From: a virus | Reading direction: 5' to 3' (one strand) | DNA length: 64,000 nt | IMG/VR virus record: IMGVR_UViG_3300037423_000584 | Part shown: in pieces, positions 1 through 64,000 of the stretch | Position numbering within the stretch: the stretch's first letter is position 1 | Layout: every line of letters starts with the position of its first letter | Made by a program: the position numbers and the translations under genes | Notes under the pieces: model-generated | Database searches by the model: none | The model's input: only the letters and a program-made list of their open reading frames with translations | Told to the model about the DNA's origin: nothing

Positions 1-549
1 GGCGGGTATGTTTCTTGGAGACATGAATTCTTACCACGACGTATACTTTTCTCTATTCAACTTGCTATGCAAGTATCTGATTTTATTGGAGTTAAGAAAA
101 TTATTCATCTTCACTCTGATACCTATATTCATGAGAATTACGAATACAAGTTGTTAAATCATATAAAACTACTAGACGATTATATGGTTCTTGCAGACTT
201 AGCATTGGACGAGGAAGCATCAAGTCCGCTGCCTCCATTAATGCACTGGCAACCAGAAGGCTTAATGTTGAATCTTGAGAAATGTAAGAAATGCGGATAT
301 GGCTTTAGATTTAATACCTTATACAAAGGTAAGTCTTGGTTCCAGACTCATAATTGGGGATCACTTGAGGCCATTCTTGCTCAAGCCGCCGTTAAAGCTT
401 TAACTGGCAAAGATATCTTAAGTAAAAATGATGTAATTCCTCAAGAGTATTATGACAATGTTTATTTCAAAGATAAGAGAACTCATCACGGAATGTTTCC
501 TACTGGATTGGTCAATATACCCGGAGGACAACCAGATGCAATTAGATAA
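1..549 (+). CDS. Putative GT-A fold glycosyltransferase, 5' truncated by window edge
   Basis: Frame is open from base 1 (GGYVSWRHEFLPRR...); beta-strand plus 'IIHLHSDTY' resembles the DxD region of GT-A enzymes; lies in a sugar-enzyme cluster. Confidence 0.45.
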   Translation, partial: GGYVSWRHEFLPRRILFSIQLAMQVSDFIGVKKIIHLHSDTYIHENYEYKLLNHIKLLDDYMVLADLALDEEASSPLPPLMHWQPEGLMLNLEKCKKCGYGFRFNTLYKGKSWFQTHNWGSLEAILAQAAVKALTGKDILSKNDVIPQEYYDNVYFKDKRTHHGMFPTGLVNIPGGQPDAIR

Positions 550-724
550 AGAAACACAAGAACAAACAGACAAAGTTAAATTTCTTATAAAAGAACTTAA
601 TGAATTGTCCGATAAATTATGCGAAAAAGGCATATATATAGAACTCGATACTTATACCACACAAACAATGCGTAATAGCTGTGCATGTAATTATCATACT
701 GTTAAGATAACGAAAGTGATTTAA
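536..724 (+). CDS. Hypothetical protein (62 aa)
   Basis: GGAGG RBS at 523-527 precedes ATG 536 (MQLDKETQEQ...), a better start than 452. Confidence 0.6.
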   Translation: MQLDKETQEQTDKVKFLIKELNELSDKLCEKGIYIELDTYTTQTMRNSCACNYHTVKITKVI

Positions 725-1372
725 ATGAAATGGACGTTTGGATTAATTACAGATGGATCTGATTATTTAAGAAATAGAAGAATAATAGATTCAATATTTC
801 AACAAAAAATACCAGAAGATTCTTTTGAAGTAATTGTTGTTGGAGGAGCAGTCGTATCTGGTAGAAATATAACTCATGTAACTTTTGATGAAAGACCAAA
901 ATCTGGTCATATAACAAAGAAAAAGAATATAGTATTTAAGCAAGCTAAATTTGATAATATATCAATCGGACATGATTATATTCAATATGATCACGGATGG
1001 TATGATGGATTTGAAAAATTTGGTGAGGATTGGGACTGTTCGATGGCGAAGATTATCAATAAAGATGGGCTTCGTTTTCGCGATTGGGTATCTTGGTACA
1101 ATGATGGATCAACACAGCCAGATAAACATACAGTACAGTTTATAGATTATAATGATAATAGTAAAACTGATAAAATGTATATTAGTGGTGCTTATTACTG
1201 TATTAAAAAACAATTTGCCCTTAAGTATAAACTAGACGAATCGAAGACATGGGGATTTTCAGAAGATGTTGATTTTAGCCTTAGAGCTAGAAATTCTTGG
1301 AATTACAGAATGAACCAGAATTCATCTGTATCATTTTTGAAGATGAAAGACCATTGGCCACTACATAAGTAA
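725..1372 (+). CDS. Glycosyltransferase family 2-like protein
   Basis: N-terminal 'WTFGLIT', 'FEVIVVGG', 'HITKKKN', HDY at the DxD position, 'GFSEDVDFSLR' GT2-type C-terminal motif. Confidence 0.75.
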   Translation: MKWTFGLITDGSDYLRNRRIIDSIFQQKIPEDSFEVIVVGGAVVSGRNITHVTFDERPKSGHITKKKNIVFKQAKFDNISIGHDYIQYDHGWYDGFEKFGEDWDCSMAKIINKDGLRFRDWVSWYNDGSTQPDKHTVQFIDYNDNSKTDKMYISGAYYCIKKQFALKYKLDESKTWGFSEDVDFSLRARNSWNYRMNQNSSVSFLKMKDHWPLHK

Positions 1373-1381
1373 AGAATAACG

Positions 1382-2065
1382 ATGATTAATTTTAATGAAA
1401 TAGTAAATACTGTTAATAATAATTTTGATATCAAGCTTGCTTGGGGCGATAGAAGTCTAGGGATGGCTAATCATATTCATCCTTGTTCTATCACAGAAAA
1501 AGAAGCAAACTTTATTAAGGATTTTATCGTAACTCATAATCTTAAAGCAGGTTATGAAGTTGCCACTGCTTTTGGTTTGTCGGCATTATCTGCCGGTCTA
1601 GGCTTTAAGGAAACCAATGGTAAGTTAGTTACGATGGATTCTTATATTGAAGAACATTATGGTGATTGTGGAGCTTATAACGAACATCAGAATGAGAAAT
1701 ATTATGATGCAGATGGTTATAAATTAGCCAAATGGTTATTCGATTATTACAAAGTTCCTGTCTCTCTTGAGGTTGGATTTAGTCCTAATGATACAGCAAG
1801 TGTTATTAAAAAGCATCATGGAAACAATAAGTTAGACTTTGTGTTTATTGATGCACTTCATACTGATCAAGCTTTAATTCAAGATACAGAAGCAGTTTTG
1901 CCATTCTTGGCTGATAAGTTCGTAGTCTTTTGGCATGACCAACATTGTCACCAAGATGCAGCTAAGAATTATATTAGAGATAAGTTTGGAAAGAAATGGT
2001 CAATACCTTTCAATCCAGATGCAAGAGATAACTATGGACTGTGTTACGTAACAAATATAGCATGA
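1382..2065 (+). CDS. Class I SAM-dependent methyltransferase (Methyltransf_24-like)
   Basis: 'YEVATAFGLS' motif I, 'LDFVFIDALH', 'VVFWHD' typical of this family. Confidence 0.8.
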   Translation: MINFNEIVNTVNNNFDIKLAWGDRSLGMANHIHPCSITEKEANFIKDFIVTHNLKAGYEVATAFGLSALSAGLGFKETNGKLVTMDSYIEEHYGDCGAYNEHQNEKYYDADGYKLAKWLFDYYKVPVSLEVGFSPNDTASVIKKHHGNNKLDFVFIDALHTDQALIQDTEAVLPFLADKFVVFWHDQHCHQDAAKNYIRDKFGKKWSIPFNPDARDNYGLCYVTNIA

Positions 2066-2883
2066 AATACTTCGATGTCTTTACAGGCGGTGGGGGATTC
2101 CACTTAGGAATGCCTAATAATTTCAAATGTGTCGGTTTCTCTGAGATAGATAAATGGTGCGATGCTGTTCTTAAATATAGATTTCCAGATATTAAGAACT
2201 ATGGAGATATAACAAAGTTAGATACTAAAGAAGTTGAAGACTTTGATTTATTAGTTGGAGGCTCTCCATGTCAAGGACTTTCTTCTGCCGGAAAACGTGT
2301 TAGTTTAGAAGATCCAAGAAGCAACTTATTTTATCAATATATCAGAGTCTTAAAAGAAAAACAACCAAAATACTTTCTATGGGAAAACGTACAAAATACG
2401 TTATCAATAAACAATGGCAAAGACTTCGAGGAAATCAAGAAAAACTTTATTGACGCAGGGTATAGTTTCATCTGGCAAGTTATTGATACCTCAGAATTTG
2501 GTATACCCCTTAGACGAGATCGGTTATTCATTGCAGGATATCTTGGAGCCTTGCCCGAACGAGAAATACTTCCTTTCGGAAAAAAAGATCCAAGTAACTC
2601 TAAAATGGATCGACAACTTACACCCCTACTCACGGCAACAGATCAACGCGGCTTCTCAAAACAAAGACAACGTATAATTATTGCAGATAAAGGTAGGCTT
2701 AGATATTTTACCCCATTAGAACGAGAAAGACTGATGGGATGGCCAGACGATCATACTAAGTACGGCATCTATAATAATCAAGTAGTAGAAATGAAAGATG
2801 CTTATAGGATAAGAATGACCGGCAACGGAGTACATTCCACAATAGTTAATATATTAATAAATCATTTCTTTGTAAATATATGA
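2062..2883 (+). CDS. dcm: C5 cytosine DNA methyltransferase
   Basis: Motifs FTGGGG, GDI, GGSPCQ, WENV, RxRxF, ERLMGWP, GNGV; ATG 2062 overlaps the upstream TGA. Confidence 0.93.
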   Translation: MKYFDVFTGGGGFHLGMPNNFKCVGFSEIDKWCDAVLKYRFPDIKNYGDITKLDTKEVEDFDLLVGGSPCQGLSSAGKRVSLEDPRSNLFYQYIRVLKEKQPKYFLWENVQNTLSINNGKDFEEIKKNFIDAGYSFIWQVIDTSEFGIPLRRDRLFIAGYLGALPEREILPFGKKDPSNSKMDRQLTPLLTATDQRGFSKQRQRIIIADKGRLRYFTPLERERLMGWPDDHTKYGIYNNQVVEMKDAYRIRMTGNGVHSTIVNILINHFFVNI

Positions 2884-3533
2884 AAAACAAAATTAAATTA
2901 GTGGCGTTTGATCTTGATGGTGTTTTAATCGATTTATGCGAATCTCATAAGATTGCCTTAAATAAGGCTCTTAAAGAAGTTTCTAATTATGAAATATCAG
3001 ATCAACGCCATAATGATACATTCAACGGCTTACCTACTAAGGTAAAGCTACACATTCTTTCAGAAGAGAATATAGTCAAAACAGAAGATATTGATAAGAT
3101 TTGCGAACTTAAACAGAAATATACAGTCGAAGAGATACAAAAATTCTCTACGGATTGGAGCAAGGTCCGTATGATGGAGGTTCTTAAGGATCTTGATGTC
3201 AAGATTGCTGTAGTTTCTAATAGTATCAGAAGCACTGTAGAATTGGCTTTAAAACAAATTGGTATTTATGAATATGTTAATTTGATTGTTTCTAATGAAG
3301 ATATTGCTAAACCTAAGCCTGCACCCGATGGTTATCGATATGCCATACTTCTTATGGGTGTTTCTAGAGATGATACTTTGTTAATTGAGGACTCGGATGT
3401 TGGCTTTAGAGCGGCTTTAGAAACTGGTGCTAATATTATTAGAGTAAAAGACGCATCAGAAGTAACAATAGAAACCATTAATAAATATCTTGGATATGAT
3501 AAGACAGATGATTTATTTGAAGGATTAAAATGA
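2880..3533 (+). CDS. HAD-superfamily phosphatase
   Basis: FDLDGVL motif I, VVSNS, KPKPAPDGY, IEDSDVG. Confidence 0.9.
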   Translation: MKNKIKLVAFDLDGVLIDLCESHKIALNKALKEVSNYEISDQRHNDTFNGLPTKVKLHILSEENIVKTEDIDKICELKQKYTVEEIQKFSTDWSKVRMMEVLKDLDVKIAVVSNSIRSTVELALKQIGIYEYVNLIVSNEDIAKPKPAPDGYRYAILLMGVSRDDTLLIEDSDVGFRAALETGANIIRVKDASEVTIETINKYLGYDKTDDLFEGLK

Positions 3534-4249
3534 ATATATTAATCTGCATGGCTGGACGAGGTAAAAGATTTGTCGATGCTGGTTATGACAAACCAAAGCC
3601 TTTTATTGACGTAAAAGGCGAACCGATGATAGCAAGAGTTATAAACAATCTTGATATCTGGTGGAAAAACAAGTATATATTTGTATGTCTAAAAGACTTT
3701 ATAGACAAATATGGCAATGAATTTAAATCATATATTGGTAATATAAATCATGAAATTATAATGGTAGATCAAGTAACAGAAGGTGCTGCTTGTTCGTGTT
3801 TATTAGCAAAAAATCTAATAAATAATAATGAAGAATTAGTGATAACCGACTGTGATCATTTAACACATGATATTAACTGGCTTTTAGGAGGTGTTGATTT
3901 TTTCAATGCTAAAAATGCAGATGGTGGTATATGGAATCTTTGGAACGACAATCCAAAATGGTCATATGTTCGTATTTCTAATGGAGTTATAACAGAAGTT
4001 GCTGAGAAATCAATTATTAGCAATATTGCAAACACTGGAACGTATTGGTTTAAACATGGTAAAGATTTCGTAGATGCTGCCGAAAGAATGATTCAAAGAA
4101 ATGATAGAACTAAAGGGGAATTCTATGTAGCTCCTGTTTATAATTATATGATTGCTGATGGCAAGAAGATTTTGCCATATTTTACAAATCAATTTGTTGG
4201 ACTGGGTACACCAGAAGATCTTGAAAAATACTTAAAGGATAATAAATGA
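3530..4249 (+). CDS. Sugar-phosphate nucleotidyltransferase (NTP_transferase / GT-A family)
   Basis: 'ICMAGRGKRF..AGYDKPKPFIDV', TEGAA, DCD, EFYVAPVYN, LGTPEDL. Confidence 0.9.
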   Translation: MNILICMAGRGKRFVDAGYDKPKPFIDVKGEPMIARVINNLDIWWKNKYIFVCLKDFIDKYGNEFKSYIGNINHEIIMVDQVTEGAACSCLLAKNLINNNEELVITDCDHLTHDINWLLGGVDFFNAKNADGGIWNLWNDNPKWSYVRISNGVITEVAEKSIISNIANTGTYWFKHGKDFVDAAERMIQRNDRTKGEFYVAPVYNYMIADGKKILPYFTNQFVGLGTPEDLEKYLKDNK

Positions 4250-4473
4250 TAGGATGGATAGGAACAGTAATAAATCTTACAGGATTATATTTTAATGCTA
4301 GATCAAATAAGTATGGATGGATATTGTGGATGATTGGATCATTTTTTTCAATGATTCATTGTTACATTAATAAGGACTGGTCAAATTTTGTTTTATTTTC
4401 CATATATCAACTTGGAAATTCTTATGGAATTTATAATAATTTTATAAAGAAAAATGCAAATATACAATCTTGA
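4246..4473 (+). CDS. Small membrane protein, PnuC/PQ-loop-like
   Basis: Three hydrophobic segments with the 'GWIG...G.Y.NA....GWILW' pattern. Confidence 0.6.
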   Translation: MIGWIGTVINLTGLYFNARSNKYGWILWMIGSFFSMIHCYINKDWSNFVLFSIYQLGNSYGIYNNFIKKNANIQS

Positions 4474-4795
4474 AAATTTTAAACGCGGATGGATTTGCGG
4501 TGGATTTTCTCCTTCGTTATTTAAGTCAGATATAGAAATAGGAATTCATTCATATCCAAGTGGCACGGTTCATCAAGCACACTACCACAAATTGGCATCA
4601 GAATTTAACATAGTAACAAACGGTACTTGTTTGTTTAGATTCATGGAAGAATCTAATATAGAAGACGTATATGCCAAAAAGGGTGATATTGTCCTTATTG
4701 AACCGTATGAGATAGTTGAATTCGTAGCAACAAATGATTGTGATTTAACTGTAATAAAAACTTCTAGTAATCCAAATGATAAATATTTGGCATAA
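4454..4795 (+). CDS. Cupin-domain protein
   Basis: 'GWICGGFSPS', 'HYHKLASE', 'KGDIVLIEPYE' cupin motifs; this family often accompanies HAD and NTP-transferase genes. Confidence 0.8.
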   Translation: MQIYNLENFKRGWICGGFSPSLFKSDIEIGIHSYPSGTVHQAHYHKLASEFNIVTNGTCLFRFMEESNIEDVYAKKGDIVLIEPYEIVEFVATNDCDLTVIKTSSNPNDKYLA

Positions 4796-4941
4796 AATGT
4801 TATTCTTTATCTTTTGGAGGCAACAAATCTATTTTAAAACTATGTGACATAATATATAATAATTCAAATACATACTTAGATAGAAAATATAAAAAATATT
4901 TAGAATTGAAGGAATATTGTAACGATAAGTATATCATATGA
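4795..4941 (+). pseudogene. C-terminal relic of a LAGLIDADG-type homing endonuclease
   Basis: Startless frame KCYSLSFGGNKSILKLCDIIYNNSNTYLDRKYKKY... ends in a TGA overlapping the dnaQ ATG. Confidence 0.65.
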
Positions 4942-5714
4942 TAAATATTAAAAATTACGCTAATAATATTATAAATAAGATCAATAGAAAGATTGTTTTT
5001 ACAGACGTAGAAACAACTGGTACAGATGTAACAAAAGACGAAATTATCCAATTTGGTGCAATAGTGATTGAACCAAAGAAGGGTATTAATGAATATGAAT
5101 TCTTTATAAAGCCTAGCTTTCTAGTTCCACAATCTGCAATTGATATTCATGGAATTACCAATGAGAAACTAGAAAATCAAGGATCATTTGGTGATTATGC
5201 AAAAGATATAGTTGCTATATTTCGTGATGCAGATATTGGTGGATTTAACGTAAGATTCGATCTTCAAATTCTTGATAGACAATTAGAAGATTCTGGATAC
5301 TTTGGAGTATTTGATCAAGCAAATATATATGATAGTTTTTCTATCTTTAAAGATCATCTTCCACGCAATCTTGGTGCTGCTTATAAGCACTATGGCTTTG
5401 GTGAATTAGAAAATGCTCACGATGCAATGCAAGATATTAAAGCATCACTAGTTGTATTTTCCAAGCAATTAGATATTGAAAATACAGAAGATCCAATAAA
5501 TATATCAAGGAAGTATAATATGTCCTATGATAGTAGAATTGGATTCTCTGATCATATCATCATCAAGGATGGAAAACCATACATCAACTTCGGTAAACAC
5601 AAAGGCACCGAACTTAAGATGGTAGATAAAAGCTATCTTAGATGGGTAGTAGATAAGAGTGATCTACCATGGAAAGTAAAGGAATATGTCAAAGAATATA
5701 TTAAAACTAATTGA
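4938..5714 (+). CDS. dnaQ: DEDDh 3'-5' exonuclease (DNA Pol III epsilon-like) with C-terminal FGKHKG domain
   Basis: DVETTG, IHGIT, GFNVRFD, HDAMQD; C-terminal NFGKHKG..YLRW. Confidence 0.9.
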   Translation: MINIKNYANNIINKINRKIVFTDVETTGTDVTKDEIIQFGAIVIEPKKGINEYEFFIKPSFLVPQSAIDIHGITNEKLENQGSFGDYAKDIVAIFRDADIGGFNVRFDLQILDRQLEDSGYFGVFDQANIYDSFSIFKDHLPRNLGAAYKHYGFGELENAHDAMQDIKASLVVFSKQLDIENTEDPINISRKYNMSYDSRIGFSDHIIIKDGKPYINFGKHKGTELKMVDKSYLRWVVDKSDLPWKVKEYVKEYIKTN

Positions 5715-6180
5715 TGATATTTACTTTTATTCCTGCGAAAAGCTTAATGGAATACTAATTAATGAAGAAATAGATCCCATTATAGATCAATTAATTACTG
5801 CTGTTATAGTAAATATATTAGAAAAAGACAAATTAGATAAAGACGATATAGAGTTATTGTCACACGTTAAGAACTATGATTTGTCGAATATACAAAGTAA
5901 CGATATTTTTGGTCTAATACAGAAGATGTCTGTTATAGCTAGGGAAAATTCCCACGGTGCTTGTATATTATATAGAGTCTTTGTTACTTCTGATGCATAC
6001 AAGCAACTACTTGAATCAACTGGACAAAAGTCTGTTAAAAACATAACAATAGGCAAGGTCCAAATAAAACCATGCGATGAAGTTACTAAAGATATTGGTG
6101 TTTCTGTATACGGTATATGTAAATCAAAATTTAATATAAGTCCAATTAAGTTAATACTTACTGGAAAAATAGGAGAATAA
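5686..6180 (+). CDS. Hypothetical protein
   Basis: Long ORF tightly packed in the operon. Confidence 0.6.
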   Translation: MSKNILKLIDDIYFYSCEKLNGILINEEIDPIIDQLITAVIVNILEKDKLDKDDIELLSHVKNYDLSNIQSNDIFGLIQKMSVIARENSHGACILYRVFVTSDAYKQLLESTGQKSVKNITIGKVQIKPCDEVTKDIGVSVYGICKSKFNISPIKLILTGKIGE

Positions 6181-6181
6181 G

Positions 6182-6364
6182 ATGTCACAAGAGTATGTAA
6201 CAAAGCCAAATTCCTCTGCTGGTTATAAGATTGATCGGCGTGCAACAATCAATGAACCTCTTAAGCCTGTAAGTTCTGATATCCTTGGTGGACCAGAAAA
6301 TATTAAGACTTCTGGGGTTAATGTATCGCCAGATGTTGTTCCAGGTCTCCCATATGGATCATAA
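6182..6364 (+). CDS. Hypothetical protein (60 aa)
   Basis: AGGAG RBS upstream, tight packing. Confidence 0.6.
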   Translation: MSQEYVTKPNSSAGYKIDRRATINEPLKPVSSDILGGPENIKTSGVNVSPDVVPGLPYGS

Positions 6365-6369
6365 TAATA

Positions 6370-6954
6370 ATGGGAAACAATTATAGATTCGATGATAGAG
6401 ATCTTAATACCTTTAAAAAGGATATTAAGAGTTCTCACGTAAAAGAGGCTGATATTGCTGTAAGAATCTGTATCGATATTTATAATAAGACGAAAAAGTG
6501 GCCTTCGTTAGAACCTACTGGAACAGATATGACAGGAGAATATGTTTCTAATCAAAGAAATATATCATATACTCCTGATTTTAGAATAAACGATATTTTT
6601 ACTGAGATTACCAGAAGTGATGTTGATTGTAAACGATATTTTCATCAAAAATCTGGTAAAATCGATAAATATATAGTTAATAAAAATACACTGGTATTTG
6701 TAAATAATTATCTTTCTGATCCAAAGTATATCTGGCTGGATACAAAGCAAATAGAAGAATTCACACAAAGAGCAAAGTCAAAATATGGCTCTGTATTACA
6801 TCCAGGATCTGGTCATAATAAAGCTACTAATAAATCCGCATATAGATACGACATATATTGGTTTGATGAACAAAAATTATGGCAACCATTACCTAAATTA
6901 ATTAAGTCAATTCCAGAATCATATAAAGTGATTCTTAATATGGTTAAGGTGTAA
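6370..6954 (+). CDS. Hypothetical protein, possible PD-(D/E)XK nuclease
   Basis: 'YTPDFRINDIFTEITRS' resembles a PD...ExK-type core. Confidence 0.45.
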   Translation: MGNNYRFDDRDLNTFKKDIKSSHVKEADIAVRICIDIYNKTKKWPSLEPTGTDMTGEYVSNQRNISYTPDFRINDIFTEITRSDVDCKRYFHQKSGKIDKYIVNKNTLVFVNNYLSDPKYIWLDTKQIEEFTQRAKSKYGSVLHPGSGHNKATNKSAYRYDIYWFDEQKLWQPLPKLIKSIPESYKVILNMVKV

Positions 6955-6955
6955 T

Positions 6956-7264
6956 ATGTCAAGACAAGTCAAAACTCATACTTTTATGGGTAAAAAGTAT
7001 AATATAAAGTTTTTACCTCCATCAAAGATGGGTAATGATTATGGAACTTGCGACAATCCAAATACTGCTAACAAAACGATTAAAATAGATAATTCTTTAT
7101 CTGGTAAGAAGTTATTAGAAATTTTATGTCACGAATCTGGTCATGCATTCTTTTATCAACACGATGAAGAAACTGTTGAACAATTCGGCAAAGATTTATC
7201 CGACTTCTTATGGAGACTTGGTTATAGGAATGTAAACGAATTACCAAAACAAGAAGAAAATTAA
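6956..7264 (+). CDS. Small HExxH zinc metallopeptidase-like protein
   Basis: 'G.CD.P....IKID...LCHESGHA...DEETVE' minimal zincin motif. Confidence 0.7.
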   Translation: MSRQVKTHTFMGKKYNIKFLPPSKMGNDYGTCDNPNTANKTIKIDNSLSGKKLLEILCHESGHAFFYQHDEETVEQFGKDLSDFLWRLGYRNVNELPKQEEN

Positions 7265-7265
7265 T

Positions 7266-7628
7266 ATGGGAATTTTTGATTCAACTATTGTACGTTATTA
7301 TAGATGCACAGACGAGAAGTGTCAAGGTGAAATCTGTGTAGAAGAGAAAGTAAAAGATGATTGGCAAACTAAATGTCCATTCTGTGGTCTGGAAAGTCTT
7401 ATCCTTGATAGAGCAGATTCCAATATATCTATCTTTATGGATTATAGTAAACCAAAGACTATAGGTGCATTAGCCGAACAAAATACAAAGGAAAAGATTA
7501 AAACAGGCGAAATGGAGCAGATTCAAAAAGAAGAAAGAAAAAATCTTCCTTTCTGGCGTAAATCAAAGAAGATTAATTATCAAGTATTAAAGAATCCACA
7601 AAAATACATAAGAGAGGGTAAAGTATAA
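7266..7628 (+). CDS. Zinc-ribbon protein (FmdB-like)
   Basis: YRCTDEKC...CPFCG followed by 'KTIGALAEQN'. Confidence 0.6.
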   Translation: MGIFDSTIVRYYRCTDEKCQGEICVEEKVKDDWQTKCPFCGLESLILDRADSNISIFMDYSKPKTIGALAEQNTKEKIKTGEMEQIQKEERKNLPFWRKSKKINYQVLKNPQKYIREGKV

Positions 7629-7629
7629 T

Positions 7630-7938
7630 ATGCCCGAAGGATTTAATATTCTAGAGGAATCAAATCTTAAGTGTGCCGATTGCAATACAAATCTATTAAG
7701 TGTCATTTTAACAGAAACAAATGATACTCGTAAATCTAAGAAATTACAAGAACTTAACGCAAGATATAAAGTTTCAAAATGCTGCTATTGTGGAGGCTCT
7801 AGCTTCCTTTCAAAAATATATAGCGGTACTAGTGTTGTTTCAGCATCTAAAGATAATATAATTTTGGATGTAGAAGACACATATTTCGATGACGATAATA
7901 ATATAGTTACGATAATTACAACGAGAAAGAAGTCATGA
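7630..7938 (+). CDS. Hypothetical zinc-finger protein
   Basis: CADC...CCYCGG. Confidence 0.55.
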   Translation: MPEGFNILEESNLKCADCNTNLLSVILTETNDTRKSKKLQELNARYKVSKCCYCGGSSFLSKIYSGTSVVSASKDNIILDVEDTYFDDDNNIVTIITTRKKS

Positions 7939-8300
7939 GCGATTCATTAAATTTACAAGACGCAATAACTAGACCAAAAGATTCTACAGAACAAAGTGCA
8001 ACTATTCTTAAGTATGATAGGAATGGTAAGGGATTAGATAAACTAGATAATTCCAAACTTTGTGCAGAATCTATAGTCAATGGCAATATATCTATTTTTA
8101 AGATCAAGGCCAAGCGTGGTGGTCAGTTTTATAATCCATTAAAGGATAATAGCAACTATGGCTTGGACAAGAAAGATAAAGTCACCAAAGACGACATGTT
8201 TAAGCTTAGAGAAGTAAAAGAAACAGCATTCAAGAATTATGTTCAGTTTCTGAAAACAAAGCAAGATTCATTCCTATTTATAGCAGAAAGAGAAGTATAA
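7935..8300 (+). CDS. Hypothetical protein
   Basis: ATGA overlap with the upstream gene, operon packing. Confidence 0.6.
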   Translation: MSDSLNLQDAITRPKDSTEQSATILKYDRNGKGLDKLDNSKLCAESIVNGNISIFKIKAKRGGQFYNPLKDNSNYGLDKKDKVTKDDMFKLREVKETAFKNYVQFLKTKQDSFLFIAEREV

Positions 8301-8301
8301 G

Positions 8302-8646
8302 ATGTCCGGCAATGAGACTAATCACAATGATTGGGTTGAGAATCTAACAAATGATATCTCAGAGTTTCTATCGAGCAACAAAAGTATTAAGTTCAATACT
8401 CATAGAAATAGAAAAGCAATTATTTCTAAAATCAACTCAATGATTAAGGAATCTATTGCTACCAATACTGGTCAAATAAATAAAGAAGGATTCGTCACTA
8501 AGACTGAATCTGCTATTACTAAGATTCGTCCAGATGCTGAACCTTCGTATCGTCCTACTGTTATGACTGAAGAATTGTCTTCCAAGGGCGATGAATCATT
8601 AGAACGAACTATGTCTAAGAATAAAAATGGCACTAGAGTATGGTAA
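8302..8646 (+). CDS. Hypothetical protein
   Basis: Operon packing. Confidence 0.6.
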   Translation: MSGNETNHNDWVENLTNDISEFLSSNKSIKFNTHRNRKAIISKINSMIKESIATNTGQINKEGFVTKTESAITKIRPDAEPSYRPTVMTEELSSKGDESLERTMSKNKNGTRVW

Positions 8647-9002
8647 GATGGAATATAACATTCAATGACGGCACTAATCTTACTGGTATGACTGATGATG
8701 GAAGTTGGAAACTAGTACCAGATTTTATAAACAGAAAGAATCTAAAGATCGTTTCCATGAATATTGGAAACGATTTTGGTATAGGCAGGATAGATAATAA
8801 CTGTGATGGATATTATCTAAATAATAAAATCATTGCTATAATGCAATCAAAACAACAGGTCAGAATGGTGGGAATAGGATATTGGCGTAAGCATGAATCT
8901 GTTGTTAGAATAAAGTGGTACAATGCTGATAACATGGAACTTATCAAAACAGAAGCACAACCAGTTAATGAAATAAAACAAGCTTTAATTAAAAATATAT
9001 GA
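8640..9002 (+). CDS. Hypothetical protein
   Basis: Operon packing. Confidence 0.6.
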   Translation: MVRWNITFNDGTNLTGMTDDGSWKLVPDFINRKNLKIVSMNIGNDFGIGRIDNNCDGYYLNNKIIAIMQSKQQVRMVGIGYWRKHESVVRIKWYNADNMELIKTEAQPVNEIKQALIKNI

Positions 9003-9568
9003 ACATAGATTGGAAAACAGTCCCTTATAATCACAAGTGGGAAAAATCATTTACATCTATATTCGATCCGTCTGGTAAAGTAACATTTCCGCAGTTAATT
9101 GCGGAAATGATTCTTTTTAATAGAGAACAATATATAAATTCATTTCAAAAGCTTCCAAGAGGTCCTGGTTGGAGTAATGCAATCCAGCGACAAGTAAGAT
9201 CTCTTGTTCAGCAAGCAATAGTTGTTTGTAATTACTTTCCAGATATAAAGACAGAGCCATTAGTTATAGTAGCTTTTAAAAGCTTTATTAAAAATAACAG
9301 AGTCTTTAAGATAGGTCAATATAGAAAGACCCGAATTACAAAACAAGGCAAAGTTAATATTACTCAAGATGAAAAAGATGTAGTTAAAGGTATATCTAAA
9401 GAACTTGATAAATTAATTTCTGCTAGAGATTGTACAAAGTCTGTTGTGGAAGAAATAAAGATTCCAGAACAGAAGCAAGTCTCATTCGCAACAAATAGGA
9501 ATAAACAAACATCTAAATCTAACCTATTGTCATTAATGGAGTTAGAGAATAAAATAAACAAATCTTAA
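8999..9568 (+). CDS. Hypothetical protein
   Basis: ATGA overlap, 189 aa ORF. Confidence 0.6.
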   Translation: MNIDWKTVPYNHKWEKSFTSIFDPSGKVTFPQLIAEMILFNREQYINSFQKLPRGPGWSNAIQRQVRSLVQQAIVVCNYFPDIKTEPLVIVAFKSFIKNNRVFKIGQYRKTRITKQGKVNITQDEKDVVKGISKELDKLISARDCTKSVVEEIKIPEQKQVSFATNRNKQTSKSNLLSLMELENKINKS

Positions 9569-9615
9569 AAACACATCGGCATATACCCGATAGTTAGTTC
9601 AAAAAAGGAATAAAT

Positions 9616-10671
9616 ATGGCCGACGATACCGCAGAATTTTATAGTATATCAGCAGAACAGTTATTCGAAGAAACGGCAAAGAGAGATATCATTACATGTT
9701 CATTAGCAACAGACATAGCTCTTGGTGGTGGTATTCCTCTTGGTTGTACTGTTCTTATTGGTGGTAAAGCAAAGCTAGGTAAAACAACTATATCTTTGCA
9801 ATTTGGTGCAAATGCACAAAACAAGTATGGAAGTAAGATCTTCTATTTTAATATAGAAGGACGTCTAAGTAAGCTAGTTCTCAGTCAGATTCAGGGTATT
9901 AAGTTAGACAAAGATCATTTCGAGGTCGTAATGCCTCCGGTTATTACCGATAAGAAAGGTAATGTAATTGGATATAAAAAGGTAGGATCTAATTACTGGT
10001 GGGCAAAGATTGGTCAAGTTATATCAGAGAATCCTAAGTCTGTTGTTATTGTAGATTCAATTGCTGCTCTATCTTCCGAAAAGGAAGTTTCAGAAGGTAT
10101 GGGATATCAAGGTCGTGGCGATGGACAGAAGCTAGAAGCTCAGTTCTGTCGTAAGTATGGAGATATCATTGTACCAAATAGAGTAACAGTATTCCTACTA
10201 ACACATATTCAGGCAAATACATCTGGATATGGTCCTCCTGTACAGATTAAAGCAGGTAACGCTGTTAAACATACCGCAGATATTATTCTATTCGGTAAAA
10301 CCGCAGAGAAGTGGAAAGAACAAGATGGTCGTATCTTGGGACATGATATGATTTATAATGTAGAGTGTAGTGCTCTTGGTCCTCCTCATACAGAAATGAG
10401 AGTTCCTCTACGCTACGGAACAGGTATAGACGTTATTAAAGATATAATAACACAATGTATTAATTGGGAAATAATTAAAAAAGCAGGAGCTTGGTATACT
10501 ATTCCATTTACAGAAAAAGACGGAAAAATAGAATTTATAGAACAATCTGATGATAAAGAGATAAAATTACTTAAATTCCAAGGTGAAGATAATATTAGAA
10601 ATTGGTTATTAATAAGACCGAATGAAACAAAAATTTTAGAAGATATTATTAGAAAAAAGATATTTGGATAA
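9616..10671 (+). CDS. recA: RecA/UvsX-family recombinase
   Basis: DIALGGGIP, Walker A GKAKLGKTT, Walker B VIVDSIAAL, IKKAGAWY, KFQG. Confidence 0.93.
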   Translation: MADDTAEFYSISAEQLFEETAKRDIITCSLATDIALGGGIPLGCTVLIGGKAKLGKTTISLQFGANAQNKYGSKIFYFNIEGRLSKLVLSQIQGIKLDKDHFEVVMPPVITDKKGNVIGYKKVGSNYWWAKIGQVISENPKSVVIVDSIAALSSEKEVSEGMGYQGRGDGQKLEAQFCRKYGDIIVPNRVTVFLLTHIQANTSGYGPPVQIKAGNAVKHTADIILFGKTAEKWKEQDGRILGHDMIYNVECSALGPPHTEMRVPLRYGTGIDVIKDIITQCINWEIIKKAGAWYTIPFTEKDGKIEFIEQSDDKEIKLLKFQGEDNIRNWLLIRPNETKILEDIIRKKIFG

Positions 10672-10676
10672 TTTAG

Positions 10677-10724
10677 TTATCTCTATTTAGTTGTATTATA
10701 CAATACATAACTAAATGGAGATAA
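10677..10724 (+). promoter_or_regulatory. RBS-sequestering hairpin upstream of HNH endonuclease gene
   Basis: TTATCTC-TATTTAGTT-GTATT pairs with AATAC-AT-AACTAAATG-GAGATAA and buries GGAG (10717-10720). Confidence 0.75.
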
Positions 10725-10726
10725 TG

Positions 10727-11365
10727 ATGAAGAAAATATATACAAAAGAATTTTGGCAAAACAATCCAGAAATATTAGAAGACATAATTAAAACCTATCC
10801 TCATACTGGTGCAAGATATTTATCTAATAAATATAATATACCGATATTCACGATCAAAGGAATTGCATTAAAAAACAAATTGCAGGTGATTAAGAATTAC
10901 AAAGATAGGATATGCAATATTTGTTTTAAAGAAAAATGTATAGATGGCAGAAAATTATGTAAAAAATGTTATAACATAGAACATGTAAAATGGGAACAAA
11001 TAAAACTAGAAGAAAACCCAATAGAATATAGAATTTATAATATTTTTTATGCTATTAAAAAAAGAAAAGAAAAATATAAAGAAAAATTAGATTTTGATTG
11101 GAAATATTTATTAGAATTATATCATAAACAAAATGGAAAATGCTATTATACAAATAGAGATATGATAGCGACAAATAAGTTTTCTGCAAAAAAGCAATCT
11201 GATTCAATAAGTGTGGATAGAATAGATAGTACAAAAGGATATTCTAAAGATAATATAGTTCTATGTACTTGGTGGGCAAACGATGCAAAGTGTCGTCTTT
11301 GTGAAAAAGAATTTTATGAAAGATGCAAATCGATTTATGAAAAACTCAAACATAAATATAATTAG
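10727..11365 (+). CDS. Free-standing HNH-like homing endonuclease
   Basis: N-terminal HTH/zinc finger; C-terminal 'QNGKCYYT...SVDRIDSTKGYSKDNIVLCTWWAN' nuclease motif; start chosen by RBS spacing. Confidence 0.85.
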   Translation: MKKIYTKEFWQNNPEILEDIIKTYPHTGARYLSNKYNIPIFTIKGIALKNKLQVIKNYKDRICNICFKEKCIDGRKLCKKCYNIEHVKWEQIKLEENPIEYRIYNIFYAIKKRKEKYKEKLDFDWKYLLELYHKQNGKCYYTNRDMIATNKFSAKKQSDSISVDRIDSTKGYSKDNIVLCTWWANDAKCRLCEKEFYERCKSIYEKLKHKYN

Positions 11366-11380
11366 AAAGAAGGTCTTTGG

Positions 11381-11605
11381 ATGATATTAGTAAGTAAAAT
11401 TAATCAGGATATTTTGTCGGAAATGCAAGAACAACTATTAATGATCCATGATTCAATATATAATCTGTTACCAGAGCAGGGGGATATTACGCTAGATAAT
11501 CTAGCAGAGAAATTCATTATAGAGAAGCAAGATAATACTTTGTCTGATCTATTTGTTGATCTTGGTATCCTTAATTCCGCTGGATTGGTAAATATTGCTG
11601 TATGA
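11381..11605 (+). CDS. Hypothetical protein
   Basis: AGAAGG RBS, ATGA overlap with the next gene. Confidence 0.55.
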   Translation: MILVSKINQDILSEMQEQLLMIHDSIYNLLPEQGDITLDNLAEKFIIEKQDNTLSDLFVDLGILNSAGLVNIAV

Positions 11606-11988
11606 AAATGTTTAATATTTTTGGCGATTTAGTAAACGCCGATGTAAGAGAATCTACTTATCCTCTTAAAGCTAGAAGTAAATCGATTTTACAACAAAAA
11701 GTAAAAGAACGGTTAATTGAAAAATTTCCAAGGGAACAAATCTTAGAAGAATTTATTTTACCTGGATCAAGACTTAGTTTAGATCTCATAATAATAAAAC
11801 TTAGAAAAGCTTTTGAAATCGATGGAGATCAACATCTACATCATAATTATTTTTTTCATGGCGACAGAAATTCTGGAAAATTTGCAAAACAAATTTCTAA
11901 CGATAGAAAAAAAGACGAGTGGTGTGAAATGAATGGAATAGAATTAATAAGAATTTATTCAGAAGAAGATATGGAAAATAAAATCTAA
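11602..11988 (+). CDS. Vsr/DUF559-like PD-(D/E)XK endonuclease
   Basis: 'LSLDL...AFEIDGDQH...FFH...DRKKDEWCEMNGIELIRI'. Confidence 0.8.
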   Translation: MKMFNIFGDLVNADVRESTYPLKARSKSILQQKVKERLIEKFPREQILEEFILPGSRLSLDLIIIKLRKAFEIDGDQHLHHNYFFHGDRNSGKFAKQISNDRKKDEWCEMNGIELIRIYSEEDMENKI

Positions 11989-11997
11989 AATTAATAT

Positions 11998-12041
11998 AAA
12001 TCTTCTATATTATATTATACGATAATGTAATTAGGAGATTT
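11998..12041 (+). promoter_or_regulatory. RBS-sequestering hairpin upstream of the second HNH-like gene
   Basis: AAATCTTCTA/TAGGAGATTT outer stem plus TTATATTAT/ATAATGTAA inner stem bury AGGAG. Confidence 0.75.
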
Positions 12042-12042
12042 T

Positions 12043-12708
12043 ATGCCAAAAAAGATAAATGACGATTTGATTAAAAAAATAATAGAATTAATTCCATACA
12101 AAATTTTCGTAGAAATAGAAAAAGAACTTTGTGTATCTGATTCAGTGATATCTAATATTGCCAAAAAGAATAATATTGTTCCACGAAAAAATTATAAAAT
12201 ATCTAAAGATAAAGAAATTTATATTTTAGAAAACGTTAATAAAAAATCAATAACTGAGATCGCTAAGGACATTGGAGTAAGTAAATCTTGTGTAAGAAAT
12301 TTTTTAGTTAGTAAAGTTATAAAAATAGTTCATTCATATAGATGATTCTTCGCACGAATAAAAACATGTTTAAAATCTGCAAAGAATCGGAGTAAAAGCA
12401 AAAATATACCATTTGATTTAGATATAGAATTCCTTTTATCTTTATGGGAAAAACAAAATGGAAAATGTTTCTATTCAGGAATAGATTTAGGAACATATGA
12501 GTATGGAATCAAATATAATAATAAAAGAAACAGAAATTCTTTATCTATAGATAGAATTGATCCATCTAAAGGATATGAAAAAGATAATGTAGTTTTATGT
12601 TCTCTATGGGCCAATACTGCAAAATCTATTTTATCTCCGGAAGATTTTATACAAATGTGTGAAACAGTTGTAGAATATAATAAAACTAAGGTACAAAATG
12701 CCCGATGA
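12043..12708 (+). pseudogene. HTH plus HNH-like endonuclease interrupted by one in-frame TGA (12343-12345)
   Basis: The same frame continues past TGA: FFARIKTCLKSAKNRS...QNGKCFYSG...SLSIDRIDPSKGYEKDNVVLCSLWAN; paralog of 10727-11365. Confidence 0.8.
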
Positions 12709-13207
12709 TATTAAAGATAAATTCAAAGAGCAGTTAGACGAAATAGAAAAGGCATTAGATAAGTTTGAAGAAGAGGCTGGTTTGCCAAAACTGCAAAAAG
12801 TTGAGGCACCAGCCTATCTTACAATGAATCTTGCTGATCTAAGAAAGAAAACCCCAGAAGAACTAAGTGAAGCAGTATTTGTTATAAATCAATATTCCCT
12901 TTATATAACACGATTAATTAACAAGAATCGTGCTTGGGAAAAATGGGGCCGATCAAGAATAGATGAAATATCAGCTATGTTTCTTGAACAAACAGATCCT
13001 TCTTATGGTCCTTATGCTAGATTGCATGTGGCTAAGAACAAGCCTGATCTTTGTAAGAAACTAAATGCCTTCATTAGAAAGGTTAGTATGGAGGCAGAAA
13101 GATTGGCAGATATACCTAATCAATTAAGATTTATGGCTGATAGTATAAGAGATATGAAATTCTCTGCAATTCGGAAAGAGAAAAATTATGGCAAAACAGA
13201 AGAATAA
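12698..13207 (+). CDS. Hypothetical helical protein (possible UvsY-like recombination mediator)
   Basis: Coiled-coil-like composition; located between recA and dnaB; function inferred from context only. Confidence 0.4.
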   Translation: MPDDIKDKFKEQLDEIEKALDKFEEEAGLPKLQKVEAPAYLTMNLADLRKKTPEELSEAVFVINQYSLYITRLINKNRAWEKWGRSRIDEISAMFLEQTDPSYGPYARLHVAKNKPDLCKKLNAFIRKVSMEAERLADIPNQLRFMADSIRDMKFSAIRKEKNYGKTEE

Positions 13208-13688
13208 CGAAGATAAGATTATAGCAGAAGCATTTATAAGTATTAGGACTGCTATTCTAGAAGGTAATTGGCAATTGGTTTGTGATGCTTATGAGTCTAT
13301 ATCTGGTGAGAAGCTAGATCCTCCAGAGGAAGAAAAGTCTAGGCTTGATAATATCAGAGATCTAATGCAAGCACAAGAGGATAAGCCAAAGCCGGGTCGA
13401 AAGCCAAAAAAAGAGAAGCCAGAAGTAGTCATAGCAACAGAAAAAGAAGCAACCGAAGAAGTAGCAATATCTTCTGGCGAGCTTGTAGAACAAAAGATTA
13501 AGAATGGCATGACTGTTATAACTACTGAATTTGATGAACAAGAAGCTAGTCTTAATAAAGTAGTTGCTGCCAAGAAATCAAAATTGCCCACTGTAAAAAG
13601 ATCATCACAAATTATAGATAATTCAGATGACGAAAATGCAGATTCACGATTTCATTCGAAACCCAAAATAGCACCACCTTGGAGATAA
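13188..13688 (+). CDS. Hypothetical protein
   Basis: Charged low-complexity ORF in the operon. Confidence 0.6.
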   Translation: MAKQKNNEDKIIAEAFISIRTAILEGNWQLVCDAYESISGEKLDPPEEEKSRLDNIRDLMQAQEDKPKPGRKPKKEKPEVVIATEKEATEEVAISSGELVEQKIKNGMTVITTEFDEQEASLNKVVAAKKSKLPTVKRSSQIIDNSDDENADSRFHSKPKIAPPWR

Positions 13689-13700
13689 TAGAGACAGGAT

Positions 13701-15203
13701 ATGAAGGAATTAAAACAACTTAGAGATGCTGGTTCAGAACGTGCATTACTTGCTACAATTGTAAGAAATGGCAAGAATGCATTAATAGATGCAGATGGCA
13801 TTATAGATGCTACAGATTTTTCCCTTCCTATAAATAGAGCAATTTATTCTGCACTAATTCATTTAGCAGAAGATCCAAATTGCGAACGATTTGACATAGA
13901 ATCTATTAAGATGAAGATCAAGAACCTTGGTTTTGGAGATGTTATTTCCTCAACCAAGGAACTTGAATATTTAGATCTTTTAGACTCTGTTAGCGTAGAT
14001 GCAAGCAATATTCCAATGTTTGCTATACAAATTAAGAAGTATTCTATAGTTAGAGATCTATATAGACGTTATACCGATGCTGCTAATTATCTACAGAACA
14101 TATCTGGAAATGAAACTCTTTCAGATATTATTAAAGAAGCAGAAGGAAAGATTATAGATTTTGTTACTGGAATCGAAGGTTCCGGTGCTTTGCAACAGCT
14201 TACAGGAGATTTGCTATCATACATCGATCACGTAATCCAATCGGAAGAAGTAGATCAGGTTGGTCTTCCAACAGGATTTCCAATTTACGACGAAGCAATT
14301 GGTGGTGGGCCACGCAGAGGCACCGTAACAATGAAGGGTGCAAGACCAAAGACGGGAAAAAGTTTCGATGCTCTGAACACGGGATTGAATGTTGCGAAGA
14401 AAAAGATTCCAGTCCTTTATTTGGATACAGAGCTAACCGCAAGTTATCAGAAGAACAGAATGGTTTGCATTAATTCTGGTTGTCCTATTTGGAAGTTTGA
14501 GACTGGTAAGTTTAAGCACGAGAAGGACTTAGTAAAGAAAGTAATAGATGCTGGCAAAGAACTTGAGAATACTCCATTCTATTATGAATCTATTTCTGGA
14601 ATGAGTCATACAGAAGCTTTAGCTCTTGTAAGACGTTGGTTAGTAAAACACGTAGGATTTAATTCCGAAGGTAAAGCAAACGATTGTTTAATCATCTATG
14701 ATTACATGAAGCTAACCAGCGGAGCAAGTCTTACAAAAGTAACACCCGAATACATCGTACTAGGTTTGATGTTGACCGAAATGCATAATTTCGCTGTTAA
14801 ATACGATGTTCCTATTCTTGGATATGTTCAGTTGAATAGAGATGGAATCGATGCAGAAGATACAAGCGTTATCGCTGGATCTGACAGAATTTTATGGCTC
14901 TGTTCTTCAATGAGTATCTTTAAGAATAAAGATGAAACCGATGTTGATCTTGGATGTGGATGGGATAAAGGTAATAAAAAGCTTCTTGTGCTAGAAACCA
15001 GACATGGTAGTGGATTAGATGGTCATAATAATTACATCAATCTTCATGCATCGCTCAAACCCATGGTAGCCAGAGAAGAAGCATGTGGATTGATTAGAGA
15101 AGGTTTTACATATAGTCAAGTAGCGGTTAAGAACAATGTTAGCAACAACCAGCAAAAGAATCAGCCAAGAAACCCTGAATCAAATAACGGAAGCAGCCAA
15201 TGA
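13701..15203 (+). CDS. dnaB: Replicative DNA helicase
   Basis: N-terminal 'SERALLA..', Walker A GARPKTGKS, IIYDYMKL, VQLNR, IAGSDRI, ETRHG. Confidence 0.93.
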   Translation: MKELKQLRDAGSERALLATIVRNGKNALIDADGIIDATDFSLPINRAIYSALIHLAEDPNCERFDIESIKMKIKNLGFGDVISSTKELEYLDLLDSVSVDASNIPMFAIQIKKYSIVRDLYRRYTDAANYLQNISGNETLSDIIKEAEGKIIDFVTGIEGSGALQQLTGDLLSYIDHVIQSEEVDQVGLPTGFPIYDEAIGGGPRRGTVTMKGARPKTGKSFDALNTGLNVAKKKIPVLYLDTELTASYQKNRMVCINSGCPIWKFETGKFKHEKDLVKKVIDAGKELENTPFYYESISGMSHTEALALVRRWLVKHVGFNSEGKANDCLIIYDYMKLTSGASLTKVTPEYIVLGLMLTEMHNFAVKYDVPILGYVQLNRDGIDAEDTSVIAGSDRILWLCSSMSIFKNKDETDVDLGCGWDKGNKKLLVLETRHGSGLDGHNNYINLHASLKPMVAREEACGLIREGFTYSQVAVKNNVSNNQQKNQPRNPESNNGSSQ

Positions 15204-16287
15204 ACGTATTGAATTTATTTTAGAACAACTTGGATTTGATGTAAATAGTTTTTATGGATCAGGTGGTGAACTTAGGTGTCGCTGCCTTATTCATTCTGGT
15301 GATAATAATACAGCATTCTCATACAGTACAGTATTTAAAAAGTGGCGTTGTTACACAAACTCATGTCATGATGGATGTGATAACATATTTGGTCTAGTAC
15401 AAAAAGCTCTGTCATTACAAAATGATAAAGAAATAGGTTTTCGTGATGCTGTATCATGGCTGGCAAAGATACTTGAGATTAAAATTGATCTAAATAGTAA
15501 TATAGAGATATCAGAAGATACTAAAGAAATTAGTAAATTAGTATCTTATTCTAAATATAAGACAAAACAAGTAAATAAACAAAACACAGAATTCAAGCAA
15601 TTTCCTCTATCTGCAATAAAAGATAAAGTAGAACCAAGTTGGTATTTTATAAATCAAGGATTTTCACCAGAAATTCTTAAGAAATACTGTGTCGGATACT
15701 GTGAAGATCCATATAAACCAATGAATCTTAGATCATATGCACCGGTTCTAGACGATACTGGCACAATGGTTATAGGAGTTACTGGTAGAATTAAATTTGA
15801 AAAATGTGAATTATGTGGAGATTTCCATAATCCAGATGATCTATGTCCTTCTGATGATAGAATGACACGTTCTTATTCCAAATGGATGCATTATGGATTT
15901 AGCAAAAGTACAGTATTGTATAACAGTTGGTTTGCAGAAGAGCATATTAAAAGAACAAAAGTAGCCATATTAACAGAAGGTCCAAAAGAAATATGGTGGC
16001 TAGAGCAATATGGAGTACATAACGCGGTATGTATATTTGGATTAAGCTTTTCAAACATCCATTTGAAAAAGTTAATCAAAATGGGAGTAACTACTATTGT
16101 TGTCGCACTAGATAATGATGAAAAGGGACTTAAAGCCATAGACGATATATACGATAATTTTGGTAACTATTTCAAAATAGTAAATATCAAAAATATCTTA
16201 GGACCGGATCAAGATATTGATGATCTAAAAGAAGATGAGATGAATAATAAATTAATACCATTTTTAAAATCATTGGAGAAGAATTAA
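15136..16287 (+). CDS. dnaG: DNA primase
   Basis: CHC2 zinc finger (CLIHSGDN...WRCYTNSC), TOPRIM motifs 'LTEGPKE' and 'ALDNDEKG'. Confidence 0.9.
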   Translation: MLATTSKRISQETLNQITEAANERIEFILEQLGFDVNSFYGSGGELRCRCLIHSGDNNTAFSYSTVFKKWRCYTNSCHDGCDNIFGLVQKALSLQNDKEIGFRDAVSWLAKILEIKIDLNSNIEISEDTKEISKLVSYSKYKTKQVNKQNTEFKQFPLSAIKDKVEPSWYFINQGFSPEILKKYCVGYCEDPYKPMNLRSYAPVLDDTGTMVIGVTGRIKFEKCELCGDFHNPDDLCPSDDRMTRSYSKWMHYGFSKSTVLYNSWFAEEHIKRTKVAILTEGPKEIWWLEQYGVHNAVCIFGLSFSNIHLKKLIKMGVTTIVVALDNDEKGLKAIDDIYDNFGNYFKIVNIKNILGPDQDIDDLKEDEMNNKLIPFLKSLEKN

Positions 16288-17075
16288 TGGATAAATTGAC
16301 AATAGTCCTTTCTGGAAAAAAGGGATCAGGAAAATCAAGTGCTGGCAAAATGATATTTTGTGAATATGCCAATACTCTTATAGGTAAAAATAGATTTTAT
16401 GTAGATAATATTGGTGAAGAAGTATTTGTCTTTGATTCTTTTAATAATAATAAAGTATTAAATACTGATTATCCAGATGAATATACAAAGAACATATTTG
16501 ATACATTATCTGTAAAACTTTATAGCTTCGCAGATCCTCTAAAGAGGCTGTGTATTGATGTTCTTGGATTAGATCCTATTCAGTGTTATGGATCTGATAA
16601 TGACAAGAATTCCAACACACATCTTCTTTGGGATAATCTTCCAAAGGATATAAAGAAGAAATATAGTCGAGTAAGACGTGGTAATGGCGGTTATAAGCCT
16701 GCAAGTGGTAATATGACAGCACGGGAAGTAATGCAAATAGTCGGCACAGATGTTTGCAGAGCTATGGATGAAAATTGTTGGGCAAGAGGATTATATTCTA
16801 CTATTAAGAATGATGGATATAGACTTGCTATAGTTACCGATGGACGGTTTCCAAATGAAATAACACTTGGAACAGAAATTGGTGCAAAGGCTATTAGACT
16901 AACAAGAAAAGTATTTGAGGACGAACATCCATCTGAAAAAGCTTTAGACAACTTCCCACTTGGAGAATTTAGTTTCGTTGTTCATAATCAAGATCTTACT
17001 ATGCCAGAAACACATAATATTTTGCTAGGCAAAGTTAGAGAATGGTTTGGTAATTATAATATTTTTAATAGGTAA
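16287..17075 (+). CDS. Deoxynucleoside monophosphate kinase
   Basis: SGKKGSGKS, SFADPLK, AREVMQIVGTD, DGRFPNE, HPSE (T4 gp1-like). Confidence 0.88.
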   Translation: MDKLTIVLSGKKGSGKSSAGKMIFCEYANTLIGKNRFYVDNIGEEVFVFDSFNNNKVLNTDYPDEYTKNIFDTLSVKLYSFADPLKRLCIDVLGLDPIQCYGSDNDKNSNTHLLWDNLPKDIKKKYSRVRRGNGGYKPASGNMTAREVMQIVGTDVCRAMDENCWARGLYSTIKNDGYRLAIVTDGRFPNEITLGTEIGAKAIRLTRKVFEDEHPSEKALDNFPLGEFSFVVHNQDLTMPETHNILLGKVREWFGNYNIFNR

Positions 17076-17080
17076 TAAAA

Positions 17081-17977
17081 TTGGAAATAGAAACAATTAA
17101 TTCATCGTCGTACAATTTGTACGACTGGTGCGAGTTCAAATTCTTCTTGCAAAACATATTAGGTTTTGAAGATGAAGCTGGACCGGCCGCTGTACTGGGT
17201 CATATATTTCATAAAGTATGTGAAATATTGACCAGAGCATCGGTTTTGAAACACGATAAGAATAGTAAGATATGGGACCATAATTATTTATGGAAGATAT
17301 CTTATAATCACTACGCTAATGAAAAGCCACACCTTATTGGAAAGATTCAGCCTGCAAAACTAAAGAGGGTTAAAAAAGCACTAGATGAACTAATCGTCAG
17401 TGCTTATAGCCCAATAAGAGACAATAGTATCAATTCTGAAATAAAGTTTAGAAACTTAGAAATAAAAGATCCTGCATTTGCAATCAAACGAAGAGAAGAT
17501 GGTACTATAAAGTATTATAGTTTATTCGGAACAATAGATAGAATTGATAAGATTAACGAAGATACTATTGAAATTGTAGATTACAAGACAGGAAGTAGTT
17601 CATTCAACTCTAAAGATGGATCAAAGAAAACCCCATCTAAGCTTCACGAAGACATACAACCTTCTATATATTTCTTAGCTGCTAGAGAACTGTTTCCTTG
17701 GGCTAAGAACTTTATAATTACATTTATCTATATAGTAGATGGTGGACCAATTAGCGTTCCATTCTGCGAAGATGATGTAGAACATATAAAAGACAAGCTT
17801 AGGAAACGATATAAGACTATCAAAGCAAACGAAGATCCTCAGAGGGATCGAAGCTGGAAGTGCAAGGTTCTTTGTAATCTTGGCAAAAGCGGTGTTTGTG
17901 ATGATGTTTGGCGTGAAAAGAATGAAAACGGTTATCAGTTTACAATAAATAAATATAAGATATTACATGGTAAATAG
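17081..17977 (+). CDS. PD-(D/E)XK exonuclease, AddB/Cas4-like with probable Fe-S cysteines
   Basis: N-terminal SSS...C, 'GTIDRID', 'IVDYKTG', Q..Y, C-terminal CKVLC...C. Confidence 0.85.
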   Translation: MEIETINSSSYNLYDWCEFKFFLQNILGFEDEAGPAAVLGHIFHKVCEILTRASVLKHDKNSKIWDHNYLWKISYNHYANEKPHLIGKIQPAKLKRVKKALDELIVSAYSPIRDNSINSEIKFRNLEIKDPAFAIKRREDGTIKYYSLFGTIDRIDKINEDTIEIVDYKTGSSSFNSKDGSKKTPSKLHEDIQPSIYFLAARELFPWAKNFIITFIYIVDGGPISVPFCEDDVEHIKDKLRKRYKTIKANEDPQRDRSWKCKVLCNLGKSGVCDDVWREKNENGYQFTINKYKILHGK

Positions 17978-17979
17978 TT

Positions 17980-18192
17980 ATGGAAGAACAATTTGTTCAG
18001 AATTTAGATGCTTTAAAAATCAAAAGTACATTAGAAGCTATGCCAGTTTGGAACACAATTGATACTAAAGTAGATCTAGAAGGCGAAAGTATTATATTTA
18101 CTAGAGGAAATGTAAAGATTGTTTTGTCTTGGATAGAAGTTATATCTATTGGTGCTAAGAGTATATATAAAATGTTAATTCAACTCGATTAA
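17980..18192 (+). CDS. Hypothetical protein
   Basis: Operon packing. Confidence 0.5.
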   Translation: MEEQFVQNLDALKIKSTLEAMPVWNTIDTKVDLEGESIIFTRGNVKIVLSWIEVISIGAKSIYKMLIQLD

Positions 18193-18196
18193 TTTT

Positions 18197-18445
18197 ATGC
18201 TGGATTTATATAAAATCTTCGAAGAAGTTGGATGTAAAATAATATCTACTAATCCAAAACCCAAAACATCTATAGATTTTATATGCAGATGTGGCAAAAA
18301 TGGGAAAATATATTACAAATATAATACAAAAATAATAGAATGTAATACATGCAGAAGCACGAGGGCTAGAAAAAATGATAAATACAATAAAAAGGAATTT
18401 GAACAATGGTTAATTCAACAGAACGTAAAGTTCAGGAAGGAGTAA
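18197..18445 (+). CDS. Small zinc-ribbon protein resembling the N-terminal module of phage homing endonucleases
   Basis: 'GCKIIS...IDFICRCG...ECNTC' repeat-type module; no nuclease domain follows. Confidence 0.5.
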   Translation: MLDLYKIFEEVGCKIISTNPKPKTSIDFICRCGKNGKIYYKYNTKIIECNTCRSTRARKNDKYNKKEFEQWLIQQNVKFRKE

Positions 18446-18497
18446 ACAAGGCAGTGGACAATAATTATATTATTTTCCACTGTCATTAGTTTACTCT
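18439..18497 (+). promoter_or_regulatory. Long hairpin covering the dnaE RBS, GTG start and the 8-nt coding gap
   Basis: GAGTAAAC/GTTTACTC, GGCAGTGGA/TCCACTGTC and AATAAT/ATTATT stems. Confidence 0.75.
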
Positions 18498-20579
18498 GTT
18501 TATAGTCTACTCGATGGTTTTTCAAGTCCTAAGAAGAACGCAGAAAGAGCAAAGAAGCTAGGTATGACCGCTCTTGGTATTTCTGATCACGGAAATATCG
18601 GCGGTCATATTGAACATTGGTCAGAATGTAAGAAAGCAAAGATTAAGCCAATCCTTGGTTGTGAATTATATATTCCATCTCAATGTGCTGCTATTAAAAG
18701 TTCAGACAATCGTCATAATAATCACATGGTTGTTTGGGCGAAGAATAAGCAAGGTTGGTATGATCTAGTTAAACTTGTAAGCAGGACTAATGATCCAGAA
18801 TATTTCTATTATAAACCTCGCATTAGTTTGTTTAATACAGAAATAGAAGGGAAAATGCATGAAGGTTTAGAGTCTTTCTTGACCGGAAACATCATGGGTT
18901 TTTCTGGCCACCAAGGAAGTATTCTTGCAGATAGCCTATTTTGTGATCTTTTTGGTGACAATAAGAAGCGTTCAGAAGATATTAAGAAGGCTTATGGTCA
19001 GTATAAGAATAAGGATATTGAATTCTATAAGCAATTCTTAAAGCCAAACTGGCTAGAATCTACATCAGAATTAGCTTTAAAGCTTCAAAAGATGTTCGGT
19101 AAGGATAACTTCTTCATTGAGCTACAAGATGAATTAAATCCTAATGATAAGCTAGCCCTGTGGATTCATCCTTTGATCGTATCTTGTTTAAGACAGGTTT
19201 CAAAGGCCACTGGTATTCCTGCAATGACCTCATCAGATCCGCATTATGCAAATCCAGAGGATGCGGACGATCAACGTATCATGGTTTCTGTTAATATGAA
19301 AGAAACCGAAGAGAGTATTCAAAGAAAGCTTTCTGACGATCAAGAAAGCGATATCATGGTATTCTTTGGTTCTAATAACTTCTATATTCATAGCTATGAT
19401 GAAATCAAAGATAAGTTTACTCAAGAAGAATTAGAAATGACCAATAAGGTCGCCGCCATGGTTGAGGAATATGATATTAGTGCCAAACCAAGTATTCCTA
19501 AGTTTGATATCCCTAATCTTCCTGATCTTCCATTCCTAAGAAAAATAGAAAACCCTTCTGATAAGTATCTTATGTATCTATGTGTAGAAGGTGCTAAGAA
19601 GTTTGAACCTTGGACAAAGAGTGATAAATATAAGCGTGAAGACTATTGGAATAGACTCAATGAGGAATTTAAGGTCATTATAGAAGCAGGATTGTCTGAT
19701 TATTTCTTGATTGTTTGGGATTTTTGCATGGCTGCTGATAATAGACCAGCAGATCATTCATTCGATTGGCGTAAGAATCTAGAATTAGGCGGTAAAACAG
19801 ATCCAATTCCTCGCGGAGTAGGAAGAGGTTCTGCTGCTGGATGTCTTATTTCTTATCTTGTTTCGATTACAGGAATTGATCCTATTCTTTATAATCTTAT
19901 TTTCTCTCGCTTTTATAACAAGGGTAGAAATACAGCAGATCACATTGAGTTGCCAGATATCGATTCTGACTTTGCAGTAGAAGATAGAGAGTGGATTATT
20001 AAGTATATTGAAAATAAGTATGGTCAAGAAAATGTGGCACAGATTATTACATTCCAAAGAATGCAAGGTCGTGCTGCTATTAAGGATGTTTTTAGAGTAA
20101 AGGGTATTAAGGGCGGTTTTGAACTCTCTAATGAAATATGTAAGTATATTCCAAATGAAGCAGAAGTTGCTGATGAATTACAGGAAATTAGAGATTCTGG
20201 CCATCCTGATTATGGATTGATTAAATATTCTATTGATAATTCTGATGAAATTCAAAAGTTCATTAAGGATGAAAAGATTAAAGGCGTCTTAGATCAAGCA
20301 ATACGATGCGAGGGTGTCAAGAGAGGTCAAGGTCGTCACCCATCTGGAATCATAGTAACACCAAAGCCTGTAAAGGACCATTTTCCAATGGTTTATGATA
20401 CTAGATCAAAGCAAAAAATCATTGGTGTCGATATGAATAATGCCGCCAAGTTGGGTGGAGTAAAAATTGACCTACTAGGCACAGCGATATTAGATAAATT
20501 AAAAATGACACAAGATCTAGTAAATAAGGTAAAGCCTCGACGTAATAGAGTCGATCATTACCAAGAGGAAATAGAATAA
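18454..20579 (+). CDS. dnaE: DNA polymerase III alpha, N-terminal subunit (PHP, palm, thumb); requires skipping 18487-18494
   Basis: GTG-MDNNYIIFHCH joins SVYSLLDG...ISDHG, GCE, SDPHY, GRGSAAG, PDIDSDF, KIDLLG; about 705 aa when joined. Confidence 0.9.
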
Positions 20580-20581
20580 CT

Positions 20582-22237
20582 ATGTATGATACAACAGAAT
20601 CAATAGAAATGCTTCTTAATGAGAAGCATCCAATTAATAGGCTTAAATCAGATACAGAACTTTATAAAGTACCAGAATCTGGAAACTATAACTTTAAAGA
20701 TACACCACTAAACGATCCTAGAGTATGGAGATTGTTCGCTAAAGGGAATACTAGGGGGGTCTTCCAATTAGAAAAACAACTAGGACAAGATTGGTCTAGA
20801 AAGTGTCGTCCAGAAAATATAGAACATCTTGCGGCTCTTGTGTCGATTCTACGTCCAGGTCCATTAGAATCTGGATTCGCTGAGTCTTATTGTAAGAGAA
20901 AGAATGGCCAAGAAGAAATAGTATATCTACATTATTCTCTTGAACCTATTCTTAAAGACACATTCGGTTGTTTAATCTACCAAGAACAAGCAATGCGTAT
21001 TGCTGTTGATATTGCTGGTTTTAACGAAGTACAAGCTGATAACCTAAGAAAAGCAATTGGTAAAAAGAAACCAGAGGAAATGGTTAAAGTCAAGAAGATG
21101 TTTCTTGAAGGTGCCAAGGACAAAAAGCTAGTTAATGAGAAAGAAGCAGAAGAGATCTTCGGTTGGATTGAGAAGTCTGTTAGATATTCGTTTAATAAGT
21201 CTCACGCTGTTTCTTATGCAATGATCGCATATCTTTCAGCTTATCAAAAGACACACTTTCCAACAGAATTCTATTGCTCTTGGCTTACCTATTCTGATTG
21301 GAAGCCTAATCCAAAGGAAGAGATTTACGAATTAGTTCAAAATGCTCGTCTAGATGGTATTAAGGTTAATCCACCAGATATCAGAAGAAAGAATATTGAT
21401 TTCGAAATCATTGGAGAAAAAGAGATAGCTTTCGGTCTGTCTCACATTAGAGGCGTTGGTGCTTCTGCTATTGAGAATATTAGTAATATTAAAAATATAG
21501 ATACATTTGTTGGTTTCCTTAAGTCAGTTAAAAAACTAAAGAGAAATGTTGCTGAAAGCTTAATCAAATCTGGTGCATGTGATTGCTATGGCATGAGTAG
21601 AGCGATGATGCTTCAAAGAATATATGTTATCTTTGGAAGAAATGAGAAAGACACAGAGAATCAAGCACCAGAAGTAAAGTCATTAACACCAAATGAATAT
21701 GAATATGTAATGTCTAAGATTGATAAGCAAACTATTCAAGAATGCTTACAAGGTGTTATTGATAATAAAGTATGTGTTAAAAAACGTATCCCAACTATTG
21801 AATCTAAGATTACTTATATTAATAAGGTTCAAGCTGATACTAATAAGATTAAGTCAATTTGGGAAAAGCTCTACTTAGGTCTTAATTTAACTTGTTCCGC
21901 TGCTGATGACGTAAGTAAGATGGAAAACAATATTACTTCTTGCAGAGATGCTCATAAAAAGAACCATAAAGACAAAGTAACTATGCATGTAGTTATTGAT
22001 GATATTCGTCTTAGAAAGACCTCTGAGAAGGCTAAAAATCCCGGACAAGAATTTGCTTATTTAAATATTAGTGACAATAGTGGTGCTTTGCAAAACGTCG
22101 TATGCTGGCCTGAAACTTGGGACAAGGCTAAAAACGATGGTTTAACACAAGATTGTGTTGTCTGTTTATATGGATATAAAGATTGTTACAATGGTCGTGA
22201 ACAAGTAGTAGCAAGCGATATAGTGGTAATTGGCTAG
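20582..22237 (+). CDS. dnaE: DNA polymerase III alpha, C-terminal subunit (fingers, HhH, OB fold)
   Basis: GVFQLE, LRPGPL, YQEQAM, LRKAIGKK, YSFNKSHAVSY, FGLSHIRGVG, C-terminal OB fold. Confidence 0.93.
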   Translation: MYDTTESIEMLLNEKHPINRLKSDTELYKVPESGNYNFKDTPLNDPRVWRLFAKGNTRGVFQLEKQLGQDWSRKCRPENIEHLAALVSILRPGPLESGFAESYCKRKNGQEEIVYLHYSLEPILKDTFGCLIYQEQAMRIAVDIAGFNEVQADNLRKAIGKKKPEEMVKVKKMFLEGAKDKKLVNEKEAEEIFGWIEKSVRYSFNKSHAVSYAMIAYLSAYQKTHFPTEFYCSWLTYSDWKPNPKEEIYELVQNARLDGIKVNPPDIRRKNIDFEIIGEKEIAFGLSHIRGVGASAIENISNIKNIDTFVGFLKSVKKLKRNVAESLIKSGACDCYGMSRAMMLQRIYVIFGRNEKDTENQAPEVKSLTPNEYEYVMSKIDKQTIQECLQGVIDNKVCVKKRIPTIESKITYINKVQADTNKIKSIWEKLYLGLNLTCSAADDVSKMENNITSCRDAHKKNHKDKVTMHVVIDDIRLRKTSEKAKNPGQEFAYLNISDNSGALQNVVCWPETWDKAKNDGLTQDCVVCLYGYKDCYNGREQVVASDIVVIG

Positions 22238-22247
22238 GAAATAATAA

Positions 22248-22643
22248 ATGATTATAGCTATTGATTTTGATGGTACAATTGTAGAACATAATTATCCAGA
22301 TATAGGTCGTCCTGTTATTGGTGCTATAGAATACATAAAACAATTCCAAAATCTTGGTGCCAAAATTATTCTATGGACTATGAGAAGCGATAATGACGAT
22401 GGACCAACTTTAAGTTCTGCTGTTAATTATTGCTTAAGCAAGGGAATAGAATTATATGGTATAAATAGCAATCCAACTCAAAACGAATGGACGTCTTCTC
22501 CAAAAGCATATGCTAATATTTATATCGATGATGCTGCCATAGGATGTCCATTAAGAGAATCGGCAAGCTATGGAGCTAGGCCATATGTTGATTGGGATAT
22601 TGTTGGTCCAATGGTTATAAAACTACTAAAGGGAAATAAATGA
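22248..22643 (+). CDS. HAD-like phosphatase (short phage type)
   Basis: IAIDFDGTIV, ILWTMR, YIDD. Confidence 0.85.
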   Translation: MIIAIDFDGTIVEHNYPDIGRPVIGAIEYIKQFQNLGAKIILWTMRSDNDDGPTLSSAVNYCLSKGIELYGINSNPTQNEWTSSPKAYANIYIDDAAIGCPLRESASYGARPYVDWDIVGPMVIKLLKGNK

Positions 22644-23095
22644 TAAAATTCGTCGATGGCAATTTATTTGATTACAAAGGTGATATTTTAATAAATACGG
22701 TCAATGTAGTTGGTGTAATGGGCAAAGGAATAGCTTTGGAGTTTAAAAAGCGATTTCCTGCAATGTTCAGAGATTATAAAGAACAATGTCTAAATAAAGA
22801 ACTAGAATCGGGCCATATTTATCCTTGGCACCATAATACAGGATTGATAATTAATTTTGCTACAAAAGATCATTGGAAAGATCCATCTAAATATGAATGG
22901 ATAGAATCTGGTCTAAAAGAGCTTAAAAATTATTTAGATAATTTAGATTTTACTTGTACTGTATTAATACCTGCACTCGGTTGTTCGAATGGTGGTTTAG
23001 ATTTTGATATAGTTAAAGTGATGATAAACAAATATCTGAGTGATTCTAAACAAAATATTATAGTATTTAATCCAAATACAGAAAGGCAAAAATGA
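22640..23095 (+). CDS. Macrodomain ADP-ribosylhydrolase (DarG/Poa1p-like)
   Basis: GNLF, NTVNVVGVMGKGIALEFK, INFATKDHW, PALGCSNGGL. Confidence 0.9.
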   Translation: MIKFVDGNLFDYKGDILINTVNVVGVMGKGIALEFKKRFPAMFRDYKEQCLNKELESGHIYPWHHNTGLIINFATKDHWKDPSKYEWIESGLKELKNYLDNLDFTCTVLIPALGCSNGGLDFDIVKVMINKYLSDSKQNIIVFNPNTERQK

Positions 23096-23301
23096 GTAAA
23101 GAATTAATTGATTATACTATACAGTTAGTTAAAGATGCCCTTGGTAGTCATTTATTCAATTATAATGTTGAAAGCCAAGTGAGAGAAAAGGCTTATGCTA
23201 AATTTGAAGAGCTTTTGAAAAATCAATCGAGTAAAGACGATAATTCAACACAACAAGTAAATTCAAATGCACTTCCAAAAGGAAAGAATAAGCAAAAATG
23301 A
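23092..23301 (+). CDS. Hypothetical protein
   Basis: ATGA overlaps on both sides. Confidence 0.55.
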   Translation: MSKELIDYTIQLVKDALGSHLFNYNVESQVREKAYAKFEELLKNQSSKDDNSTQQVNSNALPKGKNKQK

Positions 23302-24959
23302 ATAGAAAAAAGAGAATATTATGGGTATCAGAAGCCAGTTTTTTAAACACTGGCTTCTCTGTTTTAAGCTATGAGATCCTTAAGAGACTGTATGATACTG
23401 GAAAATACGAGATATTAGAACTCGGTAGTTATGCTAAGTCTAGTGATCAAAGGGCTTTAAATATACCTTGGAACTTTGCTGGTGCTATTCCAGAAGACAA
23501 TGATACTTTTGGTAAGCAATTATATAATTCTTCTGTTTATGGTCAATTCGGTGAAGCGGTATTTGATAAGGTATGCTTAAAATTTAAGCCAGATATCGTT
23601 ATTGATTCTAGAGATCGCTGGATGTCTAGTGAATGGCAATTGATGAGCCCATTCAGGAAGTATTTTAAGTATATTATTATGCCAACTGTTGATGGTGAGC
23701 CGCAACGATCAGCTTGGCTCGATGATTATCAACGTGCCGATCTTGTACTTACTTATAGTCGTTATGGTAAGGAAGTATTAGAAAGAGAAGCATCTGGCAA
23801 GGTAGATGTATTTGATATTGTTCGTCCTGGTGTTAATCAAGATATTTATAAACCCTTAGATAAGAACAAGATACGTAAACATTTTGGTATTGATGCTAAT
23901 TCTAATATCATAATGACAGTAATGAGAAATCAAAAGCGTAAGCTTTATCCTGATCTTATTGAAATGTTTAAGGGATATCTAGAACACTGTAAGAGCAATG
24001 GCAGAGAAGATCTAGTAAAGAATACATATCTATATCTACATGCTTCTTATCCAGATGTTGGATACGATATTCCTAAGTATATTATGAAGAACAACTTGGG
24101 TCATAAAGTTCTTATGACTTATGCTTGCTCTGCATGTAAGGCATATTATCCTGCATTCTTCCAGTCAGAATTAAGCATATGCAAGAAATGTGGAAACCTT
24201 TCTGCATATCTCCCTAATACTGGAAACGGCCTTTCTAGAGAAGAATTGGCAAGTATTATGAATATTGCAGATTTGTATATTCAGTATTCTATCTGCGAAG
24301 GTCTAGGAATGCCAATTTGTGAGGCTAAGGCTTGTGGAGTACCAGCATTTGCTGTTGATTATTCAGCAATGTCTGAGCAAGTAGAGGTCGAAGGATGTGA
24401 GAAGATCAATGTTGAACGATTCTTTCATGAATCCGTAATGGAAACAGAACAACAAAGAGCCCTGCCAGATAATGAAGATTGTATCAAGAAGATATTTAAG
24501 TTCTTCAATACTAACAAGGAAACAAGAGCAAAGTGGGGCGATCTGGCTAGACAAGATGCAGCAGATAATTATTCTTTTGATAGATCTGCCAAGATATTTG
24601 AAAATGCAATAGATTCTGTTGCAATTCACGACAGTAAGGATACTTGGCTTAGTTCTAAACCTAAGTTCTTAAAACTACCAAAGATACCAGAATTTGGAAC
24701 TAACTCAGAATTAATAGATTGGTGTATCGATAATGTTCTTAAAAATCCAGATCTTAAAAAGACACAATGGAGACACGATTTAATTAAGTCTTTGAATGTT
24801 GGATATACTACTCTAAGAGGCGGAAAGGAACGATTTAATGCTGACATAGCTTTATCTATGTTTAAGGAAATGGTTGATAAAAACAACTTTTGGGAAAATA
24901 ACAGAATTAATAGTTTAACAAATAATAAGAAATCTACACTTAAATTTGAGGTAATATAA
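23298..24959 (+). CDS. GT-B (family 4) glycosyltransferase with inserted zinc finger
   Basis: TGFS, 'RNQKRK', EGLGMPICEAKACGVP; CxxC...CxxC insertion. Confidence 0.88.
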   Translation: MNRKKRILWVSEASFLNTGFSVLSYEILKRLYDTGKYEILELGSYAKSSDQRALNIPWNFAGAIPEDNDTFGKQLYNSSVYGQFGEAVFDKVCLKFKPDIVIDSRDRWMSSEWQLMSPFRKYFKYIIMPTVDGEPQRSAWLDDYQRADLVLTYSRYGKEVLEREASGKVDVFDIVRPGVNQDIYKPLDKNKIRKHFGIDANSNIIMTVMRNQKRKLYPDLIEMFKGYLEHCKSNGREDLVKNTYLYLHASYPDVGYDIPKYIMKNNLGHKVLMTYACSACKAYYPAFFQSELSICKKCGNLSAYLPNTGNGLSREELASIMNIADLYIQYSICEGLGMPICEAKACGVPAFAVDYSAMSEQVEVEGCEKINVERFFHESVMETEQQRALPDNEDCIKKIFKFFNTNKETRAKWGDLARQDAADNYSFDRSAKIFENAIDSVAIHDSKDTWLSSKPKFLKLPKIPEFGTNSELIDWCIDNVLKNPDLKKTQWRHDLIKSLNVGYTTLRGGKERFNADIALSMFKEMVDKNNFWENNRINSLTNNKKSTLKFEVI

Positions 24960-25159
24960 TGATTGGATCAGTAGCACTTTGTCGTCATAACATTGTTGGA
25001 GTTATTAATAAAATTGTAACAGATTCTAATGGAAATGTTACTCTTTATAAGGGAAAGAGCCTAGAAGGTCGTCCTTGGCAAAGTAAGTCTCCTAAGATTT
25101 TAGCAAATAGTCTAGAGGAATATAATAAGATCAATGAAGGAATTAAGACAAATGCCTAA
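24959..25159 (+). CDS. Hypothetical protein
   Basis: GAGG RBS, TAATG overlap. Confidence 0.6.
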   Translation: MIGSVALCRHNIVGVINKIVTDSNGNVTLYKGKSLEGRPWQSKSPKILANSLEEYNKINEGIKTNA

Positions 25160-26294
25160 GATTGCTTACATAAGTCCACATTTCGACGCTTCTGGTTATT
25201 CAGAAGCAGCTAGGCAAACAATATTGGCTCTCGATCAATCGGGAGCCGATGTTGTTACTAGACATATCAAGATGACTAATACGCACGGAGATGTTCCAAA
25301 TAGAATTAAAGAATTAGAGTCAAAAGATCTTAATAATGTCGATGTATTAATACAACATAACCTCCCAAGTGAATTTGTTTATAAGGGTGGAGTTCATAAT
25401 GTAGGAATGTTTGCTTATGAAACTTCATCATTTGTAAACTCAGGATGGGCTGATAATCTTGCATTGATGGATACAATCATTGTATTTGATCAATCTCAAT
25501 TAGAATCAATTGCTAATACGGACGAAAATCTTTTGGAAAAATCCTTCGTTGTACCACATCCATTAGATACGGATAAGTTCTATAAAGAATATGAAACGAT
25601 AGATTTCGGATTTCCTAAGTCTACACTAAAATTCTATACCATTTCAGAATTCAATAGACGCAAGAATTTCGGTGTATTACTAACTTCTTATCTAAATGCT
25701 TTTGCATCAGAAGATGATGTAGTTCTAATAGTTAAGGTTGGTAAAAATGATAGAGATCAAGTAAAATCAATGATTGAAGATATTAAGTCTAATCTTAATA
25801 AATTCAATGATGATAATAGATATCCCAAGGTTATTTTGATTGCCGATCACCTATCAGAAGATATGCTTTGTTCTTTGCATGTTACGGGCGATGTATTTGT
25901 ATCTGCTTCACATGGCGAAGCTTTTTGTATTCCCTTTGTCGAAGCTCTAGGTTTCGGTAAACCATGTTTAGTTCCATATCATACAGCATTTAAATCGTAT
26001 CAACCTGAATTCGATATAAATCTAATGGTTGGTTGTACGAGTGCTCCTGTTATTGGAGTATCTAATGCACCTCATGGATTATATACATCAGATGAATCTT
26101 GGTGGAATCCTCTAATAGAAGATATGACAGAGAAAATGCGTACTATCTACGATAATAAAGATAGTTATCTTAATGATAATGAACTCATAGAAGCCAGAAA
26201 GAAGTATGTCGTAGAGAATTTTTCCAGAAAAGTTATCGGAAAGCAGCTTTTAAATCTTATCGAATCAAGGATCAATAATGCAAGCAAGAAGTGA
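25152..26294 (+). CDS. GT-B (family 4) glycosyltransferase
   Basis: SGYSEAAR, RRKN, SASHGEAFCIPFVEALGFGKP. Confidence 0.9.
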   Translation: MPKIAYISPHFDASGYSEAARQTILALDQSGADVVTRHIKMTNTHGDVPNRIKELESKDLNNVDVLIQHNLPSEFVYKGGVHNVGMFAYETSSFVNSGWADNLALMDTIIVFDQSQLESIANTDENLLEKSFVVPHPLDTDKFYKEYETIDFGFPKSTLKFYTISEFNRRKNFGVLLTSYLNAFASEDDVVLIVKVGKNDRDQVKSMIEDIKSNLNKFNDDNRYPKVILIADHLSEDMLCSLHVTGDVFVSASHGEAFCIPFVEALGFGKPCLVPYHTAFKSYQPEFDINLMVGCTSAPVIGVSNAPHGLYTSDESWWNPLIEDMTEKMRTIYDNKDSYLNDNELIEARKKYVVENFSRKVIGKQLLNLIESRINNASKK

Positions 26295-27288
26295 AGTTTT
26301 TACAAGAGCAATTAATAATACTTCTGGTGCCTACAATATTTTAACAGCACCTACTCACGAAAGAACACAGAGCAATATGTCTTCTATAAAGCATACGTTC
26401 TTTCTATTCCAACATAAGAGTTTTAAGCCTTGGAATGAAAAGTACGCTAAGCTTCCTAAGAATCATGTGCTTTTAGAACTATCTGAGAATCCAATTCGTC
26501 CAGATATGAAGTTCGATATGGTCTTATCTCAGAATAGATTTGGACAAATACAAATTCTCGGTCAAGTTGCTGATAATTTAAACCTACCGCATATCAATAT
26601 TGAACATACTACTGTTCCTCCATTTTGGACAGAAAAGCAATTAAAACAGTATACTGCTCCCAAGGTAGACCTTTATATCTTTATTACTAAGACGTCTTGT
26701 AAAGCTTGGGGATTTGATCCAGATGATGATAATGTTGAAATATTACATCATGGTATCCCAGTAGATGTTTTTACCCTAGGTGATGTACAAAAGCTTGATG
26801 GTAAGGTACTTACAGTCCAAAACGATTTCATCAACAGAAATTGGTGTTTGAACTTTGAACTATATCAAAAGCTTACGGACGGATTACCTACAAATCCTGT
26901 CGGAGATACTCCGGGGTTTAGTAAAGGTGCTGATCTTCCAGAATTAATTGAAAAATATCATAATGCTTCTGTATTCTTAAATACCACAAACTATTCACCA
27001 TTGCCACATGCTCTTCTTGAAGCAGCGGCTTGTGGATGTCCAATAGTAACTACTGATACTTGGTCTATTGGTGAATTAATACAAGATGGCGTAAATGGGT
27101 TTATTAGTAACGACGAGGCTTATCTAAGAGATAGATTAGAATGGTGTTTAAATAATCCAGAAGAAGCTAAAGAACTTGGAAAGAAAGCACGTCAGACTGT
27201 TATCGAAAAATTCTCTATGGAAAATCACATTAAAAAGCTAAATTCAATATTCGATAAGGTATACGGTAAAACACATAATATAGGATAA
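26278..27288 (+). CDS. GT-B (family 4) glycosyltransferase
   Basis: HHGI, VFLNT, PHALLEAAACGCPIVTT, IQDGVNGF. Confidence 0.9.
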   Translation: MQARSEVFTRAINNTSGAYNILTAPTHERTQSNMSSIKHTFFLFQHKSFKPWNEKYAKLPKNHVLLELSENPIRPDMKFDMVLSQNRFGQIQILGQVADNLNLPHINIEHTTVPPFWTEKQLKQYTAPKVDLYIFITKTSCKAWGFDPDDDNVEILHHGIPVDVFTLGDVQKLDGKVLTVQNDFINRNWCLNFELYQKLTDGLPTNPVGDTPGFSKGADLPELIEKYHNASVFLNTTNYSPLPHALLEAAACGCPIVTTDTWSIGELIQDGVNGFISNDEAYLRDRLEWCLNNPEEAKELGKKARQTVIEKFSMENHIKKLNSIFDKVYGKTHNIG

Positions 27289-27291
27289 ATA

Positions 27292-27771
27292 ATGAAACTA
27301 AATTTACAATGTGGAACTAATCTTAGGAATGGATGGATTAATGTCAATTCTCATCCTATTAACATTGAACAAACAACAGAGGAGGTTAAGTTTCATATAG
27401 GAGACTATAGAAATCTTGACAGTCTGGTAGAAGATAACTCGGTTGAGGAAATTGTATTTTCTCAGCCAATGAATGTTGTTAAAGCCAATGAAGTTATACC
27501 AATCCTATCTAATTGGCGTAAGAAACTAAAGATATCTAGTAAGTTAACCATATCTATTTTCGACACACGAAGGGTCGCAAGAGCCCTTTATATGTCGGAT
27601 ATAAGTCTCGCAGATGCACATATATATCTACTTGGTGCTAATAATGAATTCCAATCAATAGTAGATACCAATATAGAAAGAACTGTTCTTGAACAGTGCG
27701 GTTTTGTTATTGATTCTATTAATATCGACGGTCTAATTTCAACCATAACATCAGTAAAATCAAATGCTTAA
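27292..27771 (+). CDS. Divergent class I methyltransferase-like protein
   Basis: MKLNLQCG...GWINVN (canonical LNLGCG...GWINxD), DNSVEEI. Confidence 0.65.
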   Translation: MKLNLQCGTNLRNGWINVNSHPINIEQTTEEVKFHIGDYRNLDSLVEDNSVEEIVFSQPMNVVKANEVIPILSNWRKKLKISSKLTISIFDTRRVARALYMSDISLADAHIYLLGANNEFQSIVDTNIERTVLEQCGFVIDSINIDGLISTITSVKSNA

Positions 27772-28429
27772 GACATCTTGTAATAATTGTATTTTCCTAG
27801 AAAATACCAAGTGTAAATTAGATAAAGAAACTGTATTATATGATAGATTAGTAGTTACAGAAGGTTTCTGTAATCAAAAAAGGCCGGAAACTTGGCTTAA
27901 AAAGAATAATGACCAAGTACGACCTATCTTGGATAAAATAAACCAAGATGAAAATAATATATCTAGTATAATAATTTGCAAGAATAAAGATAAATCAAGC
28001 ATAATCAAAACTATAAAATCCTGTTTAAAATCACCACACATTAAACAGATAGTATTATCTGGATATTGTTTGGAAATCAATCTTATTAAAGAATTGATTA
28101 CTTTCTTGTCTGACAAAGGCATTAAGTGGTCAATAGATAATAATTTAGAAGATTTCCAAGATGATATATACTATATCGACGGTGGAGTAAGTAAATCCAC
28201 AGAAGAATGGTGTGTGGTTTTAGATGCTGGTGATGAAGTAAGCGTTGATTCCATGTCTTTATTAAAACAAGGTATAAATACCAAGAATATTATAATGAGC
28301 TATATTGATAATAAAATAGCTTTTAATAGATTTGCATTTTTAGAGATGGAAGGAAATCTAGAAATGCCTTGGATAGATAAACTTAAAACATTTAGCAATT
28401 GGGAAAATTCATGTCTGATTATAAAATAG
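27764..28429 (+). CDS. Hypothetical protein with Cys-rich N-terminus and degenerate GT2-like domain
   Basis: CNNC..C..C; 'TIKSCL', 'WCVVLDAGD'. Confidence 0.45.
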   Translation: MLKTSCNNCIFLENTKCKLDKETVLYDRLVVTEGFCNQKRPETWLKKNNDQVRPILDKINQDENNISSIIICKNKDKSSIIKTIKSCLKSPHIKQIVLSGYCLEINLIKELITFLSDKGIKWSIDNNLEDFQDDIYYIDGGVSKSTEEWCVVLDAGDEVSVDSMSLLKQGINTKNIIMSYIDNKIAFNRFAFLEMEGNLEMPWIDKLKTFSNWENSCLIIK

Positions 28430-29187
28430 GAATTGTTACTGCCAATTATAATGGCGGTAAATATTTTGAAGGATATCTTGAAGGTCTTCTCTCTCAAACA
28501 GTCATACCAAACTATGTGGTCATAGTTGATGATGGAAGCAAAGATGATTCTTATAAAGAAATGATAGAAAAGTTAGAAACCATATGTAAAAATTATTACG
28601 AAAAAGAAGATCCTGATGGCAATAAAATATTCAAAGGCAATTATAAAGAAACAGTATTTATCGTCTTTGGACAAAAGGAAAACAAAGGACCTGCTGCTGC
28701 ACGAAATGTGGCATTAAACTTCCTTGTTGATAAAACAGATATTATATTTATCTATGATTCTGATGATATTTATAAACCAACAAAGATAGAGAAATCATTA
28801 GAAGTATTTAAAGCATATCCAGAAGTTGCTCTAGTATATTCTGATTACGATGTTCTTGTCTCAAAGAGCGGTAAAAGAACAAGAGAATATAAAGAACCCT
28901 TTAGTTTTAAACGATTATTTAACGAATGTATCGTATCTAACAATTCTGCAATAGCCACTAGAATCCTAAATACAATCGGTGGATATGACGAATCACTATT
29001 TGGTCCAGAAGATTATGATCTGTGGCTTAGAATTGCAGAAGTAGGTGCAGTATACCACATCCCTGAGTCTTTATATACTTATAGGATCACAGGTAATAAC
29101 ATAACAGTAACAACTCCATCGGAAAAATTTGCACAGCATGTAAGAAGAGTACATGAGAAAGCAATAGAGAGAAGAAATGGTAAATAA
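28411..29187 (+). CDS. Glycosyltransferase family 2
   Basis: NYNG, IVDDGSKD, NKGPAAARN, YDSDD, GGYDE, EDYDLWLR. Confidence 0.95.
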   Translation: MSDYKIGIVTANYNGGKYFEGYLEGLLSQTVIPNYVVIVDDGSKDDSYKEMIEKLETICKNYYEKEDPDGNKIFKGNYKETVFIVFGQKENKGPAAARNVALNFLVDKTDIIFIYDSDDIYKPTKIEKSLEVFKAYPEVALVYSDYDVLVSKSGKRTREYKEPFSFKRLFNECIVSNNSAIATRILNTIGGYDESLFGPEDYDLWLRIAEVGAVYHIPESLYTYRITGNNITVTTPSEKFAQHVRRVHEKAIERRNGK

Positions 29188-29653
29188 TATAGGATTTATT
29201 TTGGACGACATTGGTGCTTGTCAGAGTGCGTATCTTTGTATCAAAAATAGTAATAAATTCCTTAAAGAGAACATAGATACTTGCATATCTATATTTTATT
29301 CTGAAAACATACTTCCTTGTATGAATCCAAGATTTGCAAGATATCATATATCCGATTGTACTAATTTTGAAGGTCATTTAATTGCTACTTCTATTCAATC
29401 TGCATTAATCTGTAAAGAAGTATCTAAATCTAAGAAATATTATTACATTAATGATCTAGAGTGGATAAGACCACATTTTGATAAAAATAAAGAAGAATTG
29501 AACTCAATTCTTTACGATAATTCAGTAATCAAATTTACGAGGTGTGAAGATTATAAGAAAGAACTAAAAAACAACGGTGTTAACGTAAACGATAAGATAG
29601 TTAAGGATTTTGATATTTCTACAATTTTGGAGATTATAAATGAAGGCAGATGA
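29177..29653 (+). CDS. Hypothetical protein (possible single Rossmann half of a GT-B)
   Basis: 'GHLIATS', 'YYYINDLEW' resemble the N-terminal lobe of GT-B proteins. Confidence 0.4.
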   Translation: MVNNIGFILDDIGACQSAYLCIKNSNKFLKENIDTCISIFYSENILPCMNPRFARYHISDCTNFEGHLIATSIQSALICKEVSKSKKYYYINDLEWIRPHFDKNKEELNSILYDNSVIKFTRCEDYKKELKNNGVNVNDKIVKDFDISTILEIINEGR

Positions 29654-30452
29654 TATTAGAGATGAACTAATTAAGAAAGGTCTTTCAGAACAAGCCGTAA
29701 AGGGATTGTCTAAGAAGGAACTGGAAACAATGCTAGAGGTAGCCAATGAATCTGAAAAGATCCTTGGTTCTACTATTAAAGAAACAATTACAGTGGATCA
29801 AGTGGTAGAATCTGTTAGTGATCTGGATAAGCCAGTTGAACTTCCAAAGCCAACAGATAAAAACTGGACTCAATATGTAATGACTTTATTTGATGAGTCA
29901 GAACTAATGAACGGTATGCCACGGGTAGATGGACTTCGTAGAGTAACAGAACTAGTCCTTGGTCCATTTGATACTCTTACTAATATCATTGAGCCACCAA
30001 CTATTAATAATAGCTTTAGAGCTACTGTATTAGTAAGATTGCAATTTAAGAATGATAAGCGTGTCGTAGACGGATCTGCCGATGTATTCTCTGGAAACAC
30101 AGATAAGTCATTCGCAATTCACCCTGTAGCCACTGCTGAGACAAGAGCAGAAGGACGTGCTCTAAGAAAGGCTCTTAAGCTAGTTAAGATTGTTGCAGCA
30201 GAAGAAATTGCTGATGTTGATCAAGATGAGCCAGATGGTACGGATAAGAGAATTACGTCTTCAATGGTAACAAGCTTGATTCTAATGTGTAATAGACAGA
30301 ATATTGATCTGTTAAAGCTTGCCATAAAGATGGGTTTTGATATACAGACACCAGATGATTTAACTCACGCACAAGGTATTCAAATTTCAGATAAGCTTGG
30401 TCTATATCAGCAGAACAAGGAACAAATTCCACAAGAGATTAAGAAGGTATAA
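29640..30452 (+). CDS. Putative single-strand annealing protein (Rad52/Sak-like)
   Basis: 'ATAETRAEGRALRKAL' motif, acidic linker, small C-terminal helical domain. Confidence 0.55.
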   Translation: MKADDIRDELIKKGLSEQAVKGLSKKELETMLEVANESEKILGSTIKETITVDQVVESVSDLDKPVELPKPTDKNWTQYVMTLFDESELMNGMPRVDGLRRVTELVLGPFDTLTNIIEPPTINNSFRATVLVRLQFKNDKRVVDGSADVFSGNTDKSFAIHPVATAETRAEGRALRKALKLVKIVAAEEIADVDQDEPDGTDKRITSSMVTSLILMCNRQNIDLLKLAIKMGFDIQTPDDLTHAQGIQISDKLGLYQQNKEQIPQEIKKV

Positions 30453-30454
30453 TT

Positions 30455-30949
30455 ATGTCAACAGAGAATCAAACAACAAATAATGCATTTTTTAAGCAAT
30501 TCAGAGTATATCGTCCAAATAAGCAAGGCAATGGCTTTGCTTCTAGTTGGCAACTATCTTATAAGCCAAATAACAAGTATGACAAGTACAATATGTTTCT
30601 TGTTATGGCCAAGCAAACTGGTGTAGATGAGAATGATAATGCATCGTTTGACTGGAAGGGTGGAGTAACTGTTAAGCTTGGCGAGAATGATATTGGAGAA
30701 ATCCTTGCAGTAGCAGAAGGTCGCAAGGAAGCCGCTGGTTACAAGGGTAGCTTATTCCATCAGACACAAGATGGTGGAAATAAGGTTATTAAGTTTGTTC
30801 GGACAGATAATGGATATTCTCTATCTGTTTCTGCACAAAACAAGGAAAAGGTAAGTTCTGGTAATTTATTCCAGACTCTTTCAGATGGAGAAGTTTCTAT
30901 CCTTACTGTTCTTTTGAAGAAGGCTATTGAAACCATCTATGGATGGTAA
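30455..30949 (+). CDS. Putative ssDNA-binding protein of PC4/Whirly-like fold
   Basis: 'FDWKGGVTVKLGENDIGEIL' and a second 'LSDGEVSIL' repeat match the Whirly-like duplicated beta-beta-beta-beta-alpha pattern; next to the annealing protein. Confidence 0.5.
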   Translation: MSTENQTTNNAFFKQFRVYRPNKQGNGFASSWQLSYKPNNKYDKYNMFLVMAKQTGVDENDNASFDWKGGVTVKLGENDIGEILAVAEGRKEAAGYKGSLFHQTQDGGNKVIKFVRTDNGYSLSVSAQNKEKVSSGNLFQTLSDGEVSILTVLLKKAIETIYGW

Positions 30950-30976
30950 ATAGAATCGATAGTTATTAAATAACTT

Positions 30977-31003
30977 AACCCGCTTTTGGCGGGTTCTTTT
31001 ATT
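30977..31003. terminator. Rho-independent terminator between the convergent early and late modules
   Basis: AACCCGC-TTTTG-GCGGGTT followed by CTTTTATTT. Confidence 0.8.
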
Positions 31004-32997
31004 TATATAAGTTTCTTTGTAGATCCATCACTATAAGTTAAATCTATACTTATATCCGTTGTATTTATAATAGATGTCACTGTTCCAATTGTTAATTTCA
31101 CTTGGGATAGTTTTGGAGATGGCGTTCCATAAAATTCTAATTCAGATATATTGCCATATCCTGCGACTGGTGCTACATATCTAACCCATCTATATGGTGT
31201 AGTATCAGTAAAATTAATGGTTGTATATTGACCTTCTGTTGGTTTGACTGTTACTGTTCCAAGGGTAACGAATCCATCTGTAGAGGATTTATTTGATCCT
31301 TGGAATATGCCTCCGATCATTCTTGAAGATTGTCCAATTCTTGGGGAAAATCTAACAGAATTTATAACAGTTGAAGTGCCTAAATCGATACCAACGAATG
31401 CATTATCTGCTTGAGGTGAATCGAAGAAAGTATTCATATCTCCATCGAAAACCTTATCAATAGTGTTTCCAGTATTATTCCAGCTACCGGGAGTTCCAAA
31501 AGGTGTTCCAGTTAATTTGGTATTAGCCACAGTATTCTCCTTAATAACATATTTATTTGCTATATCTTTTAGTGCCTTATACTTTGGTCCAGTTAAATCG
31601 CGAGGATCTTGTACTGTTCCCCACTGATATCTGTCCCAAACACCAGTATAGTTATAATAAAAATACTCGCATCCACCATCAGCAAACCAGTCAGTCATAA
31701 CTTTATAAGTATGATCGTAAACTCTTGGGTCTGATTGTGCTGCTATCTTAAGAGGACGATTAGTATCTGGTTCTGAAATATCTAATCCGCCTTCGTATGA
31801 AATTGATTTAACACCATATTGTTTTGCTAAATCGTTGATACGCTTCTCATTGTCATCTATTGGTAAATTAGCAGTTACCATTAGATTAGTCATTAATTGA
31901 TCAAGAGTTAGATCTGTCTTGGCTAAAATGTTATTATCTGTTACTCCTTTGTATGGAGCACCAGCAACGCCATAGATAATGTCTGATACTTTGCCATATT
32001 GAGATAGACATTGAAGCTGCATAGCAAGCATACCGTTATAGGCAAGCTGAGTAGCTAATATATGTCTTATATTGCTAGTATCTCCCATTACTTCTTTGAA
32101 TATCTTATAGTTCCTATAAGTCATCTTAGCAACACGTCGCCAAGCGGCGTGCCACATATTATTATAATCAGTAAGATTTCTGAGAGAATTGTCTCCTGCT
32201 GTTACTTCGGCTACTGCTTGATTATAATTCCAAGACGATTGTTCGAATCCAGCGGCAGTATTCCATACTTCATTGCTATATTCTATATACCAATTAATAC
32301 CGGGCTTTTGTGTTGTCTTGATAAGTTTAGCAAGATTATAGACAAAATCATCATCAGCTTTTGCTGGAATATTTATCCATCCATCTTTGCCAGTTTTATT
32401 ACACAAGGCAATAGCCATCTCGTATGGACCTCCTCTATCGGTTGTCCACACTGGATCAGTAACTAAGCATCTATCAGACCATTTGACTACATTTGAACTA
32501 TTTATATGTGAATAATCCATGAACCTAAAGCCACCAAATGGCTCAAGTCCAGATAAGAATTCATTAGTAAAGATTTGGTCATCGTTTGTATAGCCTGGAG
32601 CAAATAGTTTAACATTTTTTACAGTGCCACCGGTATTACGAAATGCAAGAAATAACGCTGTGTCATCGTTATAATCGAATGTTACATCAGCAGTTGATTT
32701 ATTGGTAGATGGATCGTATTTATAGTTGATTATTCTTGCCGGACATGCTACTTGAGTAACATCGGCTTTGCCATCGAATGATAATTTGTATACACCATTA
32801 GCCCAGCCATTTTTAATATTAGTGAATACTGTAATACCAAAATCGGTAGTAGGCCATATATTAGGGCTAATATTTAATGGTGTCCAAGGTTCCTTATCAG
32901 ATCCGATTTGTCTTGATGTCTTGATAACATCAATAAACATTCTAGATTTAGACCAATCAGACAACCCCTCTAGATTCATTCCTAAAAGGCTTTTCAT
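31003..32997 (-). CDS. Putative clan GH-A glycoside hydrolase with C-terminal discoidin/CBM32 (F5/8 type C) domain
   Basis: RFMD, YIEYSNEVWN (acid/base), SYEGG (nucleophile); C-terminal 'VFDGDMNTFFDS...VGIDLG...YRWVRY...NISELEFYG'; start 32997 has a GAGGT RBS. Confidence 0.75.
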   Translation of the reverse strand: MKSLLGMNLEGLSDWSKSRMFIDVIKTSRQIGSDKEPWTPLNISPNIWPTTDFGITVFTNIKNGWANGVYKLSFDGKADVTQVACPARIINYKYDPSTNKSTADVTFDYNDDTALFLAFRNTGGTVKNVKLFAPGYTNDDQIFTNEFLSGLEPFGGFRFMDYSHINSSNVVKWSDRCLVTDPVWTTDRGGPYEMAIALCNKTGKDGWINIPAKADDDFVYNLAKLIKTTQKPGINWYIEYSNEVWNTAAGFEQSSWNYNQAVAEVTAGDNSLRNLTDYNNMWHAAWRRVAKMTYRNYKIFKEVMGDTSNIRHILATQLAYNGMLAMQLQCLSQYGKVSDIIYGVAGAPYKGVTDNNILAKTDLTLDQLMTNLMVTANLPIDDNEKRINDLAKQYGVKSISYEGGLDISEPDTNRPLKIAAQSDPRVYDHTYKVMTDWFADGGCEYFYYNYTGVWDRYQWGTVQDPRDLTGPKYKALKDIANKYVIKENTVANTKLTGTPFGTPGSWNNTGNTIDKVFDGDMNTFFDSPQADNAFVGIDLGTSTVINSVRFSPRIGQSSRMIGGIFQGSNKSSTDGFVTLGTVTVKPTEGQYTTINFTDTTPYRWVRYVAPVAGYGNISELEFYGTPSPKLSQVKLTIGTVTSIINTTDISIDLTYSDGSTKKLI

Positions 32998-33029
32998 ATA
33001 ACCTCGCATACTCAAAGGTTAAAGTGTGT

Positions 33030-33073
33030 AAAAATAAAATCTCCTCTACCTTTTTAATACAAGATAGAGGAGA
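33030..33073 (-). terminator. Hairpin terminator after gene 33101-33721
   Basis: TCTCCTCTA/TAGAGGAGA stem followed on the - strand by TTTTATTTTT. Confidence 0.6.
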
Positions 33074-33100
33074 AAAATGGATCACAATATATTATTATCT

Positions 33101-33721
33101 TTATAGGTACTCTAGCTCATAATATGAGCCGAATTCTTTAGATCCTACTGTATTAGGTGAAGCACTTATCGCAATATACCAGTCATGACGTGCAGAAGAC
33201 GTATTAGGACCATTAATGTGTAATCCAGAAGTGCCAGGACCGTTGCTAAGAGTAAGAACGGAACCAGAGCCAAATATATTGATCCAATTAGCACTTCCGC
33301 TGCCGCTAAAGTCTTGGTTATTATTTGGATGGATAATTTCCGCAGCATATACAGTTACACCAGAAGGATTGTTATTTTTATTACTTCTGTCATAAGCATA
33401 CATCTTGACGTTTTGTACCTGAACAGGGGTACTATTGGTGAACCTAACGTTTAGTGTTGACAAATAGTTAGGCAATCTAAGTAGATGAATACCGCTGCCA
33501 GTTTGACCAAGTATAACACCAGATGTATTAAGATATTTACAATTGTCTGCTTCTGGACCCTGAGCAGTACCAGTTGAGTCTGTTATAAATGTACGGCCTT
33601 GATAAGATCCAACGGCAACCGAATAACCGAAGCCATTGTCTCCATAAAAGCCTAAGCCAGAACCAGCTAAATTATTAATATTAAAGTCTGTTCCGGCATA
33701 AAATTCAAATTGTGCTGCCAT
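33101..33721 (-). CDS. Putative virion structural protein
   Basis: G/S/N-rich beta protein; shares its upstream promoter and RBS motif with the tail tube gene. Confidence 0.6.
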   Translation of the reverse strand: MAAQFEFYAGTDFNINNLAGSGLGFYGDNGFGYSVAVGSYQGRTFITDSTGTAQGPEADNCKYLNTSGVILGQTGSGIHLLRLPNYLSTLNVRFTNSTPVQVQNVKMYAYDRSNKNNNPSGVTVYAAEIIHPNNNQDFSGSGSANWINIFGSGSVLTLSNGPGTSGLHINGPNTSSARHDWYIAISASPNTVGSKEFGSYYELEYL

Positions 33722-33742
33722 TTTAAATCTCCGTTTTTATTT

Positions 33743-33767
33743 TATAGTGTACATAAATTTATACAAG
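33743..33767 (-). promoter_or_regulatory. Putative late promoter CTTGTATAAAT-N3-TGTACRCTATA
   Basis: 22/25 identical to 54251-54275. Confidence 0.7.
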
Positions 33768-33778
33768 AAATTATTGAA

Positions 33779-35581
33779 TTACTCTTCTTCTTTTGGTATA
33801 TTTAGTTCAGGAATGTCGGGCAACGTTCCTGTAGCATCTTCTGAATATTTGAAGTCGTATTTAACAACTGCTATTATAGATCTAGCAAAGAATCCAGAAT
33901 AACCTATGGAACTTCCTGTTTTTGTTCCACTTGATGTTAATATATTTATAAGTTCTGGTTGTCTTGGAACTCTACCTCCATCTAGTGGACCATTTATTAA
34001 TGGAGAAACAACGATTTCTTCATCTGGTCCTACTGATTTGGACCAGACTTTGGACCAATGATGTTCTTGCCCAACTATTCCACATCCATCGTATGTATTT
34101 ATTTTCCTAGCAGCGAAAAAATCTCCATCAGAATTATTATTAGAAATATTTGAAGATACGAAATCTACTCCACTAGATGATGGTCTAATATATAAATCTA
34201 CTGTTTTCCCTATTCCACTTGCTTTAGAAAAACTAAATGATGCTACTAAATTATTATTAAACATACGACATGAAGCAACATTTTTCTTGTATTTTATTAC
34301 AGCAGAATTTTGATCAAACGGATTCTCATAATATATTTCATCGATTTCAAGATTCGATAATGCACATACTACACCGGGATAACTTACATATAATCCACCA
34401 TTAAATCCATCTAGTGTTCCAACGTGTGCATTTGCTGATGTTGTATTAAAATATCTCTGATGATTAGTATCTTCGCCAGTTTGATCAGTATAAATACGAC
34501 TATCATAACCATAAATCTGATCATATGGCAAATATGCACCGCTAGGATCTCTTCCTCGTTGACTGAAATATGCCTGTGGATTGACATAATTCCAAGCATC
34601 AAGTGTAGCAGCATACTGATCCGATGGGTGATAATCTATATACGCATCGCCTTTGTTTCCTAATGGAATTTCTGTACCGCGAATACCATATGCGAATTTA
34701 TTATCATAATCGCATTTAAATATACCAAATACAAGTCCTCTTCCTGTTTCGATCTGCCAAAATCTGCCAAAGTAATCTGTAGATCCAATACTTGTAAAAA
34801 CAGCATGTTGTCCAAATCCAGTTTCAATACTATCTTGTCTTTGTTCTGACCAAAATAGATAAGGAAATCCAATAGATCCCTTGGCAAAAGAATTACTATA
34901 TTGTTGAAGCCAAAATGGACAGTAACCAACGTGTGTTAATAGATTTATCGCCTTTTGCAGATCATTAAGTATCCAAGGACCCATGTAGTCGCCGACCCGC
35001 GGCATACCACTTGTTGTGATTATATCTGCTGGTTTAACTTGATTCTCAGAGAAGATCCATCCGCCAGAAGCAGATATGTAGTCAAAAAGTGCTCCGGAAT
35101 AATGCTTTTGTTCCAATGGCGTAAATGCAAAATCCCATCTTTTGTCTGGAATTAAACTTCCTTGATCGTAATATCCACCACTAGCTAATGGCCTACCTCC
35201 TTGCGTGAATACAAATCTTGCTCTTTGTCCATCTACTCCTGTTTCGGCTATATTATGTATTTCTCTAGGAAATTTTCTAGTAAAACCAGTAGGAGGGGGA
35301 AAGACTTCATCTGCCCAAGATAATACTAATCCAGACGTTCCTCCAAAGTCATTTGGATTCTTTACAAATCTTGACTTCATGGTATCTGCCGTGTAAACAA
35401 GATCTTTCCATGGACGAAGAGCATAATCTGATTTAAATGCCAATTGTCCCGGAAAAATACCAGATTGACTAAGAGCTATTATTCTTTCTGTTATAGCACG
35501 TTCAAAGTGTTTGTAGATATTTATATCTGTAAAATCTACTCCTTCTTTTTCGTAATCTATATTCCAATTAATATCTGGCAT
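33779..35581 (-). CDS. Putative tail tip/structural protein
   Basis: 600 aa ORF in the tail module. Confidence 0.55.
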   Translation of the reverse strand: MPDINWNIDYEKEGVDFTDINIYKHFERAITERIIALSQSGIFPGQLAFKSDYALRPWKDLVYTADTMKSRFVKNPNDFGGTSGLVLSWADEVFPPPTGFTRKFPREIHNIAETGVDGQRARFVFTQGGRPLASGGYYDQGSLIPDKRWDFAFTPLEQKHYSGALFDYISASGGWIFSENQVKPADIITTSGMPRVGDYMGPWILNDLQKAINLLTHVGYCPFWLQQYSNSFAKGSIGFPYLFWSEQRQDSIETGFGQHAVFTSIGSTDYFGRFWQIETGRGLVFGIFKCDYDNKFAYGIRGTEIPLGNKGDAYIDYHPSDQYAATLDAWNYVNPQAYFSQRGRDPSGAYLPYDQIYGYDSRIYTDQTGEDTNHQRYFNTTSANAHVGTLDGFNGGLYVSYPGVVCALSNLEIDEIYYENPFDQNSAVIKYKKNVASCRMFNNNLVASFSFSKASGIGKTVDLYIRPSSSGVDFVSSNISNNNSDGDFFAARKINTYDGCGIVGQEHHWSKVWSKSVGPDEEIVVSPLINGPLDGGRVPRQPELINILTSSGTKTGSSIGYSGFFARSIIAVVKYDFKYSEDATGTLPDIPELNIPKEEE

Positions 35582-36615
35582 TAGTGAAACCTCGGATAAT
35601 CCCAGACTGCTGTTTGAAATGTTTCATCAGCAATCATTAATACTTGATATTTTGTATTTCCTTTAACCAATGGTTTTTGGAAAACATAAAAGTCCTTTGT
35701 CGAATCATAATTTAACCAAACAAGATCTCCCGCAAAAGATCTCATATGATTTATTTCATATGCTGGCTTATTGGTAAGAGTACCAACTCTTCCTCCTCGT
35801 TTTACAATAAAGTTTCCACTTTCTTGTAATTCTACTTCTTGCCAACCATAAACTGTGCCACTTGCATTTATTGTTACGAAATCGTTATTATTTAATTTAA
35901 ATCCGCTTGCAGATTGTATTCTTGCCCAGAATCCCGGCTGAGAGAAGGTTGTCCATACGTTTCTTTCAGTGTCATATCTTAAGTCAATTGGTGCAGCAAC
36001 ATAATCTGATGGATCTACGTCGTAACCTCTATCATATTCTCCCTTGAATTTATTTTTTCCTTTTCCAGATGGATATGGGTTTCCATCCATTGTGTATCCC
36101 CATCCAACAGCCATAACTGGCAATCTAAGTCCTATTCCTCTTATGTTGCTTACATCTCTGTATCTATTAGAATCACCATAATATTTCTTAGACGATACAA
36201 GATGATTTATAGAATCTCCGCTTGGTGCAGCCCATCTGTCATATATAACATTCGTTTTCTTGCTGTCGTAATAAAACGGTAATAATGATTTGCCGTTTAC
36301 ACCAGATGCTATATTTAATTTACTTACATTTTGATCGAAACATGGTAGATCGCCACTTCCAAGTGCTGTTTGGAATGGCATAAAGATGTTTGATAGATCT
36401 GTTCCTGCTGATTGCTGATATGTATCATCCTTCATATCATGCAAGGCTGTTTCATATGAAATATTAGTTTTAAAACTAACAGAAACTCTATGAGATTTAT
36501 CCGCTGGTGATTTGCCAGTTCCTTTCGTAAAAAGACCAAGTACCTTAGTATATGAATAATCATCTACATAAGATATCTTCTTTTTAGATGTTCTTGAACC
36601 TTCAAAATTAGGCAT
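35581..36615 (-). CDS. Putative tail tip protein
   Basis: 'LRLPVMAVGWGY..DG.P.P', 'PIDLRYD..RNVW'; position in the tail module. Confidence 0.55.
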   Translation of the reverse strand: MPNFEGSRTSKKKISYVDDYSYTKVLGLFTKGTGKSPADKSHRVSVSFKTNISYETALHDMKDDTYQQSAGTDLSNIFMPFQTALGSGDLPCFDQNVSKLNIASGVNGKSLLPFYYDSKKTNVIYDRWAAPSGDSINHLVSSKKYYGDSNRYRDVSNIRGIGLRLPVMAVGWGYTMDGNPYPSGKGKNKFKGEYDRGYDVDPSDYVAAPIDLRYDTERNVWTTFSQPGFWARIQSASGFKLNNNDFVTINASGTVYGWQEVELQESGNFIVKRGGRVGTLTNKPAYEINHMRSFAGDLVWLNYDSTKDFYVFQKPLVKGNTKYQVLMIADETFQTAVWDYPRFH

Positions 36616-36626
36616 ATATTGTTCCT

Positions 36627-39600
36627 TTAATCAGCAAATCTATTTGTTCCTTCATATGCGGCATAATATTGATGTCTAATATTAGTATTCTCAGGATCTC
36701 TGAGTTTTTCTCTTGGATCTATTCTTGTTCTAGATATATTATCGTATTCTGCTTTTCTAAATGTTCCTGGTTTTCCTGCATAAGTTGCAAAATTATATGT
36801 TGTTTTTACTCCACCTATGCCGAAATCTATAGAAAGACCAGTAATATTACTATTAAAACCTAACTGATCTCCTAGACCGAATTCTGGGAATCCAACAACA
36901 GAAATAGATGCACTATCAACATATTCTACAGACGCAATGCTTCTTTGGAATCTTTCTTGGCCTGCTTGTTCTAAATTGTAATCCCAAGATTGATTAGAAG
37001 GAGGTCTTGAAAAGTTCCAAGGAACTAGGCCCGGATCAACGTCGATTTTTACCATGCCACTGTTAACAAATGTATTATTGTACCAAGGACCATATGTAAC
37101 CCAAGTGCTTGTCAATGGAATAATTACGGCTTCAAGATCCATAATTCTTTCTTTTGACATCTCTCTCATATATGGATTATTAGTAAAATAATAAACTTGT
37201 TCAACCCAAGTTCTGATTACTTTCTTGGCGTATTGTTTTATATTTTCTCCGGTTTTATCTGCACCGACTTTGATTATATCTCTACAAGTTTTATTAGTTT
37301 TAAAATGATACCAGAAGTATTTTACTAATCCTGCTTTAGTAGACAAGAATTCATCGTCAATTTCTGCACTTCTATAATCACCAGCGATTGCAACACCATC
37401 GGTTGGATCAAATTCAACAGGACTTGGTAATTCTACAAGTGCAAGATCTGGACGTTTTATTAATTGATTGACGGAGCATGAGATATAAACTCTCTCTGGA
37501 TTTCCTATAGTGCCATCTGGTCTAACAGAAACAGTTAATTTATTTGGTCTGAATTCAGAAACAGGAATATCTTGGAACATTGCTTTATTAATTCCATTGG
37601 AATTGAAATTAACATTGCCTTGTGGTTTCCAATTCATAACAGCCATGGCATAAAATCTACCATCTTCTGCCATGAATCTTCTTCTTATTTGATCTTCTTC
37701 TGAACTGAATGATCCGTTTGTTCCATTTATGATACCATCAAATGCAGGAGGAAGGGTTTCCCAATAGCCTCTTTGATCCACAACATATTCAATTTCTGGT
37801 TTTAATGGACGAGTAGGAACTGGTTTATTATCCCAAATTCTTTCCATTATAATAGATCTTGGTAGGCATACCAAGAATTTTCTACCCATATTGTCTAGAG
37901 CATATTGTCTTACTTGTTGATAAATTATTGTATGGAAAGAACTTAGGGTGCGTGAGTAATCTCCATTTTTAAATATATCAGACCATGAAGGATCAGTGAT
38001 AGTTATTGATCCATCGGAATTGCTAACCATCCCATTCTTTAAGTTTTCTAAATATACGTTAGAACTTAAATAGCCAACAATATTAAATTTTGTTAAATCT
38101 ATGCTTTTATCATGATCGATGATCTTCTTTATAGTTCCCCAAGCAATTCCCGGCAAACGAAGAGAATCAGCTATTTCTGGATAATAAATTCTATAAAGAT
38201 TATAGAAAGCATCTTCGCTAATTAAAGCTGCTCTGAGAACTTCTGTATTTAATGGAAGACCTCTAATATATCCATCTATATTGGAAGACGAATTGATTAT
38301 ATATTCTTTTACATAAGCAAATGGTCTTTGATCTGAATCTTCATCTCCGTCTATAAATGCTTTAGTATGTTGTACTTGCCTAACAGTAAATCTATCAACG
38401 ACAATAGAGCATAGAGGTATGCGTTCTGTAAGTTTGCCAAATTCTTCTGAATTTCTATCAAATACAAGATGTTCTAAAGGCAAAAATGGCTCTATTAGTG
38501 GATAAGCGTTGTCATCAGGAGTTACTCCCCAGTATGGGAATATAGAACCTGATTGAACATCGAAATTTTTATTCACTATTTCTATAGATCCATCGTCTCC
38601 TTCTTGTTGTACTTCTGCTTCTCCTCCAAATAATCTAGCTATAATATCTGATGGAAAGGCATTGTAATCTTCTTTGTCATCTGTTAAATGCATCGATTTT
38701 ACATAAGTAGATGGCCAAGCAATGTAATTCTTGTTTCTTGGGCCGCCAAATACAACGCTACAAGTGCATTCATTTCTTGCTTCTTTTCCGACTCTTGCGT
38801 GTTCTACTATATCTTTTCTTTTAGATATGAAATCTTCTATTTCTGTTTTAGTAAGAGGATCTGTGTTATATCTCTTCATACCTCTTATTTCGACAAGCAT
38901 ATTCATGTCGGAAACTTTTCGTGCATAAAGAATATAATCTGATCCAGAATCTGTAGCTATTCTTTGACACAAAGAAGATAAATCTATGGAATTGTCCTCT
39001 ATTCTATAATAGTCTGGTACATTATAAAATGTATCACCAGTAAAAAGAAATTCCATATAGACATTGTTTACTCTAACTCTGCAATTTTCTAGTGCTTCTT
39101 GTATTTTGGACCAAGGAATTCCAAGTTCATTTCTTTCAGATTCCATTCCGTAGTTCCAATATCCAAACACGTCTATGATGTTATGAACATTATCAAATCT
39201 GGGAGCATTTCCCGTTAGGTTCTGTGATAAAGAGAAATTTCCCAAAAAACATTGTATTCCTGAAAACATCTCTCTAGGATCTGTAAGGCTTACGTTAATA
39301 GTTCTTCCTGCTGCGTCTATTTTAGAAACGCTCCAAGATGTGCATATTCCACAAAAATAAAATGGAACTTCTGGATCTTTCATTACTGTTGGATTTAGAT
39401 CCTTGCCATTTTCAAAGAAAATAGGTTTTCCTACTCCTCCTTTTGGAAAACTGATTGCCCATACAGAAGGAATTAATGGTTCTAAAAACTCATCTCCATT
39501 GTCTACATCTTCTACAAGAGTTAAAGATGCAGAACTGGCAACGCCATTGAAGCCTATAGACATATTGACAGATAAAACTGTGCAACCCATAAACTTATAG

Positions 39601-39692
39601 GCTCTGGTATCCTTGTTGTAAGAGCAATCAGAAACTCCTGATGAAAATTTACTGAATATGCATTTTTCAGGATTGGGTATAGTTATTGCCAT
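36627..39692 (-). CDS. Putative baseplate hub / central tail tip protein
   Basis: 1021 aa; hub-like N-terminus (sorting strand, 'VSLTDPR') and C-terminal 'NITGLSIDFGIGGVKTTY'. Confidence 0.6.
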   Translation of the reverse strand: MAITIPNPEKCIFSKFSSGVSDCSYNKDTRAYKFMGCTVLSVNMSIGFNGVASSASLTLVEDVDNGDEFLEPLIPSVWAISFPKGGVGKPIFFENGKDLNPTVMKDPEVPFYFCGICTSWSVSKIDAAGRTINVSLTDPREMFSGIQCFLGNFSLSQNLTGNAPRFDNVHNIIDVFGYWNYGMESERNELGIPWSKIQEALENCRVRVNNVYMEFLFTGDTFYNVPDYYRIEDNSIDLSSLCQRIATDSGSDYILYARKVSDMNMLVEIRGMKRYNTDPLTKTEIEDFISKRKDIVEHARVGKEARNECTCSVVFGGPRNKNYIAWPSTYVKSMHLTDDKEDYNAFPSDIIARLFGGEAEVQQEGDDGSIEIVNKNFDVQSGSIFPYWGVTPDDNAYPLIEPFLPLEHLVFDRNSEEFGKLTERIPLCSIVVDRFTVRQVQHTKAFIDGDEDSDQRPFAYVKEYIINSSSNIDGYIRGLPLNTEVLRAALISEDAFYNLYRIYYPEIADSLRLPGIAWGTIKKIIDHDKSIDLTKFNIVGYLSSNVYLENLKNGMVSNSDGSITITDPSWSDIFKNGDYSRTLSSFHTIIYQQVRQYALDNMGRKFLVCLPRSIIMERIWDNKPVPTRPLKPEIEYVVDQRGYWETLPPAFDGIINGTNGSFSSEEDQIRRRFMAEDGRFYAMAVMNWKPQGNVNFNSNGINKAMFQDIPVSEFRPNKLTVSVRPDGTIGNPERVYISCSVNQLIKRPDLALVELPSPVEFDPTDGVAIAGDYRSAEIDDEFLSTKAGLVKYFWYHFKTNKTCRDIIKVGADKTGENIKQYAKKVIRTWVEQVYYFTNNPYMREMSKERIMDLEAVIIPLTSTWVTYGPWYNNTFVNSGMVKIDVDPGLVPWNFSRPPSNQSWDYNLEQAGQERFQRSIASVEYVDSASISVVGFPEFGLGDQLGFNSNITGLSIDFGIGGVKTTYNFATYAGKPGTFRKAEYDNISRTRIDPREKLRDPENTNIRHQYYAAYEGTNRFAD

Positions 39693-39693
39693 A

Positions 39694-41157
39694 TTATTCC
39701 TGTGTATTATTTATTCCAGAAGGAATTCCATAGACATTACTCTTCTTTGGATTCATTACCCATGAAACGGTTCTAGAATACTGTCTTTTGATTGGATTCC
39801 ATTCTTCCGAGTTCTGCTTAATGTAATAATTTCCTGCACTTGGTTTTAATTGATCTATTAAATCATTAGTATTTGGTTTAGATTTATACATCGATAACAA
39901 AGAAGATCCAGATGACTGTGCCATCACAGCATTTATTGTAATTGTTCTTTCTGGCAAAGTTTTTGTATACATATATTGGACAACGGGACCTTCTGCTCTT
40001 CCTGGGACTTGTATTTGTGCAAAGATATCATTTGATCCAATATCGGATATTGATATATTTTCGTCAATAGCGTTTGATATAAAGAATCCAGAAGTAGCAG
40101 GAAAAGTATATGAATATCTAACAATACCTGTAAAATCTTCATATGTTATCTGTTTTGTGCTTGGGATCGGACTTACGCTATATCCTCCTGGTCTATAAAA
40201 TGTTGCTCTAAGATATATATTTGGTTCTACGGTAGAATTATAATAAGTTTTTGCTCTAGAAAATCTTAAATTTCTGTTCGATGCTTTATCAGCATATCCG
40301 TAGACTGTTCCATTTATAGTAATAGTGCCCTTTTTGGGATTATCTTGTTCTGTGGAAAATGCACCAGTGAACTCTTCTCTGGTTATTCCACTAGGATTAT
40401 ATACGAAATTTTCGTCTAATTCCCAAGAATTTCCAACTATTCCTATATTCTCTGATACGGATCTATTCCAAAAATTAGTAGTATCGCTAGGTATATCTGC
40501 TAACGTTCCTGATAAAGCAATACTATGAACTTTGACAGGTGTTAAGTTTCCATTTTCTGATATACTATAACTTCTATCTCTGCACCATTGTTTTGCTATA
40601 GATAGTGCATCGTTTATTCCAGATGATCCATATGCAATGGTTCCGACTGCTTGTAATCTATGGCTTAGTATAAATGTCCCATCTTCGTTTTCAGTTATGG
40701 ACCAATTTTCAGACGCAGATTGTATAAATTGAGAATCTGTATCTTCTAATGGAAGACTCTTTGCTCTAAGAACAACGGTATAAGTACATTTATTTACCCA
40801 TATTGACTGATCAAAATTGAGGCTTTCTATTGTGCAATAAGCATCTATTGTATTAGGACCGCCACCGCCCGGTGTTTCTATTTCTAATCTTCCTCCATCC
40901 TGAGAAAAAAGATTTCTTATTCTTTTCTGTTCTGACAGAACATCTTCCATAGTTGGAGAATCGCTATTGCTTTCATTTTGGGCACCGGGAGAATCTTGAT
41001 CTGTGCCAACATTTACTATGGTTCCAGTCAGAGTAAAGACATTTTCTGGGTACAGTTTACGTCCGGCTTCATCTCTTACGTATTGTTTCTGTATAGAGAC
41101 TACTGGTGCAGGAATAAGTTCTTCTGGACCATTTGGTCCTGTAAATCGTATTGGCAT
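39694..41157 (-). CDS. Putative distal tail (Dit-like) protein
   Basis: Repeated tail-tube-like beta units ('FTLTGTI', 'ITINGTV', 'ITINAV'); downstream of the tape measure. Confidence 0.5.
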   Translation of the reverse strand: MPIRFTGPNGPEELIPAPVVSIQKQYVRDEAGRKLYPENVFTLTGTIVNVGTDQDSPGAQNESNSDSPTMEDVLSEQKRIRNLFSQDGGRLEIETPGGGGPNTIDAYCTIESLNFDQSIWVNKCTYTVVLRAKSLPLEDTDSQFIQSASENWSITENEDGTFILSHRLQAVGTIAYGSSGINDALSIAKQWCRDRSYSISENGNLTPVKVHSIALSGTLADIPSDTTNFWNRSVSENIGIVGNSWELDENFVYNPSGITREEFTGAFSTEQDNPKKGTITINGTVYGYADKASNRNLRFSRAKTYYNSTVEPNIYLRATFYRPGGYSVSPIPSTKQITYEDFTGIVRYSYTFPATSGFFISNAIDENISISDIGSNDIFAQIQVPGRAEGPVVQYMYTKTLPERTITINAVMAQSSGSSLLSMYKSKPNTNDLIDQLKPSAGNYYIKQNSEEWNPIKRQYSRTVSWVMNPKKSNVYGIPSGINNTQE

Positions 41158-41159
41158 CT

Positions 41160-43709
41160 TTAACTCCTGTAGCCTCTAGTAAATAAATTAATACCTTGTG
41201 CAATATTTCCAATCGTTGGCATATACATATAAACGCTGTCTAATACTGTTCCTAGAACACCATTGACAAACATGTCTACATTTGATACTGTTTGATCTGA
41301 TGTTTTTAAGTACATATCAATATTCGATTCTTCAAACATTCTTTTTTCAATATAAAGGTTCATGTATGAAGTATTTATATAAAATCCATCATTAGAACCA
41401 TCGCCCGAAATATATAGATCTGTATAACCATTAGCGAATATTGTATTGCCGTTATTGCTTCCTTGGATATATAAATCTATATTACCATTAGATTTAGATA
41501 CATCAGAATTAATGAATAAATTGAGATAATCATTTATATCTTCATGTCCAGATCCAGAAGCATTAAGATATAAATTTAAATAAGAGTTTGCTGGATCTCC
41601 TATTATTATTAATGGAACATTACCAAAACTATATTCTGATCCTTGAGAATGTCCTTCTATAAAATTAAATACTGAATCAGTAGCACTAATTAAGTTGCCA
41701 CCATGAATCATTAGATTTAGTGAACTATCTGATGTTGTTATACCATTAACGTAGTGATATACAGTATCAATAACTGCATAGTGACCAGATTCAACAAGAT
41801 TTACTTGATCACTGGTATAAGTATGTCCAGCTAAATAATGATCCAACTGAGTATTAGAAGGATGTGGTCCAGATATAAATAAGTCTACATGATTAAATTG
41901 TGGCGTTGGTCCAGATATATATAGATTAAGATTTTGATTTGCGATAGTTGCTGTTTTTATAAATAAATCAACATTGCTATACCATACTATAGAAACGTTA
42001 TCTACTATTGTTTCATCATTTGTAAATGATAGATCAAGACTATCATTAATAGATATATTTTTAACTTTGTTTACTTGAATTTCATCCTGTAGACCTATCG
42101 TGTCTTTTATGAATGGTCTATTAGGAAGAAAAATACTATCTGATAATGTAATAGTCGAATTTAATCCTGTTTTCGTTGCCTGAACACTATCTGATAGAGA
42201 TAACGTGCTATATATCCTTTTATAGTTTAATGGTAATTTTAATGAATTAAGACCTACGAAATTTAAAATAGCACTTTCACCAATGCTATAATAAAGGTAT
42301 AATTTATGTGCATTTACTACTTTTATTTGTATTCCTACTCGTCCGGCTTGCAATGCAATTTTTGCAGTATCGGTTGCATCTCCTGTTTGACTTAATTTAT
42401 TTATTAATAATTGTCCGTCAACATAAAATGCTATACCATTGTTGTGATATATGGTAAATTTATAAGTACCACTTTCTGGAACAATGAAATCCGCATAATA
42501 AGAAGCAGAATAATTATTGATATCTAGATCAACAAATCCATCATTGTTAGCATCTGGATAATTATATCCAAAGTCCGAATTATAAGAAAAAGGAGTTGTT
42601 GACAACAAAGTAAATGGTGTACCAGAAAACGAAGTTGTATGATTATAATAATCTTCTACAATACCTTCTCCATATGTATATACATAATCTATACCATCTC
42701 CTCCGTCATAGAGATATGCACCAAGACCAACTCCGTATCCATTATTTTGTCTAGCTTTTCCTTTTGCATCAATTCTGTTACTAGCTGGATAACTTGTACC
42801 AGCAAAAGTTGCTAAAAATAATGCATTTTCATCATTCCTTTTAATATTCCAATTACTTTCTGGGTCTACATATAAATTAGTAGGATAAATATAATCTGTT
42901 GAAACATATCTAACAGTATCTAGCAAATTTGTTTCTGAAATAATATTTGTAGATAAATTATTAATCGATATATTTTCTGTTATATTTGATTCTATTCTAT
43001 AAGATGGTATATTAGTAAATATGTTGTTAGCAGAAGTTCCGAATGCTTCATTCAAAGCAGCAAACGCTACATATTTTGTTGTAAAATTTCTTGAGTGTAT
43101 TGTGTTATTGGTAGACGAAAATCCAGATCCATGTATAAAATGGACTAAAGCTGGACTTGTATCGGTAGTGGAAATTAATTCTTCATAAACAGGTTGTTCT
43201 ACTGAATGTTTTGCATATATAATTGTGTTTGAAATACTTACAAATGCAGAACTATCTTCTTCTCCTGAATAAATAGCAGATCTTAAATTAATTCCTTCGC
43301 ATATAATTAGACAACCATCAACGAAAGCATTACTTGCATTTGTAGTAAGAACTATTGCATCGGTTGGTCCATCTGCAATAATTTTCATTCTTTTAATGGT
43401 TACATTTGGTATATCTATTCTAATCGCAGGAGCATCGTATATTGGATATGTAGTAGTTGAAACTTTGCTTATATATGCACTGTCTGTTCTAGAAGAACCT
43501 TCGTGCCAATTTTCATCTGCTCCATATATTTTTACGCTATTTGATCCACTAAAAACTGCATCTGTTATATCAACAGGACCAGCATCAAAACCAGAATAGA
43601 CCTCTGCCCACTGGTCGTTGCCGCCTTGGGTTTTGGCCCAATTCCACCAATCTTGTAGACTAGTAAAATCGCCACCTGATTTTTTAATGGTTTTAATAAC
43701 GGTAGCCAT
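41160..43709 (-). CDS. Tail-associated protein with beta-helix-like N-terminus, PA14 domain and C-terminal LYISG-type repeats
   Basis: PA14 pattern 'NNYSASY...VPESGTYKF...GIAFYVDGQLLIN'; repeated 'NLYISG/DLFISG'. Confidence 0.7.
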   Translation of the reverse strand: MATVIKTIKKSGGDFTSLQDWWNWAKTQGGNDQWAEVYSGFDAGPVDITDAVFSGSNSVKIYGADENWHEGSSRTDSAYISKVSTTTYPIYDAPAIRIDIPNVTIKRMKIIADGPTDAIVLTTNASNAFVDGCLIICEGINLRSAIYSGEEDSSAFVSISNTIIYAKHSVEQPVYEELISTTDTSPALVHFIHGSGFSSTNNTIHSRNFTTKYVAFAALNEAFGTSANNIFTNIPSYRIESNITENISINNLSTNIISETNLLDTVRYVSTDYIYPTNLYVDPESNWNIKRNDENALFLATFAGTSYPASNRIDAKGKARQNNGYGVGLGAYLYDGGDGIDYVYTYGEGIVEDYYNHTTSFSGTPFTLLSTTPFSYNSDFGYNYPDANNDGFVDLDINNYSASYYADFIVPESGTYKFTIYHNNGIAFYVDGQLLINKLSQTGDATDTAKIALQAGRVGIQIKVVNAHKLYLYYSIGESAILNFVGLNSLKLPLNYKRIYSTLSLSDSVQATKTGLNSTITLSDSIFLPNRPFIKDTIGLQDEIQVNKVKNISINDSLDLSFTNDETIVDNVSIVWYSNVDLFIKTATIANQNLNLYISGPTPQFNHVDLFISGPHPSNTQLDHYLAGHTYTSDQVNLVESGHYAVIDTVYHYVNGITTSDSSLNLMIHGGNLISATDSVFNFIEGHSQGSEYSFGNVPLIIIGDPANSYLNLYLNASGSGHEDINDYLNLFINSDVSKSNGNIDLYIQGSNNGNTIFANGYTDLYISGDGSNDGFYINTSYMNLYIEKRMFEESNIDMYLKTSDQTVSNVDMFVNGVLGTVLDSVYMYMPTIGNIAQGINLFTRGYRS

Positions 43710-43720
43710 ATATTATTTAT

Positions 43721-44209
43721 TTAAGCAAAAACAGTATAGATGATCTTAATTTGATCGCCAGAAGTTACAGTGATAGAAGAATCGAATGTAGCTGTTGACC
43801 AAAGAGTTCCACTGGTTCCTGATTTTGCAGAATCGCTATTTACAAAAATACCAGTGATACTTCCTGTGGTATTTATATTGAATGTAGCAGGAGTGGTATT
43901 TTTCGTAGATTGACTTATAGCATTATCAGAAACCCACTGACGTCTTGTAGTGTCACTATAACCTGTAAATTCTATCCATCCAGAGTGAGACGATATGGTA
44001 TCATTAGAAGCAAGAGCAGAATAACTTGATGTATCTATAAGTCCAATATACCAAGCAGTTATCTGTGTACCTGAATTAAACATTACATCAAGAATCTTGT
44101 TCTTTCCTGCGTTTGTGATACCATTATTAAAATCGATAGTATTTATAACTTCATTATTTCTAATGTGTTGTAACTGAAATTTTCCTTTTAATCCGATTGA
44201 TTCTTTCAT
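43721..44209 (-). CDS. Putative tail structural protein
   Basis: 'NGITNAGKN..LD..F...WYIGL' pattern of tail-fibre-associated proteins. Confidence 0.6.
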   Translation of the reverse strand: MKESIGLKGKFQLQHIRNNEVINTIDFNNGITNAGKNKILDVMFNSGTQITAWYIGLIDTSSYSALASNDTISSHSGWIEFTGYSDTTRRQWVSDNAISQSTKNTTPATFNINTTGSITGIFVNSDSAKSGTSGTLWSTATFDSSITVTSGDQIKIIYTVFA

Positions 44210-44222
44210 AAATTAATCTCCA

Positions 44223-47200
44223 TTATTTATTATTTTGTCTAAGTTCCCTAGATACTAATACAAGTTTTTCCTTTAATGATCTTTCTTCTGGTGTTGAACC
44301 AAGTTGTTTTGATAAGGAATCTATTACAGCAGATACAGTTGCTTTTACAGCTATATCTCTTGAACTATTTTCAAATCCTGTAACATTTAAGTCACCAGAT
44401 ACTTCTACCTTAGAATGAGATCCAGATTTATTCTGTATAGCATTTATAAATCTCTTTAGATCGGAAGACAGTTCTTCCATTGCACTAAATTTTGCAGCAA
44501 AGTCTAAAGGAGATGATCCTTTGTACTTATCAATGTCCTTTGTTAGACTTTCTCTGCTAAATTGGATCAAGTTGTCATCTGCTGATCCTCTTCCCTTGAT
44601 TTCAACAGGTGTTGAACTCGAAATTGCATTTGCTGGCGTAGCAGCAGGCTGAGCAACAGGAGAAGATGGAGGAGGAGCAAATGGATTAGTATATGCTGGC
44701 AATTGGAACTTAGTTCTAATTGCATCATTAATAGATTTTAATACATCTAACTGTTGTGTTTCTATAGATGCAGTTTCATTATAAGCAGAAAGCTGTTCCT
44801 TAACTTTGTCAAGAAGATCGCCAGAAGTATCTTGTCCAAGAGGACCGTTTCCTAATCCCTTCAAGAAAGATACGATTCCAGTGGCTTCTGATACTGTAGT
44901 TCTTCCTGCTGCACCGGGCAGTTTAACGCCACCAAATACGCTATTTGCCGTTTGTGCATCTTGTAAGAATGCATCTGGTAGAATAGATAGTCTATTTACA
45001 ACACCTTTGAATTGATCTTTAGATATCTTGCCAGAAACAACATCTTTTAGAATCTGTTGTGGATTTCTCTCGCCAGCTAATAATCCTCCACTGCTGAAAA
45101 GATCGCCAACTGTCGAATTAATTCTGCCAAGACTTACATCTGCTTGTGCTCTTTGTCCAACTGCTGTAGAACCAATTCTTTGATTAGCCTCTATTGAACT
45201 TGAAATACTCTTAGTGAGTTCTTCAAATTTAGCATTTAGAGCTTGCATTCTTAAGTTAGCTCTATCGACGCTATCTTTGTAGTCATCTTGAGCCTTCTTA
45301 AGATTAAGCATTCCGTCTGCTGCTTGCTTAGAAGAAGGAATAAATCCATCTCCACCAGTTAGACCAGCAGGATTAGCTAAAACCGTTTGACCAAATAGAT
45401 TGTTCCCAGATGATCCAAGGGTATTAGATGTACCTCTAATGATATCGTTTAAGCTAGCAACGATATCTTCTGAACTTGCACCAATAGAAGCAGACTGTCT
45501 TGCTCTATTGATTTTTGTATTAACAAAGGCTGTCTCGTATTGAACATCTCTGTCTTTTACGATGCGTTCTCTTTGATATCCTAAGAAGCTCTTCTTGATT
45601 TCTTCATTTAGTTGAGAAATAGCAGCCTTAAATCTATTAAGTTGTTCTGTTGGAAGATTCTTAATAAATTGAGCAATAAACGCAGAAGGATCGTTCTTAA
45701 ATCCTTGAACGTTTTGCTGTGCTGCTTTTGTAACACTATTAATGATTTCTGTTAATTGATTTTGACCTTCTTGTGTTCTAATATTTCCAGAAATACCAGA
45801 ATTCTTAAAGATATCGCTTATACCTTTAGATAATAAAGAACCAACATTGGTCTGATCTTGTTCTTGAACAACTCGACCAGCCAATTTTTGTAGTGAATCT
45901 ACAGATACATTTTCTAATCCTTTTTGAATTACTGCAATATCTCCGAATACATCTTTTTCGTTTCTAGAAAGAAATCCTCCTGCACTTTCGTTAATTCCAG
46001 AATCTATTGACTGTCTAGTATTTGGAGATGAAAGATTTAATTTTCCAAGTTTATTCTGGAAATTATTAAATGAAAAATCAGCAAATTGATCAGGAACTAA
46101 GAATAGACCGTTTCCTTGACCACTTAATGAAGTAGCAAATTGTTCTGATAATTGATTATCAATTCCTTTGCCTAATGCATTATTAGATATTTCTCTTGTT
46201 CGCTTATTAAAATTATAAGCAAATACTTCTACGCTGGCATTAGTTTGCAAGAATGCTTTTCTTGTCTCATCTATTACTTTAGCAATCTCAATAAAACTAT
46301 CTTTAACTGGATCTAAAACAACAGAGATAAACTCTTGTGCATTTTTGTCTGATCCACCTAGTTCCTTTTTGATTTTATCTTGTACTTGATCTGTAGAAAA
46401 ACCTTGAGCACCAAGCTGTCTAGCTCTATCAAATGCAAAATCTTTAATTTTTGCTGCGGCTGCTTGGCCTTCTGGTGTAGAAAGATCTTTTGCAAATTTA
46501 TCTCTTAATGCTTTTCTTGCATCTTCTTGCATTTCCTTTTGTGCTGCATCTGCAAATTTAGGATCAAAAGTACCTTGTCCTGCTCCAAGACCAGCAGCGG
46601 CACCATAAGAAAGTGTTCCAGAGCCAACTTTAGAAACTCTATCTTTTACTATATCCGATAACAACTGTCTTTGTTGACTTTGATTTTTACTAACAGAATA
46701 TCCAAGTAATAATTGTCCAACTCTGTCTGAATTTGCTTGACTATTTCCATTAATTAATCCACCTACTCCTCCGATAACTCCACCAGCAATTCCTCCAGCT
46801 AAAGTTCCAACTCCTGGAATTATAGATCCAGCAACTCCACCAGTTAATGCACCAGATGAAAATCCGGTCAATAATGAAGAAATAAGAGTATTTTTCTTAT
46901 TATTGCTAAGTATATTATTATAATTAGACTTTAATCCTTGACCATCTGATATTGATTGAACATTAGAAGCAAAAGAATTGCCAAGAATATCAATACCAGA
47001 AAGTGCAGCGGTTCCTAATAAGGATAATCCTATTGTTTTAGCAGTTGGATTACTGATTAGATTTCTGCCCTTTGTGGCTATATTTTCAATTCCACTAGAT
47101 AGTCTACCTCTTAAGCTATTGGCATTTGCTTGTTGTATTTGTTTTTGTTTAATAGAAAGTTCTTGTGCATCTAGTGCAGTGATTTCTCTTACGAAGAATT

Positions 47201-50200
47201 CTTTTTGCTTATTAAGCTTATCTATAGTGTCATTTGTTCTATCGATAGCTTTCTTTAGCTTCTTTTCAGCAAGGGAAACCTCTGCTTGTGTTGCATTTCT
47301 GTTTTCCAGCAACGCATTATAACGCTTTTGTGCAGCTTCTTGTGCTGCTATTGCCCTCTCTCTTCTTTTTGCTCCAACTGCTTCTGCTTTAGCATTTGCA
47401 GCTTGTAGTTCTTCTTTGGAAGCACTTCCTACAAGTTGATTCAAAGTAAGATCTTTGTTCTGTAAATTAACAGGATTCTCTGATTTAGCTTGTAGTACGG
47501 CTGCGGCACGAAGTTCTTGATCTGTAGAAAGCTTTGTAAGAAGCTTAGGAATTGGAATATTAGTTTTTTCATGATGAGATAATACCTTTTCTATTGTTTC
47601 ATCAGAAGCAACTTGTTGTAGATATTTCTCTTCAATTCTGTTATTTCCGGAACCAGCTTTTACACGATTAAAAATAAGATCAGCATCGCTTGCAACTTTT
47701 GAAGCAACTGTGCTATCTTTTGCACGCTGAATGAGATCTGGATTTTTTCTTAATGTTTGTTCAAATATTTTTTGATCAAAAACAGAAGAATTAATACCAG
47801 GAACTGGTCCTCCAAATAATTGAGTTATTGGATTACCGGGATGGAATTTGCCATTGCCGAAAAATTCAATAGGAGATCTGCCCAATTCCGGAGAAGTAGT
47901 AAATGGGAATTCTTGTCTGTGTTCTTTAGTATATCCGGGTCCGTATTTTCTAGTTAATACTAATTTACCATTTTCTAAGAATATAGAAGGTTGTGCTTCT
48001 TTGTTTAATGAAGCATGCATTCCTGCTTCTGTAGCAACAGAAGGATCTACGAACACTGTTTGAGAAGATAATGGTTTAAGACCAACATCCTTTGGATCAT
48101 GGCCCGGATGCAATGTCTTATTTCGTTGAGTTTTTCCATCTGCAAAAGTATAAGTAGAACCTTTTGCCGTTTGGAATCCAGTTACACTTCCTATTGGTGA
48201 CTTTATTACTCTTCCTAGTATATCATCATTTATTGTACTAAACTGAGTAGATTTTTGATATATTGCATTTTTCTTAATTTCATCTTCTAGTAATTGTTCA
48301 TTAATTACAGATTGTAATCCTCTTTCAAGATACTGTCTTTGATATATTCTATCTCTAGAATCCTTATCAATCAAAGAAACATTGGTATCTATTTTTTTGC
48401 CTCTTAGACTTTTTATTAATGGTGTTCCAGTATATGTAAGTGCCCCAGAACTAACAGTAGATTGTACTAGATCTTCTGTTAAGGATTTTCTTTTTATTCC
48501 AAGTGGAATTACTGGACCATCAGAGGTGGTATCGCTTGGACCACCGGGTTTTCCGAATACATTCTTAAGATTGCTTGCACCTCTTAGGAAATCTGGTATG
48601 CTGCCAAGAATACTTATTCCAAGTTTGATAGAAGCAAGTCTGACGAGCGTAGGAACAAGTGGAGCAATAGCATTTAAAGCATCGGCAGAATATTTTGCTA
48701 GTTCTGCAAATTCATGAACAAGTTGCTGAATACCTTGATTTTCTGAGAAGTGCTTAAATACTTCTTCGAATTTAGCACCAACAGAACTTATCTCAGCATC
48801 AATTCTCTTGATACCAATAACAGCATCTCTGCTTAGATCACCAGCAGATTGATTGATATCGCCAAGTGCCTTTGCGAATTCGCTTCCACCTTCTGCACCT
48901 TTTGCGATGTCTTTAAAGAATGGAGCAAGAACTCTGCCTTGTCCAATACCAGCAATCTTATTTACAACTTGATTTATACCTTCGTCATCAAGACCTTTTT
49001 CTTTTATAGCTTTACCGATTTCAAGGAATCTTTGAGCAATACCCTTTAAGCTTCCATCGGCGTTTCTAATTTTACCATTAGTAAATTGTTGCTCGAAATC
49101 AATAACTGCCTGATCATATGCTTTTAATGATGCGATACTGAATGCAGTACCAACAGTAGCAATTGGTGATTGAGATACTTTCTTTGCAGAAGCTATTGCA
49201 GCAACATATTCGTCAATTTGTCCTTTAGCAGACGCGAATGCACCACCACCGTTCTTGATAGCAGTAAAGATATCTCCAACGTCCAGAGAATACTTTTTGC
49301 TTACTTTACTGATTTTATCAAGAACAGATTCAGTTTCTTCGCCACTAAGATTAAATTGGTTAATTGCAGCAACGACACCTTCGGTAGTATCTCTTACTTC
49401 TCCGAATACGGCAGAAACTTTTGTTTTAGCAATTGCGTTTACTGCTCTTACAAGAGTTCCTTCGCTGCCAAACTTCTCGCCAGATTGGCTAAAGATTCTA
49501 GCTACGTTGATTAGTTCTTTGCCGCTTTGACCATAGGTCTGAGCAACCTTAAGTACCTTTTCGGATACTTCCGATGCTTTGTCAGCATTGCCATCAAAAA
49601 GCTGAGTTAATTTATTAATTTCAGCGTTTAGAGCAATAGCAGAGTCTTTGGCAGCAATAAGTGCGGCGGATAGCTTAAAAACTATTCCTGCTGGGATTAG
49701 ATAGGCAGTAAGTCTTGTGGTTGTACGACCAACTTGTTCAGCAAAGCTTGCTTGATCTTCTGTTGCTCTACGAGTAGATTTACTAAGTTCGTCAGTGCCT
49801 TTTACTGTTTGCTGTAATGCCTTTTGAGCATTATTTAATTGCTGCTGAAGACCGTTAGCACCTTGTCCAACTGCACCAGCATTTTGACCAGTAGTAAAGT
49901 TAACCTTTACGCTTACTGGATTTCTTTCAAAGTAACTATTAACCTTGGTACGGAAGATAGACGCCTGAGAAGGATCAAACTCAATCTTAATTGGTCTAGC
50001 AGTATTTAAGAGTTTATTAACTCTATCTATACTTTCTTTATTAAATTCAAGATTGAATTTTCCAAGGTTATTTTGGATTTGGTTTTTGACAGACGAAATG
50101 CTCTTTGATGAAATAGACATGTCCAAGTCTGATAACTTGGACTGTATTGCTTTTCTCATTCCTTCTAAACTTGAAGGATCTATGCCAGCACTTACTATAA

Positions 50201-50210
50201 TATCTGCCAT
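44223..50210 (-). CDS. Tail tape measure protein
   Basis: 1995 aa, A/G/S/K-rich helical protein; TP901-type TMP core in the N-terminal third; glycine-rich hydrophobic segments. Confidence 0.9.
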   Translation of the reverse strand: MADIIVSAGIDPSSLEGMRKAIQSKLSDLDMSISSKSISSVKNQIQNNLGKFNLEFNKESIDRVNKLLNTARPIKIEFDPSQASIFRTKVNSYFERNPVSVKVNFTTGQNAGAVGQGANGLQQQLNNAQKALQQTVKGTDELSKSTRRATEDQASFAEQVGRTTTRLTAYLIPAGIVFKLSAALIAAKDSAIALNAEINKLTQLFDGNADKASEVSEKVLKVAQTYGQSGKELINVARIFSQSGEKFGSEGTLVRAVNAIAKTKVSAVFGEVRDTTEGVVAAINQFNLSGEETESVLDKISKVSKKYSLDVGDIFTAIKNGGGAFASAKGQIDEYVAAIASAKKVSQSPIATVGTAFSIASLKAYDQAVIDFEQQFTNGKIRNADGSLKGIAQRFLEIGKAIKEKGLDDEGINQVVNKIAGIGQGRVLAPFFKDIAKGAEGGSEFAKALGDINQSAGDLSRDAVIGIKRIDAEISSVGAKFEEVFKHFSENQGIQQLVHEFAELAKYSADALNAIAPLVPTLVRLASIKLGISILGSIPDFLRGASNLKNVFGKPGGPSDTTSDGPVIPLGIKRKSLTEDLVQSTVSSGALTYTGTPLIKSLRGKKIDTNVSLIDKDSRDRIYQRQYLERGLQSVINEQLLEDEIKKNAIYQKSTQFSTINDDILGRVIKSPIGSVTGFQTAKGSTYTFADGKTQRNKTLHPGHDPKDVGLKPLSSQTVFVDPSVATEAGMHASLNKEAQPSIFLENGKLVLTRKYGPGYTKEHRQEFPFTTSPELGRSPIEFFGNGKFHPGNPITQLFGGPVPGINSSVFDQKIFEQTLRKNPDLIQRAKDSTVASKVASDADLIFNRVKAGSGNNRIEEKYLQQVASDETIEKVLSHHEKTNIPIPKLLTKLSTDQELRAAAVLQAKSENPVNLQNKDLTLNQLVGSASKEELQAANAKAEAVGAKRRERAIAAQEAAQKRYNALLENRNATQAEVSLAEKKLKKAIDRTNDTIDKLNKQKEFFVREITALDAQELSIKQKQIQQANANSLRGRLSSGIENIATKGRNLISNPTAKTIGLSLLGTAALSGIDILGNSFASNVQSISDGQGLKSNYNNILSNNKKNTLISSLLTGFSSGALTGGVAGSIIPGVGTLAGGIAGGVIGGVGGLINGNSQANSDRVGQLLLGYSVSKNQSQQRQLLSDIVKDRVSKVGSGTLSYGAAAGLGAGQGTFDPKFADAAQKEMQEDARKALRDKFAKDLSTPEGQAAAAKIKDFAFDRARQLGAQGFSTDQVQDKIKKELGGSDKNAQEFISVVLDPVKDSFIEIAKVIDETRKAFLQTNASVEVFAYNFNKRTREISNNALGKGIDNQLSEQFATSLSGQGNGLFLVPDQFADFSFNNFQNKLGKLNLSSPNTRQSIDSGINESAGGFLSRNEKDVFGDIAVIQKGLENVSVDSLQKLAGRVVQEQDQTNVGSLLSKGISDIFKNSGISGNIRTQEGQNQLTEIINSVTKAAQQNVQGFKNDPSAFIAQFIKNLPTEQLNRFKAAISQLNEEIKKSFLGYQRERIVKDRDVQYETAFVNTKINRARQSASIGASSEDIVASLNDIIRGTSNTLGSSGNNLFGQTVLANPAGLTGGDGFIPSSKQAADGMLNLKKAQDDYKDSVDRANLRMQALNAKFEELTKSISSSIEANQRIGSTAVGQRAQADVSLGRINSTVGDLFSSGGLLAGERNPQQILKDVVSGKISKDQFKGVVNRLSILPDAFLQDAQTANSVFGGVKLPGAAGRTTVSEATGIVSFLKGLGNGPLGQDTSGDLLDKVKEQLSAYNETASIETQQLDVLKSINDAIRTKFQLPAYTNPFAPPPSSPVAQPAATPANAISSSTPVEIKGRGSADDNLIQFSRESLTKDIDKYKGSSPLDFAAKFSAMEELSSDLKRFINAIQNKSGSHSKVEVSGDLNVTGFENSSRDIAVKATVSAVIDSLSKQLGSTPEERSLKEKLVLVSRELRQNNK

Positions 50211-50234
50211 GTCTATCTTCCGTTATAAAGGTTA

Positions 50235-51032
50235 TTACTTCGGTTCTTCAACTACAACAGGAGTACCATCTTCGTCTAAAAATGGCTGTTCCTCTGAAAT
50301 CTCGCCTTGAAGAGTATTGATTTGCTTTGCAACCTCTTCCTCTAGCATCTTGACAGTCTTACCTTCTCTGTCAACCTTTTCACCAGTCTTGCGATCAATA
50401 TAGTTTAGATCATCATCAATGAAGTTATACTTCTTAAGCCAGCGATTTTCTGGTAGACGCTTTTCGAATTCTGTATTGACTCCATAGATTACTTCGGCAG
50501 AAGCAACACCGGCCTTGCGATAAACATCGCTTAGTTTATCAGCCTTCATGTCATCGAACGATTCCCAATAGTTTACTCCTGTTTCAGAATATACAGTACA
50601 AGCATAAACTATATAATCATTACGTTCACGTTCTGCTAAAGATTCGATAGTGGAATCATCGAAAATCTGACGCTTGCTCATTATCTTAACCATTTCTTTA
50701 CGCTTATCAGTTACTTCAATAGCAAGCTTACGACCTTCACTAAGTTTAATTCCGCCCTTCTTCATTTTGCCCAGAAGAACTTCGATATCCTCTTGAATCT
50801 GAGAGAGTTCTTGTTCTTCCTTTTCTGTCCAGACTCCTGTTTCCTTTAGAAACTTGTCTAGCTCAGAACGAAGAAGAAGACCCTTCTTGCCTCCGCTTTC
50901 TCTAATAAGGGATGCTACTTTTGAAGCATAAATCTTATCGGATTGCTCAAGATCGTCATAGGTTGGGCGACGAACCGATAGTGTAATTTCCTTGCCATCC
51001 TTATCGAAACTAGTAAAATCCTTGCGATTCAT
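50235..51032 (-). CDS. Putative tail assembly chaperone
   Basis: Charged helical protein immediately upstream of the TMP; AGGAG RBS. Confidence 0.5.
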   Translation of the reverse strand: MNRKDFTSFDKDGKEITLSVRRPTYDDLEQSDKIYASKVASLIRESGGKKGLLLRSELDKFLKETGVWTEKEEQELSQIQEDIEVLLGKMKKGGIKLSEGRKLAIEVTDKRKEMVKIMSKRQIFDDSTIESLAERERNDYIVYACTVYSETGVNYWESFDDMKADKLSDVYRKAGVASAEVIYGVNTEFEKRLPENRWLKKYNFIDDDLNYIDRKTGEKVDREGKTVKMLEEEVAKQINTLQGEISEEQPFLDEDGTPVVVEEPK

Positions 51033-51034
51033 TA

Positions 51035-51355
51035 TTATTCTCCTTTGTAATTCCTCTTGACTAAAATTGTCTGATGTCTATTCCAAACTACTTCGTGAAG
51101 GTCCAATTCGCTCATGCAATTACGTTTTTGTTGATTTCCAGTATTTAGGATATTATTGCGACATTCTTTCCATTTAGATCGGAAATCTTTTTGTTGGTCT
51201 GTTAATTCTGATTCTGGTCTGTTATATCCCCACAATTCTCCGAAAGCCATTTCAAACTGACTAAGCGGATAAATCATAGTGGTATCAAATTTCTTGCTTA
51301 CAATCTTCTTAAGTCTATCTCTAAACTTATCCTTCGTCTCTTGACTGTATTCCAT
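51035..51355 (-). CDS. Hypothetical protein
   Basis: AGGAG RBS, operon packing. Confidence 0.6.
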   Translation of the reverse strand: MEYSQETKDKFRDRLKKIVSKKFDTTMIYPLSQFEMAFGELWGYNRPESELTDQQKDFRSKWKECRNNILNTGNQQKRNCMSELDLHEVVWNRHQTILVKRNYKGE

Positions 51356-51356
51356 T

Positions 51357-52409
51357 TTATCTCCTATTTTGTGTTCCTTGCGATGCCGCCTGATTTACTT
51401 TCATAATCAGATCTTGCTTCACATCAGGCAACTGTGTATGTTCCAATTGTCCTTTTTCGTTGATTACTTTTTCTCTAGTCGCTATAATTCCTTTGGCAAT
51501 AGGATCGTTAAGGCTATAAACTTCTTTTGCCCCTTCCTTGTCACTTGGAATAAAGACTTCTTGACCAGATATTAAGTTTGCTGAATTTTCTACTTGTCTC
51601 TTCTGATTTTCTTTATTTATTCTATCTGCTTCTGCTTTATACCAAGCATCGAATTTCGTATCGTCGTTTATTACTTCGTCACTTGGTCTATTTGAACTTT
51701 CAAAAGCAAAATCGTAGACCTTGGTCCACAACAAAAGCAAATATTGTAAATCCGTCATCTCAACAGAAGAGTGAGGGAAAAGGTGGGTTCCTGTACCTTT
51801 CGATACTGTCCAATATAACCGCCAAGGGTCGGTTCTTGCTATCTCTCTTATTTCTGGCTCAGAAATACCGTTTTCCTTATAATAATAATATACAAGAACA
51901 TCTAAAAATGCTGGCTCTTCTAATAGAGATCTATCTTTAATTTCTGTTATTTTTGATACTATAAACTTCTTTCTGCCCATATCGGATAAGTATTCAGCAG
52001 TAGAAGAATATAATTGATTCCTGATGGTTTCTAATTCTATGAAACGCTTCTTTGCTTTTTCTATGGCTGCTTTTGCTGTTCTTTCCTCTGATTTCTTGAA
52101 TCTAAGCTCTGGCAATCTAGAGTTGAGTTTCTCGATATCTGATTTAATAGTTTCTAGTTCTTTTTGAAGCTTATCATTCCATAAACCTTTTTCAGTCAAC
52201 AGTTTATATGATTCTTCAAGAGTAAATAATCCATCTTCTTTTGTAGATCTATTAAAGATTTTGTTGTAAATCCAGTCGCTTTCGGCAAGGATGGACAACG
52301 AAGGATCTTTGAAAACAACATCAAAGTTGTCATGCTTGTACTTGACTGTGCAGTACAATGTTCTACTGGTTATTCTGCGGAGGATTTGTTCTCTTTTATT
52401 GAAGTCCAT
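51357..52409 (-). CDS. Hypothetical protein (possible tail assembly chaperone)
   Basis: Coiled-coil-rich; located between the tail tube gene and the TMP. Confidence 0.5.
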   Translation of the reverse strand: MDFNKREQILRRITSRTLYCTVKYKHDNFDVVFKDPSLSILAESDWIYNKIFNRSTKEDGLFTLEESYKLLTEKGLWNDKLQKELETIKSDIEKLNSRLPELRFKKSEERTAKAAIEKAKKRFIELETIRNQLYSSTAEYLSDMGRKKFIVSKITEIKDRSLLEEPAFLDVLVYYYYKENGISEPEIREIARTDPWRLYWTVSKGTGTHLFPHSSVEMTDLQYLLLLWTKVYDFAFESSNRPSDEVINDDTKFDAWYKAEADRINKENQKRQVENSANLISGQEVFIPSDKEGAKEVYSLNDPIAKGIIATREKVINEKGQLEHTQLPDVKQDLIMKVNQAASQGTQNRR

Positions 52410-52446
52410 ATATCTAATTATCGTTTATTCCTATAGATATATACAA

Positions 52447-52480
52447 TAAAAAATCCCACGCCATAGGGTTAACGTGGGAT
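52447..52480 (-). terminator. Rho-independent terminator downstream of the HNH gene
   Basis: ATCCCACG/CGTGGGAT stem followed by TTTTT on the - strand. Confidence 0.7.
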
Positions 52481-52535
52481 AGACAGGAACGGAAGTGATA
52501 TTTTGTTAAGTAATGACAAGTTACTTAACATATAA

Positions 52536-52796
52536 TTATCGTATCTTCTTATTAGTTTTTTTGACTTTTTTCTTTTTATTTTTATAATCGTGAAACATTT
52601 TATGACATTCTTCACATAGCGTTATTAAATCCAAATCGTCTTCATTTCCTAATCTGTCATATGTACTGTGATGTACTTGCAACAAAGTATCGTTTGCATC
52701 TGCGTTACAAAGTCTACATTTGAATCCATCTCTCTTTAATATTTGGATTCTTCTTTTACGCCATTTCTTAGATTTTATGTATTTTGTTAGATTCAT
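52536..52796 (-). CDS. Minimal HNH endonuclease (86 aa)
   Basis: 'W...R..IL.RDGFKCRLC...LQVHH...LITLCEECH' with a basic C-terminal tail. Confidence 0.88.
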   Translation of the reverse strand: MNLTKYIKSKKWRKRRIQILKRDGFKCRLCNADANDTLLQVHHSTYDRLGNEDDLDLITLCEECHKMFHDYKNKKKKVKKTNKKIR

Positions 52797-52804
52797 GTTA
52801 TATA

Positions 52805-53135
52805 TATCCAGCCAGGCCCCTTTACTGCTGATTCTATCTTCTCTCTTTTAGAGTTAGTATTAGAATCTTAGTAAATCAATCTTAGAACCAAAATCTATCC
52901 TATTATCAGCACTAGGTTGTGAGGTTGCACATTGCCTAGATTTATTTTTTTCCGGATAGTACAAAGTTCTAAAGCCCAGAACATGGCCTGTAATATGTTC
53001 TGCTGCTGACTCATAACTGCGGCGGCTTTTGTTTTTAGGACACGGTTTTAGTTTTAAAATGGAATGGGATACCGTCTGTCTATAAACCCTATGTCTGTCA
53101 ACTATAATTATCGTAGTGATAGAACGGTGTTTAAG
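52805..53135. ncRNA. Putative structured non-coding RNA adjacent to the HNH gene
   Basis: About 330 nt without a credible ORF; many nested complementary segments and two candidate pseudoknots; strand uncertain. Confidence 0.4.
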
Positions 53136-53140
53136 CGTTA

Positions 53141-53173
53141 AAATAAAAAGATCCAGCACGAAGGCTGGATCTT
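53141..53173 (-). terminator. Rho-independent terminator after the tail tube gene
   Basis: AAGATCCAGC/GCTGGATCTT stem followed by a T-run on the - strand. Confidence 0.8.
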
Positions 53174-53201
53174 ACCTTTATATATAAATATAAGTAGGAT
53201 A

Positions 53202-54212
53202 TTAAGTTAGACCTTCTGGGTCACTCAAAGAAGTGACATCTAACTTGTTGAAATTCTGGAACGAATAAGTCATTGTTGCATTACCACCAGTAGCGTCAAA
53301 ACCACTGAACGAAACAGATTGAAGCTTATTCTTATTACCAAGATCAAAGATTGTTCCATCGTCAAGCTTGATCTTAATTGGTTCATTTGTTAGGTTGGTT
53401 GCATCGCTGATAGCATTGATATTGTCACCGGGGTTGCTACCACCAGCGGTAACAGTAATAGAGCAGTTTACAGCAGTTGGGAAGGTAGCATACTTATAGT
53501 ATGGCTTCCGACGACCAAGCTCGTATAGATCTTCACGACCAAGGCTGCAACTGATATTAACGTCCTGAATGTGTGCTCCGAATACACCTGCTGTTTGAAT
53601 GTTATAACCAGAACCACCAATTACAGTAACACCGGGAATATTTGTTGGGAAAACAGATTCACCGCTTCCCATACGAACGTTTTGACGTCGCTGAGTACCA
53701 GAGGCAGGAGTATCAGTATTATCAAAGTGACCATTGAATGCGAAGCTTGAGGTCTTCCAAATCTTATCGTTACCAGTTAAGCTAACGCTTTCACGAGCGT
53801 TACCTTGGACTGGAAGAGTATAGTTTAGGCTGTTTACATACATACCAGAGCAGTATGCTTGAACCATGGGGGTTCCAGTTGCACTGCTATTGGTATCTTG
53901 GAACAAGCTAACGAATACGTCTGCCCGTTGATTGGTACGATTTAGAAGAGACTTGCTAGTTGCACCCCGAGTAGAAAGATGGTAAACAAGAGGATAGCCA
54001 TCAAGAACCTTATCAATTGTCATTTCGACAGTTGGAAGGTTTTCAATGTTCTCATAGATATCAAGCTGACCTAACTCGAAGACCTGCTCTAGATTGAAGT
54101 TAGTGTTCATGCTTACGCTTTGGACACCGTGAACAGGCAAGCCTGTTACGCTGCAATATGGTCCAATTGCAACTTCTGCTAATGCGTATATTATCCTGTT
54201 AGTTGTAGGCAT
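53202..54212 (-). CDS. Major tail tube protein
   Basis: Two tube-like repeats ('EQVFELGQ', 'EDLYELGR'), strong RBS, its own promoter motif and terminator, position upstream of chaperones and TMP. Confidence 0.75.
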   Translation of the reverse strand: MPTTNRIIYALAEVAIGPYCSVTGLPVHGVQSVSMNTNFNLEQVFELGQLDIYENIENLPTVEMTIDKVLDGYPLVYHLSTRGATSKSLLNRTNQRADVFVSLFQDTNSSATGTPMVQAYCSGMYVNSLNYTLPVQGNARESVSLTGNDKIWKTSSFAFNGHFDNTDTPASGTQRRQNVRMGSGESVFPTNIPGVTVIGGSGYNIQTAGVFGAHIQDVNISCSLGREDLYELGRRKPYYKYATFPTAVNCSITVTAGGSNPGDNINAISDATNLTNEPIKIKLDDGTIFDLGNKNKLQSVSFSGFDATGGNATMTYSFQNFNKLDVTSLSDPEGLT

Positions 54213-54250
54213 TTTATTATCTCCGTTTCTATAAAATTTCTTTCCAATGA

Positions 54251-54275
54251 TATAGCGTACAAATATTTATACAAG
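54251..54275 (-). promoter_or_regulatory. Putative late promoter CTTGTATAAAT-N3-TGTACRCTATA
   Basis: 22/25 identical to 33743-33767; contains a T4-late-like TATAAATA. Confidence 0.7.
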
Positions 54276-54283
54276 TATAAATA

Positions 54284-55219
54284 TTAATATGTACTTAAAT
54301 ATCTATCTACTTGAACAGTTTGCCTACACTGACCTCTGAATAAATCAAGATGGTCATCAATTGTTTCTGTTTGGCTTTTATCTATATATCCATAAGTCCA
54401 AAAATAACTATTATTTCTATTGGCTAAATTAGGATAAGTTAAAGCACCACTAGATAAAGTACCATTATTTTTAAGAGGAATTGGAGCACGATTTACATCA
54501 AATAAACTAATTGATGTAGAATCTTGATTGCTAATTAAATCGAGCAAACGTTTATTGGTAAAACCCTTGTCGGTGAAAGTATGATAAAAAACCATATATT
54601 CTGATCGTTCGCCACCTCCGAGTTGCAATCCCTCGTTTGTTCTATTTTGTACGTCTATTACTATACAAGGAATCCATACTCTATTTTCTTTAAGATTAGA
54701 AGCCATTCCAGATGGAGAAAGAGTATCTAACGAATCATATCTGGTTTGATATTCGTCTACTATAGTTTTCCATTCATAACTATCTGCTGTATAAACAGAT
54801 ATATCCCTAGCAGTGTATTCGCATCTAATATTTCCTGACGTTACAGGACGATCAAAAATTATTCTTCCTCTTTTATAATCAACCTTATAAGATAAATTGC
54901 CAGAAGTATTTGTAGGTAAAAATACATTATTAATATAAATACCAGAAACTTGGAATGGAGCAATAGATTCTCCAATAGGAGCTACATCATTTTCCCAAAC
55001 CCAAGATGGACCAAAACCTTCGTACACTTGATAGTCATTGTATCTATCATCTTTTACATGTTTTAATTTTGTATAACCAGATGTAGGAAGATTGAATTTT
55101 ATAGGAGTATAGGCACCTACTTCTAAAAGACCATATTCAAGCCAAGATTTAAGGTTATAAGCGAGAATATCGCTACCTTCGTAATCGTAGAAGTTTTTTG
55201 TTCCCTTTAATACTGGCAT
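54284..55219 (-). CDS. Putative tail terminator/neck protein
   Basis: 'VWIPCIVID...GLQLGG'; position immediately upstream of the tail tube gene. Confidence 0.5.
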   Translation of the reverse strand: MPVLKGTKNFYDYEGSDILAYNLKSWLEYGLLEVGAYTPIKFNLPTSGYTKLKHVKDDRYNDYQVYEGFGPSWVWENDVAPIGESIAPFQVSGIYINNVFLPTNTSGNLSYKVDYKRGRIIFDRPVTSGNIRCEYTARDISVYTADSYEWKTIVDEYQTRYDSLDTLSPSGMASNLKENRVWIPCIVIDVQNRTNEGLQLGGGERSEYMVFYHTFTDKGFTNKRLLDLISNQDSTSISLFDVNRAPIPLKNNGTLSSGALTYPNLANRNNSYFWTYGYIDKSQTETIDDHLDLFRGQCRQTVQVDRYLSTY

Positions 55220-55223
55220 TTTA

Positions 55224-56024
55224 TTATCTCGATTTAAGTATTCTAATCATCATGGATCTTACTTTAGATCTTATAAGTGCTTTTAATTCTCTACTTTTTG
55301 CTATTTCATCTATAAAATTCTTTGTGCCTGGATTTGGTATCGCTATAACTGGGAATTGATACGGAAATCTTCGTATCTTGTTTAAAGCTTTAGACATAAC
55401 CGCTCTACCAGACCTACTGATTCCTTGAGGAACACCAGATAGATCATATCTAATACCATAGTCTTTTATATCAGGAATATCTGCTTTTATAGCACTCATT
55501 TTTGCTTCTAAAAGCCATTTCATCCATTCGATATGATAAACTTTTGGCTCTCTTTTTCTCTTTCTTCTTATTGTACTTTTAGATGTACTATAATAATGAA
55601 ACTCATCTCCTGATTTTAATTGATCTTCATATTTTGCAGGATCTAATGCACTTATAGTAATATTGACATCAGAAGATAAACCAGAAGCACTTTGTATTCT
55701 TCCTACTTCTACATCAATTGTTTCGATCAGAATTTCCATCATTCTGTTCAGAGCAGTTTTAGCCATTTGATCTGTTAAACCAAATTCTGCTTGTAAATCG
55801 TGTCTTTCTAGGTTTGGAAATTCTCCATTGAGTCCTTTATAAACTCTACTTCCTTCTATAGCTTTAATAATTATATCTTTTACAACTATATATACTTCTT
55901 CTTTTGCTTTATATATTCTGTTATTTATAGTTTGACGTGCTCTTTCTGCAAGCTTCTTGTTGAAGTTTGTTGTAGCTTTGACAGAAATTTTACCAACTCT
56001 TAATGTCATCCTATTCTTTCCCAA
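55224..56024 (-). CDS. Putative neck / tail completion protein
   Basis: Basic protein with 'WMKWLLE', 'SRSGRAVM', 'NFIDE'; position in the head-tail module. Confidence 0.45.
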   Translation of the reverse strand: MGKNRMTLRVGKISVKATTNFNKKLAERARQTINNRIYKAKEEVYIVVKDIIIKAIEGSRVYKGLNGEFPNLERHDLQAEFGLTDQMAKTALNRMMEILIETIDVEVGRIQSASGLSSDVNITISALDPAKYEDQLKSGDEFHYYSTSKSTIRRKRKREPKVYHIEWMKWLLEAKMSAIKADIPDIKDYGIRYDLSGVPQGISRSGRAVMSKALNKIRRFPYQFPVIAIPNPGTKNFIDEIAKSRELKALIRSKVRSMMIRILKSR

Positions 56025-56485
56025 TAACTAATAGAATATCTATCTTTTTGTAATCCAACAGGAATAGGTGCTCTTATGATTTTGTAATTTCCAAAAATAA
56101 TGTCTTGACTATTTACGTTTGGCTTAATATACTGACATCTCAAAAGGTCTGGAACGTCAGTTAAAAATGATTTTAAGCGTATAACTGCACTCGGATGATC
56201 TACTCTAAGTCCGAAGTGTTCAAAGTCTTTAGGATCATATTTAATCAGAGCTTTTATTATTTTAGTATTTTGAGTCTCATCGGGAGCAGGAACTTCTGGT
56301 GTTCCTTTGTACGATGGTTTTCTTAGTTCATTTTCTCTAAGTGGATCATCAAACTCATCTTGTACATTTGTTACAGTTGGTTTAAAATATAAAGTTATAT
56401 TTTTGCCAAGATTTTCAATCAGAGAATCTATCTCTGTTTGATAAACCTTTACGAGATCTGAAAATGAATTTGGATCTAATGGCAT
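56006..56485 (-). CDS. Putative head closure protein
   Basis: Size and synteny in the head-tail joining module. Confidence 0.45.
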   Translation of the reverse strand: MPLDPNSFSDLVKVYQTEIDSLIENLGKNITLYFKPTVTNVQDEFDDPLRENELRKPSYKGTPEVPAPDETQNTKIIKALIKYDPKDFEHFGLRVDHPSAVIRLKSFLTDVPDLLRCQYIKPNVNSQDIIFGNYKIIRAPIPVGLQKDRYSISYWERIG

Positions 56486-56488
56486 ATT

Positions 56489-57013
56489 TTATCTAATATA
56501 AAGATTATTGAAAAAGTCAATAGTGTTAAAATTATCTGTAAGCCAAAATTTTGAGTGAGTAAATGGCGAACCAATAGCTTTACCAGCCTTCATGCTTCTC
56601 TTGTAACGCAAATCTTGTAATAGCTTATTATAAGCACCACATGGTCCTAGTTCCAAAATATCTCTATATCCTTTAAAACCACTTGTGGTATCGATCTCGG
56701 AATCTCCATCCCGTACTCTAATTCCAGTTTTTACAGCATTCTGATAAGTATTCAGATTAAGCATACAAGCTGCTTTTAGTGTAAAAAGAGCCATTGCTAC
56801 TGGATCAGAAGAAGAAGTTGATGTAGGGTCTGGCGAAATATTAGTAGAATCAAAATCAAAAGTATACGAAGTTGGAAAAGCGTAATCTTGTGTGGTTATA
56901 AGACCAGAAACCAATAGGGCTTCTTGGATTCTAGAATCTGTATAATTCTGAGTATCTCCGGTATCTCCTATGAGATTTCGTACCATCAGTGTTAATATTG
57001 GTTGCCATGCCAT
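56489..57013 (-). CDS. Putative head-tail adaptor
   Basis: 'VRNLIGDT....YTDSRIQ' helical N-terminus typical of adaptor proteins. Confidence 0.6.
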   Translation of the reverse strand: MAWQPILTLMVRNLIGDTGDTQNYTDSRIQEALLVSGLITTQDYAFPTSYTFDFDSTNISPDPTSTSSSDPVAMALFTLKAACMLNLNTYQNAVKTGIRVRDGDSEIDTTSGFKGYRDILELGPCGAYNKLLQDLRYKRSMKAGKAIGSPFTHSKFWLTDNFNTIDFFNNLYIR

Positions 57014-57028
57014 AGAATTTACCTTGGA

Positions 57029-57385
57029 TTATAGTGAATATTTTGGTACTGCTTGAACTTCTAAACTCTTTTGCAAATGAGTCACATATGTATCACCATC
57101 AAGTACCCATAGATTAATAAAATATTTTCCAGGATTTTCTGTCAATTCAGAAGATAATACATCTATTGAAATTTTCTTATTACTATTATCAATGTTAAAT
57201 CTTCCTGGATCTATAGAATATTTAATTATCAATATAGGAGTAGACGATGGAGTAGTTTTTGCAACACTTAATATAATATCTTCAACAGAAGTTAAATCAA
57301 TTTCTTGTGACGAAACGTTGTAAGAAATATCGTTAAAGGTTAATTTTATGTCAGAATTCTGAGGAACTTGATTAATCATAAACAT
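57029..57385 (-). CDS. BppU-like Ig-fold virion protein
   Basis: 'EIDLT...G.Y..LW' Ig-like pattern. Confidence 0.5.
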   Translation of the reverse strand: MFMINQVPQNSDIKLTFNDISYNVSSQEIDLTSVEDIILSVAKTTPSSTPILIIKYSIDPGRFNIDNSNKKISIDVLSSELTENPGKYFINLWVLDGDTYVTHLQKSLEVQAVPKYSL

Positions 57386-57388
57386 TTC

Positions 57389-57580
57389 CTACAATTGAGT
57401 TTCTTCAATTAAAACTGTATTATTTTCTATCTCTTTTATAAAAGTGGTATTAAATTCTATTTCCTTAAATAGTATAATATTATCATATATAACTTCATGG
57501 GTTATATTGATATTTAGTTTTCTGGATGCTCCTCCCATCCAGTATGCCAAGAGACTCCTAACTGTTGCTATTACAGACAT
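57389..57580 (-). CDS. Hypothetical protein
   Basis: TAATG overlap with the upstream gene. Confidence 0.55.
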   Translation of the reverse strand: MSVIATVRSLLAYWMGGASRKLNINITHEVIYDNIILFKEIEFNTTFIKEIENNTVLIEETQL

Positions 57581-58080
57581 TAATCTACCCCAGTTATCGG
57601 TTTTGCATTATTTGAAGTTTCTACTGTGCGTTCCCAAACAGGAGAAGAAAAATTATCAGTTTCATCAGTTACTTGAAGTGTAGTTCCGTCTATTCTCCAA
57701 GCATTTCTTAAGAATCTCATCGCATTTAAAGCACTTCTTGGTGCGATAGATCCAGAAACAGCAGTCCAATCTCTTGATAAATATGAATCTGCCAAGTCGT
57801 TGCGTGCAGAAGAAGTAGAAGATACAATGTTGGCATCTTCTACCTCTATATTTTCTTGTGCATAACTTGTTCCATCATCCCATATAACTTTACCTCTCCA
57901 TGCGACGTTAAAATCAACATAGGTACTATAAAGTCCTGCACCGGATGGATATTCAACAACACCAGAATTTGTTCTGTCTATTAATGTATTATTATCTTTG
58001 TCAACAAGACGATAATATAATCCACTTCCAATACCAGAAGTGCCCCAGTCCACTGATAATATTTTTTGTACTGTTGACAT
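57580..58080 (-). CDS. Putative virion protein
   Basis: Beta-rich N-terminus with 'GVVEYPSGAGLY'; structural module context. Confidence 0.5.
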   Translation of the reverse strand: MSTVQKILSVDWGTSGIGSGLYYRLVDKDNNTLIDRTNSGVVEYPSGAGLYSTYVDFNVAWRGKVIWDDGTSYAQENIEVEDANIVSSTSSARNDLADSYLSRDWTAVSGSIAPRSALNAMRFLRNAWRIDGTTLQVTDETDNFSSPVWERTVETSNNAKPITGVD

Positions 58081-58090
58081 TTTTTATCCA

Positions 58091-58453
58091 TTATTCTTGG
58101 AATAAATCCATGCATATTGATAAAGATTCTATTGGTAATTTTGAATCATTCAAAATACTGAGAGGAATAGGAGTAAATTGTACTTCAATTTGTTCTTGAA
58201 TTAAAGAATTTATCTCTTCTATAAATTTTGACATATTTTCTTGTGAAACAACAAATGTTCCTTTCTGATCCTCTTTTTCAATTCCATATTTCTTAACAAG
58301 TTCATTTCGTTGTTTTTCAAATATATCAAGACTAGTTCCTAATTCAGAAACAAGCTTTGCAAGTCGAAAACTGGCTGTTACAGGAAGAGAAATTTTGCTA
58401 ATTTCCTTTATTGCATTTACAATTTCTAACCAATTTTTAATACTCTTCTTCAT
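58091..58453 (-). CDS. Hypothetical phage protein (DUF1617-like helical)
   Basis: 'LPVTASFRLAK...R.ELVKKYG...F.EE...L'. Confidence 0.6.
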   Translation of the reverse strand: MKKSIKNWLEIVNAIKEISKISLPVTASFRLAKLVSELGTSLDIFEKQRNELVKKYGIEKEDQKGTFVVSQENMSKFIEEINSLIQEQIEVQFTPIPLSILNDSKLPIESLSICMDLFQE

Positions 58454-58559
58454 ATTTTGATCCTTTTTTTAATTACTATATAAAATATATCGTATTAGTA
58501 ATTAATAATTTTATCCATGTCCAATATAATTTTATACAATTTTTAATATAAATTATGTT

Positions 58560-59195
58560 TTAATTAATAGATTCTTCTGATTGATTAGTATTTGGATCAG
58601 AATCTGGTATTTGCTCTGGACTTGGATCTGGCTCAGGTGGAGGAGGTGGAGGAATTAATTTTAATTCCGAAGAAATAATAGTATTTCGCCGTAATAATAA
58701 TGTATTTCTAGTAACAGATGGTTCATATCCTTCACATGAACACTCTACTGTATATGTACCCTCCACCAATTCCTGAGTAATGTTTTTTGAGGAATCTATA
58801 GATATATTCTGACTAATTCCATCTTTGGTGATTGTAACAGCAGTATTTTCTGGTCCAGTAATAGTTAATTGATATACCATTCTTGGCATACCAGTAATTG
58901 GATCAAGTTTAATATCACCGGGAGCAACAATAGTGATAGTTCCTGGTTTTCCACTGTTAACTGCATTTTTCATAGCTGTTCCATCGGTGAACAGAGAGAT
59001 TGTCAATGGCAATCCAAGAACTTCGTCAATGATCTGTTGGGGTGTGAAATCTGGATCATCCCAGAATTCTCCGAAAATCAATTCATATAATACCTTATTT
59101 GATTGAGCGAATCTATCTCGTAATTCTGCAAACTTCTTCTGTTTATTAACGACTTTAGCAGCCCGTGAGTTTGTTAAATCATCCCAATTACTCAT
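58560..59195 (-). CDS. Hypothetical protein with PEGA-like domain and Pro-rich tail
   Basis: 'GPENTAVTI...GTYTVECSCEGYEP' followed by PPPPPPEPDPSP. Confidence 0.6.
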   Translation of the reverse strand: MSNWDDLTNSRAAKVVNKQKKFAELRDRFAQSNKVLYELIFGEFWDDPDFTPQQIIDEVLGLPLTISLFTDGTAMKNAVNSGKPGTITIVAPGDIKLDPITGMPRMVYQLTITGPENTAVTITKDGISQNISIDSSKNITQELVEGTYTVECSCEGYEPSVTRNTLLLRRNTIISSELKLIPPPPPPEPDPSPEQIPDSDPNTNQSEESIN

Positions 59196-59208
59196 TGTTT
59201 AATACTCC

Positions 59209-61998
59209 TTATATTATATATGGAACTTTAGTTGATCCAGAGGTGGGGCCGTTAGCTAATACCGGAGCACCATCTCCGTAATAATCAAGAGTTCCGGCAT
59301 CAGTACCACTCCTTCCGCCAGTCACGCTTACATCATCCACGTAGACGATTTGGTCCACCGAACTACTCGTCCCCGTCGCCCACACGTTGACGGCGAAGTA
59401 GAGGACGGCGTTGTCGGTAGGAGTGACGGTGACGGACAACTGCTCCCATGTTCCCGTCGCGGCCGAGGCGGTCGCCGTGGACGTCGCGACAGGACCGGCG
59501 AATTGATTTCCCGGACAGACTAGCGAGGCCCCGGCAAGAGACGTCTCCCTCCGTACCCAGACAGACACTGTGATCGGGACACCAGAGACGGCCGCTACGC
59601 GGGCAATACGGAACGGGTATGGATAGGCCGATCCTCGCTGGAACAGATTGGAGGTCGTTGACCAGTACAGTGTCACTTTGCGGGACTTGCCCCCGGCTGT
59701 GTGGACGATGGTGGATTCTTCCTGAATGCTCCCGCCGTCGAAAATGCTGACGTTCCCTTGGGACACCCCGTTGATCTTGAAATTCTGAAAGTGGATGGTC
59801 GGGTTGGTGGCCATTGACGCGTTAGGGGTGATCGATTTTAGGGGGTCAACGGCTCCAAAGTAGTTGGCCGTTACTACGTTGGTGTTGATCCAGTAGCATT
59901 CGTTTGACCCGCTAACGGACGTGTTGACCCCGGCCGTAGAGAAGTAGTTTAGCTGGTTGCTACTAAAGTTTTGCCATATATCGTATAGCGTGGTTCCGAT
60001 GATACGGCCTCTCCCAGCTCCGAGCAGTATCGGGCCGTTCCCGTTGCAGTTTCGCACGACACCGAGATACAGGTTTCCCTCTCCACTGAATCCCTGAAAT
60101 ACCGCACTTGCTCCCTGCCCACCATTGGAGATGTAATTCTTTATGGTCAGTGAGGAGTCGCGGTCGAACGATGCACCCATCGACACGCCACCGCTACTGA
60201 AAGCATTGATGAAGGTGAACGTGACGTCACTTCCCTGCGACCCGGTCCCGGACCATGATAGAGTACCCGAGCCAACAGCGGATTCGATGTTGATTGTCTG
60301 CGTGCTCGCCTGCGACATAGTAAGCGTCGTACTGAATCGGACGGCTGACAGGCCGGTGACGACCATGCTGGTGTTTGAGAGGTCGCATGCCAGAAGCGTA
60401 AAGCCACTATGGCCGGAATGGTCAATGTAGGTCTGGGCGGGTGTTTGCTGGGTACTCATGTCCGTCCGGTTCCACCCGCCGCTAATCTGGATACCCGAAC
60501 CTTTAGGGGCCGGCGACGGACCTCGGCCGGGCATTCGGATTAGAATACTACCCGAGGTCCCGAGCCCCAAGGCGTAGCTTCGAATGCATTCCCGCCGGTA
60601 TAAGGTGGCACCGGTCGCCGTAACTCCCGTATAGCCTCTCGTCGCGGACTGGTTGTTGGCGGACGAATGAGCGAAGTTCGAATCTTGGTCGATCAGAAGG
60701 CACTTACCGCCAGAACCGTTATCCCAGAAGCTGGCGACGGGCCACCACGCCTCGGAATCATCCCCGCCCGCACCGATCGAGTTGGCCTTACCGATTAAGC
60801 TAGCGTGAGTGATCGCCTTGGCGTTCGACGGGGCGACGACGGCGACTATGTTACAGACCTGCAACCCGATGGAAACAAATGAACCGGAGTCCCTATAGAT
60901 CGCAACGGAATTGATCCCGCTCGGGAGGGCTGATCCGTTATCAAAGACGACTGGATAGATAGCATTAACGCTTCCCGCCGGCAGTGGAATCGTGGTCACT
61001 GGGACGTCCCCCGTCGTATCAGAGCAAAGGCGAAGGGAGAAGTTGGCAGGGGTATTGCTGGACGCAGTTTTGAATTGCAAAGATATCTGCTGGTACGCCG
61101 ACAGGTCCAATGTGGACGGGAGGGTACGGTAGGCCAGCTTCCCCGCTGCCGTCCCTGAACATACCACGGAGAATTGTCCAGCCGGGTCCTTCATGGTTCC
61201 CGCCGAGCCGATTGTGTTCGGAGAGACAGCCGTCCACGCAGCCGAGATGCCGGTGCCCACTGCACGGTCAATCACCTTGAATCCGGTCGTACCCGTAAGC
61301 TCAACAACCTTGTTCCTGTATTGTCCGACCGTCACGTTGTTGTAGGTGGTGCCGGGAGCCGTGGACCCGTCCAGCGTGAACGTAGTAGTTCCCGTTACGG
61401 TGATTCTCCACAGGTTGTTTATTGGCGTGGAGACGCTGACGGCAGTTACGAATACCCAATCGCCGGTCTGGAAACCATGAGCAGTGGTGGTCGTAATCGA
61501 AACAGGTGTAGTATTGGTCGTTACATTGCTCGTCTTGGTGGATTCGTAGAACCGGCCGCTATCTGAGTCCTGCCAGTTCGACGTGATTCCGGTGCTGACC
61601 GGGGCAGGAGAGGCCATGACTCGGATGGTATCATTGGGCATCACGGAACTGAGGGTATTGAACGCGACGCTGTTGTTCGGAGTCTTCCATCGGCCACCGA
61701 TGTTGAACGTGTAGGTGCCGTTGGTAAGGGTCGTGCTGGTGTAGATGGTCGAACCGTTGGCGACATAAGTGAATGGCGAGAGCGTCAGGGTCGTGCTGTT
61801 CGGGACAGCCGTAATCAGGAACGCCCCTCTTGTCGTGAGCATGATCGACCGACCGATCAGTGCCGTGGTAAATCCTGTCGTCTGAGAGGATGCAACGAAA
61901 GAGGAGCTGGTGAGCGTGCCGCTTCCGGTATTTTCTAAGGCGAACGAGTCGCCACCCCACAGGTCGTTGCCGTTTTCGAGGTCGAAATACCAAATCAT
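59209..61998 (-). CDS. Putative tail spike/receptor-binding protein (beta-helix plus carbohydrate-binding-like C-terminus), GC-rich
   Basis: T/S/G-rich beta protein; C-terminal 'ITVSVWVR...TWEQLSVT...YVDDVSV' resembles CBM4/9. Confidence 0.65.
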   Translation of the reverse strand: MIWYFDLENGNDLWGGDSFALENTGSGTLTSSSFVASSQTTGFTTALIGRSIMLTTRGAFLITAVPNSTTLTLSPFTYVANGSTIYTSTTLTNGTYTFNIGGRWKTPNNSVAFNTLSSVMPNDTIRVMASPAPVSTGITSNWQDSDSGRFYESTKTSNVTTNTTPVSITTTTAHGFQTGDWVFVTAVSVSTPINNLWRITVTGTTTFTLDGSTAPGTTYNNVTVGQYRNKVVELTGTTGFKVIDRAVGTGISAAWTAVSPNTIGSAGTMKDPAGQFSVVCSGTAAGKLAYRTLPSTLDLSAYQQISLQFKTASSNTPANFSLRLCSDTTGDVPVTTIPLPAGSVNAIYPVVFDNGSALPSGINSVAIYRDSGSFVSIGLQVCNIVAVVAPSNAKAITHASLIGKANSIGAGGDDSEAWWPVASFWDNGSGGKCLLIDQDSNFAHSSANNQSATRGYTGVTATGATLYRRECIRSYALGLGTSGSILIRMPGRGPSPAPKGSGIQISGGWNRTDMSTQQTPAQTYIDHSGHSGFTLLACDLSNTSMVVTGLSAVRFSTTLTMSQASTQTINIESAVGSGTLSWSGTGSQGSDVTFTFINAFSSGGVSMGASFDRDSSLTIKNYISNGGQGASAVFQGFSGEGNLYLGVVRNCNGNGPILLGAGRGRIIGTTLYDIWQNFSSNQLNYFSTAGVNTSVSGSNECYWINTNVVTANYFGAVDPLKSITPNASMATNPTIHFQNFKINGVSQGNVSIFDGGSIQEESTIVHTAGGKSRKVTLYWSTTSNLFQRGSAYPYPFRIARVAAVSGVPITVSVWVRRETSLAGASLVCPGNQFAGPVATSTATASAATGTWEQLSVTVTPTDNAVLYFAVNVWATGTSSSVDQIVYVDDVSVTGGRSGTDAGTLDYYGDGAPVLANGPTSGSTKVPYII

Positions 61999-64000
61999 TA
62001 TATTCTCCTCAAGCGTACTTTAATAATAACATCATCACTAGCAGTAAAGCCAGAATCAGCGGCAAATAATAAAAACTGATCAGTGGACAAAGTAACTGAC
62101 TGCCAATCACAGTTTGCTGAATTAACTTGAGCTGATGTTAACGATGGCTTTGTGCCAGTAGCCGTCATATCAATAAATGTAACTAGATCAGTTGACTTAT
62201 AAGCAGAGAAATTACCAGTCGTTTGTGCTGTTTTAGATGATATTTGCCATGATACCACCTGACAATCAATATCGATTGGAATCTGAACTTGTTTTACACC
62301 AGCAGATACTGTTACTCCCGCTGGAATAACTAATGCTCGTTCAAAATCAAGATTTGGAGCCGTTATTTTTCCGATACAAGCAAATGTACCAGCAAGAGTT
62401 CCATTGCCTGATTTATCTACAGTAAATTTTGATGTATGCGTTCCACCACCAGCCGGACTTCCACCGTTGTCTCCATTTGATTGACTGTGTGTACCAAGAT
62501 TAATAAGATACTGTGTACCAGTGGTAGTATTATCTGCATCATAGAATGCACTGACATAAATAATTGAGTTTGTTTGCGTGCCGGTTTGCTGGATATTTGG
62601 AAGAATCGAAAAGACAACAGGAGCAGATGTTCTAACAGATGTAGTTGTATTACTGACAACCACATTCGCCCGATTGGTCATATTACCGGTCGTCAATACG
62701 ATGCCTCGATCGGACCCGGTCGAGAGGTAGTTATTACATGTGATCGAGTTGTTGGCGTTGACTGAGAGGACCGAGGAGAAGTCGTTCTTAGTGAACGTTA
62801 AACCGCCAGCCGTCGAGACCCCACCGGGAACGGATAGTGCCGAATTGTTAAGCGTGAACGTATTGATGTTGCTATTGAACGAGAGGATCGTGGTCCCGGC
62901 GTACGTCATGAGCCACGAGCCACGAGCCAGCGAGTCCACCGTGCCGAATGCCGGTTGAACCTGAACCGTCAGGTCGCAGGAAACGTCCGACCCGGCCCCA
63001 GTGGTGTTACGGCCGTTGCCGTGCAGACGCAGGAGTGGGCTGTACTGCACGCTCCCGGTCGTCGTGTTAGTCAGCAGCAGACCATCTGTACTGGTCGTAC
63101 CTATGCCACTCTTAGTAATAGTAGGAGTGCCACTTACTGCTGATACAGAAAAACCACCGCTAGTCATTCCCCCGCTAGCCGTGAAAGTGCCAGCAACAGT
63201 AGCATCACCCGTTGCATTAACAATGAAAGTCCCGTCCGTATTTCTGAGGGTATCTGCTTTTACCGTCGTTACGGTTACGGTCCCTCCGGTAATTGTTACA
63301 TTGCTAGCATTCTGAGATGCCATAGTTCCAGCATCAGTAATATTTGATAATGTATGAGTATGCCCTACTATGCTTACTGTTGTGCCGCCCAAAGTAAGCG
63401 TTGTAAACGCACCAGATCCACCTGTTATACTAACAGAATTAGAATTCTGTGAAGCTATAGTTCCAAGAGTAGAAATTCCATTTCTAAATGTATTATATGT
63501 AGTCGTATCTACTTTAAGACCAAGAGCAGTATCAACTTCTGTTGTTGTATAAGCTCCTACTTGTGCAGCAGTAGTTCCATGTGGATTAGTAATATCAGCT
63601 TCGTGTGCAGCTAAATCACTAGCTGTTGCAAAATCTCCAATATCATGAGTTGCAATTGTTCCAAGACCAAGATTAGTTCTGGCGATAGAAATATCTATTA
63701 AATCAGAAAGATTAGAAGATTTCGAAAGTTTTCCTGCTACAGTTGTTGTCAATGCGGTAACAACAGATTCATCATTTGCAAGTTGTGTGGCGATTTCGCC
63801 AAGAGTATCTAAAGTATCAGGAGCAGAGTTTATAAGAGCAGATATTTCAGTACGAACAAAAGCGGTTGTTGCAATTTGTGTTGTATTTGTTCCAGCAGTA
63901 GCAGTTGGAGCAGTTGGAATATTAATAAAATCAGGAGAATCTAGAGATGCTTTTGTTGCTAATGCAGAACTTAATCCAGTAATATCAGACTGTGCATGAC
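61998..64000 (-). CDS. Tail fibre protein, 5' end beyond the window
   Basis: Frame is open to base 64000: HAQSDITGL, PTAPTA.AGTNTTQIATTAFV, SAPDTLDTLGEIA, NPHGTTAAQVG, HTH fibre repeats. Confidence 0.85.
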   Translation of the reverse strand, partial: HAQSDITGLSSALATKASLDSPDFINIPTAPTATAGTNTTQIATTAFVRTEISALINSAPDTLDTLGEIATQLANDESVVTALTTTVAGKLSKSSNLSDLIDISIARTNLGLGTIATHDIGDFATASDLAAHEADITNPHGTTAAQVGAYTTTEVDTALGLKVDTTTYNTFRNGISTLGTIASQNSNSVSITGGSGAFTTLTLGGTTVSIVGHTHTLSNITDAGTMASQNASNVTITGGTVTVTTVKADTLRNTDGTFIVNATGDATVAGTFTASGGMTSGGFSVSAVSGTPTITKSGIGTTSTDGLLLTNTTTGSVQYSPLLRLHGNGRNTTGAGSDVSCDLTVQVQPAFGTVDSLARGSWLMTYAGTTILSFNSNINTFTLNNSALSVPGGVSTAGGLTFTKNDFSSVLSVNANNSITCNNYLSTGSDRGIVLTTGNMTNRANVVVSNTTTSVRTSAPVVFSILPNIQQTGTQTNSIIYVSAFYDADNTTTGTQYLINLGTHSQSNGDNGGSPAGGGTHTSKFTVDKSGNGTLAGTFACIGKITAPNLDFERALVIPAGVTVSAGVKQVQIPIDIDCQVVSWQISSKTAQTTGNFSAYKSTDLVTFIDMTATGTKPSLTSAQVNSANCDWQSVTLSTDQFLLFAADSGFTASDDVIIKVRLRRI

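Follow-up and report, generated by a model that had tools for sequence, protein, structure and literature searches.

The dnaE gene of the virus sequence analysed here is broken at the HxH motif of its PHP domain by an 8-nt coding gap that opens with an in-frame TAG, and comparative sequence evidence makes it probable that the gene is read by programmed ribosome bypass, in which peptidyl-tRNA-His would leave a CAU codon and re-pair at UAC. The window (the whole stretch of 64,000 nt that was analysed) is part of a 172.5-kb IMG/VR virus record, the whole of which is referred to as G000, and sequence identical to the window is present in soil and rhizosphere metagenomes. The window dnaE lies within a replication cluster (helicase, primase, exonuclease, dnaE) and is the only replicative polymerase found in G000, with one PHP/dnaE match; no PolA or PolB was found in that record. 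The features of the locus are as follows.

18197..18445, + strand: deleted remnant of an HNH/endonuclease VII-like nuclease gene, with its stop in the hairpin foot
18434..18442, + strand: Shine-Dalgarno-like (SD) AGGAAGGAG for the GTG start, -8.3 kcal/mol against the anti-SD
18439..18497, + strand: long RNA hairpin with its loop at 18466-18468, the GTG start paired with the first His codon
18454..18486, + strand: ORF1, 11 codons from a GTG start, encoding the first PHP strand and two His metal ligands
18484..18486, + strand: proposed take-off codon CAT (His)
18487..18494, + strand: 8-nt coding gap TAGTTTAC, from the in-frame TAG (18487-18489) to the proposed landing triplet TAC (18492-18494)
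18495..20579, + strand: ORF2, the rest of the PHP domain and the palm of DnaE (N-half of a split dnaE), with resume codon TCT
20582..22237, + strand: C-half of dnaE (fingers, HhH, OB) as a separate gene; relatives are split likewise

An earlier note on this DNA had described an 11-codon frame from GTG 18454 running directly into TAG, with the dnaE frame taken up after an 8-nt gap, and all of these coordinates hold: TCT at 18495 is in the frame of the long dnaE ORF, 8 nt past the last His codon. Its statement that this long frame has a stop (TAA) at 18462 and no ATG, GTG or TTG before 18564 is likewise correct. The residues of ORF1 are those that start the closest intact relatives (P0025, P0032 and P0036). 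We take the HxH pair to supply two of the nine DnaE PHP ligands. The PHP site of DnaE has nine conserved ligands for three zinc ions (PMC5636811), and the remaining PHP ligand motifs as well as the catalytic motifs are intact in ORF2. The SD at 18434-18442 is as strong as those of the top 14 of 155 ORF starts (genome median -3.5 kcal/mol), and its distance to the GTG, 11 nt, is long (7-12 nt in the relatives read).

Two ORFs are separated by a non-coding gap whose exact removal restores a conserved protein, as the earlier note had proposed. Removal sets the H-to-D spacing to 6 residues, its value in 91 of 94 intact homologues (7 residues in the other 3), and the gap-removed product scores best against a profile of intact N-termini, with 94.4 bits compared with 89.3-86.3 for the read-through and frameshift products. 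Frame 2 read alone (YYFPL...) was rejected as a candidate; it is without both His residues and reaches 70.7 bits on the same profile. Reading on from the stop, the first triplet with which tRNA-His(GUG) can pair at all three positions is UAC, and the right frame resumes after it; TAC has just one letter in common with CAT. The gap has no room for an A-site stem-loop or mini-SD.

The gap is real, and it is no private mutation. It is bridged with 0 differences and 0 gaps by contigs of three sequencing runs (X1, X5 and X10), so that the 8 nt singled out for confirmation by the earlier note are spanned unchanged, and a contig from run X11 covers the site from 18480 onwards. This check was made on contigs only, X1 and X5 are possibly source samples and all runs possibly belong to one campaign; their agreement excludes an assembly slip and is not evidence of independent biology. 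The identical 8-nt gap is present in L219, at 53% protein identity, and in L432, which belongs to a distant clade.

A protein search recovered about 70 relatives (46-68% identity). Most of them have an intact HxH at their start; in about twenty gene calls the start is unusual, falling at the motif or past it. All 10 readable loci with odd N-termini, collected by protein homology alone (L042, L044-46, L076 and L215-19), have an in-frame TAG gap at the motif, which bears out the comparison of 5' ends proposed in the earlier note. In the nine near loci (all but L076), a further 4-35 bases separate the in-frame TAG from the point where the frame is taken up again. The dnaE of L076 is distant (28% identity); its 44-nt gap includes a strong stem-loop, with GTT to either side, and an endonuclease I-like gene lies upstream. 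With its exact GTT take-off and landing and this upstream gene, L076 is the closest likeness to the gene 60 anatomy. A stem-loop within the gap was seen in both long-gap members, L076:2440-2560 (44 nt) and L216:1480-1560 (38 nt). An odd call does not always mean a gap, as two truncated calls were intact genes miscalled (e.g. P0039, which is L051).

Pattern scans of viral contigs extended this family to at least 68 distinct combinations of take-off codon and gap, of 5-44 nt and in all three frames; this is a lower bound, the scans having needed fixed motifs. Every gap opens with an in-frame stop (TAG in 35, TAA in 24 and TGA in 9 of the 68 variants listed), and the matches listed include no gene whose frame is broken in the absence of an in-frame stop, in scans that demanded a stop-like triplet and so under-sampled stop-free gaps. 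The position of the gap along the motif shifts in whole codons only: it precedes the second His, follows it, or comes one to four codons further on, and ORF1 is 10-16 codons long in relatives. The shortest hops in the set would be those over the 5-nt gaps of L410, L475, L484, L552 and L567, where stop codon and proposed landing triplet share bases (e.g. ACG in TGACG). L243 was left out as not a clear case. A related-loci scan with a single protein returned only distant intact genes, bacterial loci collected through homology showed an uninterrupted motif, a narrow gap pattern had no match in genome contigs, and no cultured phage in INPHARED exceeded about 31% identity. Recurrence in tens of divergent phages argues that the gap is no private mutation; neither this family nor the upstream HNH remnant had been noticed in the earlier note.

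The last triplet of the gap tracks the codon before the stop. The middle base is the same in 59 of the 68 variants listed, against a permutation mean of 28.8 and a maximum of 42 in 20000, a comparison that overstates significance because the variants are related and not phylogenetically independent. Seven amino-acid classes of take-off codon obey this landing rule; among Val, Gly, Thr (2), Cys, Ser and His take-offs there are landing triplets that match exactly or synonymously. After a His take-off the usual landing triplet is N-A-pyrimidine, its first base being unconstrained. In this genome the take-off tRNA could re-pair at the landing triplet if wobble is allowed, and some family members are poorly matched (TGT to AGA in L215; CAC to CTT in L230/L344). 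A control at offset +2 gave 21 of 31 middle-base matches, which the protein motif produces, so that agreement of this kind can have other origins; the matched triplets could also be partly a relic of duplication at insertion. The features that stay constant among the gaps (a stop of any kind, codon phase and a matched triplet) are those that a ribosome would read.

The gapped genes are also set apart by their RNA structure. The window hairpin (18439-18497) extends over the stop and the gap and has a predicted energy of -27.3 kcal/mol (z -8.0, 0 of 200 shuffles as good). A hairpin with z <= -3 immediately precedes the stop in 37/38 gapped genes, compared with 2/171 intact ones, and an SD of -8 or better was found in 32/38 gapped and 28/171 intact dnaE genes. 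The loop centre is 16-25 nt before the stop in nearly all gapped genes. The core helix sets the start codon region against the HxH codons; its four central pairs are present in 74/74 sequences, each in 3-6 pair types, so that the covariation looked for in the earlier note is there. With each gene at its best offset, 8 of 9 pairs were reached by 65/84 gapped and 6/181 intact genes. The earlier claim that the gap forms part of a long hairpin stands for the window; in relatives the pairing across the gap is variable and what is conserved is the core between the start codon and HxH. The hairpin register is frame 0 in 81/84 gapped genes, which is weaker evidence than it first seemed, as intact genes also favour frame 0 (104/181). 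Opposite the first His codon, the window and several near relatives have kept a start codon, whereas the triplet opposite the second His has decayed; this supports GTG 18454 as the real start. ORF1 keeps coding for HxH with synonymous, compensated changes. In a crude co-transcript fold the hairpin gained energy only with the P site at 18492-18498 or later; this late gain fits a ratchet or a late push, as proposed for the exiting gene 60 mRNA, and the hairpin may act as a 'pusher' of this kind. Rfam gave only a sub-threshold miRNA hit to the hairpin.

Upstream of the gap, the nuclease remnant consists of an N-terminal Zn-ribbon part fused to a C-terminal helix, with the HNH core absent. By BLASTP it matches the 267-aa nuclease that precedes the gapped dnaE of L044 in its N-part (E 1e-7) and at its C-end (1e-3), and phmmer gave 2e-8; the L044 protein itself matches phrog_1035 and phrog_559. 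The full-length form of the nuclease precedes gapped dnaE in two distant clades. Neighbours of the phrog_1035 type were found for 5/32 gapped and 3/83 intact genes, and most gapped genes are without an adjacent nuclease. At L051:1861-2475 the same HNH family lies before an intact dnaE without hairpin and without SD; here the gap has possibly been lost, or the nuclease arrived without the cassette.

Gapped alleles are scattered among intact ones, and the nearest relative of most gapped genes is intact. The ten near-clade gapped genes require nine state changes on a tree that does not separate gains from losses, and placing the gapped genes in one clade was rejected (p-AU 2.6e-34, from a quick tree with a weak backbone). 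The cassette probably spread with homing endonucleases, the link to the nuclease being partial. In the MobA pattern the nuclease decays and the bypass stays (bioRxiv 10.1101/2022.08.31.505936; 10.1101/2024.12.09.627546); the window resembles it in having a decayed nuclease and a gap that is kept.

Several observations were made elsewhere in the locus and the record. The dnaE gene is divided into two genes between palm and fingers (window 20579-20582), and intein-like ends were not apparent at this split point; the split is common to relatives, with small unrelated ORFs between the halves in L044, L045, L217 and L218. Long hairpins over the ribosome-binding region of two nuclease-like genes (window 10676-10724 and 11994-12041) contain T(G/A)TATTATAC, a motif that occurs only 4 times in the genome and is, by analogy, a candidate late promoter as for T4 homing endonucleases. 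In a nuclease-like gene, a single in-frame TGA (window 12343-12345) stands between the N-terminal and nuclease halves, with the frame open on both sides. Promoter and terminator scans gave matches at chance level only. There are 7 tRNA genes in G000, none for His, and two tandem tRNA calls of 84 nt at G000:C1 119038-119209 have a TAT anticodon (Ile according to ARAGORN). A crude scan of G000 for a second site with SD, short ORF, hairpin and long open frame found none that was convincing.

The earlier note had read the gap as a bypass with CAU as take-off and UAC as landing, a reading that the comparative tests support and that we would set out as follows. Initiation would occur at GTG 18454, probably aided by the strong SD and also by ribosomes ending the upstream ORF, whose stop sits in the hairpin foot. 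After 11 codons the ribosome would pause, its peptidyl-tRNA-His paired to CAU and its A site occupied by UAG, a slow codon whose place is taken interchangeably by TAG, TAA and TGA among the 68 variants listed. In a fraction of ribosomes the tRNA would release, an 8-nt slide would follow and the tRNA would re-pair at UAC through one U-G wobble and two Watson-Crick pairs; decoding would restart at UCU and yield DnaE with an intact PHP motif. The hairpin would contribute to the signal: by closing again once the ribosome has passed, it may push or ratchet the ribosome forward, and it may hide the start from a trailing ribosome. The gap may in addition shield the allele from re-cutting, as in T4 gene 60. 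The 11-residue nascent chain is too short for a peptide signal of the gene 60 type.

Other ways of making, or not making, this protein were weighed against the same evidence. In another ribosomal route, UAG would be misread by tRNA-Tyr before a hop to UAC, or a -1/+2 frameshift would take place at the stop, leaving 1-3 extra residues after HxH. The Tyr codons TAC or TAT close 8 of 23 His-type gaps among the matches listed, the one-Tyr product scores just 5 bits below the clean hop, and the 7-residue spacing of 3/94 intact homologues shows that a longer form occurs. The remaining His-type landings (AAC, AAT, GAT, GAC, CAT and CAC) share AY with His and are not Tyr codons, however, and for Ser, Thr, Val, Gly and Cys take-offs the matching triplet is a codon of that same amino acid; no suppressor tRNA was found in G000, and the gaps would need shifts of +1, -1 and 0 over up to 38-44 nt, for which no single rule would do. 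Misreading by tRNA-Tyr thus fits TAC here but not the family and is disfavoured, and we regard this group of routes as improbable. Slightly less probable again is removal of the 8 nt from the mRNA by hairpin-guided cleavage and ligation (a micro-intron), to which the strong covarying hairpin next to the gap and the exact restoration of the gene would be suited. Such excision is disfavoured, as it leaves the interchange of stops, the codon phase and the landing rule unexplained; the gap lies on one arm of the stem or outside it, neither a ribozyme core nor a flanking bulge-helix-bulge was found, no Rfam family scored above threshold, and G000 has no RtcB or RNA ligase, a host ligase being possible.

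To much the same small degree we would credit a gene without recoding, in which ORF1 gives a dead-end peptide and DnaE starts from ATG 18564 without its first PHP strand, or in which the gene is decaying and a host polymerase is used. Weak SDs are usual in this genome (median -3.5 kcal/mol), so that initiation at 18564 is possible, and the polymerase active site is within ORF2; but Met 18564 is without an SD and a Met is present there in only 1 of 9 gapped near relatives, so that the switch to a PHP-truncated polymerase suggested in the earlier note is not supported either. Moreover, ORF1 retains HxH through synonymous, compensated changes, the other PHP ligand motifs are intact in ORF2, and the strong SD and the hairpin mark gapped alleles specifically. 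An artefact or private mutation has next to nothing in its favour: the identical holders may all stem from one sampling campaign, but separate assemblies agree, like gaps occur in tens of divergent phages and the same 8-mer is found in two distant genes. Transcriptional slippage was rejected, since the longest homopolymer at the gap is TTT and the gaps range from 5 to 44 nt. Reassignment of TAG was also rejected: TAG ends 13 of 155 long ORFs, there is no suppressor tRNA, and read-through would leave the frame unrestored.

As a proposed bypass, the dnaE gap would work like those of T4 gene 60 and phage Hau3, and it lies outside the gene 60/MobA family. It resembles the gene 60/MobA cases (Manning and Atkins, bioRxiv 10.1101/2022.08.31.505936; Wills et al., bioRxiv 10.1101/2024.12.09.627546) in having a stop directly after take-off, a landing site related to the take-off codon, a stem-loop on the 5' side of take-off, an insertion site at a metal-ligand motif in an essential DNA enzyme, a take-off that may shift by a codon, a patchy distribution and, possibly, an adjoining homing-type nuclease that is often lost or decayed. 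The site is the PHP domain of dnaE, however, and not a topoisomerase (TOPRIM of Topo2L, NTE/CTE tails); the gap is 8 nt (5-44 in the family) compared with 50 in gene 60, and take-off is at codon 11 and not 46, with no signal comparable to the gene 60 nascent peptide (residues 13-29). Short dnaE gaps have no A-site stem-loop or mini-SD, an inner stem-loop being confined to L076 and L216. The 5' hairpin of dnaE is conserved and includes the start codon, whereas the 5' stem-loop of gene 60 homologues is not conserved; and in dnaE the first codon position of the landing triplet often fails to match, whereas in gene 60 homologues the codons remain those of the same tRNA.

For the 10-nt bypass in the terminase of Streptomyces phage Hau3, the junction peptide has been confirmed in E. 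coli (Antonov et al. 2023, PMC10732093). In both systems a short block (7-10 nt) breaks the frame where a conserved protein motif lies and has a slow A-site codon at its 5' end, and a 5' stem-loop and SD are the proposed signals; Hau3 differs in its hungry UUA sense codon, host (Streptomyces) and gene (terminase), compared with a true stop of any type, in dnaE, in many phage clades here. The mitochondrial byps of Magnusiomyces yeasts are many mobile short inserts that are tolerant in take-off and landing pairing. They involve mitochondrial ribosomes, unassigned codons, an in-gap hairpin and many genes, whereas one site in one gene is concerned here. Unprogrammed stop-hopping passes over 9 nt for one amino acid (Wills et al. 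2024, bioRxiv 10.1101/2024.12.09.627546) and has the same anatomy of codon, stop and matched codon, in exact form in L507 and L551; it is a low-level error without signals, in contrast to the conserved hairpin and essential gene of the present case. In the literature searched (most subscription papers being outside its scope) no description of a dnaE bypass was found.

Programmed bypassing is known from very few systems, and the driving force at mRNA exit has been called the main unsolved problem of gene 60 (Wills et al. 2024, bioRxiv 10.1101/2024.12.09.627546). The family comprises at least 68 natural variants of a cassette of less than 70 nt, which evolution has made to differ in the length of the gap, the type of stop, the tRNA at take-off and the match at landing, so that what a hop minimally requires becomes directly testable in a reporter. 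We would give an even chance to a broader proposal, that minimal hop cassettes are widespread and independently evolved in phage replicative polymerases; in these, a hairpin joining start codon and take-off would replace the nascent-peptide and A-site signals, hops of 5-44 nt would be efficient despite landing mismatch, and homing endonucleases would have moved the cassettes as a third way of hiding an insert besides introns and inteins, with polymerase output possibly tied to the host supply of release factor or tRNA-His. On the bypass reading, the annotation of many phage dnaE genes as truncated at the N-terminus would be in error, as would the view that their proofreading domain is dead.

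Follow-up and report, generated by a model that had tools for sequence, protein, structure and literature searches.

A block of ~790 nt between two conserved genes of an uncultured phage is probably (we put the probability at about 0.7) a lineage-specific insertion with a free-standing small HNH gene, resembling a moron or a selfish cassette of the T4 mob/seg type. On the best reading, it is an ordinary accessory or selfish HNH nuclease cassette that is not IscB-like. The source phage is represented by an IMG/VR virus record of 172,542 bases, which is rated complete; the window, i.e., the whole stretch of 64,000 nucleotides analysed here, corresponds to bases 10356-74355 of this record. The credible genes around the cassette all lie on the - strand, along which the order is the 336-aa gene, terminator T1, word copy A, the right inverted arm, the spacer, the HNH gene, copy B, a hairpin, the left arm together with terminator T2, copy C, and the 350-aa gene. 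These features are as follows, in window coordinates.

53202..54212, - strand: conserved gene of the structural module (336 aa), 5' of the cassette; 29 viral contigs have homologues (32-45% amino acid identity)
53148..53173, T-run on the - strand, terminator-like on the + strand too: terminator hairpin T1 with a 10-bp stem; ensemble pairing probability ~1.0
53103..53115, - strand: repeat copy A, the word TACGATAATTATA (as read on the - strand); exact 13-mer direct repeat with copy B
53072..53093, no strand assigned: right arm of an imperfect inverted repeat; above-chance energy not found
52797..53147: untranslated spacer or leader 5' of the HNH gene, 351 nt (the ~330-nt RNA of the first-pass annotation)
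52876..53030, + strand: three-hairpin core, which folds better on this (antisense) strand
52860..53159, - strand: 99-aa GTG-started open frame, judged not to be a gene
52536..52796, - strand: HNH endonuclease gene (86 aa); Lys-rich tail at the C-terminus, weak ribosome-binding site
52561..52588, + strand: promoter-like TTGACT-16-TATAAT, antisense to the HNH gene (11/12 matches)
52531..52543, - strand: repeat copy B, the second exact copy of the 13-nt word; overlaps the HNH stop codon
52504..52530, no strand assigned: perfect 10-bp hairpin directly 3' of the HNH stop
52462..52492, no strand assigned: left arm of the inverted repeat; overlaps terminator T2
52453..52480, - strand: terminator hairpin T2, 11 pairs and a T-run, which ends the HNH unit; probability 0.76-1.0
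52412..52426, - strand: repeat copy C, diverged (10-nt core exact, 19/23 with copy B); ends 2 nt before the start codon of the 350-aa gene
51357..52409, - strand: conserved 350-aa gene, downstream of the cassette, without a Shine-Dalgarno sequence at normal spacing

The two terminators that the first-pass annotation had placed at the cassette boundaries are present as terminator-like hairpins with T-runs on the - strand at 53173..53148 and 52480..52453. Between the right inverted arm and the HNH gene, ~275 nt contain no credible gene. Further 3' genes encode proteins of 106 aa and 265 aa, followed by a 1995-aa ORF, labelled a putative tape measure in the first-pass annotation. The name "tail tube", given there to the 336-aa gene, found no confirmation, as this protein has no Pfam match and only a weak match to phrog_985, "virion structural protein". 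The 350-aa (51357-52409) and 265-aa (50235-51032) proteins look like distant paralogues, and the 350-aa query also matches the position of the 265-aa gene in several relatives (23-32% over ~130 aa).

To place the cassette in context, we compared it with 29 related phage contigs, which show 32-45% identity in the 336-aa protein. The gene order 311-aa, 336-aa, 350-aa, 106-aa, and 265-aa is kept in 29 of these 29 contigs, and none of them has an HNH gene between the 336-aa and 350-aa genes. At the corresponding junction, 14 of the relatives have a coiled-coil ORF of 42-50 aa and five have a further copy of the 336-aa gene, while the rest have a short gap (14-158 nt). Given the absence of an HNH gene from this junction in all the relatives, we therefore interpret the ~790-nt block as a lineage-specific insertion. 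The first-pass annotation had suggested a cassette or mobile unit, and this part of its proposal is borne out by the empty site in 29 of 29 related loci, where the flanking genes are adjacent and HNH-free. No match to the 3 kb was found among INPHARED phages by distant blastn, and the related phages contain no DNA similar to the spacer.

Both the HNH gene and the spacer are single-copy in the phage genome. Small HNH genes occur elsewhere in five relatives, and their orthologues in the present phage lie beyond the window end, at ~74578-74850 and ~76668-76850 (-) in window-scale coordinates, with conserved contexts in the relatives. Since the relatives' small HNH genes thus correspond to two other genes, the cassette HNH gene is an extra, accessory copy, and the phage has three small HNH genes including these two further HNH-like ones.

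Some features of the junction in the relatives are also worth recording. The coiled-coil ORF (L002:5063-5215, L007:5042-5194, L009:5120-5272, and 11 other related loci) begins MEDIF/MEEIF..IGKLYLDL and often overlaps the next start codon; the present phage lacks it, as do L001 and L019, the phage's closest relatives, and no trace of it was seen when all six frames of the window were searched with a profile. The start of the relatives' 350-aa gene overlaps the stop of a small upstream ORF, which suggests a translational coupling lost in the present phage. The tandem second copy of the 336-aa gene, which is 24-29% identical, occurs in L022-L026 (~4950-5970) at the position of the HNH cassette.

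The minimal 86-aa HNH gene of the first-pass annotation (ORF 52796..52536, -) proved to be sound. Its product passes the Pfam profile PF01844 (HNH) with 25.1 bits against a cut-off of 21.4 over residues 27-70, and matches 21 PHROG HNH families with E-values down to 1.5e-13. In an alignment with the four closest homologues, C27, C30, H42, H43, C61, C64, H65, and H69 are invariant, making up an intact set of two CxxC zinc pairs and the catalytic His. The HNH homologues range from ~70 to more than 300 aa in length, and ~87-aa members are common among them; therefore, a size of 86 aa is natural. An identical 86-aa protein is encoded on 11 contigs, and two further homologues at 59-62% identity (P0002 and P0003) are encoded on short contigs.

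The closest profile and structural matches were also considered. The best NCBIfam match is the HNH part of IscB (NF040563); it covers positions 183-251 of the 314 in the profile and scores 36.5 bits against a cut-off of 175. Among proteins of solved structure, a group II intron maturase (its En domain, E 8.6e-6) and an IscB come closest. The architecture of IscB comprises a split RuvC, an HNH, and a PLMP domain. We rejected an IscB identity because the protein has no RuvC, PLMP domain, or bridge helix, leaving the match of the HNH domain alone. A group II intron remnant, with the HNH protein as its En domain, was likewise rejected, in that neither a group II Rfam match nor an RT-like frame was found. 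Pfam recognised no DNA-binding domain within the 86 aa, and no sequence-specific domain of this kind is obvious; the protein may be a true homing nuclease or, equally, a non-mobile accessory one.

The first-pass annotation had further proposed that the HNH protein and the long stretch before its gene form an RNA-associated minimal ribonucleoprotein or ribozyme akin to IscB/HEARO. This idea found no support in the searches and folds, which gave no Rfam family, no counterpart of the spacer near ~120 homologues, and an ordinary fold. A scan of 51500-54500 on both strands against Rfam 15 (E up to 10) returned no family at E<1 and no HEARO; its seven matches all had E>1 and fell at the two terminators or inside flanking genes, with none in the spacer body. 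ARAGORN detected no tRNA or tmRNA in the spacer. We also gathered ~120 loci of HNH homologues (18 from viral contigs, 80 from metagenomes, and 19 from genomes), all at most 52% identical and drawn from collections that leave out near-identical records. The spacer showed no similarity to the flanks of these loci in blastn and nhmmer searches, and the gaps 5' of the HNH homologues were mostly short. A covariance model built from the single sequence of the + strand core, which is a low-power test, matched only itself among the HNH-homologue loci and phage relatives, and the exact 26-mer of hairpin 4 was absent from the viral and genome contig collections. With no spacer-like flank at the ~120 loci, the suggested co-occurrence of a flanking RNA with HNH homologues therefore fails, as far as these data reach. 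Overall, the sequence of the ~330 bases before the HNH gene offers no evidence for a special partner RNA, and we regard the spacer as an untranslated leader that is at most cis-regulatory.

The folding of the spacer was then compared with dinucleotide shuffles. The - strand of the 351-nt spacer gave z -0.94 and its + strand z -2.09. For the 155-nt core (52876-53030), which contains the five helices listed in the first-pass annotation, z was -2.92 on the + strand (1/200 shuffles) versus -1.11 on the - strand, in a window picked after seeing the fold. As a genome background, both strands of 3448 sliding 150-nt windows were folded and the energy was regressed on G+C; on this scale, the core windows rank only ~650th-1400th of 3448, and the terminator flanks alone reach z near -2. 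All the helix arms and both pseudoknot words of the claimed multi-helix RNA are in place, but its fold is unexceptional by the standard of the genome. One value alone stands out: at 52996-53145 the + strand is 17 kcal/mol more stable than the - strand, an asymmetry that ranks 54th of 3448 windows and agrees with the earlier remark that G-U pairs favour the + strand. The G+C content of the spacer reaches 0.43-0.44 in 52950-53099; the strongest local folding of the genome, with G+C up to 0.63, lies beyond the window at ~81500-88200 in window-scale coordinates. As a separate observation, the 16 nt just 5' of the HNH start (52798-52813) are complementary to the 5' arm of T1 and its flank (53163-53187) in blocks of 9 and 7 with a 9-nt bulge, one block being a TATATATA run; the ensemble probability of this pairing is 0 once T1 forms.

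The somewhat better-than-expected fold of the + strand, together with a near-consensus promoter pointing towards it, means that the spacer may be non-inert. One possible explanation is a cis-antisense RNA of ~580 nt on the + strand, which would run from the promoter at 52561-52588 over the HNH start, through the three-hairpin 3' domain, to T1. By analogy with RNA-OUT, the antisense check on the IS10 transposase, such an RNA might hold an otherwise toxic minimal nuclease in check, a role that we consider unlikely, as we do the RNA itself. The 11/12 promoter match would supply its start and T1, being terminator-like on both strands, its end, and the preference of the core and of 52996-53145 for the + strand is consistent with this arrangement. 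However, the genome contains nine 11/12 sites compared with ~13 predicted by chance, the T-run after T1 is interrupted on the + strand, and the core window was chosen post hoc and amounts to about z -1.5 on the genome-wide scale; in addition, the core has no homologue and hence no covariation. As read from the sequence, the + strand interpretation of the spacer appears coherent but weak. A different possibility is that the spacer is a decayed second gene, or the lost N-terminal domain of a longer HNH protein. The G+C rise described above, a 103-codon open frame on the gene strand, and the N-terminal extensions of 16-250 aa in many HNH homologues are in line with such decay, which we nevertheless regard as very unlikely: ~49 open frames this long arise by chance in the genome, no homologue of the frame turned up in an exhaustive HMMER search, the N-terminal parts of 91 homologues are dissimilar to every spacer frame, and natural ~87-aa members exist. 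The first-pass annotation had seen no credible ORF in this region; indeed none is credible, but a 99-aa GTG frame (53159..52860, -) does fill much of the spacer. Its codon score is 0.02, compared with 0.23 for genes and -0.07 for spurious frames, its GTG start lies inside the T1 hairpin, and its predicted model is unfoldable (pLDDT 0.40). The exhaustive HMMER search with this frame returned only itself and repetitive giant proteins. On the basis of its lack of homologues, intermediate codon score, and low pLDDT, this frame was rejected as a gene.

The ends of the cassette were assessed in the same way. The inverted arms at 52462-52492 and 53072-53093, which the first-pass annotation had described as paired cassette ends, are present: blocks of 9, 8, and 4 bases match, with insertions of 8 and 2 nt between them. 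Their duplex energy (-26.3 kcal/mol) is not beyond chance, as 10% of random genomic placements with the same geometry reach it. The genome holds 33 such two-block inverted pairs. If the arms pair in the mRNA, they could form a leader-trailer stem that encloses the HNH message for RNase III-type processing or insulation and perhaps competes with T2. The arms do lie just inside both ends of the unit. When the whole 703-nt message is folded as an ensemble, the pairing probability is 0.6-0.8 for blocks 2 and 3, whereas block 1 loses to T2; since the left arm overlaps T2, this 9-nt block competes with the terminator stem, giving alternative structures. Such a stem is nonetheless very unlikely in view of the unexceptional energy and the 33 similar pairs, as well as the shortness of the arms with their 8-nt bulge; moreover, ~23 of 49 random 703-nt segments contain an equally long or longer long-range helix, and in about a dozen of these segments the helix pairs with a probability that is at least as high. 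The inverted ends are thus possibly, not demonstrably, real. A transposon-like reading was rejected, as the inverted arms are not flanked by a target-site duplication and there is no transposase or invertase gene in the vicinity. Regarding the direct repeats, the 10-nt core ACGATAATTA has 8 copies in the genome, 3 of them at the cassette, and the word stands 28-33 nt after both terminators. Exact 13-nt direct repeats within 2 kb number 51 in the genome, and three copies of one 10-mer within 800 nt are found at only about six places; because of these counts, we treat the triple ACGATAATTA word as probably real. The copy before the 350-aa gene (52409) ends 5 nt before its ATG. Taken together, the ACGATAATTA repeats and the inverted ends are probably insertion scars or small regulatory words, rather than functional transposon ends.

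For the preferred reading, an accessory or selfish HNH cassette, the sequence also suggests how the gene may be expressed. From T1 to the HNH start, the gene strand has no site with at least 9/12 sigma-70 matches, with the proviso that phage-specific promoters may differ. The HNH start is preceded only by a GGA 14 nt upstream, compared with a GGAG at 8-10 nt in the neighbouring genes. T1 would stop most transcripts arriving from the 336-aa gene, and because no good promoter was seen on the gene strand, transcription of the HNH gene would need read-through of T1. The RNA produced by read-through would have a long leader, and its ribosome-binding site is weak and badly spaced; the nuclease would presumably be made at a low level, and T2 would end the unit. 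The ~350-nt leader is likely to have arrived with the gene, and might at most tune its expression in cis rather than act in trans or as a guide RNA partner. As no gene-strand promoter was found, the cassette is only half shown to be a self-contained unit. Elsewhere in the genome, perfect 12/12 sigma-70 promoters (TTGACA-17-TATAAT) occur twice, compared with ~0.4 expected, at window position 7325 (-) and ~10.1 kb before the window start (-).

Several known systems resemble this arrangement in part. A moron is a transcription unit added between conserved late genes; classical morons are found in temperate phages and usually carry host-fitness genes. This definition is reportedly that of Juhala et al. 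2000 and Hendrix et al. 2000. Like a moron, the HNH cassette is an extra gene between conserved, adjacent genes of the structural region, has its own terminator (T2), and varies in presence among relatives; unlike a moron, it has no detected gene-strand promoter. With IscB and its omega RNA (HEARO), it shares an HNH domain of the same broad clade and a long non-coding stretch 5' of the gene, but the sense strand of the spacer is not notably structured and has no HEARO match.

Phage T4 offers another comparison, as it has 12 free-standing HNH or GIY-YIG genes located between conserved genes, whose expression is kept low by terminators, the choice or absence of promoters, and RNA hairpins at the start site (PMC2988022). 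One of these genes, segD, is located between genes 23 and 24 of the capsid; it lacks its own promoter and is flanked on either side by terminators (PMC2988022). Similar to T4 mobA-E and segA-G, the present cassette has a gene of the HNH/GIY-YIG class in a gap between genes that are adjacent in relatives, is bounded by terminators, and is expected to have low expression. It differs from the mob/seg genes in that the HNH protein has only 86 aa and no recognisable DNA-binding domain, and in the unusually long untranslated stretch (~400 nt) 5' of the gene; in addition, segD is antisense to its neighbours, whereas the HNH gene is on the same strand as its neighbours. In T4-like phages, composite terminator-promoter cassettes known as PeSLs lie on either side of orphan genes, which are gained and lost through them (PMC2839356, PMC4122927). 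The HNH cassette recalls them in having a stem-loop terminator, ~30 nt, and a shared short ACGATAATTA word in succession on both sides of the inserted gene. However, PeSLs are conserved over ~100 bp, compared with only 10-13 nt shared here, and the ACGATAATTA word is no genome-wide motif and shows no evident promoter activity.

If the leader were shown to act as a conserved antisense or regulatory RNA, it would fit an emerging picture of phage nuclease cassettes that bring their own RNA brakes. If the plain reading is true, the cassette is one more accessory or selfish HNH gene that marks a plastic spot in a phage tail module, a result that would be unsurprising and useful for annotation.
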